Assembly (NCBI GenBank): GCA_030587475.2
Contig: JAUQYZ020000022.1
Coordinates: forward strand, 1 to 48,741
Length of the DNA: 48,741 nt
Direction: 5' to 3'
DNA from: Candidatus Sigynarchaeum calidifontis
GTDB taxonomy: Archaea > Asgardarchaeota > Lokiarchaeia > Sigyniarchaeales > Sigyniarchaeaceae
Shown: positions 1 to 48,741 of the stretch, piece after piece
Numbering within the stretch: the stretch's first letter is position 1
How the letters are laid out: each line of letters opens with the position of its first letter
Position numbers and translations under genes: made by a program
Notes under the pieces: generated by a model
The model's database searches: none
What the model saw: the letters and a program-made list of their open reading frames with translations, nothing else
What the model was told of the DNA's origin: nothing

Positions 1-1
1 G

Positions 2-259
2 CACTTCGCGCCGGGCGGGGTCTTGGACCCGGCCGACATCTACGTCGCTAGCGCCAACGGCACGGGCAACATGGCCGGCATCTGGGGGGTGTTGGCGACC
101 GGTCGCGACGACATCATCAAGCGGCTCGGCTCTCTCTCGTCCACGCTAGGTATCGGCGCGTTCAAGCCCCATCCGCTACTGTTAACGATGCCCTTTCCCA
201 ACGCGCGCAAGGCCGCCAAGCGGCTGCGGCAATGGACTTCCACCGCCACGCAAACTTGA
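2..259 (+). CDS. 3' fragment of a hypothetical protein (runs off the window start)
   Basis: Frame 2 is open from base 2 to TGA at 257-259 (HFAPGGVLDPADIYV...); no recognisable motif. Confidence 0.45.
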   Translation, partial: HFAPGGVLDPADIYVASANGTGNMAGIWGVLATGRDDIIKRLGSLSSTLGIGAFKPHPLLLTMPFPNARKAAKRLRQWTSTATQT

Positions 260-276
260 ACCGAGAAAGGCTTTTT

Positions 277-753
277 CTAGAATGCAAAGATGAAATAGAC
301 ATCGACGCCGGCCGATGTGAAGATGCCCCACGTGATCGCCGCGCTCGCGACGAGGGCAGGCACGTACACGGCAACATAATGTACGATGACGCGCCATTCG
401 GGGAAGCTCCCCTTTCGATAGTCGCGCAAGTACATGATGAAGAAAGGGATGCCGAAATACAAGATAAAAAGCACGGCGAGGCCCACGAGCACGGACATCA
501 CGAGCACGTACCATGATAGCGCCACGCCCAGGTTGGACAATTCGATGCCGAGAACGGTCATGAGGTTTTTGAGAAACACTGACTTGGCGTATCTCGCCCG
601 GCCATTCTGGTTCCAGGCATCGTGCTCGATTGCCCACGTCACGACGAGTGCGAGTCCGCTGAATATTGCAACGTTCAGGCCGGTCTGAACCACCTCGAAC
701 GCGACCAGCTCGCCAGCAGTCAGCCCTGGAAAAAGCAAGAACGGAACGGCCAT
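277..753 (-). CDS. Integral membrane protein (about 4 TM)
   Basis: ATG at 753 (MAVPFLLFPG); four long hydrophobic segments; divergent from the gene at 813. Confidence 0.7.
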   Translation of the reverse strand: MAVPFLLFPGLTAGELVAFEVVQTGLNVAIFSGLALVVTWAIEHDAWNQNGRARYAKSVFLKNLMTVLGIELSNLGVALSWYVLVMSVLVGLAVLFILYFGIPFFIMYLRDYRKGSFPEWRVIVHYVAVYVPALVASAAITWGIFTSAGVDVYFIFAF

Positions 754-812
754 CTTCGAGAGCACCCGCAAGACAAGTAGATACTTATTCTCCCGCGGGG
801 GATAAAAAAGGG

Positions 813-1100
813 ATGAGCGCACGATCCCCCGATGTTTCCCCGAACGTAATTGATGCACCCGCGCGGCAACCCCCCCTCACGATGAGGCGCAAGATCGTTT
901 ACGTGTGCACCTTCTTCGCGGGCGTGTTCTTCTCGAACCCGCCCTTGATGCCGGCCTCGATCGCTTGCGCGGCGATATTGCTGCTACAATCAAGAAACAA
1001 GAAAGTGGCCATTCTCGGCATCATGCTCGTGGTGCTCCAGATAGTGGTTATCTCGGTGTTTCTAGAGCTCATGATCAACGCGGGGAGGGGAACGCCGTGA
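813..1100 (+). CDS. Small membrane protein
   Basis: MSARSPDV... followed by hydrophobic helices (IVYVCTFFAGVFF, ILGIMLVVLQIVVISVFL); stop overlaps the next GTG start (GTGA). Confidence 0.6.
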   Translation: MSARSPDVSPNVIDAPARQPPLTMRRKIVYVCTFFAGVFFSNPPLMPASIACAAILLLQSRNKKVAILGIMLVVLQIVVISVFLELMINAGRGTP

Positions 1101-2899
1101 AGCGCTGCAAGCCGGGTCGATCCAGGCCGCTGCGGACGCGCAAGGCCAAGGCCTACATCGCGGCGAAGCTCTGCTTGCTCGGCTTCGTGCTGGCCTTCTG
1201 GGGCGCTATGTTCCTCGACGCGGGCGTCATGTTCGACAACAAGCAAAGAACCCTCTGGGTTCACGTCCCGACGGTCGTCGCGGCGGGCGAGCCGTTCACC
1301 ATGACCGTGGAAGCCTGGGACGCGTACGAGCGCGTCGCCGGGTCGTACACGGGACGCGTCACCTTCACGTTGGAGTCCTACGTCACGGGTTCCAATGCGA
1401 CTCTCTTGCCAGGGGGTGTCGTGTTCACGGTCGACGGGAACGGGTCGAGGTTCACGTCGAACTTCAATGGTGCGGGGCTCGTGCCCGCCTACACGGTCGG
1501 TGGGGCGGACAATGGCCGGAAGGCCTACCGGTCATCCATCGACACGCCCGGCGTCCATTACATCCGTGCCACCGACCAAGACAAGCACGAGACCTTTCGC
1601 AGCAACCCGGTCATCGTCGTGCCCGCGTCGTCCGGCTTCGATCGCATCTTCTGGGGGGACATCCACTTTCACTCGGCGCTATCGGATGGCTCCGGCACTC
1701 CCGAGCAGCTGTACACCTATGCACGCGACGTGGCGCTGGTCGACTTCGTGGCACTCACGGACCACGCGGAGATGTTCCCCCGGTTTGGCGACGCGGCGTT
1801 GGGTACTGCATTCAAGAACTACGTCGAAACGACGAACCGGTTCAACGAGGCGGGTCGCTTCGCCACGCTCGTCGCCCTTGAATGGACGCCGCTGCTTGCC
1901 CAGGCACGCGAGTATCTTTGCACGTCACATATCAACTTCTACATGAGTGGCGACAGCATCCCGTACATATCCACGTTCGACCAACACACGCCTTACGAGG
2001 CGTACCAGGCCGTGCGGGCCGCCACGAGCGATCCATTTTTGGCATGGACGCACCACGTGACGCGGGAAGAGTATCCGTCCGATTTCGGGTTTTACGATCC
2101 ATCGATCAACACGATGGTCGAGATCTACTCGTGCCATGGCTCGGGCGAGTTCCAGGGCTCGTTAAACTTGTACCCGATGGTGCATGGCTTGGACAAATCG
2201 CACCGCGGCTATTCCGTCAACGACGCGCTGCGCATGGGCAGGCGGTTCGGCATAATGGCGTCGAGCGATTCGCATGACGGGAACCCCGGGCACGATCTTC
2301 TCCACACGAGCGCCCGAGCGCTCACGCAACAGCCATACACGTTCTCCGCGTACCGGTACGGCGTGGTTCAGCCTGGCGGGCTCACGGGCGTGTTCGCGAC
2401 CGAGCTCTCCCGGTCGAGCGTTTTCGCCGCGTTGCAGTCCCGCGCGGCCATGGCGACCACGTGGATCAACCGGCCGTTCCTTAACTTCAGCATCAACGGC
2501 ATCAGCGTTGGCCGGCAAAACTCCACCGTGGTGCTCGGCGGGCCGGCGACGCCCCGCGTCGTGAACGTCGTCCTTGCCATCGACGGGCTGGCGCGTGCGA
2601 CAAGCGTGGTGAAGACCATCGCGAACGTGACGATATTCAAGAACTCGGTGCCATGGCGATCGATCGCTCCCGGCGGGATCATGGTTAATTGGACGGTCGT
2701 TGACACCGAGCCAACCACGGGCGCTAGTTACGACCATTGCATACAAAAGGCGGACGGGCTCTGGTACGTCAACGAGCGATCCAAGGTTCCCGTCGACCCG
2801 GCGACGCTGAACACGGCAGGTGCCGACTATTACTACGTCCGCGTCGTGGACTCGCTCGGTGGCGCGGCATGGATGGGGCCGATCTGGGCATCGCCATGA
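1097..2899 (+). CDS. Membrane-anchored PHP-fold metallohydrolase (CehA/McbA / DUF3604-like)
   Basis: N-terminal TM helix; PHP motifs WGDIHFHSALSDG, ALTDHAE, EIYSCHG, ASSDSHDG; C-terminal YYYVRV...AWMGPIW strand typical of the family. Confidence 0.8.
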   Translation: MKRCKPGRSRPLRTRKAKAYIAAKLCLLGFVLAFWGAMFLDAGVMFDNKQRTLWVHVPTVVAAGEPFTMTVEAWDAYERVAGSYTGRVTFTLESYVTGSNATLLPGGVVFTVDGNGSRFTSNFNGAGLVPAYTVGGADNGRKAYRSSIDTPGVHYIRATDQDKHETFRSNPVIVVPASSGFDRIFWGDIHFHSALSDGSGTPEQLYTYARDVALVDFVALTDHAEMFPRFGDAALGTAFKNYVETTNRFNEAGRFATLVALEWTPLLAQAREYLCTSHINFYMSGDSIPYISTFDQHTPYEAYQAVRAATSDPFLAWTHHVTREEYPSDFGFYDPSINTMVEIYSCHGSGEFQGSLNLYPMVHGLDKSHRGYSVNDALRMGRRFGIMASSDSHDGNPGHDLLHTSARALTQQPYTFSAYRYGVVQPGGLTGVFATELSRSSVFAALQSRAAMATTWINRPFLNFSINGISVGRQNSTVVLGGPATPRVVNVVLAIDGLARATSVVKTIANVTIFKNSVPWRSIAPGGIMVNWTVVDTEPTTGASYDHCIQKADGLWYVNERSKVPVDPATLNTAGADYYYVRVVDSLGGAAWMGPIWASP

Positions 2900-2967
2900 A
2901 CGGAAGTATTCTGATTTCTTGACGTCCCTTTTTATTCCCATCCCCGAATAGAATACCTTGATCCACG

Positions 2968-4059
2968 GTGTTCGAGGCAGCAGAGATCTTCGAGCCCTAC
3001 GGCTGCGCAGCGGTCGATGGCGGGAAAGGATCGAACCACGGGTCCAGCATATGCCAGGGCCCGAATGGCGAGCTCATCGCGGTCTGGTACGGTGGCACCG
3101 CGGAGAAGCACGAGGACGTCCAGGTCTGGATGTCCAAGAAATTCCCCGGAAAAGCATGGGAAAAACCCTGGGTTTGCGAAAAAGAGGGAAAAACGTCCAA
3201 GATCCCCGAGGAAATGGCAGAATTCGAGGGAAATTCGTCCGAGGGCAATCCGGTCATATACTACGAAAAAGAACAGAACCGATTGCACTTGTGGTGGATC
3301 ACGATCTGGGGTTTCGGCAAGAACCGGGGCTGGTCGACCGGCTTCATCAAGTACAAATATAGCGACGATCTCGGCAAGACCTGGGTGCTCAAGAAGGACG
3401 GACGGCCCAGGCTCCTTCACGACTTCTGGGGATTGATGATCAAGAATGTACCCATCAAGCTGAGCAGCGGAGACTTGCTCCTTCCATCGATGGCGGAGTG
3501 GACAACGTACAGCCCGGTGTACTGGAAGTGCCCGGGTGCCGAGTTCAAGAAGGGGTGCCTGGCGAGCCAGTGGCGGAAGATAGACACGACATCGACCGAC
3601 TGTTTCCAACCCACCATCGTTGAGCTCGAGAACGGTCACGTCATGGCCTTGATGCGCACGAGCAAGGGCGGGAAGTTCTCTGGCATAATGGCGCAGATGG
3701 ACAGCTACGACTTCGGTGATACGTGGACACCGGCACGTCGCAACGATTATGGATTCCCGAATCCGAATGCGAACAACGCCATGGTCAAGCTCGCCAACGG
3801 CCACGTCGTGCTCGTGTTCAACGATTCGCCCGAGAATCGCAACCCCTTGACTGCGGCCCTCTCCGAGGATGGCGGGAGATCCTTCCCGTGGAAAAGAACC
3901 ATCGAGCGCTCACGAGACGAGAAGTGCCGGTTCCACTACCCGTGCGCCATCCAATCGACCGATGGCCGCGTGCACGTGACCTACACGAACACGACTCCGC
4001 GCACTGACAACATCAAGTGGGCTTCTTTCACCGAAGACTGGATCAAGCTGGGAACATAG
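2968..4059 (+). CDS. Exo-alpha-sialidase-like BNR/Asp-box beta-propeller protein
   Basis: Asp boxes SDDLGKTW, SYDFGDTW, SEDGGRSF; QPTIVEL, RNPLTAALS and YPCAIQSTDGRVHVTYT as in BNR_2 family; no signal peptide. Confidence 0.85.
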   Translation: MFEAAEIFEPYGCAAVDGGKGSNHGSSICQGPNGELIAVWYGGTAEKHEDVQVWMSKKFPGKAWEKPWVCEKEGKTSKIPEEMAEFEGNSSEGNPVIYYEKEQNRLHLWWITIWGFGKNRGWSTGFIKYKYSDDLGKTWVLKKDGRPRLLHDFWGLMIKNVPIKLSSGDLLLPSMAEWTTYSPVYWKCPGAEFKKGCLASQWRKIDTTSTDCFQPTIVELENGHVMALMRTSKGGKFSGIMAQMDSYDFGDTWTPARRNDYGFPNPNANNAMVKLANGHVVLVFNDSPENRNPLTAALSEDGGRSFPWKRTIERSRDEKCRFHYPCAIQSTDGRVHVTYTNTTPRTDNIKWASFTEDWIKLGT

Positions 4060-4265
4060 CATCCCGGTCCTGAATAACAGCGGTGAAAAAAAGGATAAGA
4101 AGGGCTCAATCGTGGCAAATCTTGTGAAATAGTCCAGGGTCGTTCAAGAAATCGGTTTTGCATTTTTCAGAGCAAAAATACAAGTTTCTCCCTGCACATC
4201 CTTCGAAAACCAACGTGGATTCATCGTCGGTATCAACGTTTTTCGTAACCACTGGCGGTTATCTC

Positions 4266-5915
4266 TTATTTCAAGTCGAGCGATTTTTTGTAATCGAACC
4301 CGTTCGTGATGGGCATGCGGCGGCCGATCCCGAAAGCTTTCGGGGAGACCTTGATGGTTTGCACGAGCTGGGCACGCTTGAACTCTGCGACCTTGACCAT
4401 TCTTGCCACCCGATTGACGAGAGCAGCATCGAATCCCATGGCGATGATTTCATCGATGGACTTGTGCGCTTCGATCATCGGTTCGATGATCTGGTCGAGC
4501 AGCGAGTACGGCGGGAGCGAGTCGACGGTCTTCTGGTTCTCCCGCAGCTCGGGCGACGGCGGGCGCTCCAGCACGTGCCGGGGGATGATCTCCCCGTCCT
4601 TGTTGATGTATTCCTTGCATATCTTGTACAACTCGGTCTTGAACAAGTCGCCGGGCACGTTCTTGCCACCGCAAGTGTCGCCGTAGAGCGTGCAAAAGCC
4701 GACGGCGATTTCGGACTTGTTGCCCGTCGACACGAGCAAGTAATTGAACTTGTTCGAGTAATACATGAGGACGATGCCGCGGATGCGGGCTTGGACGTTC
4801 TCGTCGGCTATGTCGAACGTGTTATTCGGGATCGCCTTTGCAAAATCCGCCTCGAATTGGCCGAAGATCTTCTCGATCGGGAAGACTATCAACTCCACGC
4901 CGAGATTCTTGCAGAGTATCCTGGCACCCTCGTAACTCTGGTCGCTATTAAACCGCGTGGGCATGTACAAGCAAATGACATTCTCGGGACCGATGGCACG
5001 CGCCGCGACGACCGTCGTGAAGGATGAATCGATCCCACCGCTCAACCCGACAATGATCTTCTTGAAAGCGCCGTTTTTCTCGAAATAATCCTTGAGGTTG
5101 AGCGCGAGTGCCCTGAATAGCTCCTCCGGTTCCGGGAGCCGGGGGGCTATGCCTTGAAAAGGGATATGGCTGTCGGTAGGAACGTCGATGGTGAAAAGGC
5201 CTTCTTGAAACGGCGGTGCCCTGAACGCGATCGTGCCGTCGCTGTTCATGGCGAAGCTAGACCCGTCGAACGTGATCTCATCTTGTCCCCCGACCATGTT
5301 CACGTACACGATCGGCACGCGCGATTCTCTCGCTTTCTCGCTGGCGATGCGCTCCCGGAGGTCGATTTTGCCCTTGTAATATGGGGACGCGTTGATAGAC
5401 AGCACGAGCCGTGCACCCTTCTCCGCGAGCGGCGCGACGACCTTTCGGTCGTAATCCTTGTCCCACAAATCCTCGCATATGATGACGCCCGCCCGCGTGC
5501 CGTGGATGTCGACCGGGGCCGCCGGCTCGCCGTGGCAGAAGTATCGCGACTCGTCAAAAACATCGTAGGTCGGTAATAGTTGCTTGTGGATGATCTTGAT
5601 GATCTTCTTGCTGCCAAGGATTGCTGCCGCGTTGTAATACTTGCCGGGGTCTTTCTCATGCTTGTCAATAAAACCGACTATGACCGTCATTCCCGATGTC
5701 TTCTCCTTGATGGTATCGAGAGCTTGCAAATTTTGCTCCACGAAACCAGAGACAAACAAGAGATCGAGCACGGGATACCCGGCAATGACTTGCTCGGGAA
5801 ATAATAGGACGTCAACCCTTGCTTGTTTAGCCTTCTCGATGTAATCGAGGATCTTGCGCGTGTTTCCCTTGATATCGCCGACTTTCGAGTCGATCTGCGC
5901 GAGGCCGAGCTTCAT
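4266..5915 (-). CDS. nadE: Glutamine-dependent NAD+ synthetase
   Basis: N-terminal nitrilase/glutaminase domain (FPEQ, HKQLLP, ICEDLW triad) plus synthetase domain (GLSGGIDS, ENVQARIR, TGNKSE, PSPEL, EFKRAQ). Confidence 0.96.
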   Translation of the reverse strand: MKLGLAQIDSKVGDIKGNTRKILDYIEKAKQARVDVLLFPEQVIAGYPVLDLLFVSGFVEQNLQALDTIKEKTSGMTVIVGFIDKHEKDPGKYYNAAAILGSKKIIKIIHKQLLPTYDVFDESRYFCHGEPAAPVDIHGTRAGVIICEDLWDKDYDRKVVAPLAEKGARLVLSINASPYYKGKIDLRERIASEKARESRVPIVYVNMVGGQDEITFDGSSFAMNSDGTIAFRAPPFQEGLFTIDVPTDSHIPFQGIAPRLPEPEELFRALALNLKDYFEKNGAFKKIIVGLSGGIDSSFTTVVAARAIGPENVICLYMPTRFNSDQSYEGARILCKNLGVELIVFPIEKIFGQFEADFAKAIPNNTFDIADENVQARIRGIVLMYYSNKFNYLLVSTGNKSEIAVGFCTLYGDTCGGKNVPGDLFKTELYKICKEYINKDGEIIPRHVLERPPSPELRENQKTVDSLPPYSLLDQIIEPMIEAHKSIDEIIAMGFDAALVNRVARMVKVAEFKRAQLVQTIKVSPKAFGIGRRMPITNGFDYKKSLDLK

Positions 5916-5962
5916 AGGTAGAAATATCTCCCGCGCCGATATTTATCTGGTGGTGAAAGGTC

Positions 5963-6265
5963 GTGGTGAAATGTCTTGCCTGCGCGTCCGGTTCCGTGGA
6001 ACGCATCGGCTCCATCTCGCGGCTCGCCCAAGGCAACGAGGAGATTTATACGCTCTACCGGTGCCACGATTGCGGGAATTACCTCCTCGATTGCTATGAG
6101 GACATCTTCATGCCCGTGAACGACCAGCCGGATCCGCATTGGACGCGGGGACCGTTCGACAAGGCAAAGGGCGAGTTGCTGGGGCGTTTGATCAAGAAAT
6201 GTCCCGATCCCAAAGACAAGTTTTGCAATTGCGCGGCGCACGTGCAGTTTTTTGACGAAATTTAA
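5963..6265 (+). CDS. Small Cys-rich putative Zn-binding protein
   Basis: CLAC...CHDC ribbon plus C-terminal CPDPKDKFCNCAAH; divergent from nadE. Confidence 0.7.
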   Translation: MVKCLACASGSVERIGSISRLAQGNEEIYTLYRCHDCGNYLLDCYEDIFMPVNDQPDPHWTRGPFDKAKGELLGRLIKKCPDPKDKFCNCAAHVQFFDEI

Positions 6266-6380
6266 TTATTTAAAGAGGCTGATAGTGGTTGCCATCGTGG
6301 CCGCGCTTTTCATCGGGTTCGCCCTCGTCCACGCGAACAGGCTTGTCAAGCTCGATGAGATCATGATAAAGACGCGGTGA
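6252..6380 (+). CDS. Possible 42-aa single-TM microprotein or gene remnant (not in ORF track)
   Basis: TTG start; MTKFNYLKRLIVVAIVAALFIGFALVHANRLVKLDEIMIKTR has a basic N-terminus and a clean hydrophobic helix. Confidence 0.3.
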   Translation: MTKFNYLKRLIVVAIVAALFIGFALVHANRLVKLDEIMIKTR

Positions 6381-6460
6381 TGCGACGTGGGATTGCACCT
6401 CCTTTCTCTCGCGATCACCCTCCACTTCATTTTTTCGTGATATCTATTTAATACCACCTG

Positions 6461-7858
6461 GTGGCTCATGGACACGATCGAATCGTGAACGGACATTTAC
6501 GGGATAAGAAAAAGTCGGCGATCGACGCTCTGACGGATAGGGTTTTCCCGCCGATAGCCCTTGCCAGCGTCGCCACGTTCGGCTGGGCCATCCGGGGGCA
6601 AGCCGGTTTCGGTGCCATCCCCGGCTGCGTGTTCGCGGGGACGTTGATCGCGTGCACGTGGTATTTCTGGTCGACGCGGGCGACGCGCGATGGTTCGCCG
6701 AGACCATTCAGCAGCGGGTGGACGTTACTTGCCTTGATCGCCGGGATCGGGATCGAGGGCATGCACGGTTGGAGCCAATACGGCACGTGGATCCAGGGCA
6801 AGTTTTGGGTCGGTCAGGACGTTTTTTGGCCCATGAATCCTGCTTTCGGCTACGCGTGGCTGTTCGTGGCAGCGGTGCCGTGGGGAGCGACCGGGGCAGT
6901 GTTTTTGGCATGGACCCGCCGCGGCGACCATCTCACGAGACGATCGTGGATAATCCGCCTGGCCTCGGGCGTAGTAGGCATGCTGGGGGCGACATCGTTG
7001 TTCTTCGCTTGCCGGCCCGTGATCCTTCCTTACTGGGGGACGGCTCCCTACGACGATTTCGAGACGTGGGAAGGCTGCATGGACACCTACCACCAGATCT
7101 TGCAAGCGATGGGGTTCATGGGCCTGTTCCTTGGCTTCCTGGCCTTCGAGGTCTGGCGGAAGCATTGGCAAAACGTCAAGCTCATTGGAATCGTCGCCTT
7201 GATCACGGGTTTCGGCTGGCTCGTCGCGAAGACGTGGATGTTCGCCGACGAGGCATTTCCGACCGTGAGCTGGAATTGGTGGCGATGCTGGGAGGCATCG
7301 GGCGGGTTCGCGATTGGCCTGGGCCATGCGATCGCATTCATCACGTGCAACAAGCCCCGAAGCGACCACGCATCCCAACCACGAGAAATGCTAGTTCCCG
7401 GGTACCATCGCTGGCAAGACCTGCTCGAACGCTATGTCGGCCTCCATGCTGCCCTCATCATCGGCCTCACGTACGCCGTCTCGAGCCTCATCAAGGGCAT
7501 GTTCGCGATCTACGACGACGAGGATCTCGCCGTGCCGTACCGCGTGATAGCGGGCATCATGCTCGTCGGTGGCCTGGCAATGCCCGTGATCGCGAGCTTG
7601 GCCAGGCAGCTGCGCGAGGGGACGACGGCCGATCTTGCATCCGACGGCGTGACCTTCGGCCGCATCTATCCAATTGTCTTGTCCGCGTTGTTCATCGTCG
7701 GTTTGCTCGTGACTGGTCCCATAACGAACCCGAGCGAGCGGGCGTTCATTTGTTTTTACGTCGTGCTCTGGGCGATAAACGCGGTGATGATCCTCGCTTC
7801 GATGATGTTATCATCGCTGTCATTGTCCTCGCAAAGCCAGCCGGGCATCATGCCTTGA
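6461..7858 (+). CDS. Polytopic membrane protein of unknown function
   Basis: About 12 hydrophobic segments; Gly/Trp-rich motifs GWAIRGQAGFG, GWSQYG, NWWRCWE. Confidence 0.8.
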   Translation: MAHGHDRIVNGHLRDKKKSAIDALTDRVFPPIALASVATFGWAIRGQAGFGAIPGCVFAGTLIACTWYFWSTRATRDGSPRPFSSGWTLLALIAGIGIEGMHGWSQYGTWIQGKFWVGQDVFWPMNPAFGYAWLFVAAVPWGATGAVFLAWTRRGDHLTRRSWIIRLASGVVGMLGATSLFFACRPVILPYWGTAPYDDFETWEGCMDTYHQILQAMGFMGLFLGFLAFEVWRKHWQNVKLIGIVALITGFGWLVAKTWMFADEAFPTVSWNWWRCWEASGGFAIGLGHAIAFITCNKPRSDHASQPREMLVPGYHRWQDLLERYVGLHAALIIGLTYAVSSLIKGMFAIYDDEDLAVPYRVIAGIMLVGGLAMPVIASLARQLREGTTADLASDGVTFGRIYPIVLSALFIVGLLVTGPITNPSERAFICFYVVLWAINAVMILASMMLSSLSLSSQSQPGIMP

Positions 7859-8588
7859 AATCGTCCTTCCGCCAAGCTTCGAAGGCTTGCCGCATCAATT
7901 CCTTTTCGGCTTCCTTTTTTTGCTTGAAAACGACCGCCGTCTCGATGTGGGGGAAATGAAGGATCGTGCAGTTGTCGGCCGGGTGAATGACCCGCATGTT
8001 CCTCGCGCCGAAACGTTTATCGTGGTCGGGACCAGATTCAACGAAATCAATCTTGATGACCGGGGTGATGCCGAATATTTTCTGGACAGCTTCGATGAAT
8101 TGGTTTTTTTGCTGGTCAGGCGAGGTGTCGATGAACGACGATGCCTTTGCGAGGATCGGCCCCACCAGCTTCTCGTGCACGAGCGCGAGATCCTTTCCGG
8201 AGTCCAGGTACATGGCGCCGCAGAGCGCCTCGAGCACGTCCGACAGCACGCCCGTGTCGGTCGCGGTGATCGGGGCGAGCGAGATCACGTGGCCATCGAT
8301 GCCAAGCTCCACCGCCCTGGCCGCCATGACCCTGTTGCTCTCCAGGATGTTTCTTTGCTTGGTCATGGTCTCTTGATCCTTTGCGGCGGGGTCGTCGTAC
8401 AGCGCCTGGGCCATGACGAGCTTGGCAACCGCGTCGCCGAGGAACTCGAGCCGCTCGTAGGACGCCACGCCGTGCTGCTTGGCATACGCGGGGGTAGTCA
8501 GGGCCTCCACGAACAGCGCCCGGTTCTTGAACGTGTATCCCAGCCGTTCTTGGAGCGCGTCGAGACCCGGTGCTATCGCCATGTTCAT
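7848..8588 (-). CDS. rnc: Ribonuclease III (catalytic domain + dsRBD)
   Basis: Signature ERLEFLGDAV and SDVLEALCGAMYLDSG; C-terminal dsRBD-like segment (SGPDHDKRF...KKEAEK). Confidence 0.93.
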   Translation of the reverse strand: MNMAIAPGLDALQERLGYTFKNRALFVEALTTPAYAKQHGVASYERLEFLGDAVAKLVMAQALYDDPAAKDQETMTKQRNILESNRVMAARAVELGIDGHVISLAPITATDTGVLSDVLEALCGAMYLDSGKDLALVHEKLVGPILAKASSFIDTSPDQQKNQFIEAVQKIFGITPVIKIDFVESGPDHDKRFGARNMRVIHPADNCTILHFPHIETAVVFKQKKEAEKELMRQAFEAWRKDDFKA

Positions 8589-9340
8589 CCTGCCCTCCGG
8601 CCAACCACGCCGATGTATGCCAAGGATTCATCGATGCCATCGATCCCGAGCAATTCGTTCCCCTCATCGTCGTACAGAGCGCCGATCGTGCACGCGGCGA
8701 GCTGCAGCGCCTCGGCGACAAGGTAAAAGTTCTGACCAAGATGCCCCAAATCCATGAAAATGTACCGGTAGCATCGCTGCAAGTATTTCCACTTGCTGCG
8801 GGACACGACCGCCGTCCATGCCAGCACCGCCGCTGCCTGGCGTGCCATGGCCTGGTCCAGGCAAACCGCGGCAATCCGGGGGCCGAGATCTCCCCTCTTC
8901 AGCAAGTCGAGCGCGTGCGAGGGCACGTTGTAATGGTAAAGGCCCTTGCCCAGGCCATCGACGTTGTTGGCAATCACGTAGGTCTCGTAGGGATATAACC
9001 CGCCCGCGGACGGCACGTGCCGGGGGTTGAACCCCGCGTCGTCGAACTCGTCGGTGGTAATGCCTGACGTGTATTTGAGCAGCGTCGACAGCTCTTGCAA
9101 CGTCATTGGTTCCTTCGAGAATCTACGCCGCGATCGGCGCTCGGTGAGCAAATGCCTGAACTCATCTAGCTCGAATTTGAAGTTTCGTGGCAATGAAATC
9201 CGCTGCAGCGGGGAATCGTACACCTTGAAGTCGTCGGGCTTGCCAACAAAGTCGAGGCGATGCGCGGGGAGCCGCCCTCTTACATATCTCGATTTGCGGA
9301 AGAACACGTCGCCGTACTCGCTTTCTTGCATGTCCATCAA
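8585..9340 (-). CDS. SagB/ThcOx-family nitroreductase-like dehydrogenase
   Basis: RRSRRRF, PSAGGLYPYETY, GLYHY, KWKYLQRCYRYIFMDLGHLGQN, IGALYDDE; ATGA overlap with rnc. Confidence 0.9.
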   Translation of the reverse strand: MMDMQESEYGDVFFRKSRYVRGRLPAHRLDFVGKPDDFKVYDSPLQRISLPRNFKFELDEFRHLLTERRSRRRFSKEPMTLQELSTLLKYTSGITTDEFDDAGFNPRHVPSAGGLYPYETYVIANNVDGLGKGLYHYNVPSHALDLLKRGDLGPRIAAVCLDQAMARQAAAVLAWTAVVSRSKWKYLQRCYRYIFMDLGHLGQNFYLVAEALQLAACTIGALYDDEGNELLGIDGIDESLAYIGVVGRRAG

Positions 9341-9463
9341 CCTTGCTCTGAATCCGGCAAGGTTATTTGATGGAAATTAGCTTTAAATATTTGCGGTCGA
9401 GAAAAAATAATAAACCTATTCCTTTCGTGATAATTTTTCACGAGATATCTCTGGTGTCCTTAA

Positions 9464-10186
9464 ATGCTTAACAAGATCACGTCCCTCGACCAGTTTTATT
9501 CCCTCCGGACTCTTTTACTTTGCATATACATCATCATACTATTAGCCGGGTTCGTTTATTTTGTGATAGCGGCTCGAAAGGCCGATAATACCGTGACAAA
9601 GCGGATCAAAATCGGATATGGCTTGTTCGGCCTAACTTATGCGTTAACGCGTTTTTTTTTCTTACTTTCGGACTACGAGATGGCGATATCGTACCCAATT
9701 TATCACCATGCTACACAGCTGCATTTAATCTGGGTAACAACTGCATATTCCGTTACCTTCGTGAGTTTGCTCGTCATATATCACACGGTCGAGCGACTCA
9801 TCTTGAACCGAAAACCCGTGCTCACGACCATCACGGCAATCGTTTTCATTGTGTGCTCGGTTGCGTTGGTTCTCGTAGCTTTTAATGTGGGCCTGGACTT
9901 GGTTCAAGATACCGGGCCGCACCAGATCGCCAAGTGGGCATTATATATCACAGGACCAATACTTGCAGTTGGAATCGCTGCACTCTACATCGTCATCGTG
10001 CGGAATTCAGCTGGTTCCGTGCGGATGAAGTCAGCGCTATCCTTGATCGGCCTTCTGATGATCTTCGCTGGCCTAATCTTTGATATGGATGCCTTGTCTT
10101 CTTTAGGAATTGATTCGTTTCGATTTATACTATCCCCATTACTTTTCATTGCCGGAACTGTGATCTTTTTCGCGGCACAGCGATGA
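9464..10186 (+). CDS. Stand-alone 7TM membrane protein (Lokiarchaeal-type)
   Basis: Seven hydrophobic helices countable by eye; shares motifs with the N-terminal half of 11574..13025. Confidence 0.8.
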   Translation: MLNKITSLDQFYSLRTLLLCIYIIILLAGFVYFVIAARKADNTVTKRIKIGYGLFGLTYALTRFFFLLSDYEMAISYPIYHHATQLHLIWVTTAYSVTFVSLLVIYHTVERLILNRKPVLTTITAIVFIVCSVALVLVAFNVGLDLVQDTGPHQIAKWALYITGPILAVGIAALYIVIVRNSAGSVRMKSALSLIGLLMIFAGLIFDMDALSSLGIDSFRFILSPLLFIAGTVIFFAAQR

Positions 10187-10278
10187 ACCAGCTATGATTT
10201 TCCTTTCTTTTATGCCATTACCCGAAGCAAAAAGCCTTACCCCCTCTTGAAAAGTATCTTCGTTAATATGAAGTACTC

Positions 10279-10301
10279 ACCAACTTATCTTGAAAGTTGG
10301 T
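10279..10301. promoter_or_regulatory. Perfect 8-bp inverted repeat, candidate operator
   Basis: ACCAACTT-N7-AAGTTGGT just upstream of the ATG at 10334. Confidence 0.4.
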
Positions 10302-10333
10302 CGACTAATCACTCTATATAATTGGTGATCGAA

Positions 10334-11065
10334 ATGAACACGCATATAAAATGCACATTCTTCCTTAGCATTTTTTTGCTCAGCGTGGTGGCGCTCACGG
10401 GCACGAGCATGGCCCTCGAACCGTCCTAGGTCCACTGGAACACGACCCCATCCCTTCCCGGCGAGGGTATCCTCGATGATTTCATGGGCAAGGTCGACGG
10501 CGTGCTCGACAACGTCGTGAAAGCCAACATCACGGGCACGAACATCTATTACTACAACAACACGTTCGGCCCGTCGATCCGGACCCGGGACACGTTCGTG
10601 TCCCCGATGACCAATTCTACAACATTCTCGCTTTCGGGAACCAACTTGTCAACGTCGTTGCTGCTGGTTTCCTACCTGAACCGCTTGAACGGGAACCTTT
10701 CCGCGCTTATCCCGAACATCGCAGCAGCGAGCGGGTTGATCGTGAGTTCCTTCACACCATGGAAGAATATAATCGCAAAGGAGTGGTTCGGCATCAACGC
10801 GACCTATGGCGGCATGGCGATCAATCAGGGAAACCTCATGCGTGTCCAATATCGAGTCAAGCAGTGCATCCGCGACGCCCGATGTATTGCAGCACTTGCT
10901 GGCGATATGCAGCGAGCTGGTCTCGAAGAACAAGGTCATCAAGCTCGATCGGCTCTACAACATCGCCCGCCGCGAGATGCATGTCGATGCAGCGGCGATC
11001 CTCAACGGCATCAAGCGGCTCGAGGACGACTTGATCATCAAAGCGGATTCCAAGCTGCTTCGTAG
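10334..11065 (+). pseudogene. Interrupted secreted/surface protein gene (signal peptide, in-frame TAG, then Asn/Thr/Ser-rich extracellular-type sequence)
   Basis: GGTGAT SD-like motif then ATG 10334 (MNTHIKCTFFLSIFLLSVVALTGTSMALEPS); TAG at 10427-10429; same frame continues into ORF 10484..11065, which loses protein-like character after about 10850. Confidence 0.6.
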
Positions 11066-11558
11066 TGGCTTGCTGCAAAACGACACGCGGCGGGAACTTT
11101 ATGCCATCATCACGCGGAATCCCGGCATCTCCTTCAACCAGATACGCCGCCAGATGGGCAAGGGGACGAAGCTCTTGATCTGGCACGTCGAGGTCCTCAC
11201 CGATTTCGGTTGCATACGAGCATACACGTTCGGGACGAGCACGAAGGCATATTTCTCGCGGCATATCGACGAGGCGGAATGGGGACGGGATGGCCTTTAC
11301 ATGTTCCAGCTCTACCAGAACCCGACCGTGAAGACGATCCTCGACATGTTATCGGAAGGGAAATCATTCTCGGTCAAGCAGATCGAGCACAGGCTCGGCG
11401 TCTCCCGCCAGCTCGTCGAGTATCACTTGAAAAAGCTTCAGGACCAGCACGTGATCGATGCCATCGACGAGGAACCGCGGCTCTACTTCCTCGTCGAAAT
11501 GCAGCGCCGCGTGTTTCTCAAGTGCAAGGAATATTTCGCAGCGCGTGCGATGGCTTGA
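10806..11558 (+). CDS. Multi-winged-helix transcriptional regulator (COG3398/ArsR-like, archaeal)
   Basis: LLQNDTRRELYAIITRNPGISFNQIRRQMG...LIWHVEVLTDFGCI and SVKQIEHRLGVSRQLVEYHLKKLQD; true start uncertain. Confidence 0.8.
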   Translation: MAAWRSIRETSCVSNIESSSASATPDVLQHLLAICSELVSKNKVIKLDRLYNIARREMHVDAAAILNGIKRLEDDLIIKADSKLLRSGLLQNDTRRELYAIITRNPGISFNQIRRQMGKGTKLLIWHVEVLTDFGCIRAYTFGTSTKAYFSRHIDEAEWGRDGLYMFQLYQNPTVKTILDMLSEGKSFSVKQIEHRLGVSRQLVEYHLKKLQDQHVIDAIDEEPRLYFLVEMQRRVFLKCKEYFAARAMA

Positions 11559-11573
11559 TGGAATTATTCCCCA

Positions 11574-13025
11574 TCATTTCTTTTTACTAGCCGCTGGCTT
11601 TTTCACGGGCTTGGCCGGCTTGGCCGGCTTGGCGGGTTTTTCTTGCTGCACAAGCGCATCCGAACGTGTTTGCGGTTTTTCCTCTTCAACGCGGCTAACC
11701 GCTTGCGGTGTGATCCCTTGTGGTGTCGTGTCTGGAACTGGCGGTTTCGCGGGATTCGGTGCCGGCCACGGGTCATTCTCTGGTTCCACGGGCTCCGACT
11801 TGGCCTTCGGTATTGGCGGTTCTGCACGTGCCGTTTTTTGCTCTTTGACACCTGCCTCGCTTGTCCTCGTCTCTTGCCCCTCGGTATTTTTAGCGTGTTT
11901 GAAAATGCCCTTTGGGAATAAGCCTTTCACGAACCTGGCGACCTGGTGGGCGATGCTTCGCGGGTTGACGCGCCACCAGTTCTTGTCGATGGCCGTCTTG
12001 AAGATGTCTGCCGTGATCGCTTGCATGGGCCCCGCGAACCGGGCGACTTCCCCGCGCCATTTCTCGAGGGGTTGCCGGAGTTCGGTCTCTGCACGGTTGA
12101 TGTAAGCCAGCAGTTTCTCGTGCAATATATCAAGGTCCTTGCGGGTGATAAGCGCGACGGTGATGTATTTCCCGTATTCAAGAAGGATCTTCTTGTCCTC
12201 GTGGTCGAGCACCTTGAGTTTCTTTTCCGAATTGATCATTTCCTTGATGATGCCGATCACGCCGGTCACGCCCGAGCTGAATAGATCTGCCGACACGCCT
12301 TGCATCTCCCTTCCCGTCTTGAGGAGGGTCTCGTCGTGGATGCACGCGCTCGTGTCGATGTGAAAGGCGAAAATGTGGAGCAAGTAGTCCATCCAATGAA
12401 CTTCCTCGAGCATGGGTATGCGAACGCATGCAAGGGCGATGAAAGCCAATCCGATAATGACAACGGCCACCGAGATAGGTCTTGGAACTAATTGCTTGGC
12501 AAGCTCCGCGCTGAGCGCGTAGCCTAGCCCGTAGAAAACAAAGCCGATGAACAGCGTGAAAAACCTCTTCCGAACCGATCCGGTGACCATGGCCATGAGC
12601 CGAAAGAGGAACGCTATGACGAACAATATCAACGCCGATGCAAAGATGTAATAGAGATGGCGGAGAACATCGATGGTGAGGAACAACACAATGCATGATA
12701 CGGCGAGAAAGGCAATCGTGAACACGTAATGCGTTTTCCGGAGCAAGTATTCAGCGGCATACATGAACACGGCCATGGCCAGGAACGCGAAAAATGCCGC
12801 GGAAATGTAATACGTCGCATTCTTCGGGGATTCGAAATCCCAGAATATTAACAAGACCCGGGTGATCCCAAAACACAAGTAGGCGAGACCGAGGATTGAA
12901 ATGTGCCGGGTCTTTTGAGGCTTCCATTTCAAGATAAAAAACACGAACAGCTCGAAATCGATGAACGCCTCGATGCAATACATTGCATAAAGAAAAGGAT
13001 CATTAACCGTGAAAGCCATGATCAT
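11574..13025 (-). CDS. 7TM membrane protein fused to a longin-like domain and a Pro/Lys-rich tail
   Basis: Seven TM helices, then LHIFAFHIDTSACIH...DLFSSGVTGVIGIIKEM...LKVLDHEDKKILLEYGKYITVALIT...LHEKLLAYINRAE (longin-like beta/alpha pattern), then a low-complexity KPAKPAKPAKPVKK tail. Start at ATG 13025 or 13019. Confidence 0.75.
   Translation of the reverse strand: MIMAFTVNDPFLYAMYCIEAFIDFELFVFFILKWKPQKTRHISILGLAYLCFGITRVLLIFWDFESPKNATYYISAAFFAFLAMAVFMYAAEYLLRKTHYVFTIAFLAVSCIVLFLTIDVLRHLYYIFASALILFVIAFLFRLMAMVTGSVRKRFFTLFIGFVFYGLGYALSAELAKQLVPRPISVAVVIIGLAFIALACVRIPMLEEVHWMDYLLHIFAFHIDTSACIHDETLLKTGREMQGVSADLFSSGVTGVIGIIKEMINSEKKLKVLDHEDKKILLEYGKYITVALITRKDLDILHEKLLAYINRAETELRQPLEKWRGEVARFAGPMQAITADIFKTAIDKNWWRVNPRSIAHQVARFVKGLFPKGIFKHAKNTEGQETRTSEAGVKEQKTARAEPPIPKAKSEPVEPENDPWPAPNPAKPPVPDTTPQGITPQAVSRVEEEKPQTRSDALVQQEKPAKPAKPAKPVKKPAASKKK
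11608..11634. repeat. 9-bp tandem repeat x3 (GGCTTGGCC/G) encoding (KPA)n
   Basis: ggcttggcc ggcttggcc ggcttggcg seen directly. Confidence 0.8.
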
Positions 13026-13085
13026 CACGGTATGAGATGACTCCCGCATAATAAAGGGCAATGGCATGTCGTGGAGCGATGAACG

Positions 13086-13877
13086 ATGAAGATCGACAAG
13101 AAACAACTCAAGACGGTTCAGCAAATCGATGGAACGGGAATCGGGACCCCTCACAAAGGCGAATTAAACACCATCGGCGAGTTCGTGAAGGAGCTGATGC
13201 CGCGCATACCCGAGAGCAAGGTGAAAGGCGTGGTGGAGCAGCAAATGGGCGGGTCCATGGACGATCTCGGGTTCGGAGAGACATTCTCCATGAGCTTCGA
13301 ATATTTTCCAGGCGTCCGGATCCATGTCGTTTACTTCAAGGCAGACACGACCGAGGAAGACGACATGCTCGCGGAAGCCGATGTCAAGTTTTTCTTCTCG
13401 GGTGAAGTCGTCTCCATGGTATCCAGCGAGGACCTGGCAGGTTTCGCGGACTTGACCATGGATTACTTGCAAGATCTTGCCATTGGAAAGCAAGCGATCG
13501 TGCCAGACGAGCCGTCAGACTTGCTGCAGCGATCGATCCTACAGCGGATGGAACCTTTCGGCCTCTTGAAGCGGGAAGATTTACCTGCCCTCGCTGCGTT
13601 CATCGGGGGCAAACTCACGGCTACCGACCTCGAGTGGCAACTCACCAAGACCTACTTCCCGGGCATCACGCTCGTCATGAAATACGACGGGAAGCGGATC
13701 GCCTTCGAGTTCACGGGTGAGAACGTCGGGCGCATGAACGCCCACGCGAAAGACGAGCTCGCCATCTTCATGCTCAATCATGGCCTCCGGTTCATCGGGA
13801 TCACGTATGAATCCTTGAAGATGCCAACCATCGTCGAGCAAGCGTTCTCTTTCTCGTACTTGCGAAAGAAAAAATGA
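13086..13877 (+). CDS. DUF3786-like protein, apparently two tandem copies of the domain
   Basis: MGG...FEYFPGVRIHVVY...VKFFFSG..VSSEDLA and IGG...KTYFPGITLVMKY...FEFTG resemble the DUF3786 pattern. Confidence 0.55.
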   Translation: MKIDKKQLKTVQQIDGTGIGTPHKGELNTIGEFVKELMPRIPESKVKGVVEQQMGGSMDDLGFGETFSMSFEYFPGVRIHVVYFKADTTEEDDMLAEADVKFFFSGEVVSMVSSEDLAGFADLTMDYLQDLAIGKQAIVPDEPSDLLQRSILQRMEPFGLLKREDLPALAAFIGGKLTATDLEWQLTKTYFPGITLVMKYDGKRIAFEFTGENVGRMNAHAKDELAIFMLNHGLRFIGITYESLKMPTIVEQAFSFSYLRKKK

Positions 13878-13963
13878 ATTCTTACCTTGTCCCCCGGCCA
13901 GAATATTATCACGGTTGAGGATCGGCTTTTATCCCACCGAGGCGCCTCCTTCGCGAGATCATT

Positions 13964-15490
13964 ATGGTCGAGAAAACCATCACGGAGCCGGCGAGAGATA
14001 TTCCCGTGTTGCGGGAAGTAGACGTGCTTGTCATCGGTGGCTCGCAATCCGGTGTCGCAGCAGCTGTTGCAGCGAAACGAGCGAACCCGGAAGCAAAAGT
14101 AATGCTCGTCGAACAAAATGGATTTCTTGGCGGGCAGAGCGTCGGTGGCATGGTCGTGCATTGGGAATTCCGGGAGTATACGAACAACAAGGGCCAGGTC
14201 ATCACGCGCGGGATTGGCAAGGAGATGATCCGGCGCATCGTGGCAAAGGGGCACAGCGACCCGCTGTTCAGCAAGTGGCTTTCGGGCCAAGGGCCACCAT
14301 TCAAGGACGTCCCGGATGGACGAGCTCACGCGGATATCCCCCTGGACGTTAACGACATCCAGCTGGTGCTCGCCGAAATGCTGGAAGAAGCTGGCGTGGA
14401 AGTATTGCTCCATGCCCGCGCGTGCGGTGCCTTGCCGCTCGATAGATCGACCGGTTTTCCCGCGAGCCGGGGCGCGTTCGTGGAAACTATCAACGGGCGC
14501 GTGGCGATCACGGCAAGATGCGTGGTCGATTGCTCCTCCTTCGCAGACATGGCATGGTGGATCGGGGGCAAGAAGAGTGTCATCGTGCCTGAAAAACAAG
14601 CCATGGGCATGCAATCGTATGCGTGGATCGACAACGTTGACCTGGAAAAATTTGTCAAGGAAGGCGTATGGCCCGGTTCGTTCTCGATGCTCTACCCGTC
14701 TGACAAGCAGCAGATCTGGGATCACGTCGTGCAAGGGAAAACGTTCATCGTGCGCGGGTTTGCCGACATCATCGACAAGGCCTACGAGGCGGAACCCGAT
14801 CTGGTCGAAGCATACGAGAAAACCGGCGCAACGCCCGTGATATACTTCTGGTTGAAGCCGGTACGGATACGGAAGGTCGAATGCGGGGGCAAGACGAAAT
14901 ATCTCGGCACGTTTGCGATCGAGGGACCGAGCTTCCACTGGAAGCAAGTCGATCCGATGCTCGTGTCAAGGGCTGAGCTCAGCCAGATCAAGGCAGTGGA
15001 GATCTTGACCCGTATGCACCGGTATTTGCCGGGTTGGGAGCATGCAATGCTCGACCGCACGACCACCAAGATCGGCTTCCGCCAGACCCGTATCCCCATC
15101 GGTCTTTACGCGCTCACCAGTAATGACGTGTTCGGCCACGCCAAGTTCGAGGACGTCATCGGACGAAACACGGGTCACGATGTCGGTCGCGGCAACTTCG
15201 AAGCGGAATATGGTTACGATATCCCCTACCGGTGCCTCGTCCCCGCCGAGATCGATGGGCTCTTGTTCGGGGCGAGGTGCATCAGCGTCGAGCCGGACAC
15301 GGCCGACGAGTCGTTGACGGCGCTCAACGCGCACAGGGGTATAACGGCGACGATCGTCGTGAGCCAGGCATCCGGCGTGGCGGCGGCTTTGTGTGTGAAG
15401 TACAACGTGGAACCACGTGCACTCGACATTAAAAAATTGCAAGCCGAGTTATTACGTCAGGAGGTCGTGCTCGAAACGCCCCGCGATTGA
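13964..15490 (+). CDS. FAD-dependent oxidoreductase (PF12831-like)
   Basis: DVLVIGGSQSGVAAAVAA, LVEQNGFLGG, YDIPYRCLVP..IDGLLFGARCIS, QASGVAAAL. Confidence 0.9.
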   Translation: MVEKTITEPARDIPVLREVDVLVIGGSQSGVAAAVAAKRANPEAKVMLVEQNGFLGGQSVGGMVVHWEFREYTNNKGQVITRGIGKEMIRRIVAKGHSDPLFSKWLSGQGPPFKDVPDGRAHADIPLDVNDIQLVLAEMLEEAGVEVLLHARACGALPLDRSTGFPASRGAFVETINGRVAITARCVVDCSSFADMAWWIGGKKSVIVPEKQAMGMQSYAWIDNVDLEKFVKEGVWPGSFSMLYPSDKQQIWDHVVQGKTFIVRGFADIIDKAYEAEPDLVEAYEKTGATPVIYFWLKPVRIRKVECGGKTKYLGTFAIEGPSFHWKQVDPMLVSRAELSQIKAVEILTRMHRYLPGWEHAMLDRTTTKIGFRQTRIPIGLYALTSNDVFGHAKFEDVIGRNTGHDVGRGNFEAEYGYDIPYRCLVPAEIDGLLFGARCISVEPDTADESLTALNAHRGITATIVVSQASGVAAALCVKYNVEPRALDIKKLQAELLRQEVVLETPRD

Positions 15491-16003
15491 TCTTTTTTTT
15501 TTACACGCGCTTTGCTGCCGCCCCGGGTTCATTCGTTTACCCGCGCAATCCATGAAACAACGGGACCCTGCTCGTGGTAGGGAGGAGATTTCCGGGTGCT
15601 TCATGATGACAACCAGCAAGTCACGATCGTAGCGCGTGTACACGAGCGTGTCGCCATCCAAGGCTTCTTGAATAAAGATCGCTAACGCCTAACGTTAACG
15701 ATCCTAGCCAGCGATGGCTCCCTGGCAGTCGCGTTCGATGGGATAATACTTGCGACCTTCGATCTCGCAGCCGTGGGCCTGGATGATGGCATTCCGGTTT
15801 TCATCGGGTATGGCTGGATGATCTTTGCCATATATTCCGTGGAACCGCGCAGGTGCCGGGGCTAAGATACATGTTCAACCAGTCCCCGGAACTGATCGAA
15901 GTGGGGGTTGGACCTTGCAACCCTTCGCGCAAGCTCGTTGTTCGAAGGCGACTTCTCACAATTGCATGGTCGCGGTTCCGGCGAGGTCCTTTTCGAGCGC
16001 CAT
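15452..16003 (-). pseudogene. Probable degraded gene remnant
   Basis: GGTGGTGA SD-like motif + ATG 16003; protein-like pieces (GIYGKDHPAIPDENRNAIIQAHG; IQEALDGDTLVYTRYDRDLLVVIM) interrupted by TGA at 15956-58 and 15875-77 and by TAG codons. Confidence 0.25.
15493..15502 (+). terminator. Oligo-T archaeal terminator
   Basis: T10 run immediately after the stop at 15490. Confidence 0.6.
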
Positions 16004-16064
16004 CGATTATCACCACCTTAGGTCGAGACGAGAGAAATCAAGAAAAAAAGGCGCGTGGCCGGCT

Positions 16065-18611
16065 TCATTGATTGGATTTCTTTATGAACAGCGGGCTAAT
16101 GTTGTCCGATGCGGTCTCCTCGTTCAAATCGAGCTTCTCGTAGATCTCGTTGTAGACCTGGTTGATCTTGGAGGCGAACTCAGTGTCCTTGGATCCTTCC
16201 AGCTTGAACAAGTCATTGAATTCCGCCACGACCTGGATCTTCTCGATGCTGACCAGCTTGCCGATGTTCGTGTCGATGATCTGCTGCATGAGGTTGATGT
16301 CCTTGCCCATGTCGAGGCGCATCTCGTTCACGATGCGGGATAGTTCGGCGAGGTCTTGCGCCCTGGCAGGATCCTTGATCAGCGTGCCATCCGGCAGCGT
16401 GTATATGTCAGACCTGGCGTTGGCCGCATCCTTGATGATGACGGGAACGAGTTTCTCCGCGTAATCCATGAGCTTCGCGCGCATGGCGTCGTGCTCGTAG
16501 ATCAAGTCGGGCGTGGCGATCTTGATCAAGCCTAGCATCTTCGACTTTAGGTCGGCGTGCGCTGCGATGTTTCCCGCAATGGCCACGAGCAGCTGGCGCT
16601 TGATGATGTTCAAGTTTTTCATGCGACCCTTGAGCTTGTCGATCATGTAGAGAATGCCTTCCAAGGGCGAATAGAGGTAATTGCACGTGATCTCGAATTC
16701 CTTCGCGAGACTTTCGATCAGCCGATCATCGATGCGGGATTCGCCCTTTTCCATCAGCTTCAAGAACCGGTCGATGGACATGTCGACCACTTGCACGGAT
16801 CCTTGCAGCGTCTTGTGGATGCGTTCCGCCAGGTCGACGAGGGCGTTTTCCACGATGTAAAAGTAGATCATGTTGCGCAGCTCGGCGCCCTTGACCAGGC
16901 CCTCGCCCAGCGCGGCGAGGATATAGTACCGGTCAAAGATCTCCCTCGGGCCGAGAAACTCGTTCACGAGTTCCACGTGGCTATACCGGTCCTGGCTGTT
17001 GAACAAGAAGAGCAAGCCGCGAAAGATGTACGTGTAATACCGCAATTCGTCCTGGCGGAAAGGCTGTCGCGGCGCGGTGCCGATGCCGTTGTTGATGCGC
17101 TCCATGTTGATGAAATTTCCCACTTGAACGCAAGACTGCCAGAGCACCTCGTTCTTGTAGCTGAGGCCCTTGTCCACGGTGGAGCGAATGAAGGAGGGGA
17201 ACGAAACGAACACGTTTTTGAACTTGAACAGCTCCAGCAAATAGTTCTTGAGCGTGTCGACCGGGAAATCGGGAAAATGATGACCCAGCTCTTCGGCGAG
17301 CAAGTCGAACGAGAACGGCAAGTTCATGGAGAATTTCAGCACGTCGTCCAGCTTGTCCCTGCTTGTTGCGAATATACGGCACGTTTCCTCGAGGATGGCG
17401 TTCTCGAAAACGTTATCCCCGAAGTTTTCCATCAGCCGGAAAAATTCCTCGAGCCCAGGTGGCGGCTCGCCCACGTTTTTCTTGACGATCGCGTGCAAAT
17501 AGGTTTCCTTGTTATACAATGCGAGCTCGGCCAGGTGACAGAAGCGCGTTCTCGCCTCCTTTAATAATTCCGGGTCTTGCAGTTCCCTCTTGATGCGTTC
17601 CTTGTGAGCAGGATCGGCTGGAGGGAAGAAGAGCGTCGCGCCCGTGGGGCTGCCGAGGATGTACTGGAGCGGGACCTTTTTCTTTTTCTCCTTGAACTTG
17701 TCGCCGAGATACGTCATGTCGTGGGGATCGAGCAAGAAAACTGAGGGCTCCGGATCCATCGTTGCATCGACGATGAGATAGATCATGGCGTTGAAGACCA
17801 CGGGGATGCCAGCCCTGCTTCCCGTGCTGGTAAAATAGTTCTTGACCTTGTTGTAGAAAACTTCGGCGAACTGGCGACGATCCTCTTCGTATGCCTTCTT
17901 GTCATATTCATAAGAGAAGAGCTGGGACACCGTAGTCATCTGGCCGCCGACCTTCACGGGTCTCGAGCGACAATCGTCCACCGCGATTTTTGACCTGAGC
18001 TTGTCGAACTCGGGCCCCTTGAGGATGTATCCCTTTCCCTCGTAATCGCGGGCGTATATCTGGGCCCCCGTGTATTCCTTGTCACCGACCTTGTATATCT
18101 TGTATTTTGACTCCTCGATCACGCAAGCCAAGTGGGTTTGGCGGGCGTCCTTGCACTCTTGCGATGCCTCGATGTATTTTCCTCCCTCGTTGGCGAATAG
18201 CTGCTCGACGTTCATGGTGCGGGTGCCGCCGATGCACACGGACATGAGCGCGGGATAGTACATTACATCGTTGAATACGTCGGAAAACGGCTTGATGTCG
18301 AACACGTACGCGGCCATGTCCTCGAGCTGCGTGAACTCGCCGAACCTAAGCATTGACTCCGGCGTGAGGTTGGCAATTTCACCCTCCCTTTCCTTGAAGG
18401 CCCTGGCTTTCTTGCGCAAGTACAGCTGGAGCGTGTAGAGCGGGACCTCCACGTCGCAGTACTGGCGGAGAAACATCTGCAGCACGTTGTACCCGCACTG
18501 CCAACGTTCCTTGGAGTGCCCGGCCATCACGTCGTAGATTTTTTTATATCCTTCCCAGCGCAGCAAGTCTGGATCTTGCACCGGGGCTGGTTTTGCAGAC
18601 GGGCTGCTCAT
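16065..18611 (-). CDS. Large (848 aa) mainly alpha-helical hypothetical protein
   Basis: Long ORF with host-like codon usage; T7 run on the minus strand downstream (16043-16049); no recognised motif. Confidence 0.85.
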   Translation of the reverse strand: MSSPSAKPAPVQDPDLLRWEGYKKIYDVMAGHSKERWQCGYNVLQMFLRQYCDVEVPLYTLQLYLRKKARAFKEREGEIANLTPESMLRFGEFTQLEDMAAYVFDIKPFSDVFNDVMYYPALMSVCIGGTRTMNVEQLFANEGGKYIEASQECKDARQTHLACVIEESKYKIYKVGDKEYTGAQIYARDYEGKGYILKGPEFDKLRSKIAVDDCRSRPVKVGGQMTTVSQLFSYEYDKKAYEEDRRQFAEVFYNKVKNYFTSTGSRAGIPVVFNAMIYLIVDATMDPEPSVFLLDPHDMTYLGDKFKEKKKKVPLQYILGSPTGATLFFPPADPAHKERIKRELQDPELLKEARTRFCHLAELALYNKETYLHAIVKKNVGEPPPGLEEFFRLMENFGDNVFENAILEETCRIFATSRDKLDDVLKFSMNLPFSFDLLAEELGHHFPDFPVDTLKNYLLELFKFKNVFVSFPSFIRSTVDKGLSYKNEVLWQSCVQVGNFINMERINNGIGTAPRQPFRQDELRYYTYIFRGLLFLFNSQDRYSHVELVNEFLGPREIFDRYYILAALGEGLVKGAELRNMIYFYIVENALVDLAERIHKTLQGSVQVVDMSIDRFLKLMEKGESRIDDRLIESLAKEFEITCNYLYSPLEGILYMIDKLKGRMKNLNIIKRQLLVAIAGNIAAHADLKSKMLGLIKIATPDLIYEHDAMRAKLMDYAEKLVPVIIKDAANARSDIYTLPDGTLIKDPARAQDLAELSRIVNEMRLDMGKDINLMQQIIDTNIGKLVSIEKIQVVAEFNDLFKLEGSKDTEFASKINQVYNEIYEKLDLNEETASDNISPLFIKKSNQ

Positions 18612-18682
18612 TCGATCACGCGGGATTCTCTAGTCATATCATGGCGCAAGGTTTTTTATTCATTTCAAACACGTTGCATACA

Positions 18683-18711
18683 AGTATCTAGCGCCTCGTT
18701 TCCTAGATACT
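18683..18711. promoter_or_regulatory. Perfect 9-bp inverted repeat in a divergent promoter region
   Basis: AGTATCTAG-N11-CTAGATACT between the 848-aa gene and fba. Confidence 0.45.
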
Positions 18712-18781
18712 ACGAAACGTGGTTCGATATCGCAATACTGATGGCTTCCAGAAATATCTCCTTGCACGGAGCTAGATCGAA

Positions 18782-19783
18782 ATGCGCTCATATAAGGAAC
18801 TCGGGCTCGTGAATGCTAGTGACATGTACAAGCGTGCCTTGGCTGGGCACTATGCCGTTCCAGGTTACAACTTTAAAACCTTGGAACAACTCATGGCCAT
18901 CGTCCAAGCATGCATCGAGACCGAGAGTCCAGTACTGCTGCAGCACTTTCCACCTCCAGCCGAGGAGATGCACCCGGCCATCGTGCTCGGGCTCGTCCGG
19001 GGCGCGGTCGAGATGGCCGACGGGCGGATCGACATCGCCTTCCACCTCGATCACGGGATCTCGTTCGAGCAGTGCAAGGCATGCATCGACGGCGGGTACT
19101 CGTCGGTCATGATCGACGGATCCCAGCTCCCGTTCGCCGAGAACGTGGCCTTGACCCGCGAGGTAGTGGTTTATGCTCATGAACGCGACGTGACGGTCGA
19201 AGGCGAACTCGGGGGCATCGCGGGACGGGAAACCGCTTCTGGGCCGATGGTCGAGCGATTCACAACCCCGGATGAGGCAGAAGCTTTCGTCGCGGCGACC
19301 GGCGTCGACGCGCTCGCGGTCTCGATCGGCACGGTGCACGGGGCATTCAAGAACATCTTGAAACCCGGCGATGTTCCCCCGCCATTGCGCCTCGATATCC
19401 TCGAAGGGATCAAGCAGCGCATGCCCTGGCTGCCCATCGTGCTGCACGGCGCGTCCGGGATCCCGCAAGAACATGTCGACGTCGTGAACGCGCACGGCGG
19501 TTCGTTACCACGAGCCGTCGGCATTCCCGACGACCAGGTCCGGAAAGCCATCGCCATCAACGTGTGCAAGGTCAACATCCACACGGACTCGCAAATCGCC
19601 ATGACCGGCGCCGTGCGAGCCTATCTCGACGCGCACCCGGCTGAATATGACCCGCGCAAGTACCTCGGCGCCGCGCGCAAGGCAATGGTCGCCCTCTACG
19701 CGGATAAAAACCGCCGGTTGCTCGGTTGCGAGGGCAAGGCCGCGCCGAACCGTGAACGTGAAAAAACATCCAAATCCTCGTGA
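18782..19783 (+). CDS. fba: Class II fructose-1,6-bisphosphate aldolase
   Basis: FHLDHG, SSVMIDGS, VEGELG, LAVSIGTVHGAFK, VLHGAS, KVNIHTD, YDPRKYL. Confidence 0.92.
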   Translation: MRSYKELGLVNASDMYKRALAGHYAVPGYNFKTLEQLMAIVQACIETESPVLLQHFPPPAEEMHPAIVLGLVRGAVEMADGRIDIAFHLDHGISFEQCKACIDGGYSSVMIDGSQLPFAENVALTREVVVYAHERDVTVEGELGGIAGRETASGPMVERFTTPDEAEAFVAATGVDALAVSIGTVHGAFKNILKPGDVPPPLRLDILEGIKQRMPWLPIVLHGASGIPQEHVDVVNAHGGSLPRAVGIPDDQVRKAIAINVCKVNIHTDSQIAMTGAVRAYLDAHPAEYDPRKYLGAARKAMVALYADKNRRLLGCEGKAAPNREREKTSKSS

Positions 19784-19790
19784 ATGTCTC

Positions 19791-20288
19791 ATGCCAACCT
19801 TCAAGCTCGAATTCATGACCCCCCAAGAGATCAAGTCGCTCGTCATGACGAGCCATCTATGTCGCATCGCGTTCAAGGGCGACGAGCACCCGTACATCGC
19901 TCCTTTCCAATACTCGTACGTCAACGACAGCCTCTACTTCCATTTCGCCCCTTACGGCCGCAAGATGCGGTACTTGATGGAGGAGCCGAATGTCTGCGTG
20001 GAGATCGAACAGAACGCGCCGGACATGAGTGATTACCGGGTCGTCATGCTCCGCGGCACGCTCGTCCGGGTCACCGACGCGGTGGAAAAACAAGCCGCGG
20101 TCAATGCCTTGACATCCATCGCCATGAGGGAATCCTTTTCCCCTAAATTTCTCGCGGCGCACGGCTTCGATAGCAGCGTTGACTGGAAATCGCTTGATGC
20201 ATCCGTCATGGAGCTCGAAATCGTCAAGCTCGCGAAGATCGTCGAGGTCACGGCCTTGAAAGCCCCGCAAGGGACATCTTGGGGGTGA
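19791..20288 (+). CDS. Pyridoxamine 5'-phosphate oxidase-like (NimA-type) flavin-binding protein
   Basis: CRIAF..HPYIAPFQY..LYFHFAPYGRKM..PNVCVEI..YRVVMLRG; ATG 19791. Confidence 0.85.
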   Translation: MPTFKLEFMTPQEIKSLVMTSHLCRIAFKGDEHPYIAPFQYSYVNDSLYFHFAPYGRKMRYLMEEPNVCVEIEQNAPDMSDYRVVMLRGTLVRVTDAVEKQAAVNALTSIAMRESFSPKFLAAHGFDSSVDWKSLDASVMELEIVKLAKIVEVTALKAPQGTSWG

Positions 20289-21742
20289 AGCGGGTGCGCA
20301 TCCTCGGCCACCGCCCCGCGACCATCGCCATCGTCCTATTGTCCCTCCTCTTTGCCGCGTGTTCTTGCGTTTCCGCCCTGATCGCGCTCGTCGCATGGCT
20401 TAATAACATGCCATTCGACTGGTCATGGCCATGACTCGCGAGCGCCTTGGTAACTTGCATTTTTGGAACAATCTCGTGGATCTGGCTTGATCGGCACATC
20501 TTCAACGTCGTTCCGAGCGCCTCGTTCGCGTACACCTTCGATGATGGCCCGTGGCTGAGCTTCCGGGGAGATCCCAGGACCTCGATCGTCGTCAACTGGG
20601 TCACGAAGGACGTGACCGGCACGCGCGTCGAATATAGCCAGTTTGGCCACCCGCCAAGCATCGTGACCGGCGTGCCTGGCCGGATCCATCATCTCGTCCT
20701 CGACGGCCTGGTGGCCGGGACCAGATATTCCTACCGTGTGCTCGATTTCTCGAAAAATGGCACGATTCACGAGTTCACGACCGCGCCGGCGACCCCGGGT
20801 CCATTCCGGTTTGCGGTCATCGGCGACACGCAAAACGGCGGCGGCAAATCTCCTGAGCAATGGGCCTACCCGCGCCTCCTCGAGGCAATCGCCGCGGCCA
20901 AACCTGCCTTCATCGCCCACGCGGGCGACGCGACCGACCAGGGAAACGACCTGGTATCGTGGCACGAGTTCTTCGACGCCAAGCCACAGATCCTGGCGAC
21001 CACGCCATTGCACGTCGCTGCAGGGAACCACGACACCGGCACCCACGCGCTCACGGATCGCTCGCAAAAAAAGCGACCCGATGAAGGTGCCAATTATGAT
21101 TATTTTTTTGACTACCCGTACGGTATGCCTCGGGACGAGGACGAGATCACGGCCATGCGCGGCCGCTTCTACTCGTTCACCTACGGCAATTGCCTGTTCG
21201 TGTTCGCGGACACGCAAACGAACCGGCTCGCAAACCCTCGCAATCCTCAATGGCAATGGCTGCACGAAGTTCTCGGCGCGGCACCCGCGGGGGCGTGGAA
21301 GATCGTCGTCATGCACCGGGATTCTGTTTCGATCAAGAGACGCAAGGACGCGAGCCTCTACGAAATGGACTATGACAAGTTTGCGCCTTATCTCTTGCCG
21401 ATATTTCTCGAGCACGGGGTGGACGTGGTGTTCCAGGGCCACGTCCACGAGTATTTCCACCTGGCCTACACGCACGGGATCACCCCGCCGCTGCCTGGGA
21501 TGGATATCGCTGCGTCGAAGGGTCAGGTTATCCATTTCATCACGAGCGGCGGCGGGGGAAATATCCTGCGGCGAAACGATCCGCTGCTCCCCGGTGGCTG
21601 CACGATCCCCGGTTTCACCCGCCGGGAGAACTCGAGCCATTTCCTGATCGTCGATGTCGATGGAGACGCCATGACGATCGAGGCCCGGTATCCCGACGGG
21701 GCACTGATGGAACGCACTTCCATCCGCCGCCGTGGAACGTGA
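20285..21742 (+). CDS. Membrane-anchored purple-acid-phosphatase-like metallophosphoesterase; in-frame TGA at 20432-20434
   Basis: FN3-like N domain (HHLVLDGLVAGTRYSYRV); motifs IGDTQ, HAGD, AGNHD, QGHVHEY. GTG 20285 overlaps the upstream stop and encodes a TM segment in frame with the 20447 ORF. Confidence 0.85.
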
Positions 21743-21785
21743 TCACACCGAAAGACACAAAAGTTACGCGCGCCACGTGGCAATC

Positions 21786-22610
21786 ATGGAATTTACCCGT
21801 CCGGTCCTCGACGTGATCAAGGCACGCACGTCTTGGCGATCGTATTCATCAGTTGCGATAGCGACTGACGTAAAACAGTTCTTGTTATCGATGATAAGCA
21901 AGAAAACGACGAGCCCGTTCGGTGCATCGTGCAAGTTGCAATGGATAACGATGGAAGGCATCGATCCGGCGGAGAAAAAGAAACTCGGCACCTACGGGGT
22001 GATTACCGGCGCCAGGGAATTCATCGTGGGCATCACCCCCGAGGGTGATATGAACGCCTTGCAGCACCTCGGGTATGTCCTCGAACGGGTGGTGCTGCAC
22101 GCGACGGACGCGGGCCTCGCGACTTGCTGGCTGGGCGGCACGTTTAACAGGCTGGGCGTGGCGGAGCTCGTGAAAGCGGGTGCCGGCGACTCGATCCCGG
22201 CGATGATCCCCGTTGGATATGCGACAAATCATCGCCACATCGTCGATGTTGTCGTACGCTTCACGGTCAAAGCCAAGAGTCGGAAGCCGTTCGAAAGTAT
22301 ATGCTTTGACGGCGATTTCGGGAAGCCACTAGGTCGTTCCCAGGCAGGCAGCATCGAATCGGCGCTCGAGGCAGTCCGCCTCGGGCCGTCGTCGAAAAAT
22401 GTCCAGCCTTGGCGGATCATCGTTGCAAGAGACGGGGCTGCGGTGCATTTCTACAACGTGGGTGGCTGGCACTTGGATCGAGGCATCGCGGTCTGCCATT
22501 TCGACCTCCAAGCCAAAGAACAGGGGCTGGATGGCACATGGCGTGTCGAGAATCCAGGCATCGTGGCCCCGGACGGTGTCGATTACGTGATCTCGTGGTT
22601 TAAAAAGTAG
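21786..22610 (+). CDS. Nitroreductase family protein (paralog 1)
   Basis: IKARTSWRSY, LGTYGVITGA, GLATCWLGGTF, VRLGPSSKNVQPWR, LDRGIAVCHF. Confidence 0.9.
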   Translation: MEFTRPVLDVIKARTSWRSYSSVAIATDVKQFLLSMISKKTTSPFGASCKLQWITMEGIDPAEKKKLGTYGVITGAREFIVGITPEGDMNALQHLGYVLERVVLHATDAGLATCWLGGTFNRLGVAELVKAGAGDSIPAMIPVGYATNHRHIVDVVVRFTVKAKSRKPFESICFDGDFGKPLGRSQAGSIESALEAVRLGPSSKNVQPWRIIVARDGAAVHFYNVGGWHLDRGIAVCHFDLQAKEQGLDGTWRVENPGIVAPDGVDYVISWFKK

Positions 22611-22630
22611 GAAATCGTGGTGATAAAAAG

Positions 22631-23452
22631 ATGGACTTCACAAGGCCAATACAAGACGTGATCAAGGCACGGACATCGATCCGCACCTTCGTGCCCAGGG
22701 CGTTGGAGCCCGATCTGAAAGCGAAGTTGGTCTCGATAATGGCCGAATCGGTAGCCAGCCCGTTCGGTGCCTCGTGCGAGCTGCGCTGGGTGACGTTGGA
22801 GGGCATCGACCCGTCGCAAAAGCGCAGGCTCGGCACGTACGGGTTCATCGCTGGCGCCCGCGATTTCATCGCCGGTATCACGAAACGGGGCGAGGCCATG
22901 GGCGCGGAACACCTTGGCTACGTGCTGGAAAAGGTGATACTGCACGCGACTGATCTCGGCATTGGCACGTGCTGGCTGGCTGGGACATTCAACAAGGAAG
23001 GCTTCCGCGAGGCAGCACGCGTCACGGCGGATGAATCGCTGCATGCCATCACGCCGGTCGGTTACCCGGCGGATCGACGCCTCGTGGAGGGCGTGATGCG
23101 CTGGATCATCAAGGCTAATGCCCGCCTCCCGTGGGAACGGCTCTTTTTCGACGGCCGGATCGGCGTGCCGCTGACGAGGGAGAACGCAGGCCCGCTCGGG
23201 GATGCGCTGGATGCAGTCCGGCTCGGCCCTTCTGCTGAAAACCACCAGCCTTGGCGGCTCGTCGTGGTTGATGGAGGAGAAGCATGCCATTTTTACGCAT
23301 CAGGCGGGATGCGCCTCGATCGCGGAATTGCTGCTTGCCACTTCGACTTGGTCGTGAAAGCACGGTCTGTCGTGGGCGCTTGGAAGATCGAAGACCCGGG
23401 CTTGTCGAAACCTCAAGGGATAGACTACGTGATCTCGTGGTATAAAAAATGA
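22631..23452 (+). CDS. Nitroreductase family protein (paralog 2)
   Basis: Colinear with and highly similar to the upstream gene (IKARTSIRTF, GIGTCWLAGTF, VRLGPSAENHQPWR, DYVISWY). Confidence 0.9.
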   Translation: MDFTRPIQDVIKARTSIRTFVPRALEPDLKAKLVSIMAESVASPFGASCELRWVTLEGIDPSQKRRLGTYGFIAGARDFIAGITKRGEAMGAEHLGYVLEKVILHATDLGIGTCWLAGTFNKEGFREAARVTADESLHAITPVGYPADRRLVEGVMRWIIKANARLPWERLFFDGRIGVPLTRENAGPLGDALDAVRLGPSAENHQPWRLVVVDGGEACHFYASGGMRLDRGIAACHFDLVVKARSVVGAWKIEDPGLSKPQGIDYVISWYKK

Positions 23453-23483
23453 ATCTCCTTTTATTCTTCAAATGTCACAAGCG

Positions 23484-24308
23484 TCATCGTAAATCAACGA
23501 CTTGCCCGAGCGATTCTATCGCCGCATCGATGAACCGGTCATCGCTGATCACCACGTCGATGGCGTGGTTCGGGCATCTTTCTGCACAACGCCCGCAGCC
23601 GCGGCACTTTTGTTGGTCGATGACTGCTTTCCCACTTGCTAAATGCACTGCGTCCACGAAGCACGTCCCGCTGGTGCACGTGCCGCAGCCATTGCACCGG
23701 TCCGACACAACGACCGAGATCCCGGGCATGCGCGTGACCTTCCGGGCGATGTCCAGCGGTAGATCGGGTAGCATCCTCCACAAGCAGCAGCACGGGTCGC
23801 AGTTACAGACGGTGAGTAACTTTTCACCCGGCCGGGCATTGAGCCAGACCGTGTCAAGCTTGTTTTTTCCGATGAGATGGACGAGGCCCGCTTCCCGACA
23901 TTTCTTGACGTGCACCTTCGCCTCCGCCTTGGTGACCCGGTGGCCGATCGCGGGGCTTATGCGGCTGGCCGCTTCGCCCATGAAAAGGCATCCGAGACCA
24001 ATCGGGTAATCCTTGCAGCGCGCGGCGTCGCGGCAGATGCACTTGTCCATGACCACGTGCACGCTGGCCTGGTCGATGAAATGGTCGACCACCCGTGAGG
24101 GAACCGCTATAGACTCCGGAAGCGTGTTTACATCTTGGTTGATAGCTATTACCTTGTCTCGAGGCAAGAAGAAGATTTTATCTCCCTTGAACATGATCCG
24201 GTCGACGATCTTCTTGAATAACTCGTGCTTTATCGTCGCCCTGGCCAGCGAGAAGCGAGCCTTGAAGGTCTTCTTTATCAGCCCCACGACGAGCGGCGTT
24301 CTTGGCAT
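23484..24308 (-). CDS. 4Fe-4S ferredoxin-domain protein
   Basis: CICR..C..YPIGLGC, CNCDPCCC, CNGCGTC, CRGCGRCAERCP; start re-assigned to ATG 24308 with ATTTAAAT about 25 nt upstream. Confidence 0.88.
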   Translation of the reverse strand: MPRTPLVVGLIKKTFKARFSLARATIKHELFKKIVDRIMFKGDKIFFLPRDKVIAINQDVNTLPESIAVPSRVVDHFIDQASVHVVMDKCICRDAARCKDYPIGLGCLFMGEAASRISPAIGHRVTKAEAKVHVKKCREAGLVHLIGKNKLDTVWLNARPGEKLLTVCNCDPCCCLWRMLPDLPLDIARKVTRMPGISVVVSDRCNGCGTCTSGTCFVDAVHLASGKAVIDQQKCRGCGRCAERCPNHAIDVVISDDRFIDAAIESLGQVVDLR

Positions 24309-24566
24309 GGGAATGGAGGATGCATGTCGATCATTTAAATGCTGCCCGAGCGAGGCACGGAAAATTTTCGGATAAGCCCCGATCGGCTCGAATTGTTCGA
24401 ACCAGATCTTGCGCGCCGCGGGGTGCCCGGTCATGGCCCGCGTGGAGGCTGGTTTTCGCGGGCTGCGGGTTGTCTTCCCGGTAATGCGTGAGTTTATATT
24501 TGGGTGATATACATTTGTTATCAATTGTTTCATCCCGCGCGGAACCATGCTCTCGTGACCCCGTAC

Positions 24567-25676
24567 ATGTCCAGATCGAAAGGACCACACGACACCTCGA
24601 CCGGTGCAAACATCGAAACGAAACAGACGAAAAAGGTCGTGGTATTGCTTGGAGATATTCGCCTCTACGATCCAGTGGCACCTGGCGGTGTTTGGGACGA
24701 GGATGATCTCGAGACGATCGATTTGCTCAAAAAAGCTCTCGATCAGATCGAGGGTTACGAATTCATTTACCTCGACAATCACAAGACCTTGCTGGATGAC
24801 TTGAAAGCGTTGAAAGGGAAGGTGGACATCGCGTTCAACCTGCTCGACGAGGGCTATTACAACGACCCGCGCAAGGAGCTCCACGTCGCCGCGCTGCTCG
24901 AGATCCTCGGCATCCCATACACCGGTGCATCGCCGCAATCGATGGCCATTCGGCTCGACAAGTCCATCATGAAGGGCGTGGCTCGCCAGCTCGGCGTCCC
25001 CGTGGCGAAAGGCGTGTTGATCGATGCTGGCGATCCGGTGCCCGACCTGGATCTGGAATATCCCGTGTTCGTGAAGCCGAACAACACGGACGCGGGCCAG
25101 GGAATCTCCCGAAAGTCGGTTTGCTATGACATCAACGCGGTCAAGGACGTCGTTGCTAATCTTCGCAATGGCTTGTGCAAGGAGATGCCGATCCTCGTGG
25201 AAGAGTTTTTGCCCGGCAAGGATCTCACCGTCGGGATACTGGGCAATCCCGGGCGTCCTGGCCTCATCGTGCTGCCCATCGCGGAGGAGGACTATTCGAT
25301 GCTTCCACCAGAGCTGCCCCGGATTTGCGGCGAGGAGGCGAAATGGGATCCCCGGTCCCCATATTGGAAGACGAGATCGATCCGTGCGAATCTCCCCCCG
25401 GAGACCGAGAAAATCATCATTAACGGGACGTTGAAGATGTTCAAGTATTTGGAATGCCGGGACTATGCACGCTTCGATTGGAGGCTCGACAAGGAGGAAA
25501 AACCGAAATTACTTGATGCAAACGCGAATCCAGGCTGGTGCTGGGATTCCCACATGGTCAAGCTCTCGTCGATGATCGGGCTTTCCTACTCGCAGATGCT
25601 GGCCAAGATATTGGAGTTCGCGTTCGACCGGATCGCGTACGAGGCGACGATCCCGTGCAAAATTTACAAACCATGA
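24567..25676 (+). CDS. D-Ala-D-Ala-ligase-like ATP-grasp enzyme (stand-alone)
   Basis: LLEILGIPYTG, DKSIMK, PVFVKP, LVEEFLPGKDLTVG, RDYARFDWRL, DANANPG. Confidence 0.88.
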   Translation: MSRSKGPHDTSTGANIETKQTKKVVVLLGDIRLYDPVAPGGVWDEDDLETIDLLKKALDQIEGYEFIYLDNHKTLLDDLKALKGKVDIAFNLLDEGYYNDPRKELHVAALLEILGIPYTGASPQSMAIRLDKSIMKGVARQLGVPVAKGVLIDAGDPVPDLDLEYPVFVKPNNTDAGQGISRKSVCYDINAVKDVVANLRNGLCKEMPILVEEFLPGKDLTVGILGNPGRPGLIVLPIAEEDYSMLPPELPRICGEEAKWDPRSPYWKTRSIRANLPPETEKIIINGTLKMFKYLECRDYARFDWRLDKEEKPKLLDANANPGWCWDSHMVKLSSMIGLSYSQMLAKILEFAFDRIAYEATIPCKIYKP

Positions 25677-26115
25677 TCCAGCGTGACCCGGGCGTTCGCG
25701 TGCTACATTTCCTTGTATTTCATTCTTGAAAGGTGGTAGACAATATTTCGCAAAACCTTCAGGGAATCGTTTACGGCAATCGAGAATAAAAGGACGAGCG
25801 GCTCGGCAAGGCTCGCGCCCTCGTGGACGCGCATTTTCCACTTTCCCGCAGTTCATAAAGCGAGTTAATGAACGAACGCAGCTTAGATAAAAAGGTGCCG
25901 GGAAGGCACGGCATCGATTCTTTGGATCTCGTCGCGACTTTCACCTATTTATCCCACTGCGTCATTATTGATTATCGATCACGACGCAAACTCGGGGGTT
26001 ACCCGGTCATATTATGTGCAGAACGTGCTTGCTTGAAGGAAAAAATGATGCATGCTCGCGTCATGACAAATTATAATGCCATTCCTCTATTTCCCACTTG
26101 AATAGGGTTGCAAAC

Positions 26116-27792
26116 ATGGTTTCCAACAAAAATATTAGAGCTGGCGGCTATCCCATCGTTTTGACGGCACCTGATACCGATTTCACGGATTTCTACAACA
26201 ATCCGATATGGCCCTTCTTTTTCTTCTCTGTATCGAAGTATGCCTTCGGCGGGCTATTCCACGGCTTCATGAAAAACCAGATGCAAGAAGTCCTTCCCGA
26301 TGGCCAGGCCCGGCTCGCCCCGTACGGGCTGCGGAAGATGGAGGCGGCGCTGGTGGAGAATGGCATCGACGAGAATGACATCGTGACCGTCCATCCGCGT
26401 TATTTGAGGCGGTTCGTGGGTTCGAACACGAAGGTGATCGGAGTCTCCGCGATGAACACGAACGGGCTCACCTATTGCGACCAGACCTTCACGGCCATGA
26501 TCGGCTTCGGTTCCGATTCCTACAACTCGTACCGGTTCCGCGCGCTCATGCTCGACAAGCACATGCACCCTCCGGGGGCAAAAATCATTTTGGGCGGCGC
26601 GGGGTCGTGGCAAGCGCGGAACAAGTATTGCCGCGACCGGTTCGGGATCGACACGGTCGTGCTGGGCGAGGGCGAGGTCGTGTTCCCGCGGCTGGTCCGC
26701 GATGCCATGGAGGGCAAGCCGCTCCCGCCTGTCGTCAATGGCGAGCCGATCGCCGATGCCGCGAGGATCCCGTGTATCCGGCATGCGAGCATTTATGGAA
26801 ACGTTGAAATCTCCCGTGGCTGCGGCAGGGCTTGCCAATTTTGCTCGCCAACGAAACGCCTCCGGCGGGACATCCCGCTTTCCACCATCGAGCGGGAGGT
26901 CAAGCTTAACATGCAACAGCGCAAGTACATTCCCTCCAGAGACGACGACAAGCGAGTGATCACCCCCATGGGCTCGCACAAGAAGGCCGAGCTCAAGATG
27001 CAGCAAGAACGAATGATTTTTCTTTCTACCGAGGACATCATGCTCTACCAGTGCAAGGATCCCAAGTTCATGCCCAACACGGAAGCTATACTCAAGCTGC
27101 TCGATTTGCTCGTGAAGCTCGGCGTCCACACGATCCAGCCCGCGCACATCGCGCTTGCGCCGGTCGTGGCGAGCCCGGAGACCCTTGTCAAGATGAGCGA
27201 GGCGATCCGGTTCGCGGACGGGCCTTTCAAGGGCGAGGTGCGCGGCTTTGTTAACTACAAGAAACACAAGTACATTGGCGTGGAAACGGGCTTGGAAACA
27301 GGCAGCCCCCGGATCATCGGGAAGTACATGCGCGGCAAGTGCATCCCCTTTACTCCCGAGGAGTGGCCGGATGTCGCCGTGCAAGCCTTCGGCATCCTCA
27401 ACGACAATTACTGGTTCCCGTTCGCCTCGCTGATGATCGGCATGCCGGACGAGACCGATGACGACGCGTTGCGAACCCTCGAGCTGCTCGACCGGCTCAA
27501 GGACGCCAAGCTCTTCTACGCGCCCATGTGCTTCACCGCGCTCGGCGACTGCACGCTGCGCAAGAGCCGGTCGGCGAATCTAAAGGGCTTGTCGGACGTG
27601 CAAAAGGAGATCTTCGTCAAGTGCTGGCGACAAAATGCCCATACCTTCTTGTACCCGGTCGAACGCACGCCTGGCCAATGGATGCTCGCGTTTCAAGGCG
27701 CCATGCTCTATAACCTGTATTATCGATGGCGCGGCGACAAGAATTTTTATTCAAAATTGTTCAAGAGCATCACCATGTTCCCCGGCACGTGA
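26116..27792 (+). CDS. B12-binding-domain radical SAM protein (COG1032-like)
   Basis: APYGLRKMEAAL, IILGGAG, LGEGE, EISRGCGRACQFC (CxxxCxxC), GLETGS, IGMPDET. Confidence 0.9.
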   Translation: MVSNKNIRAGGYPIVLTAPDTDFTDFYNNPIWPFFFFSVSKYAFGGLFHGFMKNQMQEVLPDGQARLAPYGLRKMEAALVENGIDENDIVTVHPRYLRRFVGSNTKVIGVSAMNTNGLTYCDQTFTAMIGFGSDSYNSYRFRALMLDKHMHPPGAKIILGGAGSWQARNKYCRDRFGIDTVVLGEGEVVFPRLVRDAMEGKPLPPVVNGEPIADAARIPCIRHASIYGNVEISRGCGRACQFCSPTKRLRRDIPLSTIEREVKLNMQQRKYIPSRDDDKRVITPMGSHKKAELKMQQERMIFLSTEDIMLYQCKDPKFMPNTEAILKLLDLLVKLGVHTIQPAHIALAPVVASPETLVKMSEAIRFADGPFKGEVRGFVNYKKHKYIGVETGLETGSPRIIGKYMRGKCIPFTPEEWPDVAVQAFGILNDNYWFPFASLMIGMPDETDDDALRTLELLDRLKDAKLFYAPMCFTALGDCTLRKSRSANLKGLSDVQKEIFVKCWRQNAHTFLYPVERTPGQWMLAFQGAMLYNLYYRWRGDKNFYSKLFKSITMFPGT

Positions 27793-27990
27793 ACGTGTAA
27801 CGTGAACCTTCCCACGATAGCCAGTCGTTCCGCTCACGCCCGCTCCATCGAGCATTGAACGTTTACTTCACGACCTTCGATCCTCGCGGGTTCATGACAC
27901 GTCCGATTCGCCGTCGATGCGAACCCATCTAAAAAATTTAAATACGGGTATGGGGAAGTAGATCATTGAAAAGTGGACATGGCGGTAGGC

Positions 27991-28215
27991 ATGAATAAAA
28001 AACTCGCTATCGCAAGCTTCATCGTGCTCGTCGCGTGCACCGTGCTGGGCGTCTTTTTCATCACCCAGATATTCAATCACTTTGACGATGTAATCAATCA
28101 TGGCATGACCTTGCTCCGCGACGCCATGAAAATCATTGTCGTGTTAGCCTCGGTTTGCTTCGGAGCGGCCGGGTTCTTTGCATCGGTGTTCGTTTCCGCG
28201 TTGGCGAAAAAATAG
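27991..28215 (+). CDS. Small 2-TM membrane protein
   Basis: MNKKLAIASFIVLVACTVLGVFFI...IIVVLASVCFGAAGFFASVFV; TTTAAATA box upstream. Confidence 0.65.
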   Translation: MNKKLAIASFIVLVACTVLGVFFITQIFNHFDDVINHGMTLLRDAMKIIVVLASVCFGAAGFFASVFVSALAKK

Positions 28216-28365
28216 ACGATGAACTATTGCCCTGTATCAATTGGCGAGACAAAGTGAGCACGTGCGCGCGATGAAGATCGCATCGCTGTAGGACGCGGTG
28301 TCCCACGGGCGAGCTGGTGCATCAAAATGGAGTCCAACAAGGGGTGACGAGAGAAAGAAAGAAGT

Positions 28366-30405
28366 TCAATTCCTCTTTGCCGCCTTCTTGTAATCATCGT
28401 CGAGCAGCTTGGCAGCATCGGGAACGCAACTCGTGTCCCATTCCGTGCGGAGGCCATGGTACCTGTCCTCGCCTGCCTCGATGATCATGCGGAGCATCTG
28501 GGCGTAGGAAATGCCCGCGATCTTGCACATCTTGGCGAGATGACCATCTATACACCACCCAGGATTGGGGTTGCACTCCAGGAGACGTGGTTCGCCCTTA
28601 GAATTCAAGCGCCAGTCGAACCGGGCATAGTCACGGCATTCGAGCCGTTCAAACAATTTCAAGGAACTTTCCTCGATGATCTTCGCCGTCTCTTCCGGGA
28701 TTTCGGCAGGAATGGATTTCAGCACGCCGTAGGGATTGTCTTCGGACATGTCCCATTTCGCCTCGTACCCGCATATCTTCGGAAGCCCTTCGGGCAGTCC
28801 CGAGTAATCCTCCTCGACGATCGGCAAGACGGTCAAGCAATGGCCGGGATTCCCGATGATGCCGAGCGTCAAGTCCTTGCCAAGCAAGTATTCCTCCACG
28901 AGGATGGGCTTCTCGTAGCCGATGTTGTTGCGGAGATTCGAGATGGCCTTGTCCAGTTCTTGCATGTTATAGCACACGCTCTTGGCAGTGATGCCATACG
29001 ATGAATCGCCGAAATTCGGCTTCACGATGACGGGAAAGCCGATGTTCAAGTCGTAGATCTGGTCCTCCGGCTTTATGAAGTACCCGTTGGGCACCGGTAT
29101 GCCCATCTCCATGGCCACGCCCCGCACTAGCGACTTGTCGTAGCAGCAAGCGAGGCATTGCGGGTTTCCGCCCGTGTAAGGGATCCGCAAGATCTCGAGG
29201 ATCGCGGGCACGTGCAACTCGTACCGGGGGTTGTTGAAGTAGCCCTCGTCGCACAAGTTGAACACGATGTGGATGCTATCTTTCAGCTTCTCCAGGTCGT
29301 GGAATAGCGTGTCGTGGTGGTTCAAGTAGGAAAACTTGTACCCGGCGTTCTCTTGCAGCGCTTTCTTGAAGGCGTTAATCGTGGTGAAGTCGTCCTTGTC
29401 GAACGTGGCACCGGGCTTGACCGGGTCGCGGTATTTCGGGTCGCCGAAGATGACGACCACGTGCTTTTCCGCCACCTCGCCTTTCTTGGCCTTGATGGGG
29501 GTCCACGCCTTCTCCACGGCCGCCGTGATGATGAAGCGGCGCTCCATCATGCCCAGGTCCTGGTTCCGCTGTGAATCGGTCTTCATGGCCCCGTGGAACT
29601 CGACGTTCGTGAAGCCCGCGTCGACGAGCAGCTTCGTGATCGATTCCTTCGAGTACAGCCGCTCGCCGTAGAACCGGTCGTCGACGACACCCTGGTTCAC
29701 GTCCGTGATGATCTCGCGCGATAGCAGCCGGCCATCCGGCGAGAGCGACCGCTCGCGCACGACGAAATATTGCTTGTCTATCCATTCCCACGAACGCGCC
29801 TGAAACGACGTCCGCAAGAACTCGCCGTCCGCGAGGTCGAGCAACAGTTTCCCGCCAGGCTTCAAGACGCGGATGACCTCCTTGAGCACCTTGATGTCGT
29901 CGTTTTCGGTCTCGAAATAACCGAAGCTGTTCCCCATGATCATGACCTGGTCGAAGAAATCGACCGGGTAGGGCAGCTTGCGGGCATCGCCCTTCTGGAA
30001 GCGGACGTTGAGGCCGAGCTTGCGCTGGGTGTCCTTGGCGTGCTGGATCAAGTAGTGGGACTGGTCGAGGCCGAACACGTTCGCGTACCCGCGACGTGCC
30101 ATCTCCATGGAATGCCGCCCTTGTCCACAACACAAGTCCAGGATCCTTGCATCCTTCTTCAAATTCAAGATATCCATGAACAGCGTGATCTCGGATTCCG
30201 TGATCTTTGGATCGTTGACCACGTCGCCATCTGTCTTTAAATAATACGCATCGAAAATCTTTTTCCACCATTCCTTGCTCACGTGCTTTGAAAGGTCCGT
30301 CACGGGGCCAAGGGTGGCGATCTTGTTCGTTACTTTCGCGGCATGCTGTTTTCCTTTCTCTGCCGCGGGTTTCGTGGTTTTTTCCTTGGATGTCTTCGAC
30401 GACAT
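28366..30405 (-). CDS. Class I SAM methyltransferase fused to a Ddl-like ATP-grasp ligase
   Basis: ILDLCCGQGRHS, GDARKLP, MGNSFGYF, LKPGG, followed by IPYTG, VKPNFGDSSYG, RDYARFDWRL, ECNPNPG; start re-assigned to ATG 30405. Confidence 0.9.
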   Translation of the reverse strand: MSSKTSKEKTTKPAAEKGKQHAAKVTNKIATLGPVTDLSKHVSKEWWKKIFDAYYLKTDGDVVNDPKITESEITLFMDILNLKKDARILDLCCGQGRHSMEMARRGYANVFGLDQSHYLIQHAKDTQRKLGLNVRFQKGDARKLPYPVDFFDQVMIMGNSFGYFETENDDIKVLKEVIRVLKPGGKLLLDLADGEFLRTSFQARSWEWIDKQYFVVRERSLSPDGRLLSREIITDVNQGVVDDRFYGERLYSKESITKLLVDAGFTNVEFHGAMKTDSQRNQDLGMMERRFIITAAVEKAWTPIKAKKGEVAEKHVVVIFGDPKYRDPVKPGATFDKDDFTTINAFKKALQENAGYKFSYLNHHDTLFHDLEKLKDSIHIVFNLCDEGYFNNPRYELHVPAILEILRIPYTGGNPQCLACCYDKSLVRGVAMEMGIPVPNGYFIKPEDQIYDLNIGFPVIVKPNFGDSSYGITAKSVCYNMQELDKAISNLRNNIGYEKPILVEEYLLGKDLTLGIIGNPGHCLTVLPIVEEDYSGLPEGLPKICGYEAKWDMSEDNPYGVLKSIPAEIPEETAKIIEESSLKLFERLECRDYARFDWRLNSKGEPRLLECNPNPGWCIDGHLAKMCKIAGISYAQMLRMIIEAGEDRYHGLRTEWDTSCVPDAAKLLDDDYKKAAKRN

Positions 30406-30766
30406 GTGTGGTTCGACGCCTTGCACCAGCAGCCAGCTTTCGTCGGCTCGCGGTGCCCGCTTGTTGGGACTTTCAGTATTACGTGGATTTTCAGTGTAGA
30501 GGTAATGTTGTTCGTATTTAAAGGTCTCCAAATCCTTAAAAGCCTTATAAGAGCCCCGTGCCCTCGCATGCAAAAGATCCACGAGGCGCCTTCCAGCATC
30601 GACCGGGTTGTCGATATTAACCGTGAAATAACACCGCCTCGTCGACCGATCACGTGGATTCGTTCGCCCGGATCGCACGAGTGCGTCTCGAATTGATGGA
30701 GAGAACGAGAAAAAACACGGCTTGGCTATCGCCTTGCTCGCCGCAATGATATTTCATTTATAACTC

Positions 30767-32227
30767 TCATAACTTGCGGAATGTCACGACGATCGCAGCA
30801 ACGCCGAGTAAAATGGCCATCGCGCCCATGGTTGCAAACACGCCCGTCCAGTTAACGGGTGCATCATATCCCGTCATCGCGTGGAACTCGTCGGCCATGA
30901 CACGCGTCGCGTCGATCCAGTCCCACCCGTATTCCTGGGTCCACGCGATGTTCGTGCCCTCGTGCAGCTCGTTCCACGTCTCGACATGCACCCACGCGGT
31001 ACCGAGATCCATGAGTTGCCGCCATTCTTGCTGGTACCTGCCGAAATCGCGCGCTTTGTAGAGTGGCGTCTGGAGCGCGATGGCTCCGAGGTTGTAATAA
31101 CCCGGGCCAACAGCACCGCACGGAATGGTGCCCCGTGGCTGTGGCTTGACCACGCCGAAGCACGCGCCCCAGTTGCAGAGCCCGTCCGCACCCGCCTTCC
31201 GCCAGCCGTCGGGGCCGACGAAGTAGATGGACCGCCCGTACTTCGCGAGACATTGCTGGCGGCAGAACTCGAGCACCTCCGTGCCCACGTCCGAGAACCA
31301 CCCGTCGCCGTACATCCACACGACGTACCGGCCATTCCAGAAATACGTGCAATTATCGTCGATCAAGCCGAGGAAATCATCGATGGCTTTCCAGAAATGT
31401 TGCTGCCATGCCGGGTCTTTCAAGTCCGGCCCCCAGCGCCCGCCTGTCGGCGAATCCCACGGGTTACCGGTCAAGTGGCACCACAGCTGGCGCATGCACG
31501 TCGTGTCGTAGAAGAGCGCGATCTTCGGTATCATCGCCCTCGCTCCTGCTAGCGTCGTCGCCCGTCCCTCGGCGACGAGCTTCGGGGCGAGGCCGTTCCA
31601 CGCGCTCACGAGTGTCTGGATGCCCTCGTATGCCCAGTAGTTTTGGACGCCGTTCCACCAGTACACTGGGATCAGCACGTCGATGCCCGCACGCATCATG
31701 CACCGCAATTCCCACTCGTGCCACGACACGTTCATCCAGTCGAACCACGTGCCCATGTGTTCCATGGTCCCGTTCTTCAAGCTCGACTCGATCACGTCCC
31801 CCGTGGCGTTGTACGCGGGCAGATCCGCGGGGGGATGGTAAGAACAGGAGTCGTGCCATCCCCACGTGCCGGTGTTGTTCTGGACCATCAAGGCCGGGTT
31901 TGTCGGTCCTGGCCACCCTGCCGGATAATGGGACGTTCCATTCGGGACTTTTTCTGGATACGGGTTGGTTGGCCATGGTTCCGCCACGTGTGGTGAATTC
32001 GCATAGTCTGAACCGGCACTGCGGTACCAGTAAAAATACGTCGTGAACACGGTGCGGGATCCAGGCGTGTTCAACATCTGAATTTGCGCATTCCGGTCCG
32101 GCGTGAAAATAAACGGGTTGAGAATCCCCACGGTTGCCATGACGAGCATGGCTCCACAAAGGGCGAACAAGATCACCTGGGAAATGGTTGAACTTCGTCG
32201 ATTAACTCGTGCTATCACATTGTTCAT
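30767..32227 (-). CDS. Surface-anchored glycoside hydrolase (GH99 / DUF5010-like)
   Basis: N-terminal TM/signal, TTYFYWY, MMRAGIDVLIPVYW, VETWNELHEGTNI (ExxE), C-terminal TM. Confidence 0.75.
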   Translation of the reverse strand: MNNVIARVNRRSSTISQVILFALCGAMLVMATVGILNPFIFTPDRNAQIQMLNTPGSRTVFTTYFYWYRSAGSDYANSPHVAEPWPTNPYPEKVPNGTSHYPAGWPGPTNPALMVQNNTGTWGWHDSCSYHPPADLPAYNATGDVIESSLKNGTMEHMGTWFDWMNVSWHEWELRCMMRAGIDVLIPVYWWNGVQNYWAYEGIQTLVSAWNGLAPKLVAEGRATTLAGARAMIPKIALFYDTTCMRQLWCHLTGNPWDSPTGGRWGPDLKDPAWQQHFWKAIDDFLGLIDDNCTYFWNGRYVVWMYGDGWFSDVGTEVLEFCRQQCLAKYGRSIYFVGPDGWRKAGADGLCNWGACFGVVKPQPRGTIPCGAVGPGYYNLGAIALQTPLYKARDFGRYQQEWRQLMDLGTAWVHVETWNELHEGTNIAWTQEYGWDWIDATRVMADEFHAMTGYDAPVNWTGVFATMGAMAILLGVAAIVVTFRKL

Positions 32228-32310
32228 ATATCGATCTGGTCGAACGAGTTTTTAAGCTTGGATTAATCACGTGCATGATTGCAAGGGACTTTCGGTCGGG
32301 GAAATCCTAA

Positions 32311-34221
32311 TTATAACCGCCATGGTCCTGGTTCGATCGTGTAATATCCCGTGTTTATCCTATGCATGACCCGAGGCGACACGGCGTCGATCAACATGCC
32401 CGCGAAGGTTGCAGGCAGACATGCGAGCTTTGAAAGGAACATTCCGAAATACATTTTCCACATGCTGTACGTGTAGCGTTCATGCACGAGCCTGGGCATC
32501 CACAAGGCGAGCAGTTTCTTGCGATCGTGCTCGTCAACGAGTCCTTTCCGGTTGTATCCCTGCTCGTGCGGGCCAAGGCGCATGTGCGATTTGAAGTCCC
32601 GGTAGATCCAGATCACCCAGCCGCACATGTACGGCCGCGCGTTGAAGGTCTTGATCGCGTGCGAGGCGATCGAGGCCTGCTTCCACTCGGACGATTTCAC
32701 GTCGAGCGGCTCCCGTCGCCCGAACCCCCACTCGGCATTCGCGCCGAACTCGGACATGAGGAAAGGCTTCTTGGGTGATGTCCCGTGCACGATGTCGCAG
32801 ACGAAGCCAAACATGCGCTCCGAGAGGTAGTACCAACCGAAGTACGAGTTAAGCAGCAAGAGATCAGACTGCGAGCGGGCGGGATCGTGCACGAGCGCCT
32901 TCGTCACGAACACGGAAAACCGCGTCGGGTCGAGCCGCTTGGCCAAGCGCATGATCGTGGCCATGAACTGGTAGCAGTCGCGGCGAGACACCGGGACCTC
33001 GTTCCCGGCCGACCACCAGATAACGGACGGGTGGTTGAAGTCCCGGTAGATGAGATCACGCATCATGCGGGAGGCAAGGCGCAGTACCTTCGGGTTCTTG
33101 AAGTCGACGTTCCAGTACACCGGAATCTCCTCCCCAACGAGCATCCCGAGCTCGTCAGCGGCCTCGACGAGCGATTCATCGTGAGAATAATGTGCTGTCC
33201 GCAAAAAGTTGAACCCGAGTGCCTTCATGGCCGCGACGTCCTTGAATCGTTCTGATCTTGGATACTCGCGACCGAGCGGGTATTTTTCCTCGTGCAGCGA
33301 CGATCCCTTGAGCAAGATCTTCTTGCCATTGAGGATGATATCAGTACCTGATGCCTTGACCTCGCGCAAGCCAAAGCGCGACGCGTAAAGCACCTCGCCA
33401 TTTGCATTGAAAAGCTCGAGCGTGTATAAAAAAGGGGTTTCGGGAGACCACAGCTTCGCGCCGGGGATAACAGCCGTGAACCGGCGCACCACAAGTGCTG
33501 GCACCGTGTTGTCCGTGCCGGGTTCGCTCGCTGGCATGACCATCTCCCCGGTGGCAACGTTCGTGCCATCGGGGCTGATGACGCGCCATCCGAAAGCGAG
33601 GCCCGCCGATGCACGGATGGTCATCTTAATGGCGGCGCTTTCGAGCCTGCCATCGCGGTGGAACGACAAGGCGGGCGCGATCAAGCATCTTTCGACGCGT
33701 GAACAAGGTAGGACGTCGATAAACACGTCCCGGTAAATCCCGCCCCATTGAAACCAGTCGGAAGCAAACTCGGGCAGCTGGTCGTGGCGCCTCGTGTTGT
33801 CGACGCGAACGGCCAGGATCGCGTCGCCGTCGCCCGCTTCCAGAACTTGCTGGATCGTTGAACGCGACAAGTGGAACGCGAACGTCGTGAAGCCGCCCTC
33901 GTGGGTGCCGATCTCCATGCCGTTGAGCCAGACCCGGCAGAGATAATTTGCCCCGTTGAAGCGTAGCGACACGTGATCGGTCGTCGGCAGTACTTTTTCG
34001 AATATCATTCTCTGGATCCTCGTGAAATACCAGCACACGCCCTCGTACCTTTCCAATGGCTTCAAGGTCTGCCACGATGATGGCACGGCGACCTTTACAA
34101 GTCCCATCTCGTGCGTGCCGAACCATTCACGCGAATACCATTTTTCGATCTTTTCACCCGCGTTTTGCGGGTCCGGGGCGAGCCACCACGACGGGCCGGA
34201 GAGCCGGATTCGCTCGATCAT
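32311..34221 (-). CDS. GH2 beta-glucuronidase-like glycosidase
   Basis: YEGVCWY, HEGG, RTAHY, WWSAGNE (acid/base), MSEFG (nucleophile), WIYRDF and the NRKG motif characteristic of GUS enzymes. Confidence 0.88.
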   Translation of the reverse strand: MIERIRLSGPSWWLAPDPQNAGEKIEKWYSREWFGTHEMGLVKVAVPSSWQTLKPLERYEGVCWYFTRIQRMIFEKVLPTTDHVSLRFNGANYLCRVWLNGMEIGTHEGGFTTFAFHLSRSTIQQVLEAGDGDAILAVRVDNTRRHDQLPEFASDWFQWGGIYRDVFIDVLPCSRVERCLIAPALSFHRDGRLESAAIKMTIRASAGLAFGWRVISPDGTNVATGEMVMPASEPGTDNTVPALVVRRFTAVIPGAKLWSPETPFLYTLELFNANGEVLYASRFGLREVKASGTDIILNGKKILLKGSSLHEEKYPLGREYPRSERFKDVAAMKALGFNFLRTAHYSHDESLVEAADELGMLVGEEIPVYWNVDFKNPKVLRLASRMMRDLIYRDFNHPSVIWWSAGNEVPVSRRDCYQFMATIMRLAKRLDPTRFSVFVTKALVHDPARSQSDLLLLNSYFGWYYLSERMFGFVCDIVHGTSPKKPFLMSEFGANAEWGFGRREPLDVKSSEWKQASIASHAIKTFNARPYMCGWVIWIYRDFKSHMRLGPHEQGYNRKGLVDEHDRKKLLALWMPRLVHERYTYSMWKMYFGMFLSKLACLPATFAGMLIDAVSPRVMHRINTGYYTIEPGPWRL

Positions 34222-34276
34222 CGATGTATCCCTCCATACCGTAGCATTTTATGGTTTCCCCGCGTTGAAAGAACCT

Positions 34277-34969
34277 ATGGTTTTGATCATCGCGCATCGC
34301 GGCTTCAGTGGCAAGTACCCGGAAAACACGATGCTCGCGTTCCGGAAGGCCATCGAGATCGGGGCTGGTGGTATTGAACTCGACGTCCACGCCACGAGTG
34401 ACGGGCACATCGTCGTGATGCATGACGGCGACGTTCGGCGCACGACGAACGGGAGTGGGTTCATCAGCAAGATGACCCTCGCCGAGTTCCAGAAGCTCGA
34501 TGCAGGGCAAGGCGAGCATCCCCCGCTTCTCGAAGACGTGATCCTGCTGTGCAAGGAGCACGGGACCTTCCTGAACATCGAAATCAAGGCCACGGGCATC
34601 CAGGAACGGGTTGCCAAGCTCGTCATGAAGCACGATTACGTCGGGCACGTGCTGATCTCGTCATTCATGCACGTCCAGCTCCCCGCATTCAAGACGATCG
34701 ACCCGAACTTCAAGATCGCGGCTTTGATTCCCGACGTTGCGGCGAAAATGCTCATGAGGATCGTCACGAGACTCTTCCCCGTGGACGCGATAAACCCGTT
34801 CTACAAGTCTTGCACGGAAAGTTTCATGGCATTGGCGAACGCGAAGAACTGTCCCATCTACGCGTGGACGGTCGATGACGTTCGCGCCGCCGAGAAGCTC
34901 GCGAGGTTGGGTGTTGCTGGCGTGATAACTAACCGCCCCGATCTCATGATCGAGGCAAAAATAAAATGA
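34277..34969 (+). CDS. Glycerophosphodiester phosphodiesterase
   Basis: IIAHRG..YPENTMLAF, IELDV, VVMHD, NIEIK, ISSF, AWTVDD, GVITNRP. Confidence 0.93.
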   Translation: MVLIIAHRGFSGKYPENTMLAFRKAIEIGAGGIELDVHATSDGHIVVMHDGDVRRTTNGSGFISKMTLAEFQKLDAGQGEHPPLLEDVILLCKEHGTFLNIEIKATGIQERVAKLVMKHDYVGHVLISSFMHVQLPAFKTIDPNFKIAALIPDVAAKMLMRIVTRLFPVDAINPFYKSCTESFMALANAKNCPIYAWTVDDVRAAEKLARLGVAGVITNRPDLMIEAKIK

Positions 34970-34979
34970 GATGGCCCCG

Positions 34980-36341
34980 TCAGGCTTGCTTGCTCGCGTG
35001 GCGTGCCCGCCTCTCCTCGTGCAGCACTTTCAACCGTGCTTGTTGTTTCTCGAATGCCCCTCGATTCAAGGGAAATCGACTGAAAACGGCGAGCGTGCAG
35101 ATGCCTCCTATGACAGGCACGCCACCCAGGAGGAATTTCAAGCCCACCACGCCGGGCGGCGTTATCGTCGCCGCGCTCGAGTCGAAGCCCGTGAGCAGGT
35201 TCACGATGATGAGTGCCCCGCCGGTGAACACGATGGAGAGCCTCGCCACGAGCGTTAATATCCCGTTGAACATGGCTTCCCGCCGTTTGCCCGTTATGAT
35301 CTCGTCCGAGTCGATCGCCGCGCTCATGGCCGGCTCGGTCATGAGCATGCCACTGGCCCCGAAACCCGGCAAGATGGCGAATATCACGAGGCCGGGAAAG
35401 TCCGTGATGAAGATGATGGGCCAGACCGCCGCCGTGAAGAGGATGATGGCAAGCACCAAGCCTTCCTTCGGTCCTTTTTTCGCATAGACCCAGCGCCAGA
35501 AAATGATGGCTCCAACGATGCCGATCGCGATGCCCGCAGCGCTGAACCCGACCATGGACTCGTCCAACCCGAGGATGAACTTGGAATAGAGCGGGAGCAC
35601 GGCCATGGTAAGCCCGAACATGAAGTCTATCAAGGTATACGTCACGGTAATGTTCATGAACGCCTTGTTTTTCAAGGCTTCCTTGAACGATGCAAAAATG
35701 GGAAGTGGCTCGTCGATCTGGTATTCTTGTCGTTCTTTCGACCCGAGCAGCGACGCGTACATGCTCATGGGAAGGGTAACCCCGAATAGCACGCCCACGA
35801 GCGGCCACCCGAGCGCGCCGGCGACGAGCGGGGGAAGGATGATGCCGGCCATCGACGAGACGAACGCGAGGAGATCCTTCACGGCGACGACCGATGCCCG
35901 CTCTTCCTCATCCTCGTACATCTCCGTGTAGAGTGCCGACCACGCGGTCATCACGAAGGTGAACCCGAGATCGAACACCAGGAGCATGATCAAGCCGTGC
36001 ATGAAGATCGCGGCCTGGTCCGTCCACGGCACCCACCACAAGAACACGAACGCCGCCGTGAGCGGGATCGTGCCCCAGATGATGTAGGGGATCCGGCGGC
36101 CGCGCGTTGACTTCCGCTTGTCCATGTAATAGCCGATCAACGGGTCGTTCACGGCGTTCCAGATCCCGTAGATGACCAGCATCAAGCCCGCAAGATCCAA
36201 TGTAAGACCCGCGTTAGTCGTGTAGAAAAGCACGAGGTACGATTGGATCATGTTATAGGGCAATGCACTCGGCACGGCACCGAGCGAGTAAAGAAAATGC
36301 CCACGTCCAGAATGAACGTCTCGCCCGCCTTCTTTATTCAT
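34980..36341 (-). CDS. MFS glycoside-pentoside-hexuronide (MelB-like) symporter
   Basis: WNAVNDPLIGYYMD..RGRRIPY, DSDEIITGKRREAMFNG; about 12 TM helices. Confidence 0.92.
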   Translation of the reverse strand: MNKEGGRDVHSGRGHFLYSLGAVPSALPYNMIQSYLVLFYTTNAGLTLDLAGLMLVIYGIWNAVNDPLIGYYMDKRKSTRGRRIPYIIWGTIPLTAAFVFLWWVPWTDQAAIFMHGLIMLLVFDLGFTFVMTAWSALYTEMYEDEEERASVVAVKDLLAFVSSMAGIILPPLVAGALGWPLVGVLFGVTLPMSMYASLLGSKERQEYQIDEPLPIFASFKEALKNKAFMNITVTYTLIDFMFGLTMAVLPLYSKFILGLDESMVGFSAAGIAIGIVGAIIFWRWVYAKKGPKEGLVLAIILFTAAVWPIIFITDFPGLVIFAILPGFGASGMLMTEPAMSAAIDSDEIITGKRREAMFNGILTLVARLSIVFTGGALIIVNLLTGFDSSAATITPPGVVGLKFLLGGVPVIGGICTLAVFSRFPLNRGAFEKQQARLKVLHEERRARHASKQA

Positions 36342-36367
36342 CAAATAATCTCCCCGTGAATGCAATT

Positions 36368-37873
36368 TTACAAGTCCGAGTAGTCGACCAGCTGCAAGCC
36401 GAGCAACCGAGCTGCCGTCCTGAAATCGTCTCGCCAGTCCCCGACGAAACTGACGCGGTGCCAGCCAAAGGCCGGCCAGTTGTATCTCTCCAGCATGCCC
36501 CTCGCATCCTTGACTTGCACCACGACCTTCGTGACGCATCCTCCCTTTTCATTCGAGTTTCTGACTATTTTTCCAAAATACAACGCCATCTTCCGCTCGA
36601 ACACGCTCACCTTGATGGTGGTGAGTGGCTCGCCCACGGGATACTTGACGCGCGGGGACGCGCCGATGATCCCCGTCTCGCCGTGGTGCACGATCTCGAA
36701 ATCGGCGCGGGGCTTGTCGCGGCCCTGGGGGCAGCGTGGGGCCACGCAGTGCATGTAAGTGACCTGGTTGTTGGTAAAGTCAAATGCATGGTTCGAGACA
36801 AACCCGGGGAGCCCGCCCGTCAACGCCCAGCCGATCATGTACGAGATCGCGGCATCGAGGTCGGATTCACAAATACCATGGTACCCCTCGTTCGACATCT
36901 CGAAGAATCCCATGCACGGGTAGGCCGGCATGCGGCCAATCAGCAGCAACGTGCCGCAATCCGGGGCCATGAACCTTGCCCCATCCTTGTCCAGCAGTCG
37001 CTTGAGCGCAAGGTAGAGGCGTGCGGAATTCACGATGGTCTGCGGCACAGGTTCGGTCACCAGCGCCAGGTCATGCCATTTGGCCGCAATTGGCTTGGCC
37101 TCGTCGTCACTCGTGGCATCGTAGGCCTGGAGGATGTCGGCCGGGTCGTTCCGCTGGATCCGCACGCCGAGCATGGCTTCAACTGTCCGGCTGTATCCTT
37201 TCTCGTCCTTGCGCCACTGGTGCGCTTGGTCAAGGCCATCGAGGTCCGTGTAGAACTCGAACTTCGTGTCCCTCAGCTTGCTGACTTGATCGAGGAATTC
37301 GGGTGAAGTCTTGGCGATCTTGGAGATCTCGGGGGCGAGCAATTCCGAGATACGGTTCCAATCCATCTCCCGTGAGTCCGACGCGTAGACGATGACCCTC
37401 TCGCCCTTCAATGCCAGTAACTTGCACAACAAGCCGATGGCACTGTCAAAATCAGCTATCTCCTTTGACGAGACTGGATAGACTTGCAAGCCCTCATCCT
37501 TGATGCTCGTGTAGAGCTTCGTGAACGTGTGGTCGCCGTGGTAGACAATGTTCGCGAGGATGACAGGCAACCGCCGGTGCTTCAAGATGTCGATGCCCGA
37601 CGTGATCAAGCCCGGGTCGCCGTAATGGCCTATCGTGCATATCACGAGGGCATCAGCCTGATCGATGCGACCCTTGATGCTCTCGTTCAAGTTCTTGTCA
37701 TAAGTGGCTATTAAATCGCTCTTGGAGAACTCGACATTCGTAAATTGCTTCCCGAGGCGATCCATGATGACACCCTGGATGTTCCCGGGGTCATGGCCGA
37801 GATACGGCCAACCTGCTTCCCACTGGGGCTTGCCGATGAAAACCACATGTATCCGCGGTTTGTCCTTTGCCAT
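36368..37873 (-). CDS. L-fucose/L-arabinose isomerase-like protein
   Basis: RLYLALKRL, YPCMGF, CESDLDAA, PGFVSN, MHCVAP, CVTK, FGWHRV. Confidence 0.75.
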   Translation of the reverse strand: MAKDKPRIHVVFIGKPQWEAGWPYLGHDPGNIQGVIMDRLGKQFTNVEFSKSDLIATYDKNLNESIKGRIDQADALVICTIGHYGDPGLITSGIDILKHRRLPVILANIVYHGDHTFTKLYTSIKDEGLQVYPVSSKEIADFDSAIGLLCKLLALKGERVIVYASDSREMDWNRISELLAPEISKIAKTSPEFLDQVSKLRDTKFEFYTDLDGLDQAHQWRKDEKGYSRTVEAMLGVRIQRNDPADILQAYDATSDDEAKPIAAKWHDLALVTEPVPQTIVNSARLYLALKRLLDKDGARFMAPDCGTLLLIGRMPAYPCMGFFEMSNEGYHGICESDLDAAISYMIGWALTGGLPGFVSNHAFDFTNNQVTYMHCVAPRCPQGRDKPRADFEIVHHGETGIIGASPRVKYPVGEPLTTIKVSVFERKMALYFGKIVRNSNEKGGCVTKVVVQVKDARGMLERYNWPAFGWHRVSFVGDWRDDFRTAARLLGLQLVDYSDL

Positions 37874-37913
37874 GGTTGATCCCCTTCAGATCTCCCCGTG
37901 TGTTGATTTGAAT

Positions 37914-42613
<4,700 letters not shown>

Positions 42614-42678
42614 CGGGCGGCGAGGAAAGCGGCCCGGTAAAAGGTCTTAAGTGCCCGAGCCGCGATACCGGACATGAG

Positions 42679-43449
42679 ATGGCACAATACGGATGGGAGG
42701 ATTTTTGGCGCATCGGAAACGATAGCTTCTGGGCGGGACTTGAATATACATTATTCGCGGCCGTGTTGATGGGCGTTGCTGGCATCATCGCGCTGGTGAT
42801 CAGCATCAAGCTGCTCAACAAGTACAAGGTGAACAAGAAGCGGAGCGTGCTATACCTGGGAATGGCCATGCTCGTGTTCGACATCGCGATGGTCGCGCTG
42901 CTTCCGGCCATGCTTGATATTCCTTACTTTAGTGAGATGATAGACGACCTCGTCGCTAGGCTTATCGGCCTGGTAGCCATCATGTTGTACATCAAGTTCG
43001 CCATCGAGATATTCGTGTCCCGCCGCGAGGAGAAGCAGCGAACGGTAGTTGCCTTTCAAGTCGTCTTCTTCGCTGTCAACGCGGCGTTCATCACCGCCCA
43101 CTACTGGATCGAGCTCTCGATATGGCTACAAGCAGGGACGAAATACAACCAAGCCACCTTCATAGTCATACAAGAGACCATCGCATCCACGCCGTTCTTG
43201 TACATTTTCATCATGGCATGGCAACTCGCCCGGCGGGTCGACGTGGTTGCTGAAAAGAGGGCGTTGAAGTATATCTCGTGGTCAGGAATGTTCATGTTTG
43301 TTTCCTACATCATGATTGCCCTGGATGATTTCATCGGGTTGGATAATCCATCGTCGCTCCCGATGGTGATATTTTTGCTATTAGGGCTGGTCTATTTCTA
43401 TATCGGCGTTGCGAGACCTGGAAAACTCTTCAAACTTGCAAAGGCTTGA
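42679..43449 (+). CDS. 7TM membrane protein of unknown function
   Basis: Seven hydrophobic helices from MAQYGWEDFW to YIGVARP. Confidence 0.75.
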   Translation: MAQYGWEDFWRIGNDSFWAGLEYTLFAAVLMGVAGIIALVISIKLLNKYKVNKKRSVLYLGMAMLVFDIAMVALLPAMLDIPYFSEMIDDLVARLIGLVAIMLYIKFAIEIFVSRREEKQRTVVAFQVVFFAVNAAFITAHYWIELSIWLQAGTKYNQATFIVIQETIASTPFLYIFIMAWQLARRVDVVAEKRALKYISWSGMFMFVSYIMIALDDFIGLDNPSSLPMVIFLLLGLVYFYIGVARPGKLFKLAKA

Positions 43450-43450
43450 C

Positions 43451-43945
43451 ATGACCATGATCTGCGATACCTTGACATCATGGAAATCCCTGAAAATGAT
43501 ACTGCCGGCAACGTTCGGGGTAGCATTTGCCTGGATCGAGAAGTACAAGGACGATCCCCCCGCGGACGCGACGGTTCCACTGGATAACGGCTTGCGGGTC
43601 ATCGTGCAGAGTTACCATCCCAAGAACCTCGAAGATCCCAAGTTCGAGAACCACCACAAGTTCATCGATGTCCAGTATGTTGTTTCGGGTACCGAAACGA
43701 TTTTCTGGACCAAGTCGAAGGACCTCGCCATCACGGCCCCGTATTCCAGCGAGAAGGACGTCGAATTTTGCACGATGAAAGATCCCGCCGCCAACTCGAC
43801 GAGCTTGCTACTCGAGGCGGGCATGTTCGCCATCTTCTGGCCCGGGGACTGGCACTTGCCGTGCATCGATCCCGTGGTGGCGCACCCCTCGTGTATCGTA
43901 AAAAGTGGCAAGGTAAAGAAGTTCGTCGTGAAAGTCCCCGCATGA
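43451..43945 (+). CDS. YhcH/YjgK/YiaL (DUF386) family protein
   Basis: FENHHKFIDVQYVVSGTE, YSSEKDVEF, GMFAIFWPGDWHLP, VKKFVVKV. Confidence 0.92.
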   Translation: MTMICDTLTSWKSLKMILPATFGVAFAWIEKYKDDPPADATVPLDNGLRVIVQSYHPKNLEDPKFENHHKFIDVQYVVSGTETIFWTKSKDLAITAPYSSEKDVEFCTMKDPAANSTSLLLEAGMFAIFWPGDWHLPCIDPVVAHPSCIVKSGKVKKFVVKVPA

Positions 43946-43956
43946 TGCGCGCTTCG

Positions 43957-44433
43957 TCACGTGAAATTCATGTATTCCCTTTGCCACGGGAACACGACGC
44001 GCGACCCGCTCGAGCACGCGATGGCGTGGAAATCGGGCTCGAATCTCGAATCCTCGCTCAGCACGACGCATGCGGTGTTGCACGCGAGCCCGCGCGCCTT
44101 GAAACGCTCCACGATCGATCGCAACGTGTTCCCCGTGTACGAGGCATCATCGAATATGATGTAGCGGGCAGTCGTGGCGCGTGCCGGGATGACCGACGTA
44201 ACCCGCGGGCAGTGCAAGTACATTGCGAGGAGCCGCGCGGGAATGAATGCATCTCGTGAGGCCGGGTACAACAGATCGATCGCTAGCCCCTTGCTCTGGA
44301 TCTCGCTCGCGATGCTCTGGCACGCGCCAATGACCGTTTCTATGTCCATGTACCATCTATGCCGCGGTTCGGATGGCCTCGAACCCGCGTCATGTTCCCT
44401 TTTCAGCTTGAGAAAGCCGATCTCTTCCGTCAT
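43957..44433 (-). CDS. Compact type I phosphoribosyltransferase-like protein
   Basis: PRPP-binding motif IIFDDASYTGNTL, C-terminal VVFPW. Confidence 0.75.
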   Translation of the reverse strand: MTEEIGFLKLKREHDAGSRPSEPRHRWYMDIETVIGACQSIASEIQSKGLAIDLLYPASRDAFIPARLLAMYLHCPRVTSVIPARATTARYIIFDDASYTGNTLRSIVERFKARGLACNTACVVLSEDSRFEPDFHAIACSSGSRVVFPWQREYMNFT

Positions 44434-44529
44434 GATCGTCGACCACGCGAACGAGGGTCTCGTCGGGTGATGTTTCATCTGACCAACCTATAAAAAGGAC
44501 ACGGTGTGGCCATATTTGGAAGGGAGCGG

Positions 44530-45360
44530 TCATTTCCCAGCGTTCATGAGCTCCTCGACGATGCGCGCGTCTTCCCTGGCGAATTTCATGTCCCCGAATC
44601 CAACCGCGAGGAAATCGACGGTCTTGATGCGCTGCAAGCACCACTCGATCCCCTCGCGTGGCCTGAGACGGCCCGCGGCCATGGGCTTGATGTTGATGAT
44701 TTGCAGCCTCGTTTCCTTGATCCGGCGGGCGAGGGTCTCGGGATCCGTGTCGGATTCGAAGCCGATCTTGTTGAGCGGCTGGACGATGACCGGCGCGTCG
44801 TAATCATTATCCTCGACGGCCTTGATCGTTTCGACTTGATGGGTCGACAAGCCCGGGATCATGTGTAGATCGCGAATACGGGCCGCGATCTCGGGATACC
44901 CCTTGATCGTAGAGGTCGCCTTGTCCAGGGCCTTGTCCGTGTAATCCCGGTGCGGCGCGCACACCGACACGTCGTGGTCGGCACACCACTGGACCTGTTT
45001 CCAGATGTCTGGCGGGAGGTCCTTGGCCGTGAGCCGCGTGCTCGGGGTGCAAATCCAGTGGTACGGCTTGCCCGTTTCCTTCCTGACCGCCTGGATGGCC
45101 TCGTAGATGTTGTCCCGCGGGGACGAGATGCAAGCGTTGACGCCGTGCTCCTGCGCGAGGAACAGCATTATCTCGATAACTTTCTTGATATCCTTGAACT
45201 TGTGCAGGTAATAAAACGTGCTCAATGGCGAGCGATGAATGAGCCCCGGATCGCGGGCACGATAAAATCCTCCATAAACATGGCTAATACCAACGAATTG
45301 ATTCGTGCCACAAAGCATGCGGGGCAGGTCAAGCTTTTCGAGGGTTGTCCTTGGAATCAT
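44530..45360 (-). CDS. Aldo/keto-reductase-like TIM-barrel protein
   Basis: RMLCGTNQF, IPGLSTH, PLNKIGF, IKPMAAGRL. Confidence 0.7.
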   Translation of the reverse strand: MIPRTTLEKLDLPRMLCGTNQFVGISHVYGGFYRARDPGLIHRSPLSTFYYLHKFKDIKKVIEIMLFLAQEHGVNACISSPRDNIYEAIQAVRKETGKPYHWICTPSTRLTAKDLPPDIWKQVQWCADHDVSVCAPHRDYTDKALDKATSTIKGYPEIAARIRDLHMIPGLSTHQVETIKAVEDNDYDAPVIVQPLNKIGFESDTDPETLARRIKETRLQIINIKPMAAGRLRPREGIEWCLQRIKTVDFLAVGFGDMKFAREDARIVEELMNAGK

Positions 45361-45625
45361 CTTAAATCCGTCCTAAAGCGATTCTTCAGAAGATTTCTAT
45401 ATCATCCCGCGCGGCGGGCGGGAACTGGACCGTCCACTCCCCGCGCGGTGGCATGTCGTCCTTTAAATAGCTGCGGTCCATGCAATTGCCGAGCGACAAG
45501 CGATCCACGATTTCCTGTCCGATATCTCCTTTTTCCCGTGCGAGCCGATTGCTTGCCCCTCCTGGTCACCGGCGCGGTCAATCCCCGTGCGCCCTCTTTT
45601 TTTTCCCCGTTCGAGCATGCGATGA

Positions 45626-45636
45626 CTTTAAATAGC
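45626..45636 (+). promoter_or_regulatory. TATA box of the histone gene (identical copy at 45461-45471)
   Basis: CTTTAAATAGC upstream of a GGAGGAGGT SD motif and ATG 45682. Confidence 0.65.
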
Positions 45637-45681
45637 AGATTGAAGTTGGGTTCTTCTGACCTCTGGAGGAGGTTCCTTATC

Positions 45682-45912
45682 ATGAAGGGAGAGCTCAACA
45701 ATCGGGTTATCCCTATTGCCCCTGTCGACCGACTTATACGAAAAACGAACGCGGAACGGGTAAGCGAGAGCGCAGCAAAGGAGCTGGGGATCATTTTGGA
45801 AGAATTGGGGAAAGAAATAGCTCTCCGGGCAGCGGACCTGGCAAAACACGCCAACCGGACGACCGTGAAGGACATCGACATTCGACTCGCCTACAAGCAA
45901 TGGCGCGAGTGA
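45682..45912 (+). CDS. Archaeal histone (HMf family), 76 aa
   Basis: IPIAPVDRLIRKTNAERVSESAAKEL...AKHANRTTVKDIDIRLA; strong SD; T6 terminator at 45945-45950. Hidden at the end of ORF-track entry 44950..45912. Confidence 0.95.
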   Translation: MKGELNNRVIPIAPVDRLIRKTNAERVSESAAKELGIILEELGKEIALRAADLAKHANRTTVKDIDIRLAYKQWRE

Positions 45913-46161
45913 CAAGCATCCCCCGATACTTCCACCTTTCGCTCTTTTTTCATCGGCCATCAAGCACGTCTATTCGTTTAAATCGCCATGGAATGCTTTC
46001 TCGTTTCGCTTGATCGAGACGACGCGCGCGCATGCCATGGAACGCCTTGAACGAAGTACATGTTGCTGGCGAGTACTGCCGTGTCAATGGAGGCACCGCC
46101 CCGCGTGAATTTGGTCGAAATACAGCCCCCCGCCGTGAAAGCGTCTGGTTAATCAAAGCCA

Positions 46162-46185
46162 CTTGAAATAACCGTGGCGCTCGTG
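46162..46185 (+). repeat. Left arm of a bipartite inverted repeat (partner 48154-48184)
   Basis: CTTGAAATAACCGT-GG-CGCTCGTG versus minus-strand CTTGAAATAACGGT-TTAAACCGC-CGCTCGTG. Confidence 0.55.
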
Positions 46186-46224
46186 CGGGGTCCTTCGGTA
46201 TATTCCCGTTCTTGGCTTCTTTTA

Positions 46225-48141
46225 TCAATACGCGAGCCCGTCCTCCGGGTACAGCGCGGCAGGCCGCCATTCCAGCGCGTTTCCTCCCTTTTCGATTTCA
46301 ATGCTTGCGAGATAGTCAACCCAGTAACACGATTTGAGTTTTATATTGAACGGGCCCATCAAGCCGGCGTTGAATTGCTGCTGGAACCATTCCATGAACC
46401 CGTGAAGGGTTTCGCCCTGTAAACTTGTCACGACTGGCTCGCCGCCAAGTTCGATGACGATCCCGTGCCGGCAAAACAAGGCCGGCTGTTGGTTCGGCGA
46501 AAGGCAAGCATCGAGCGCCTGGGGATCGCGGTCGCAAGGCTGCCATCGCGCGCCGCATCGGGGACAAGTCGCGCCTGGACGCTGGTCGACATGCCAGTCT
46601 GCCCCCCGTGGCGTGTACTGGAGGGGCATGGCGCCGCACGACGCGCAAGTCTGCACCGGGGGTGCTTTTCGCGGTTTCCGCCAGGCGGGGCGCGGCGGGA
46701 CGCCCTCGAACCCGGTCACGTCGATCCGCTGCTCGATCACCCCGCCTTTACCGGGGCCCCTTGCTTCTTTGGCGTGGATGCCTGTCTTGCCCGGGGTGAC
46801 GAGCCCCGCGGCCAGCGCCGCCGAGACGAGGTGGTGGAAGGTGGCGGGGGTGACGCCGACCTCCGTGGTCACCGACTGCGGCGGGTAATAATAACGCCGC
46901 CAGGTCGCGACCCGGGGCATCGCCACGGGCGAGCCGTCCTCGAGGTGGAGGGACAAGCGGAGGACACCGCGGCGGCCGTATCCCGCCTTGAAAAAAACGC
47001 CATCGAGCCACGTGTCCTGGTCGATACTCCCATTTTCCTTCACCACCTTGACGAGAGGAACGTGTTTTTCCGCTTGCTCAGGGAGGCGTCTCCCGCGCCT
47101 GCTCGCCCGCTTGGCTGCGAGCGCCGCTTTCTTGGCCCGTGCCTTGCTGGCCGAGGCGATTCGATCCGCCATGGGCAAGGCCTTCTCGATAAAGTTACGC
47201 TGCGGGTGAATCTCGTGCCGCGGGAATAGCGTCGCGTCGATCTCGACCGGGTTCAAGGCCGGGGCACGATCCAGGTCGAACAGCAACTGCAACTTGCCGC
47301 CGAACGCGCTCCCGCCCCTGTACCCGTACCCGTAGCCATACCTGTAACCGTTAAACACAAAGCGGGGGATCAACACGTCGATCGGCCCGAACGTCTTGCC
47401 GGGGAGCAAGGAGAGGTACCGCCAGAAAAAGCGCTTCGTGACGAGACCGGGCACGTCCATGGGATAGATGCTGCCACGGTACTTGATGGGAAACGAGCTC
47501 GCCTGGACCGCACAATCCCGCGAGAACGACGCCCAGTCGTCCTTGTCGAAGTCGAAGTCGAGCTCGTGGAAATGGGCGGGACGATGGTAGATGCCCGCCC
47601 TGCTCCCGCACCACGGGCAGTCCTGCCGATCGAGGGCATCGATGCCCATCGGATTGAGCGCGGAAAGCATGAACGCGTCGCACTGCTTGCAAGCGGGAAC
47701 AAAGCGGCTGCCCAAGCTGGTCGTGTACGTGCTTCCGGGGCGACCGGCCATGAGGTAGAACCTGTAGAGGGGCTTCCACTTCGTTTGCCGCGTGTATTCC
47801 GCGACGCAGACCCGCAGCCGCCGTAGCGGCGGGATGAGCTTGAACATGAGGGCCCGGAGGGCGGCAGCGCTGAGCCACGACGTGAGCGAGGTGACCGTCG
47901 AGCCAGCCCCGTCTTGCAAGGCGACTGGCCGCCCGTCCTTGGTGAGAAACTTGATCTCGACGGCGTTCGAGTCTTCGCGCTGCCAGCGATAGAACGGGGA
48001 ACCTGGGCCCGGGATGGGCTTGCTGAACGCGACATGCAGGCCAGGACAGCTGGCCCGGGCGGAATACCGGTACCCGCAATATGGCACCTTGATTATCTCG
48101 GTGCCGGGCTCGATGGGCGGTTGGTTACTGGGGGAATACAT
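46225..48141 (-). CDS. 638-aa basic hypothetical protein with two CxxC...CxxC Zn ribbons and an internal duplication
   Basis: CKQC..CPWC and CASC..CPRC; TTTAAA box about 25 nt upstream of the ATG. Confidence 0.8.
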   Translation of the reverse strand: MYSPSNQPPIEPGTEIIKVPYCGYRYSARASCPGLHVAFSKPIPGPGSPFYRWQREDSNAVEIKFLTKDGRPVALQDGAGSTVTSLTSWLSAAALRALMFKLIPPLRRLRVCVAEYTRQTKWKPLYRFYLMAGRPGSTYTTSLGSRFVPACKQCDAFMLSALNPMGIDALDRQDCPWCGSRAGIYHRPAHFHELDFDFDKDDWASFSRDCAVQASSFPIKYRGSIYPMDVPGLVTKRFFWRYLSLLPGKTFGPIDVLIPRFVFNGYRYGYGYGYRGGSAFGGKLQLLFDLDRAPALNPVEIDATLFPRHEIHPQRNFIEKALPMADRIASASKARAKKAALAAKRASRRGRRLPEQAEKHVPLVKVVKENGSIDQDTWLDGVFFKAGYGRRGVLRLSLHLEDGSPVAMPRVATWRRYYYPPQSVTTEVGVTPATFHHLVSAALAAGLVTPGKTGIHAKEARGPGKGGVIEQRIDVTGFEGVPPRPAWRKPRKAPPVQTCASCGAMPLQYTPRGADWHVDQRPGATCPRCGARWQPCDRDPQALDACLSPNQQPALFCRHGIVIELGGEPVVTSLQGETLHGFMEWFQQQFNAGLMGPFNIKLKSCYWVDYLASIEIEKGGNALEWRPAALYPEDGLAY

Positions 48142-48153
48142 GGGTCATGGTTC

Positions 48154-48184
48154 CACGAGCGGCGGTTTAAACCGTTATTTCAAG
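48154..48184 (-). repeat. Right arm of the bipartite inverted repeat; contains the TnpB stop codon and the TATA box of the 638-aa gene
   Basis: Plus strand cacgagcg gcggtttaa accgttatttcaag; 13/14 + 8/8 match to the left arm. Confidence 0.55.
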
Positions 48185-48310
48185 CTCGGACGAACTTGGA
48201 CATCAAGGCCAGGTTCTTCCAAACTAAGGCTTGTCGACGATAGACAAGCAAGCGGACGATAACGGGCGTCCCCTCCTTTGGCATGTAGCCGCGGAGATGC
48301 CGGTGCGATT
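48160..48310 (-). ncRNA. Candidate omegaRNA/reRNA scaffold and right end overlapping the tnpB 3' end
   Basis: Hairpins GCTTGTC-N7-GACAAGC (48229-48249) and a bulged stem at 48188-48220, in the low-conservation tail after RuvC-III where TnpB guide scaffolds normally lie. Confidence 0.5.
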
Positions 48311-48741
48311 CGCACGTTGCGTGCACCGTTCAAGTCACTATCCACCACCATTTCGCAGCCCTCGTTCGTGCAGGTGAACGTCTTCCCGTCCCGGACGCCG
48401 ATGGCACCGCACGCGCTGCATCGCTTCGACGTGCCCCTGGCATCGACGAGCTCCACGGCGATGCCCGCGAGGCGAGCGAGCCGCGTCGCGCGGTCCTGGA
48501 CCTGCGAGAAAAACCAGTGCACTTGCCACGACGCGAGCCACGATCCCGATTCCCGCTTGGACGCGTGCGACGACCACGACAGGTCCTCGAACCGCAGCAG
48601 CTCGACCCCGTGGTGCACGCACGCGGCCACGATGCGCGTCGCCACCTGGCGGGCCATCTCCTCTATGCCCTGCCCCGCGAGCATCGAAGCGATCACCGCG
48701 TCGAGCCGGTGCTTGCCAACCGGCACGCCCCTGCCCCGGGC
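48175..48741 (-). mobile_element. tnpB: TnpB/Cas12f-like RNA-guided nuclease of an IS200/IS605- or IS607-type element, 3' part (5' end outside window)
   Basis: RuvC-II FEDLS, VDARGTSKRCSACG...FTCTNEGC Zn ribbon, RuvC-III DSDLNGARNV; frame open to the window end. Confidence 0.9.

Follow-up and report, generated by a model that had tools for sequence, protein, structure and literature searches.

A Nearly Asgard-Wide Family of Seven-Helix Membrane Proteins With a Cytoplasmic Longin Domain, Seen From a Locus of Candidatus Sigynarchaeum calidifontis

ORF B, encoded in a 48,741-nucleotide stretch of the Candidatus Sigynarchaeum calidifontis genome (contig JAUQYZ020000022.1; this whole stretch is referred to here as the window), belongs, as a clade-specific member, to a huge family of nearly Asgard-wide range in which a seven-helix membrane domain (7TM) of N-out/C-in topology continues into a longin domain. 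The family is without annotation, and no description of the 7TM-longin fusion was found in the searchable literature, where it may nevertheless have been catalogued earlier. A second protein of the locus, ORF A, consists of a 7TM of this superfamily alone and has no output domain. We tentatively propose, with a probability of roughly 0.45, that ORF B serves a small GTPase as a longin platform embedded in the membrane.

Organization of the Locus

The coordinates that an earlier note on this DNA had given for ORF A and ORF B were confirmed in the sequence (Table 1), with gene callers placing the start of ORF B at 13019, two codons downstream, for a product of 481 aa. The genes for ORF A and for a winged-helix (wHTH) protein share the plus strand, and ORF B is convergent with the wHTH gene across a gap of 15 nt.

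Between ORF A and the wHTH gene, and absent from the earlier note, sits the remnant of a broken surface-protein gene, which shares 60% identity over 168 aa with the N-terminus of an intact orthologue in a genome of the same genus (G130), where a Q stands in place of the TAG codon. The intact gene encodes 1012 aa in L030, immediately upstream of the wHTH gene, and about 2.5 kb of it is missing in this window. The ESM Atlas gave no match for the inner domain of the surface protein, and an Rfam scan of the whole window gave none either.

Table 1. Features of the locus, with positions counted in the window.
Feature	Position	Strand	Basis
ORF A, stand-alone seven-helix membrane protein	9464..10186	+	ORF call, 240 aa
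Remnant of a surface/single-pass TM protein gene	10334..10837	+	Signal peptide, TAG at 10427-10429, N-x-S/T-rich segment, homology then stops
Gene of the triple winged-helix (ArsR/AsnC-like) protein	10806..11558	+	Pfam wHTH models
ORF B, whole	11574-13025	-	ORF call
ORF B residues 1-204, seven-helix membrane domain, N-terminus outside	12414..13025	-	AF2, K+R bias, VIA
ORF B residues 205-375, P-x-L-x-E-x-x-W linker, cytoplasmic longin-fold domain, trailing helices	11901..12413	-	AF2, VIA, Foldseek
ORF B residues 376-483 and stop, disordered Pro/Lys/Ala-rich tail, terminal basic patch	11574..11900	-	pLDDT 35-45

Two Homologous Seven-Helix Domains

Hydropathy analysis found seven segments in each protein and agreed with the AF2 models on seven TM helices in ORF A and in the N-terminal half of ORF B, as had been claimed. 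In the model of ORF A (pLDDT 88, pTM 0.83) the helices span residues 14-39, 43-80, 85-113, 119-139, 152-181, 185-207 and 217-238; those of ORF B span residues 10-32, 40-64, 70-95, 101-115, 118-146, 149-171 and 182-200, in a model whose mean pLDDT is only 68 and whose separate domains reach 75-90. The distribution of K+R gave an N-out/C-in topology for both families, with values in the B family of 4.1/2.1 for inner loops versus 0-0.3 for outer loops.

The proposed homology of the two domains could be established with profile methods, which were needed because BLASTP of ORF A against ORF B was not significant (E 0.12). Comparison of the A-family and B-family alignments by hhalign gave a probability of 96.3% (E 1.7e-9, 157 columns) and a score of 61.3, against 14.5±2.7 for 60 column-shuffled controls (maximum 21.3) and 17.5 for a reversed control, and the resulting alignment matches exactly the three motif pairs quoted in the earlier note. 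Furthermore, an HMM of the 7TM domains of 84 7TM-longin proteins matched ORF A directly (E 1.9e-19). Orthologues of ORF A occur at 50-85% identity in Sigyn- and Lokiarchaeia MAGs. Pfam and NCBIfam searches of both proteins returned nothing meaningful; a weak NCBIfam PspA match of ORF B covers its Pro-rich tail alone.

In structural comparisons ORF A matched ADGRL3 (Z 14.7, 200 aa, 3.9 Å), CD97 (14.3) and GPRC5D (13.7), and the 7TM of ORF B matched Ste2, adhesion GPCRs and TAS2R (VIA, Z about 10-10.8), although helical bundles reach values in this range (up to 14.7 for ORF A and 10.8 for ORF B) by arrangement alone. ORF A also matched ACER3 (Z 13.3) and AdipoR2 (Z 11.6), and de novo GPCR-like folds or bundles, ACER3 and microbial rhodopsins score about as high as GPCRs for both proteins. 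The GPCR matches of ORF A by Foldseek had E-values of only 0.015-0.09. A profile of the A family found no match among all PDB sequences at E up to 10, and no Pfam GPCR family was matched by ORF A, ORF B or the 84 relatives. The modelled bundle appears GPCR-shaped at the level of the fold only: it shares with GPCRs (adhesion/class B2, class C, class D, TAS2R) the seven-helix up-down arrangement and N-out/C-in orientation, and differs from them in having no sequence relation to any PDB chain. Of the earlier comparison with GPCR signaling, the arrangement of the bundle has support, at fold level.

In the prokaryotic 7TMR-DISM receptors (PF07695), too, a seven-helix membrane part is combined with exchangeable signaling modules on the cytoplasmic side, much as the A/B 7TM is found alone, with a longin domain or with a Zn-ribbon-like tail (P0028). 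In contrast to them, the A/B 7TM has neither an extracellular DISMED domain nor a kinase or cyclase output. PF07695 matched 5 of the 84 relatives weakly (best E 1.1e-3, all below the Pfam cut-off), and its matches in this genome were all sub-threshold, with similar ones in 8 control genomes.

Unlike 7TMR-DISM, three seven-helix classes were rejected, by hallmark residues or by orientation. For a microbial rhodopsin, there is no Lys in TM7 of ORF A (217-238) or ORF B (182-200), and so no retinal site, nor is a Lys conserved there in either family. A hydrolase of the PAQR/alkaline ceramidase type does not fit TM helices that in both families contain no invariant His and no His/Asp zinc site; the only invariant His before the longin domain of ORF B, H41, is in an inner loop. 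Ion channels of the insect Or/Gr type (7TMIC) are N-in/C-out (bioRxiv 10.1101/2023.08.30.555482), whereas ORF A and ORF B are N-out/C-in, the latter with a longin tail after TM7, and no Or/Gr structure was among the top 50 structural matches of ORF A.

A Longin Domain Behind the Membrane Domain

Residues 215-343 of ORF B (AF2, pLDDT 85-90) form strands at 215-222, 228-233, 272-275, 278-284 and 288-294 and helices at 253-265, 299-315(321) and 328-343 (DSSP of the AF2 model). The resulting beta-beta-alpha-beta-beta-beta-alpha-alpha order is that of a longin domain (beta1-beta2-alpha1-beta3-beta4-beta5-alpha2-alpha3), and no N-terminal helix packs against the sheet. VIA matched the domain to Sec22 (Z 12.8, 120 aa, 3.3 Å), Fuzzy (Z 12.6, 119 aa, 2.5 Å) and VAMP7 (Z 12.3), in addition to AP sigma/mu, synbindin, sedlin, SRX, Mon1-Ccz1 and the Lokiarchaeota longin 8yqg (Z 10.4, 124 aa, 3.1 Å), with more than 20 further longin entries at Z of at least 9.2. 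This structural comparison bears out the earlier description of the C-terminal half as longin-like. All of the best non-membrane matches by VIA and Foldseek were longin folds, including Sec22/VAMP7 longins and AP/COPI sigma/zeta subunits, at target-normalised Foldseek TM-scores of 0.5-0.63. As for the roadblock/LC7 (MglB-like) class, ORF B had no PF03259 match, the 50 best VIA matches contain no roadblock entry, and in Foldseek the C-terminal domains of Gtr1/Gtr2 come up at low rank only; the 13 true Robl_LC7 genes of the genome are at other loci.

By sequence, ORF B had no match at all in Pfam and hence none to a longin-clan model above cut-off, and PDB sequence searches with ORF B, ORF A and the broad family gave no significant match. 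Sub-threshold Pfam matches among the 84 relatives were to Sybindin (7/84, best E 1.3e-3), Fuz_longin_1 (2), Sedlin_N (1) and Longin (1), and those of the family in the PDB search were to Trs23 and TRAPPC1, a weak signal that points to TRAPP longins (Sybindin, TRAPPC1/C4). The alpha1 helix and the beta3-beta4 hairpin are almost invariant in the B family (DLFSSGV..., LDHEDKKILLEYG), which suggests a conserved protein interface. Across the family, TM7 joins the longin domain through a conserved P-x-L/F-x-E-x-x-W linker, of which E208 and W211 are kept in at least 90% of the 84 members. In the ESM Atlas, ORF B led to unnamed Asgard clusters only.

Several of the matched longins, for example the TRAPP, SRX and Mon1-Ccz1 set, are platforms that contact small GTPases, and longin-like folds also have roles unrelated to GTPases, such as SNARE regulation and adaptor cores.

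Distribution and Phylogeny of the Family

The 7TM-longin family was present in 186 of the 201 Asgard genomes searched (57 of 59 genera), with 1046 members in a library of 50%-identity representatives. Seven TM segments are predicted ahead of the longin domain in 78 of its best 164 proteins, and six or seven in 103, while in 13 an MFS-like domain of 11-12 TM segments takes the place of the 7TM. Members encoded as tandem pairs fall in two old clades, UP (96/85) and DN (99/93), whose mirrored subclades predict heterodimers like TRAPPC1/C4 or Mon1/Ccz1. The clade of ORF B is separate from these GTPase-linked clades, and ORF B has no tandem partner.

Association With Small GTPase Genes

The UP and DN sister clades of ORF B form conserved tandem gene pairs, and 10 of 20 such loci, spread over five genera, have a Ras-family GTPase ORF no more than 1 kb away. 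Contig C174 of this genome adds another (14750-17682), in which two 7TM-longin genes come after a GTPase gene, with a gap of 16 nt. When the 94 ORFs flanking the 20 loci were tallied by Pfam family without bias, Ras came first with 15 and the next unrelated families reached at most 4, against a background density of 57-86 GTPases per 3.7-4.7 Mb; the loci with GTPase neighbors come from related genomes of one family (f2), and in family f12 none of 4 loci had one. A Rag-like GTPase also lies 15 nt downstream of a giant longin paralogue.

About 58-69 small Ras-superfamily GTPases are encoded in this genome, and 5 of its 47 longin-family ORFs lie within 5 kb of one, which is chance (4.2 expected, p 0.41); the linkage is limited to the tandem-pair subset of its longin loci. 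No GTPase-like ORF was found on the 48.7-kb contig of ORF B. The earlier idea of a 7TM receptor wired to a GTPase-regulatory module is therefore partly supported, by the 7TM-longin architecture and, at family level, by the genomic Ras linkage of the sister clades, but not by a GTPase gene near ORF B itself.

The enrichment of GTPase genes beside the tandem pairs would be left unexplained if the 7TM were a transporter, channel or membrane enzyme, with the longin-like domain as a metabolite-binding regulatory or dimerisation module in the manner of GAF/PAS domains and no GTPase partner. We regard this as unlikely, even though the same longin domain is fused to MFS transporters, the B family has invariant charged residues within its TM helices (E19, E25, R56, D63), and ACER3 and AdipoR2 are among the fold matches of the bundle. 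The missing zinc site and TM7 Lys argue against it, as do best fold matches that are receptors rather than transporters.

The Winged-Helix Gene and Conservation of Synteny

As the earlier note had it, the gene between ORF A and ORF B encodes a predicted DNA-binding regulator with several winged helices, probably three and of ArsR/AsnC/MarR type. The second and third are covered by Pfam matches above cut-off (HTH_24, 38.9 bits, cut-off 21.9; HTH_HVO_0163_N, 34.9, cut-off 31; HTH_20, 34.1, cut-off 27), and the first was seen by inspection only; MarR_2 also passed its cut-off (27.1 against 27), and an NCBIfam ArsR/SmtB-like match (E 1.8e-9) was below cut-off. The true start codon is uncertain, since the conserved sequence begins at about 10842.

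ORF B and the wHTH gene are convergent neighbors in four genomes of three genera (B identity 39-61%), with wHTH orthologues of 45-74% identity adjoining the B orthologue in the three other genomes, whereas the genes on the far side of ORF B vary. The adjacency is restricted to family f1, within which the wHTH gene is co-operonic with the large surface protein upstream and not with ORF B; B-like genes of family f6 have no wHTH neighbor, and in L030 an NHL-repeat gene lies between the two. ORF A stands beside this pair only in the present genus (in G130 by deduction, at a contig break). It is missing from the locus in G139, absent beside ORF B in L030 and L031 and 1.4 Mb from it in the same-family genome G151, and its other neighbors are not conserved either. 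Synteny was therefore kept for the B-wHTH pair within f1 but not for ORF A outside this genus, and ORF A was rejected as a heteromeric 7TM partner of ORF B. The suggested transcriptional output would depend on an adjacency limited to f1, where the regulator is tied more closely to the surface protein.

For the same reasons it seems unlikely that the longin domain of ORF B binds or sequesters the wHTH regulator, alone or with the surface protein, as a kinase-free route from membrane to transcription that needs no GTPase. Such a route would account for a convergent pair that persists while the other flank of ORF B differs, and in giant paralogues the longin domain does lead straight into a wHTH domain (PF24409, 29-33 bits). 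However, a relation between that fused domain and this wHTH family was not detected (BLASTP E 0.7-1.2), a search around 20 other family loci did not find this wHTH family, nor is any HTH family among the top neighbors there, and the wHTH paralogues of this genome lie away from its longin paralogues, save for one weak case on contig C250.

Proposed Role and Relation to Known Longin Systems

As a platform for a small GTPase, the longin domain of ORF B would be held at the inner face of the membrane by the 7TM bundle, probably as a dimer, and would dock or regulate a Ras-superfamily GTPase as GEF, GAP or tether; the bundle may gate the platform on a ligand or membrane cue. The fold, the topology, the homology of ORF A and ORF B, the size and range of the family and the GTPase linkage of its paired sister clades come from the data, whereas GTPase binding by ORF B itself, sensing by its 7TM and the direction of regulation are inferred. 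Since the triple-wHTH gene and the surface-protein gene upstream of it are the only conserved neighbors in the clade of ORF B, a link of ORF B into that pair, or a role alongside it, is also possible. A bolder version, which we consider unlikely, has the 7TM-longin protein as a receptor and GTPase regulator in one polypeptide, older than eukaryotes, in which a gated bundle allosterically controls a Ras/Rab-like GEF/GAP platform as a homo- or heterodimer and the clade of ORF B has been rewired to a winged-helix transcription factor; if true, receptor-coupled small-GTPase signaling would have operated at the membrane of the archaeal ancestors of eukaryotes. Very unlikely is a role in membrane remodeling or protein sorting, with the 7TM part a mere anchor and the longin domain acting as in SNAREs or adaptor cores, since the AF2 model has no SNARE or coiled-coil segment after the longin domain and the strongly conserved 7TM motifs common to ORF A and ORF B imply more than an anchor, although Sec22, VAMP7 and AP/COPI sigma/zeta rank among the best fold matches.

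The GTPase-platform reading has its closest counterparts in eukaryotic longin platforms (TRAPPC1/C4 = Bet5/Trs23, Mon1-Ccz1, Fuzzy-Inturned/CPLANE, and SR-alpha SRX with SR-beta), with which ORF B shares the fold (Z 9.5-12.6) and its family the paired sister clades, predicted heterodimers, beside Ras/Rab-like GTPase genes. Those platforms are soluble or peripheral, whereas ORF B carries its longin domain C-terminally, behind seven membrane helices, and is a singleton without an adjacent GTPase.

Ras/Rab/Arf-like GTPases and longin/roadblock domains each number in the dozens in Asgard genomes. Pairing these switches with their regulators and membranes has been difficult, since operons seldom unite them (PMC10933270). 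Asgard archaea are known to have expanded their longins and to fuse them to GTPases and to two-component domains (PMC10933270; bioRxiv 10.1101/2020.10.19.343400). The soluble longin/roadblock proteins (PDB 8yqg, a Lokiarchaeota Roadblock-Longin protein; PMC10933270) share the fold and phylum of ORF B, but the reported Asgard longins are soluble proteins or GTPase fusions and ORF B is a 7TM fusion. Found in almost every Asgard genome searched, the present family joins a longin platform directly to a membrane protein of receptor shape, and its paired sister clades beside specific Ras-family genes offer concrete trios of a GTPase and two 7TM-longin proteins, such as that on C174. Should binding and regulation be borne out, the archaea most closely related to eukaryotes would possess a small-GTPase module coupled to the membrane.

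The C-terminal tail of ORF B was seen only in the Sigynarchaeum-type clade, and orthologues of 368-405 aa are without it.

Homology and topology of the seven-helix domains

Seven hydrophobic segments were found in ORF A, a stand-alone membrane protein, and seven in ORF B. AlphaFold2 models built with the family alignments likewise predicted seven helices in A (pLDDT 88, pTM 0.83) and seven ahead of a longin-type domain in B, in agreement with the earlier note, which had counted seven in both. In both families Lys and Arg are enriched in loops 1-2, 3-4 and 5-6, a distribution that indicates an N-out/C-in topology and therefore places the longin domain of B in the cytoplasm. Mutual homology of A and the N-terminal half of B, also claimed in the earlier note, was not evident from pairwise BLASTP (not significant). 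Profile-profile comparison of the two families, however, gave a probability of 96% (E 1.7e-9, 157 columns) and reproduced the exact register of the three motif pairs on which that note had drawn. The hhalign score was 61.3, compared with 14.5±2.7 (maximum 21.3) for 60 column-shuffled controls and 17.5 for a reversed profile, and an HMM of the 7TM region, derived from 84 distant 7TM-longin proteins, matched A directly (E 1.9e-19). On these three lines of evidence, the 7TM domains of A and B are homologous beyond composition.

In a structural search with A, all of the top 50 matches were seven-helix receptor-type bundles, led by the adhesion GPCR ADGRL3 (Z 14.7, 200 aa, 3.9 A) and including CD97, de novo GPCR-like folds, GPRC5D, ACER3, GABA-B, TAS2R and, at Z about 12, microbial rhodopsins. 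Foldseek E-values for A reached only 0.015-0.09, and matches to 7TMR-DISM were weak. The modeled arrangement is GPCR-like, whereas a profile-level sequence search of the PDB with the 7TM domain recovered no related sequence, and homology to GPCRs is not thereby established. A rhodopsin identity was rejected because TM7 has no Lys, and a PAQR/ACER hydrolase identity because the conserved intramembrane His/Asp site is missing; 7TMIC channels were rejected on their opposite topology. A stand-alone-type relative of A, P0028 (349 aa), carries a Cys-rich, zinc-ribbon-like C-terminal extension (CxxC...CxxC), so the 7TM module accepts cytoplasmic tails of different kinds.

The longin domain of ORF B

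Residues 215-343 of B were modeled as a beta-beta-alpha-beta-beta-beta-alpha-alpha domain (pLDDT 85-90), after which come additional helices and, at 377-483, a disordered tail rich in Pro and Lys. Foldseek best matches were AP sigma subunits, zeta/delta-COP, MON1/CCZ1, Fuzzy/Inturned and the VAMP7 longin domain. An exhaustive VIA-align search returned Sec22 (Z 12.8, 120 aa, 3.3 A), Fuzzy (12.6), VAMP7 (12.3), AP-3 sigma and Synbindin (both 11.6), the AP-2 mu N-terminal domain (11.5), Sedlin (11.4), SRX (10.5), the solved Lokiarchaeota longin 8yqg (10.4) and Mon1-Ccz1 (10.0), with no roadblock structure among the top 50. No Pfam model reached threshold on this domain; sub-threshold matches among B relatives were consistent (Sybindin in 7 of 84, also Fuz_longin_1, Sedlin_N and Longin), and the family profile matched Trs23 and TRAPPC1 weakly. 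The longin-like domain proposed in the earlier note is thus borne out by the model and both structural searches, and the cytoplasmic domain of B has a longin fold. The tail is confined to the Sigynarchaeum-type clade, and its length differs among relatives (proteins of 463-626 aa).

Coordinates of features in the window contig (C257) and at other loci
Feature	Contig or locus	Position	Strand	Remarks
Multi-pass membrane ORF	C257	6461-7858	+	465 aa; no Pfam match
RNase III-like gene	C257	7848-8588	-	bacterial type (Ribonuclease_3, 58 bits)
ORF A	C257	9464-10186	+	240 aa
Broken gene remnant	C257	10334-10837	+	ORF tail reaching 11065
Winged-helix gene (wHTH)	C257	10806-11558	+
ORF B	C257	11574-13025	-	483 aa; start by gene callers 13019
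C-terminal tail of B	C257	11574-11900	-	about 108 aa; disordered, Pro/Lys/Ala-rich; basic C-terminus
ORF	C257	16065-18611	-	848 aa; no Pfam match
GTPase and 7TM-longin trio	C174 (L071)	14750-17682		16-nt gap; two overlapping 7TM-longin genes (upstream and downstream type)
Giant longin gene and GTPase	C118 (L072)	2146-7295		1478-aa protein; 15-nt gap
NHL/six-bladed beta-propeller gene	L030	7312-8691	+	between B orthologue and wHTH

An Asgard family with tandem gene pairs, some near GTPases

A profile of B orthologues recovered 1046 representatives at 50% identity, and the named members were from Asgard archaea without exception. Of the best 164 proteins, 78 carry seven predicted TM segments ahead of the longin domain, and 103 six or seven; some are stand-alone, and others are giants of 1000-1660 aa. 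A search of 201 Asgard genomes with a broad profile found the family in 186 of them, in 57 of 59 genera and in 87 of 88 high-quality genomes; in the genome studied here, 34 ORFs carry this 7TM domain and 47 carry this longin domain. The B orthogroup itself is narrow, with members in four genomes of family f1 and more remote ones in family f6.

Many family members are tandem pairs, overlapping or closely spaced, and in this genome such pairs lie on contigs C174, C213, C45, C91, C18 and C102. In a maximum-likelihood tree of 66 members, the pair members separated into two clades, one of upstream genes (19 of 20 rows, support 96/85) and one of downstream genes (19 of 20 rows, 99/93). The subclades of the two mirror each other, as would be expected if the partners of a heteromer had long been inherited together, and B stands in a separate clade (99/92) on the downstream side. 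Around pair-type genes in other genomes, a Ras-family GTPase ORF lay within 1 kb at 10 of 20 surveyed loci, in five genera, the genomes with such loci being related (family f2). At eight of the ten the gap was 53-250 nt, and at the other two about 0.9-1.0 kb; several loci had two or three GTPases each (Pfam Ras, 126-163 bits; one Arf-like protein). With 57-86 Ras-family genes per 3.7-4.7 Mb, about 0.05 would be expected per locus. When 94 flanking ORFs were tallied without bias, Ras was the top family with 15, the next unrelated families having at most 4 each. No GTPase was present at the four loci surveyed in family f12, and across all longin loci of the genome studied here GTPase nearness was at chance level.

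The most likely function of the 7TM-longin family is to provide small GTPases with a longin platform embedded in the membrane. For B itself we put the probability of this role at roughly 0.45, because B belongs to a separate, unpaired clade and has no GTPase neighbour; no GTPase-like ORF was found on its contig. The same genome has roughly 60 small GTPases. On its contig C174 a Ras-family GTPase gene is followed by two 7TM-longin genes, as at the loci of the other genomes, which makes this trio a ready-made candidate for longin-GTPase coupling. On C118, a giant protein with the same longin domain and no Pfam domain is followed by a GTPase resembling Gtr1/RagA (36 bits; cut-off 22).

Expansions of longin and roadblock domains in Asgard archaea were already known, as were fusions of these domains to GTPases and two-component domains (PMC10933270; PMC4917890; bioRxiv 10.1101/2020.10.19.343400), and a 2026 preprint counts '7TM proteins' as one of the Asgard ESP families reported. 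Here known modules occur in an architecture and context that appear undescribed: in the searchable literature, neither the fusion of 7TM and longin domains nor the pairs linked to GTPases were found to be described.

B could also be a transporter or an enzyme in which the longin-like domain is regulatory. Thirteen of the best 164 family proteins have 11-12 TM segments, and one that was tested proved to be an MFS transporter. We consider this reading of B unlikely.

Gene neighbourhood of ORF B

Next comes a coupling of B to the triple winged-helix protein encoded beside it, likewise improbable. The two genes are convergent neighbours in three further genomes, one of the same genus (G130, L029/L033) and two of the same family (G139, L030, with an NHL-repeat gene inserted; G151/G351, L031), and some giant family members have a wHTH directly after the longin domain. 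HTH families were absent from the top 25 of the flanking-ORF tally, and in family f6 no wHTH or GTPase gene adjoins the B-like genes. A sorting or remodelling role for B, whose longin domain resembles adaptor and coat subunits in structure, is the least probable reading and a distant prospect.

The synteny of B and wHTH extends beyond Sigynarchaeum, but the adjacency of A does not: A adjoins the unit only in that genus (inferred for G130, where the contig breaks), is absent from the locus in L030 and lies 1.4 Mb from B in G151. The earlier proposal of A as a heteromeric partner of B is not supported.

In the other genomes a large surface protein gene lies directly upstream of wHTH (10-nt gap or overlap). 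Its product has a signal peptide and an extracellular region, with a single TM helix and about 280 aa of cytoplasmic domain; the proteins of L030 (1012 aa) and L031 (507 aa) are 32% identical. In the window only the first ~168 codons are left, signal peptide included, with a TAG at 10427-10429 where the G130 orthologue has Gln, and the remnant runs out of frame into the start of wHTH. About 2.5 kb of the gene is absent relative to L030, which reflects a true deletion or else a join made during assembly of this Asgard MAG (4.99 Mb, 89% complete), whose nearest named relative is Candidatus Sigynarchaeum springense of the Lokiarchaeia.

An Rfam scan of the window gave no matches. The genes around 9464-13025 are of housekeeping or metabolic type, including nitroreductase, RNase III-like, DUF3786-like, FAD oxidoreductase, NAD synthase, aldolase and glycosidase genes. 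The RNase III-like gene, bacterial in type within an archaeal genome, adjoins the nitroreductase gene, an arrangement that is kept in G130.
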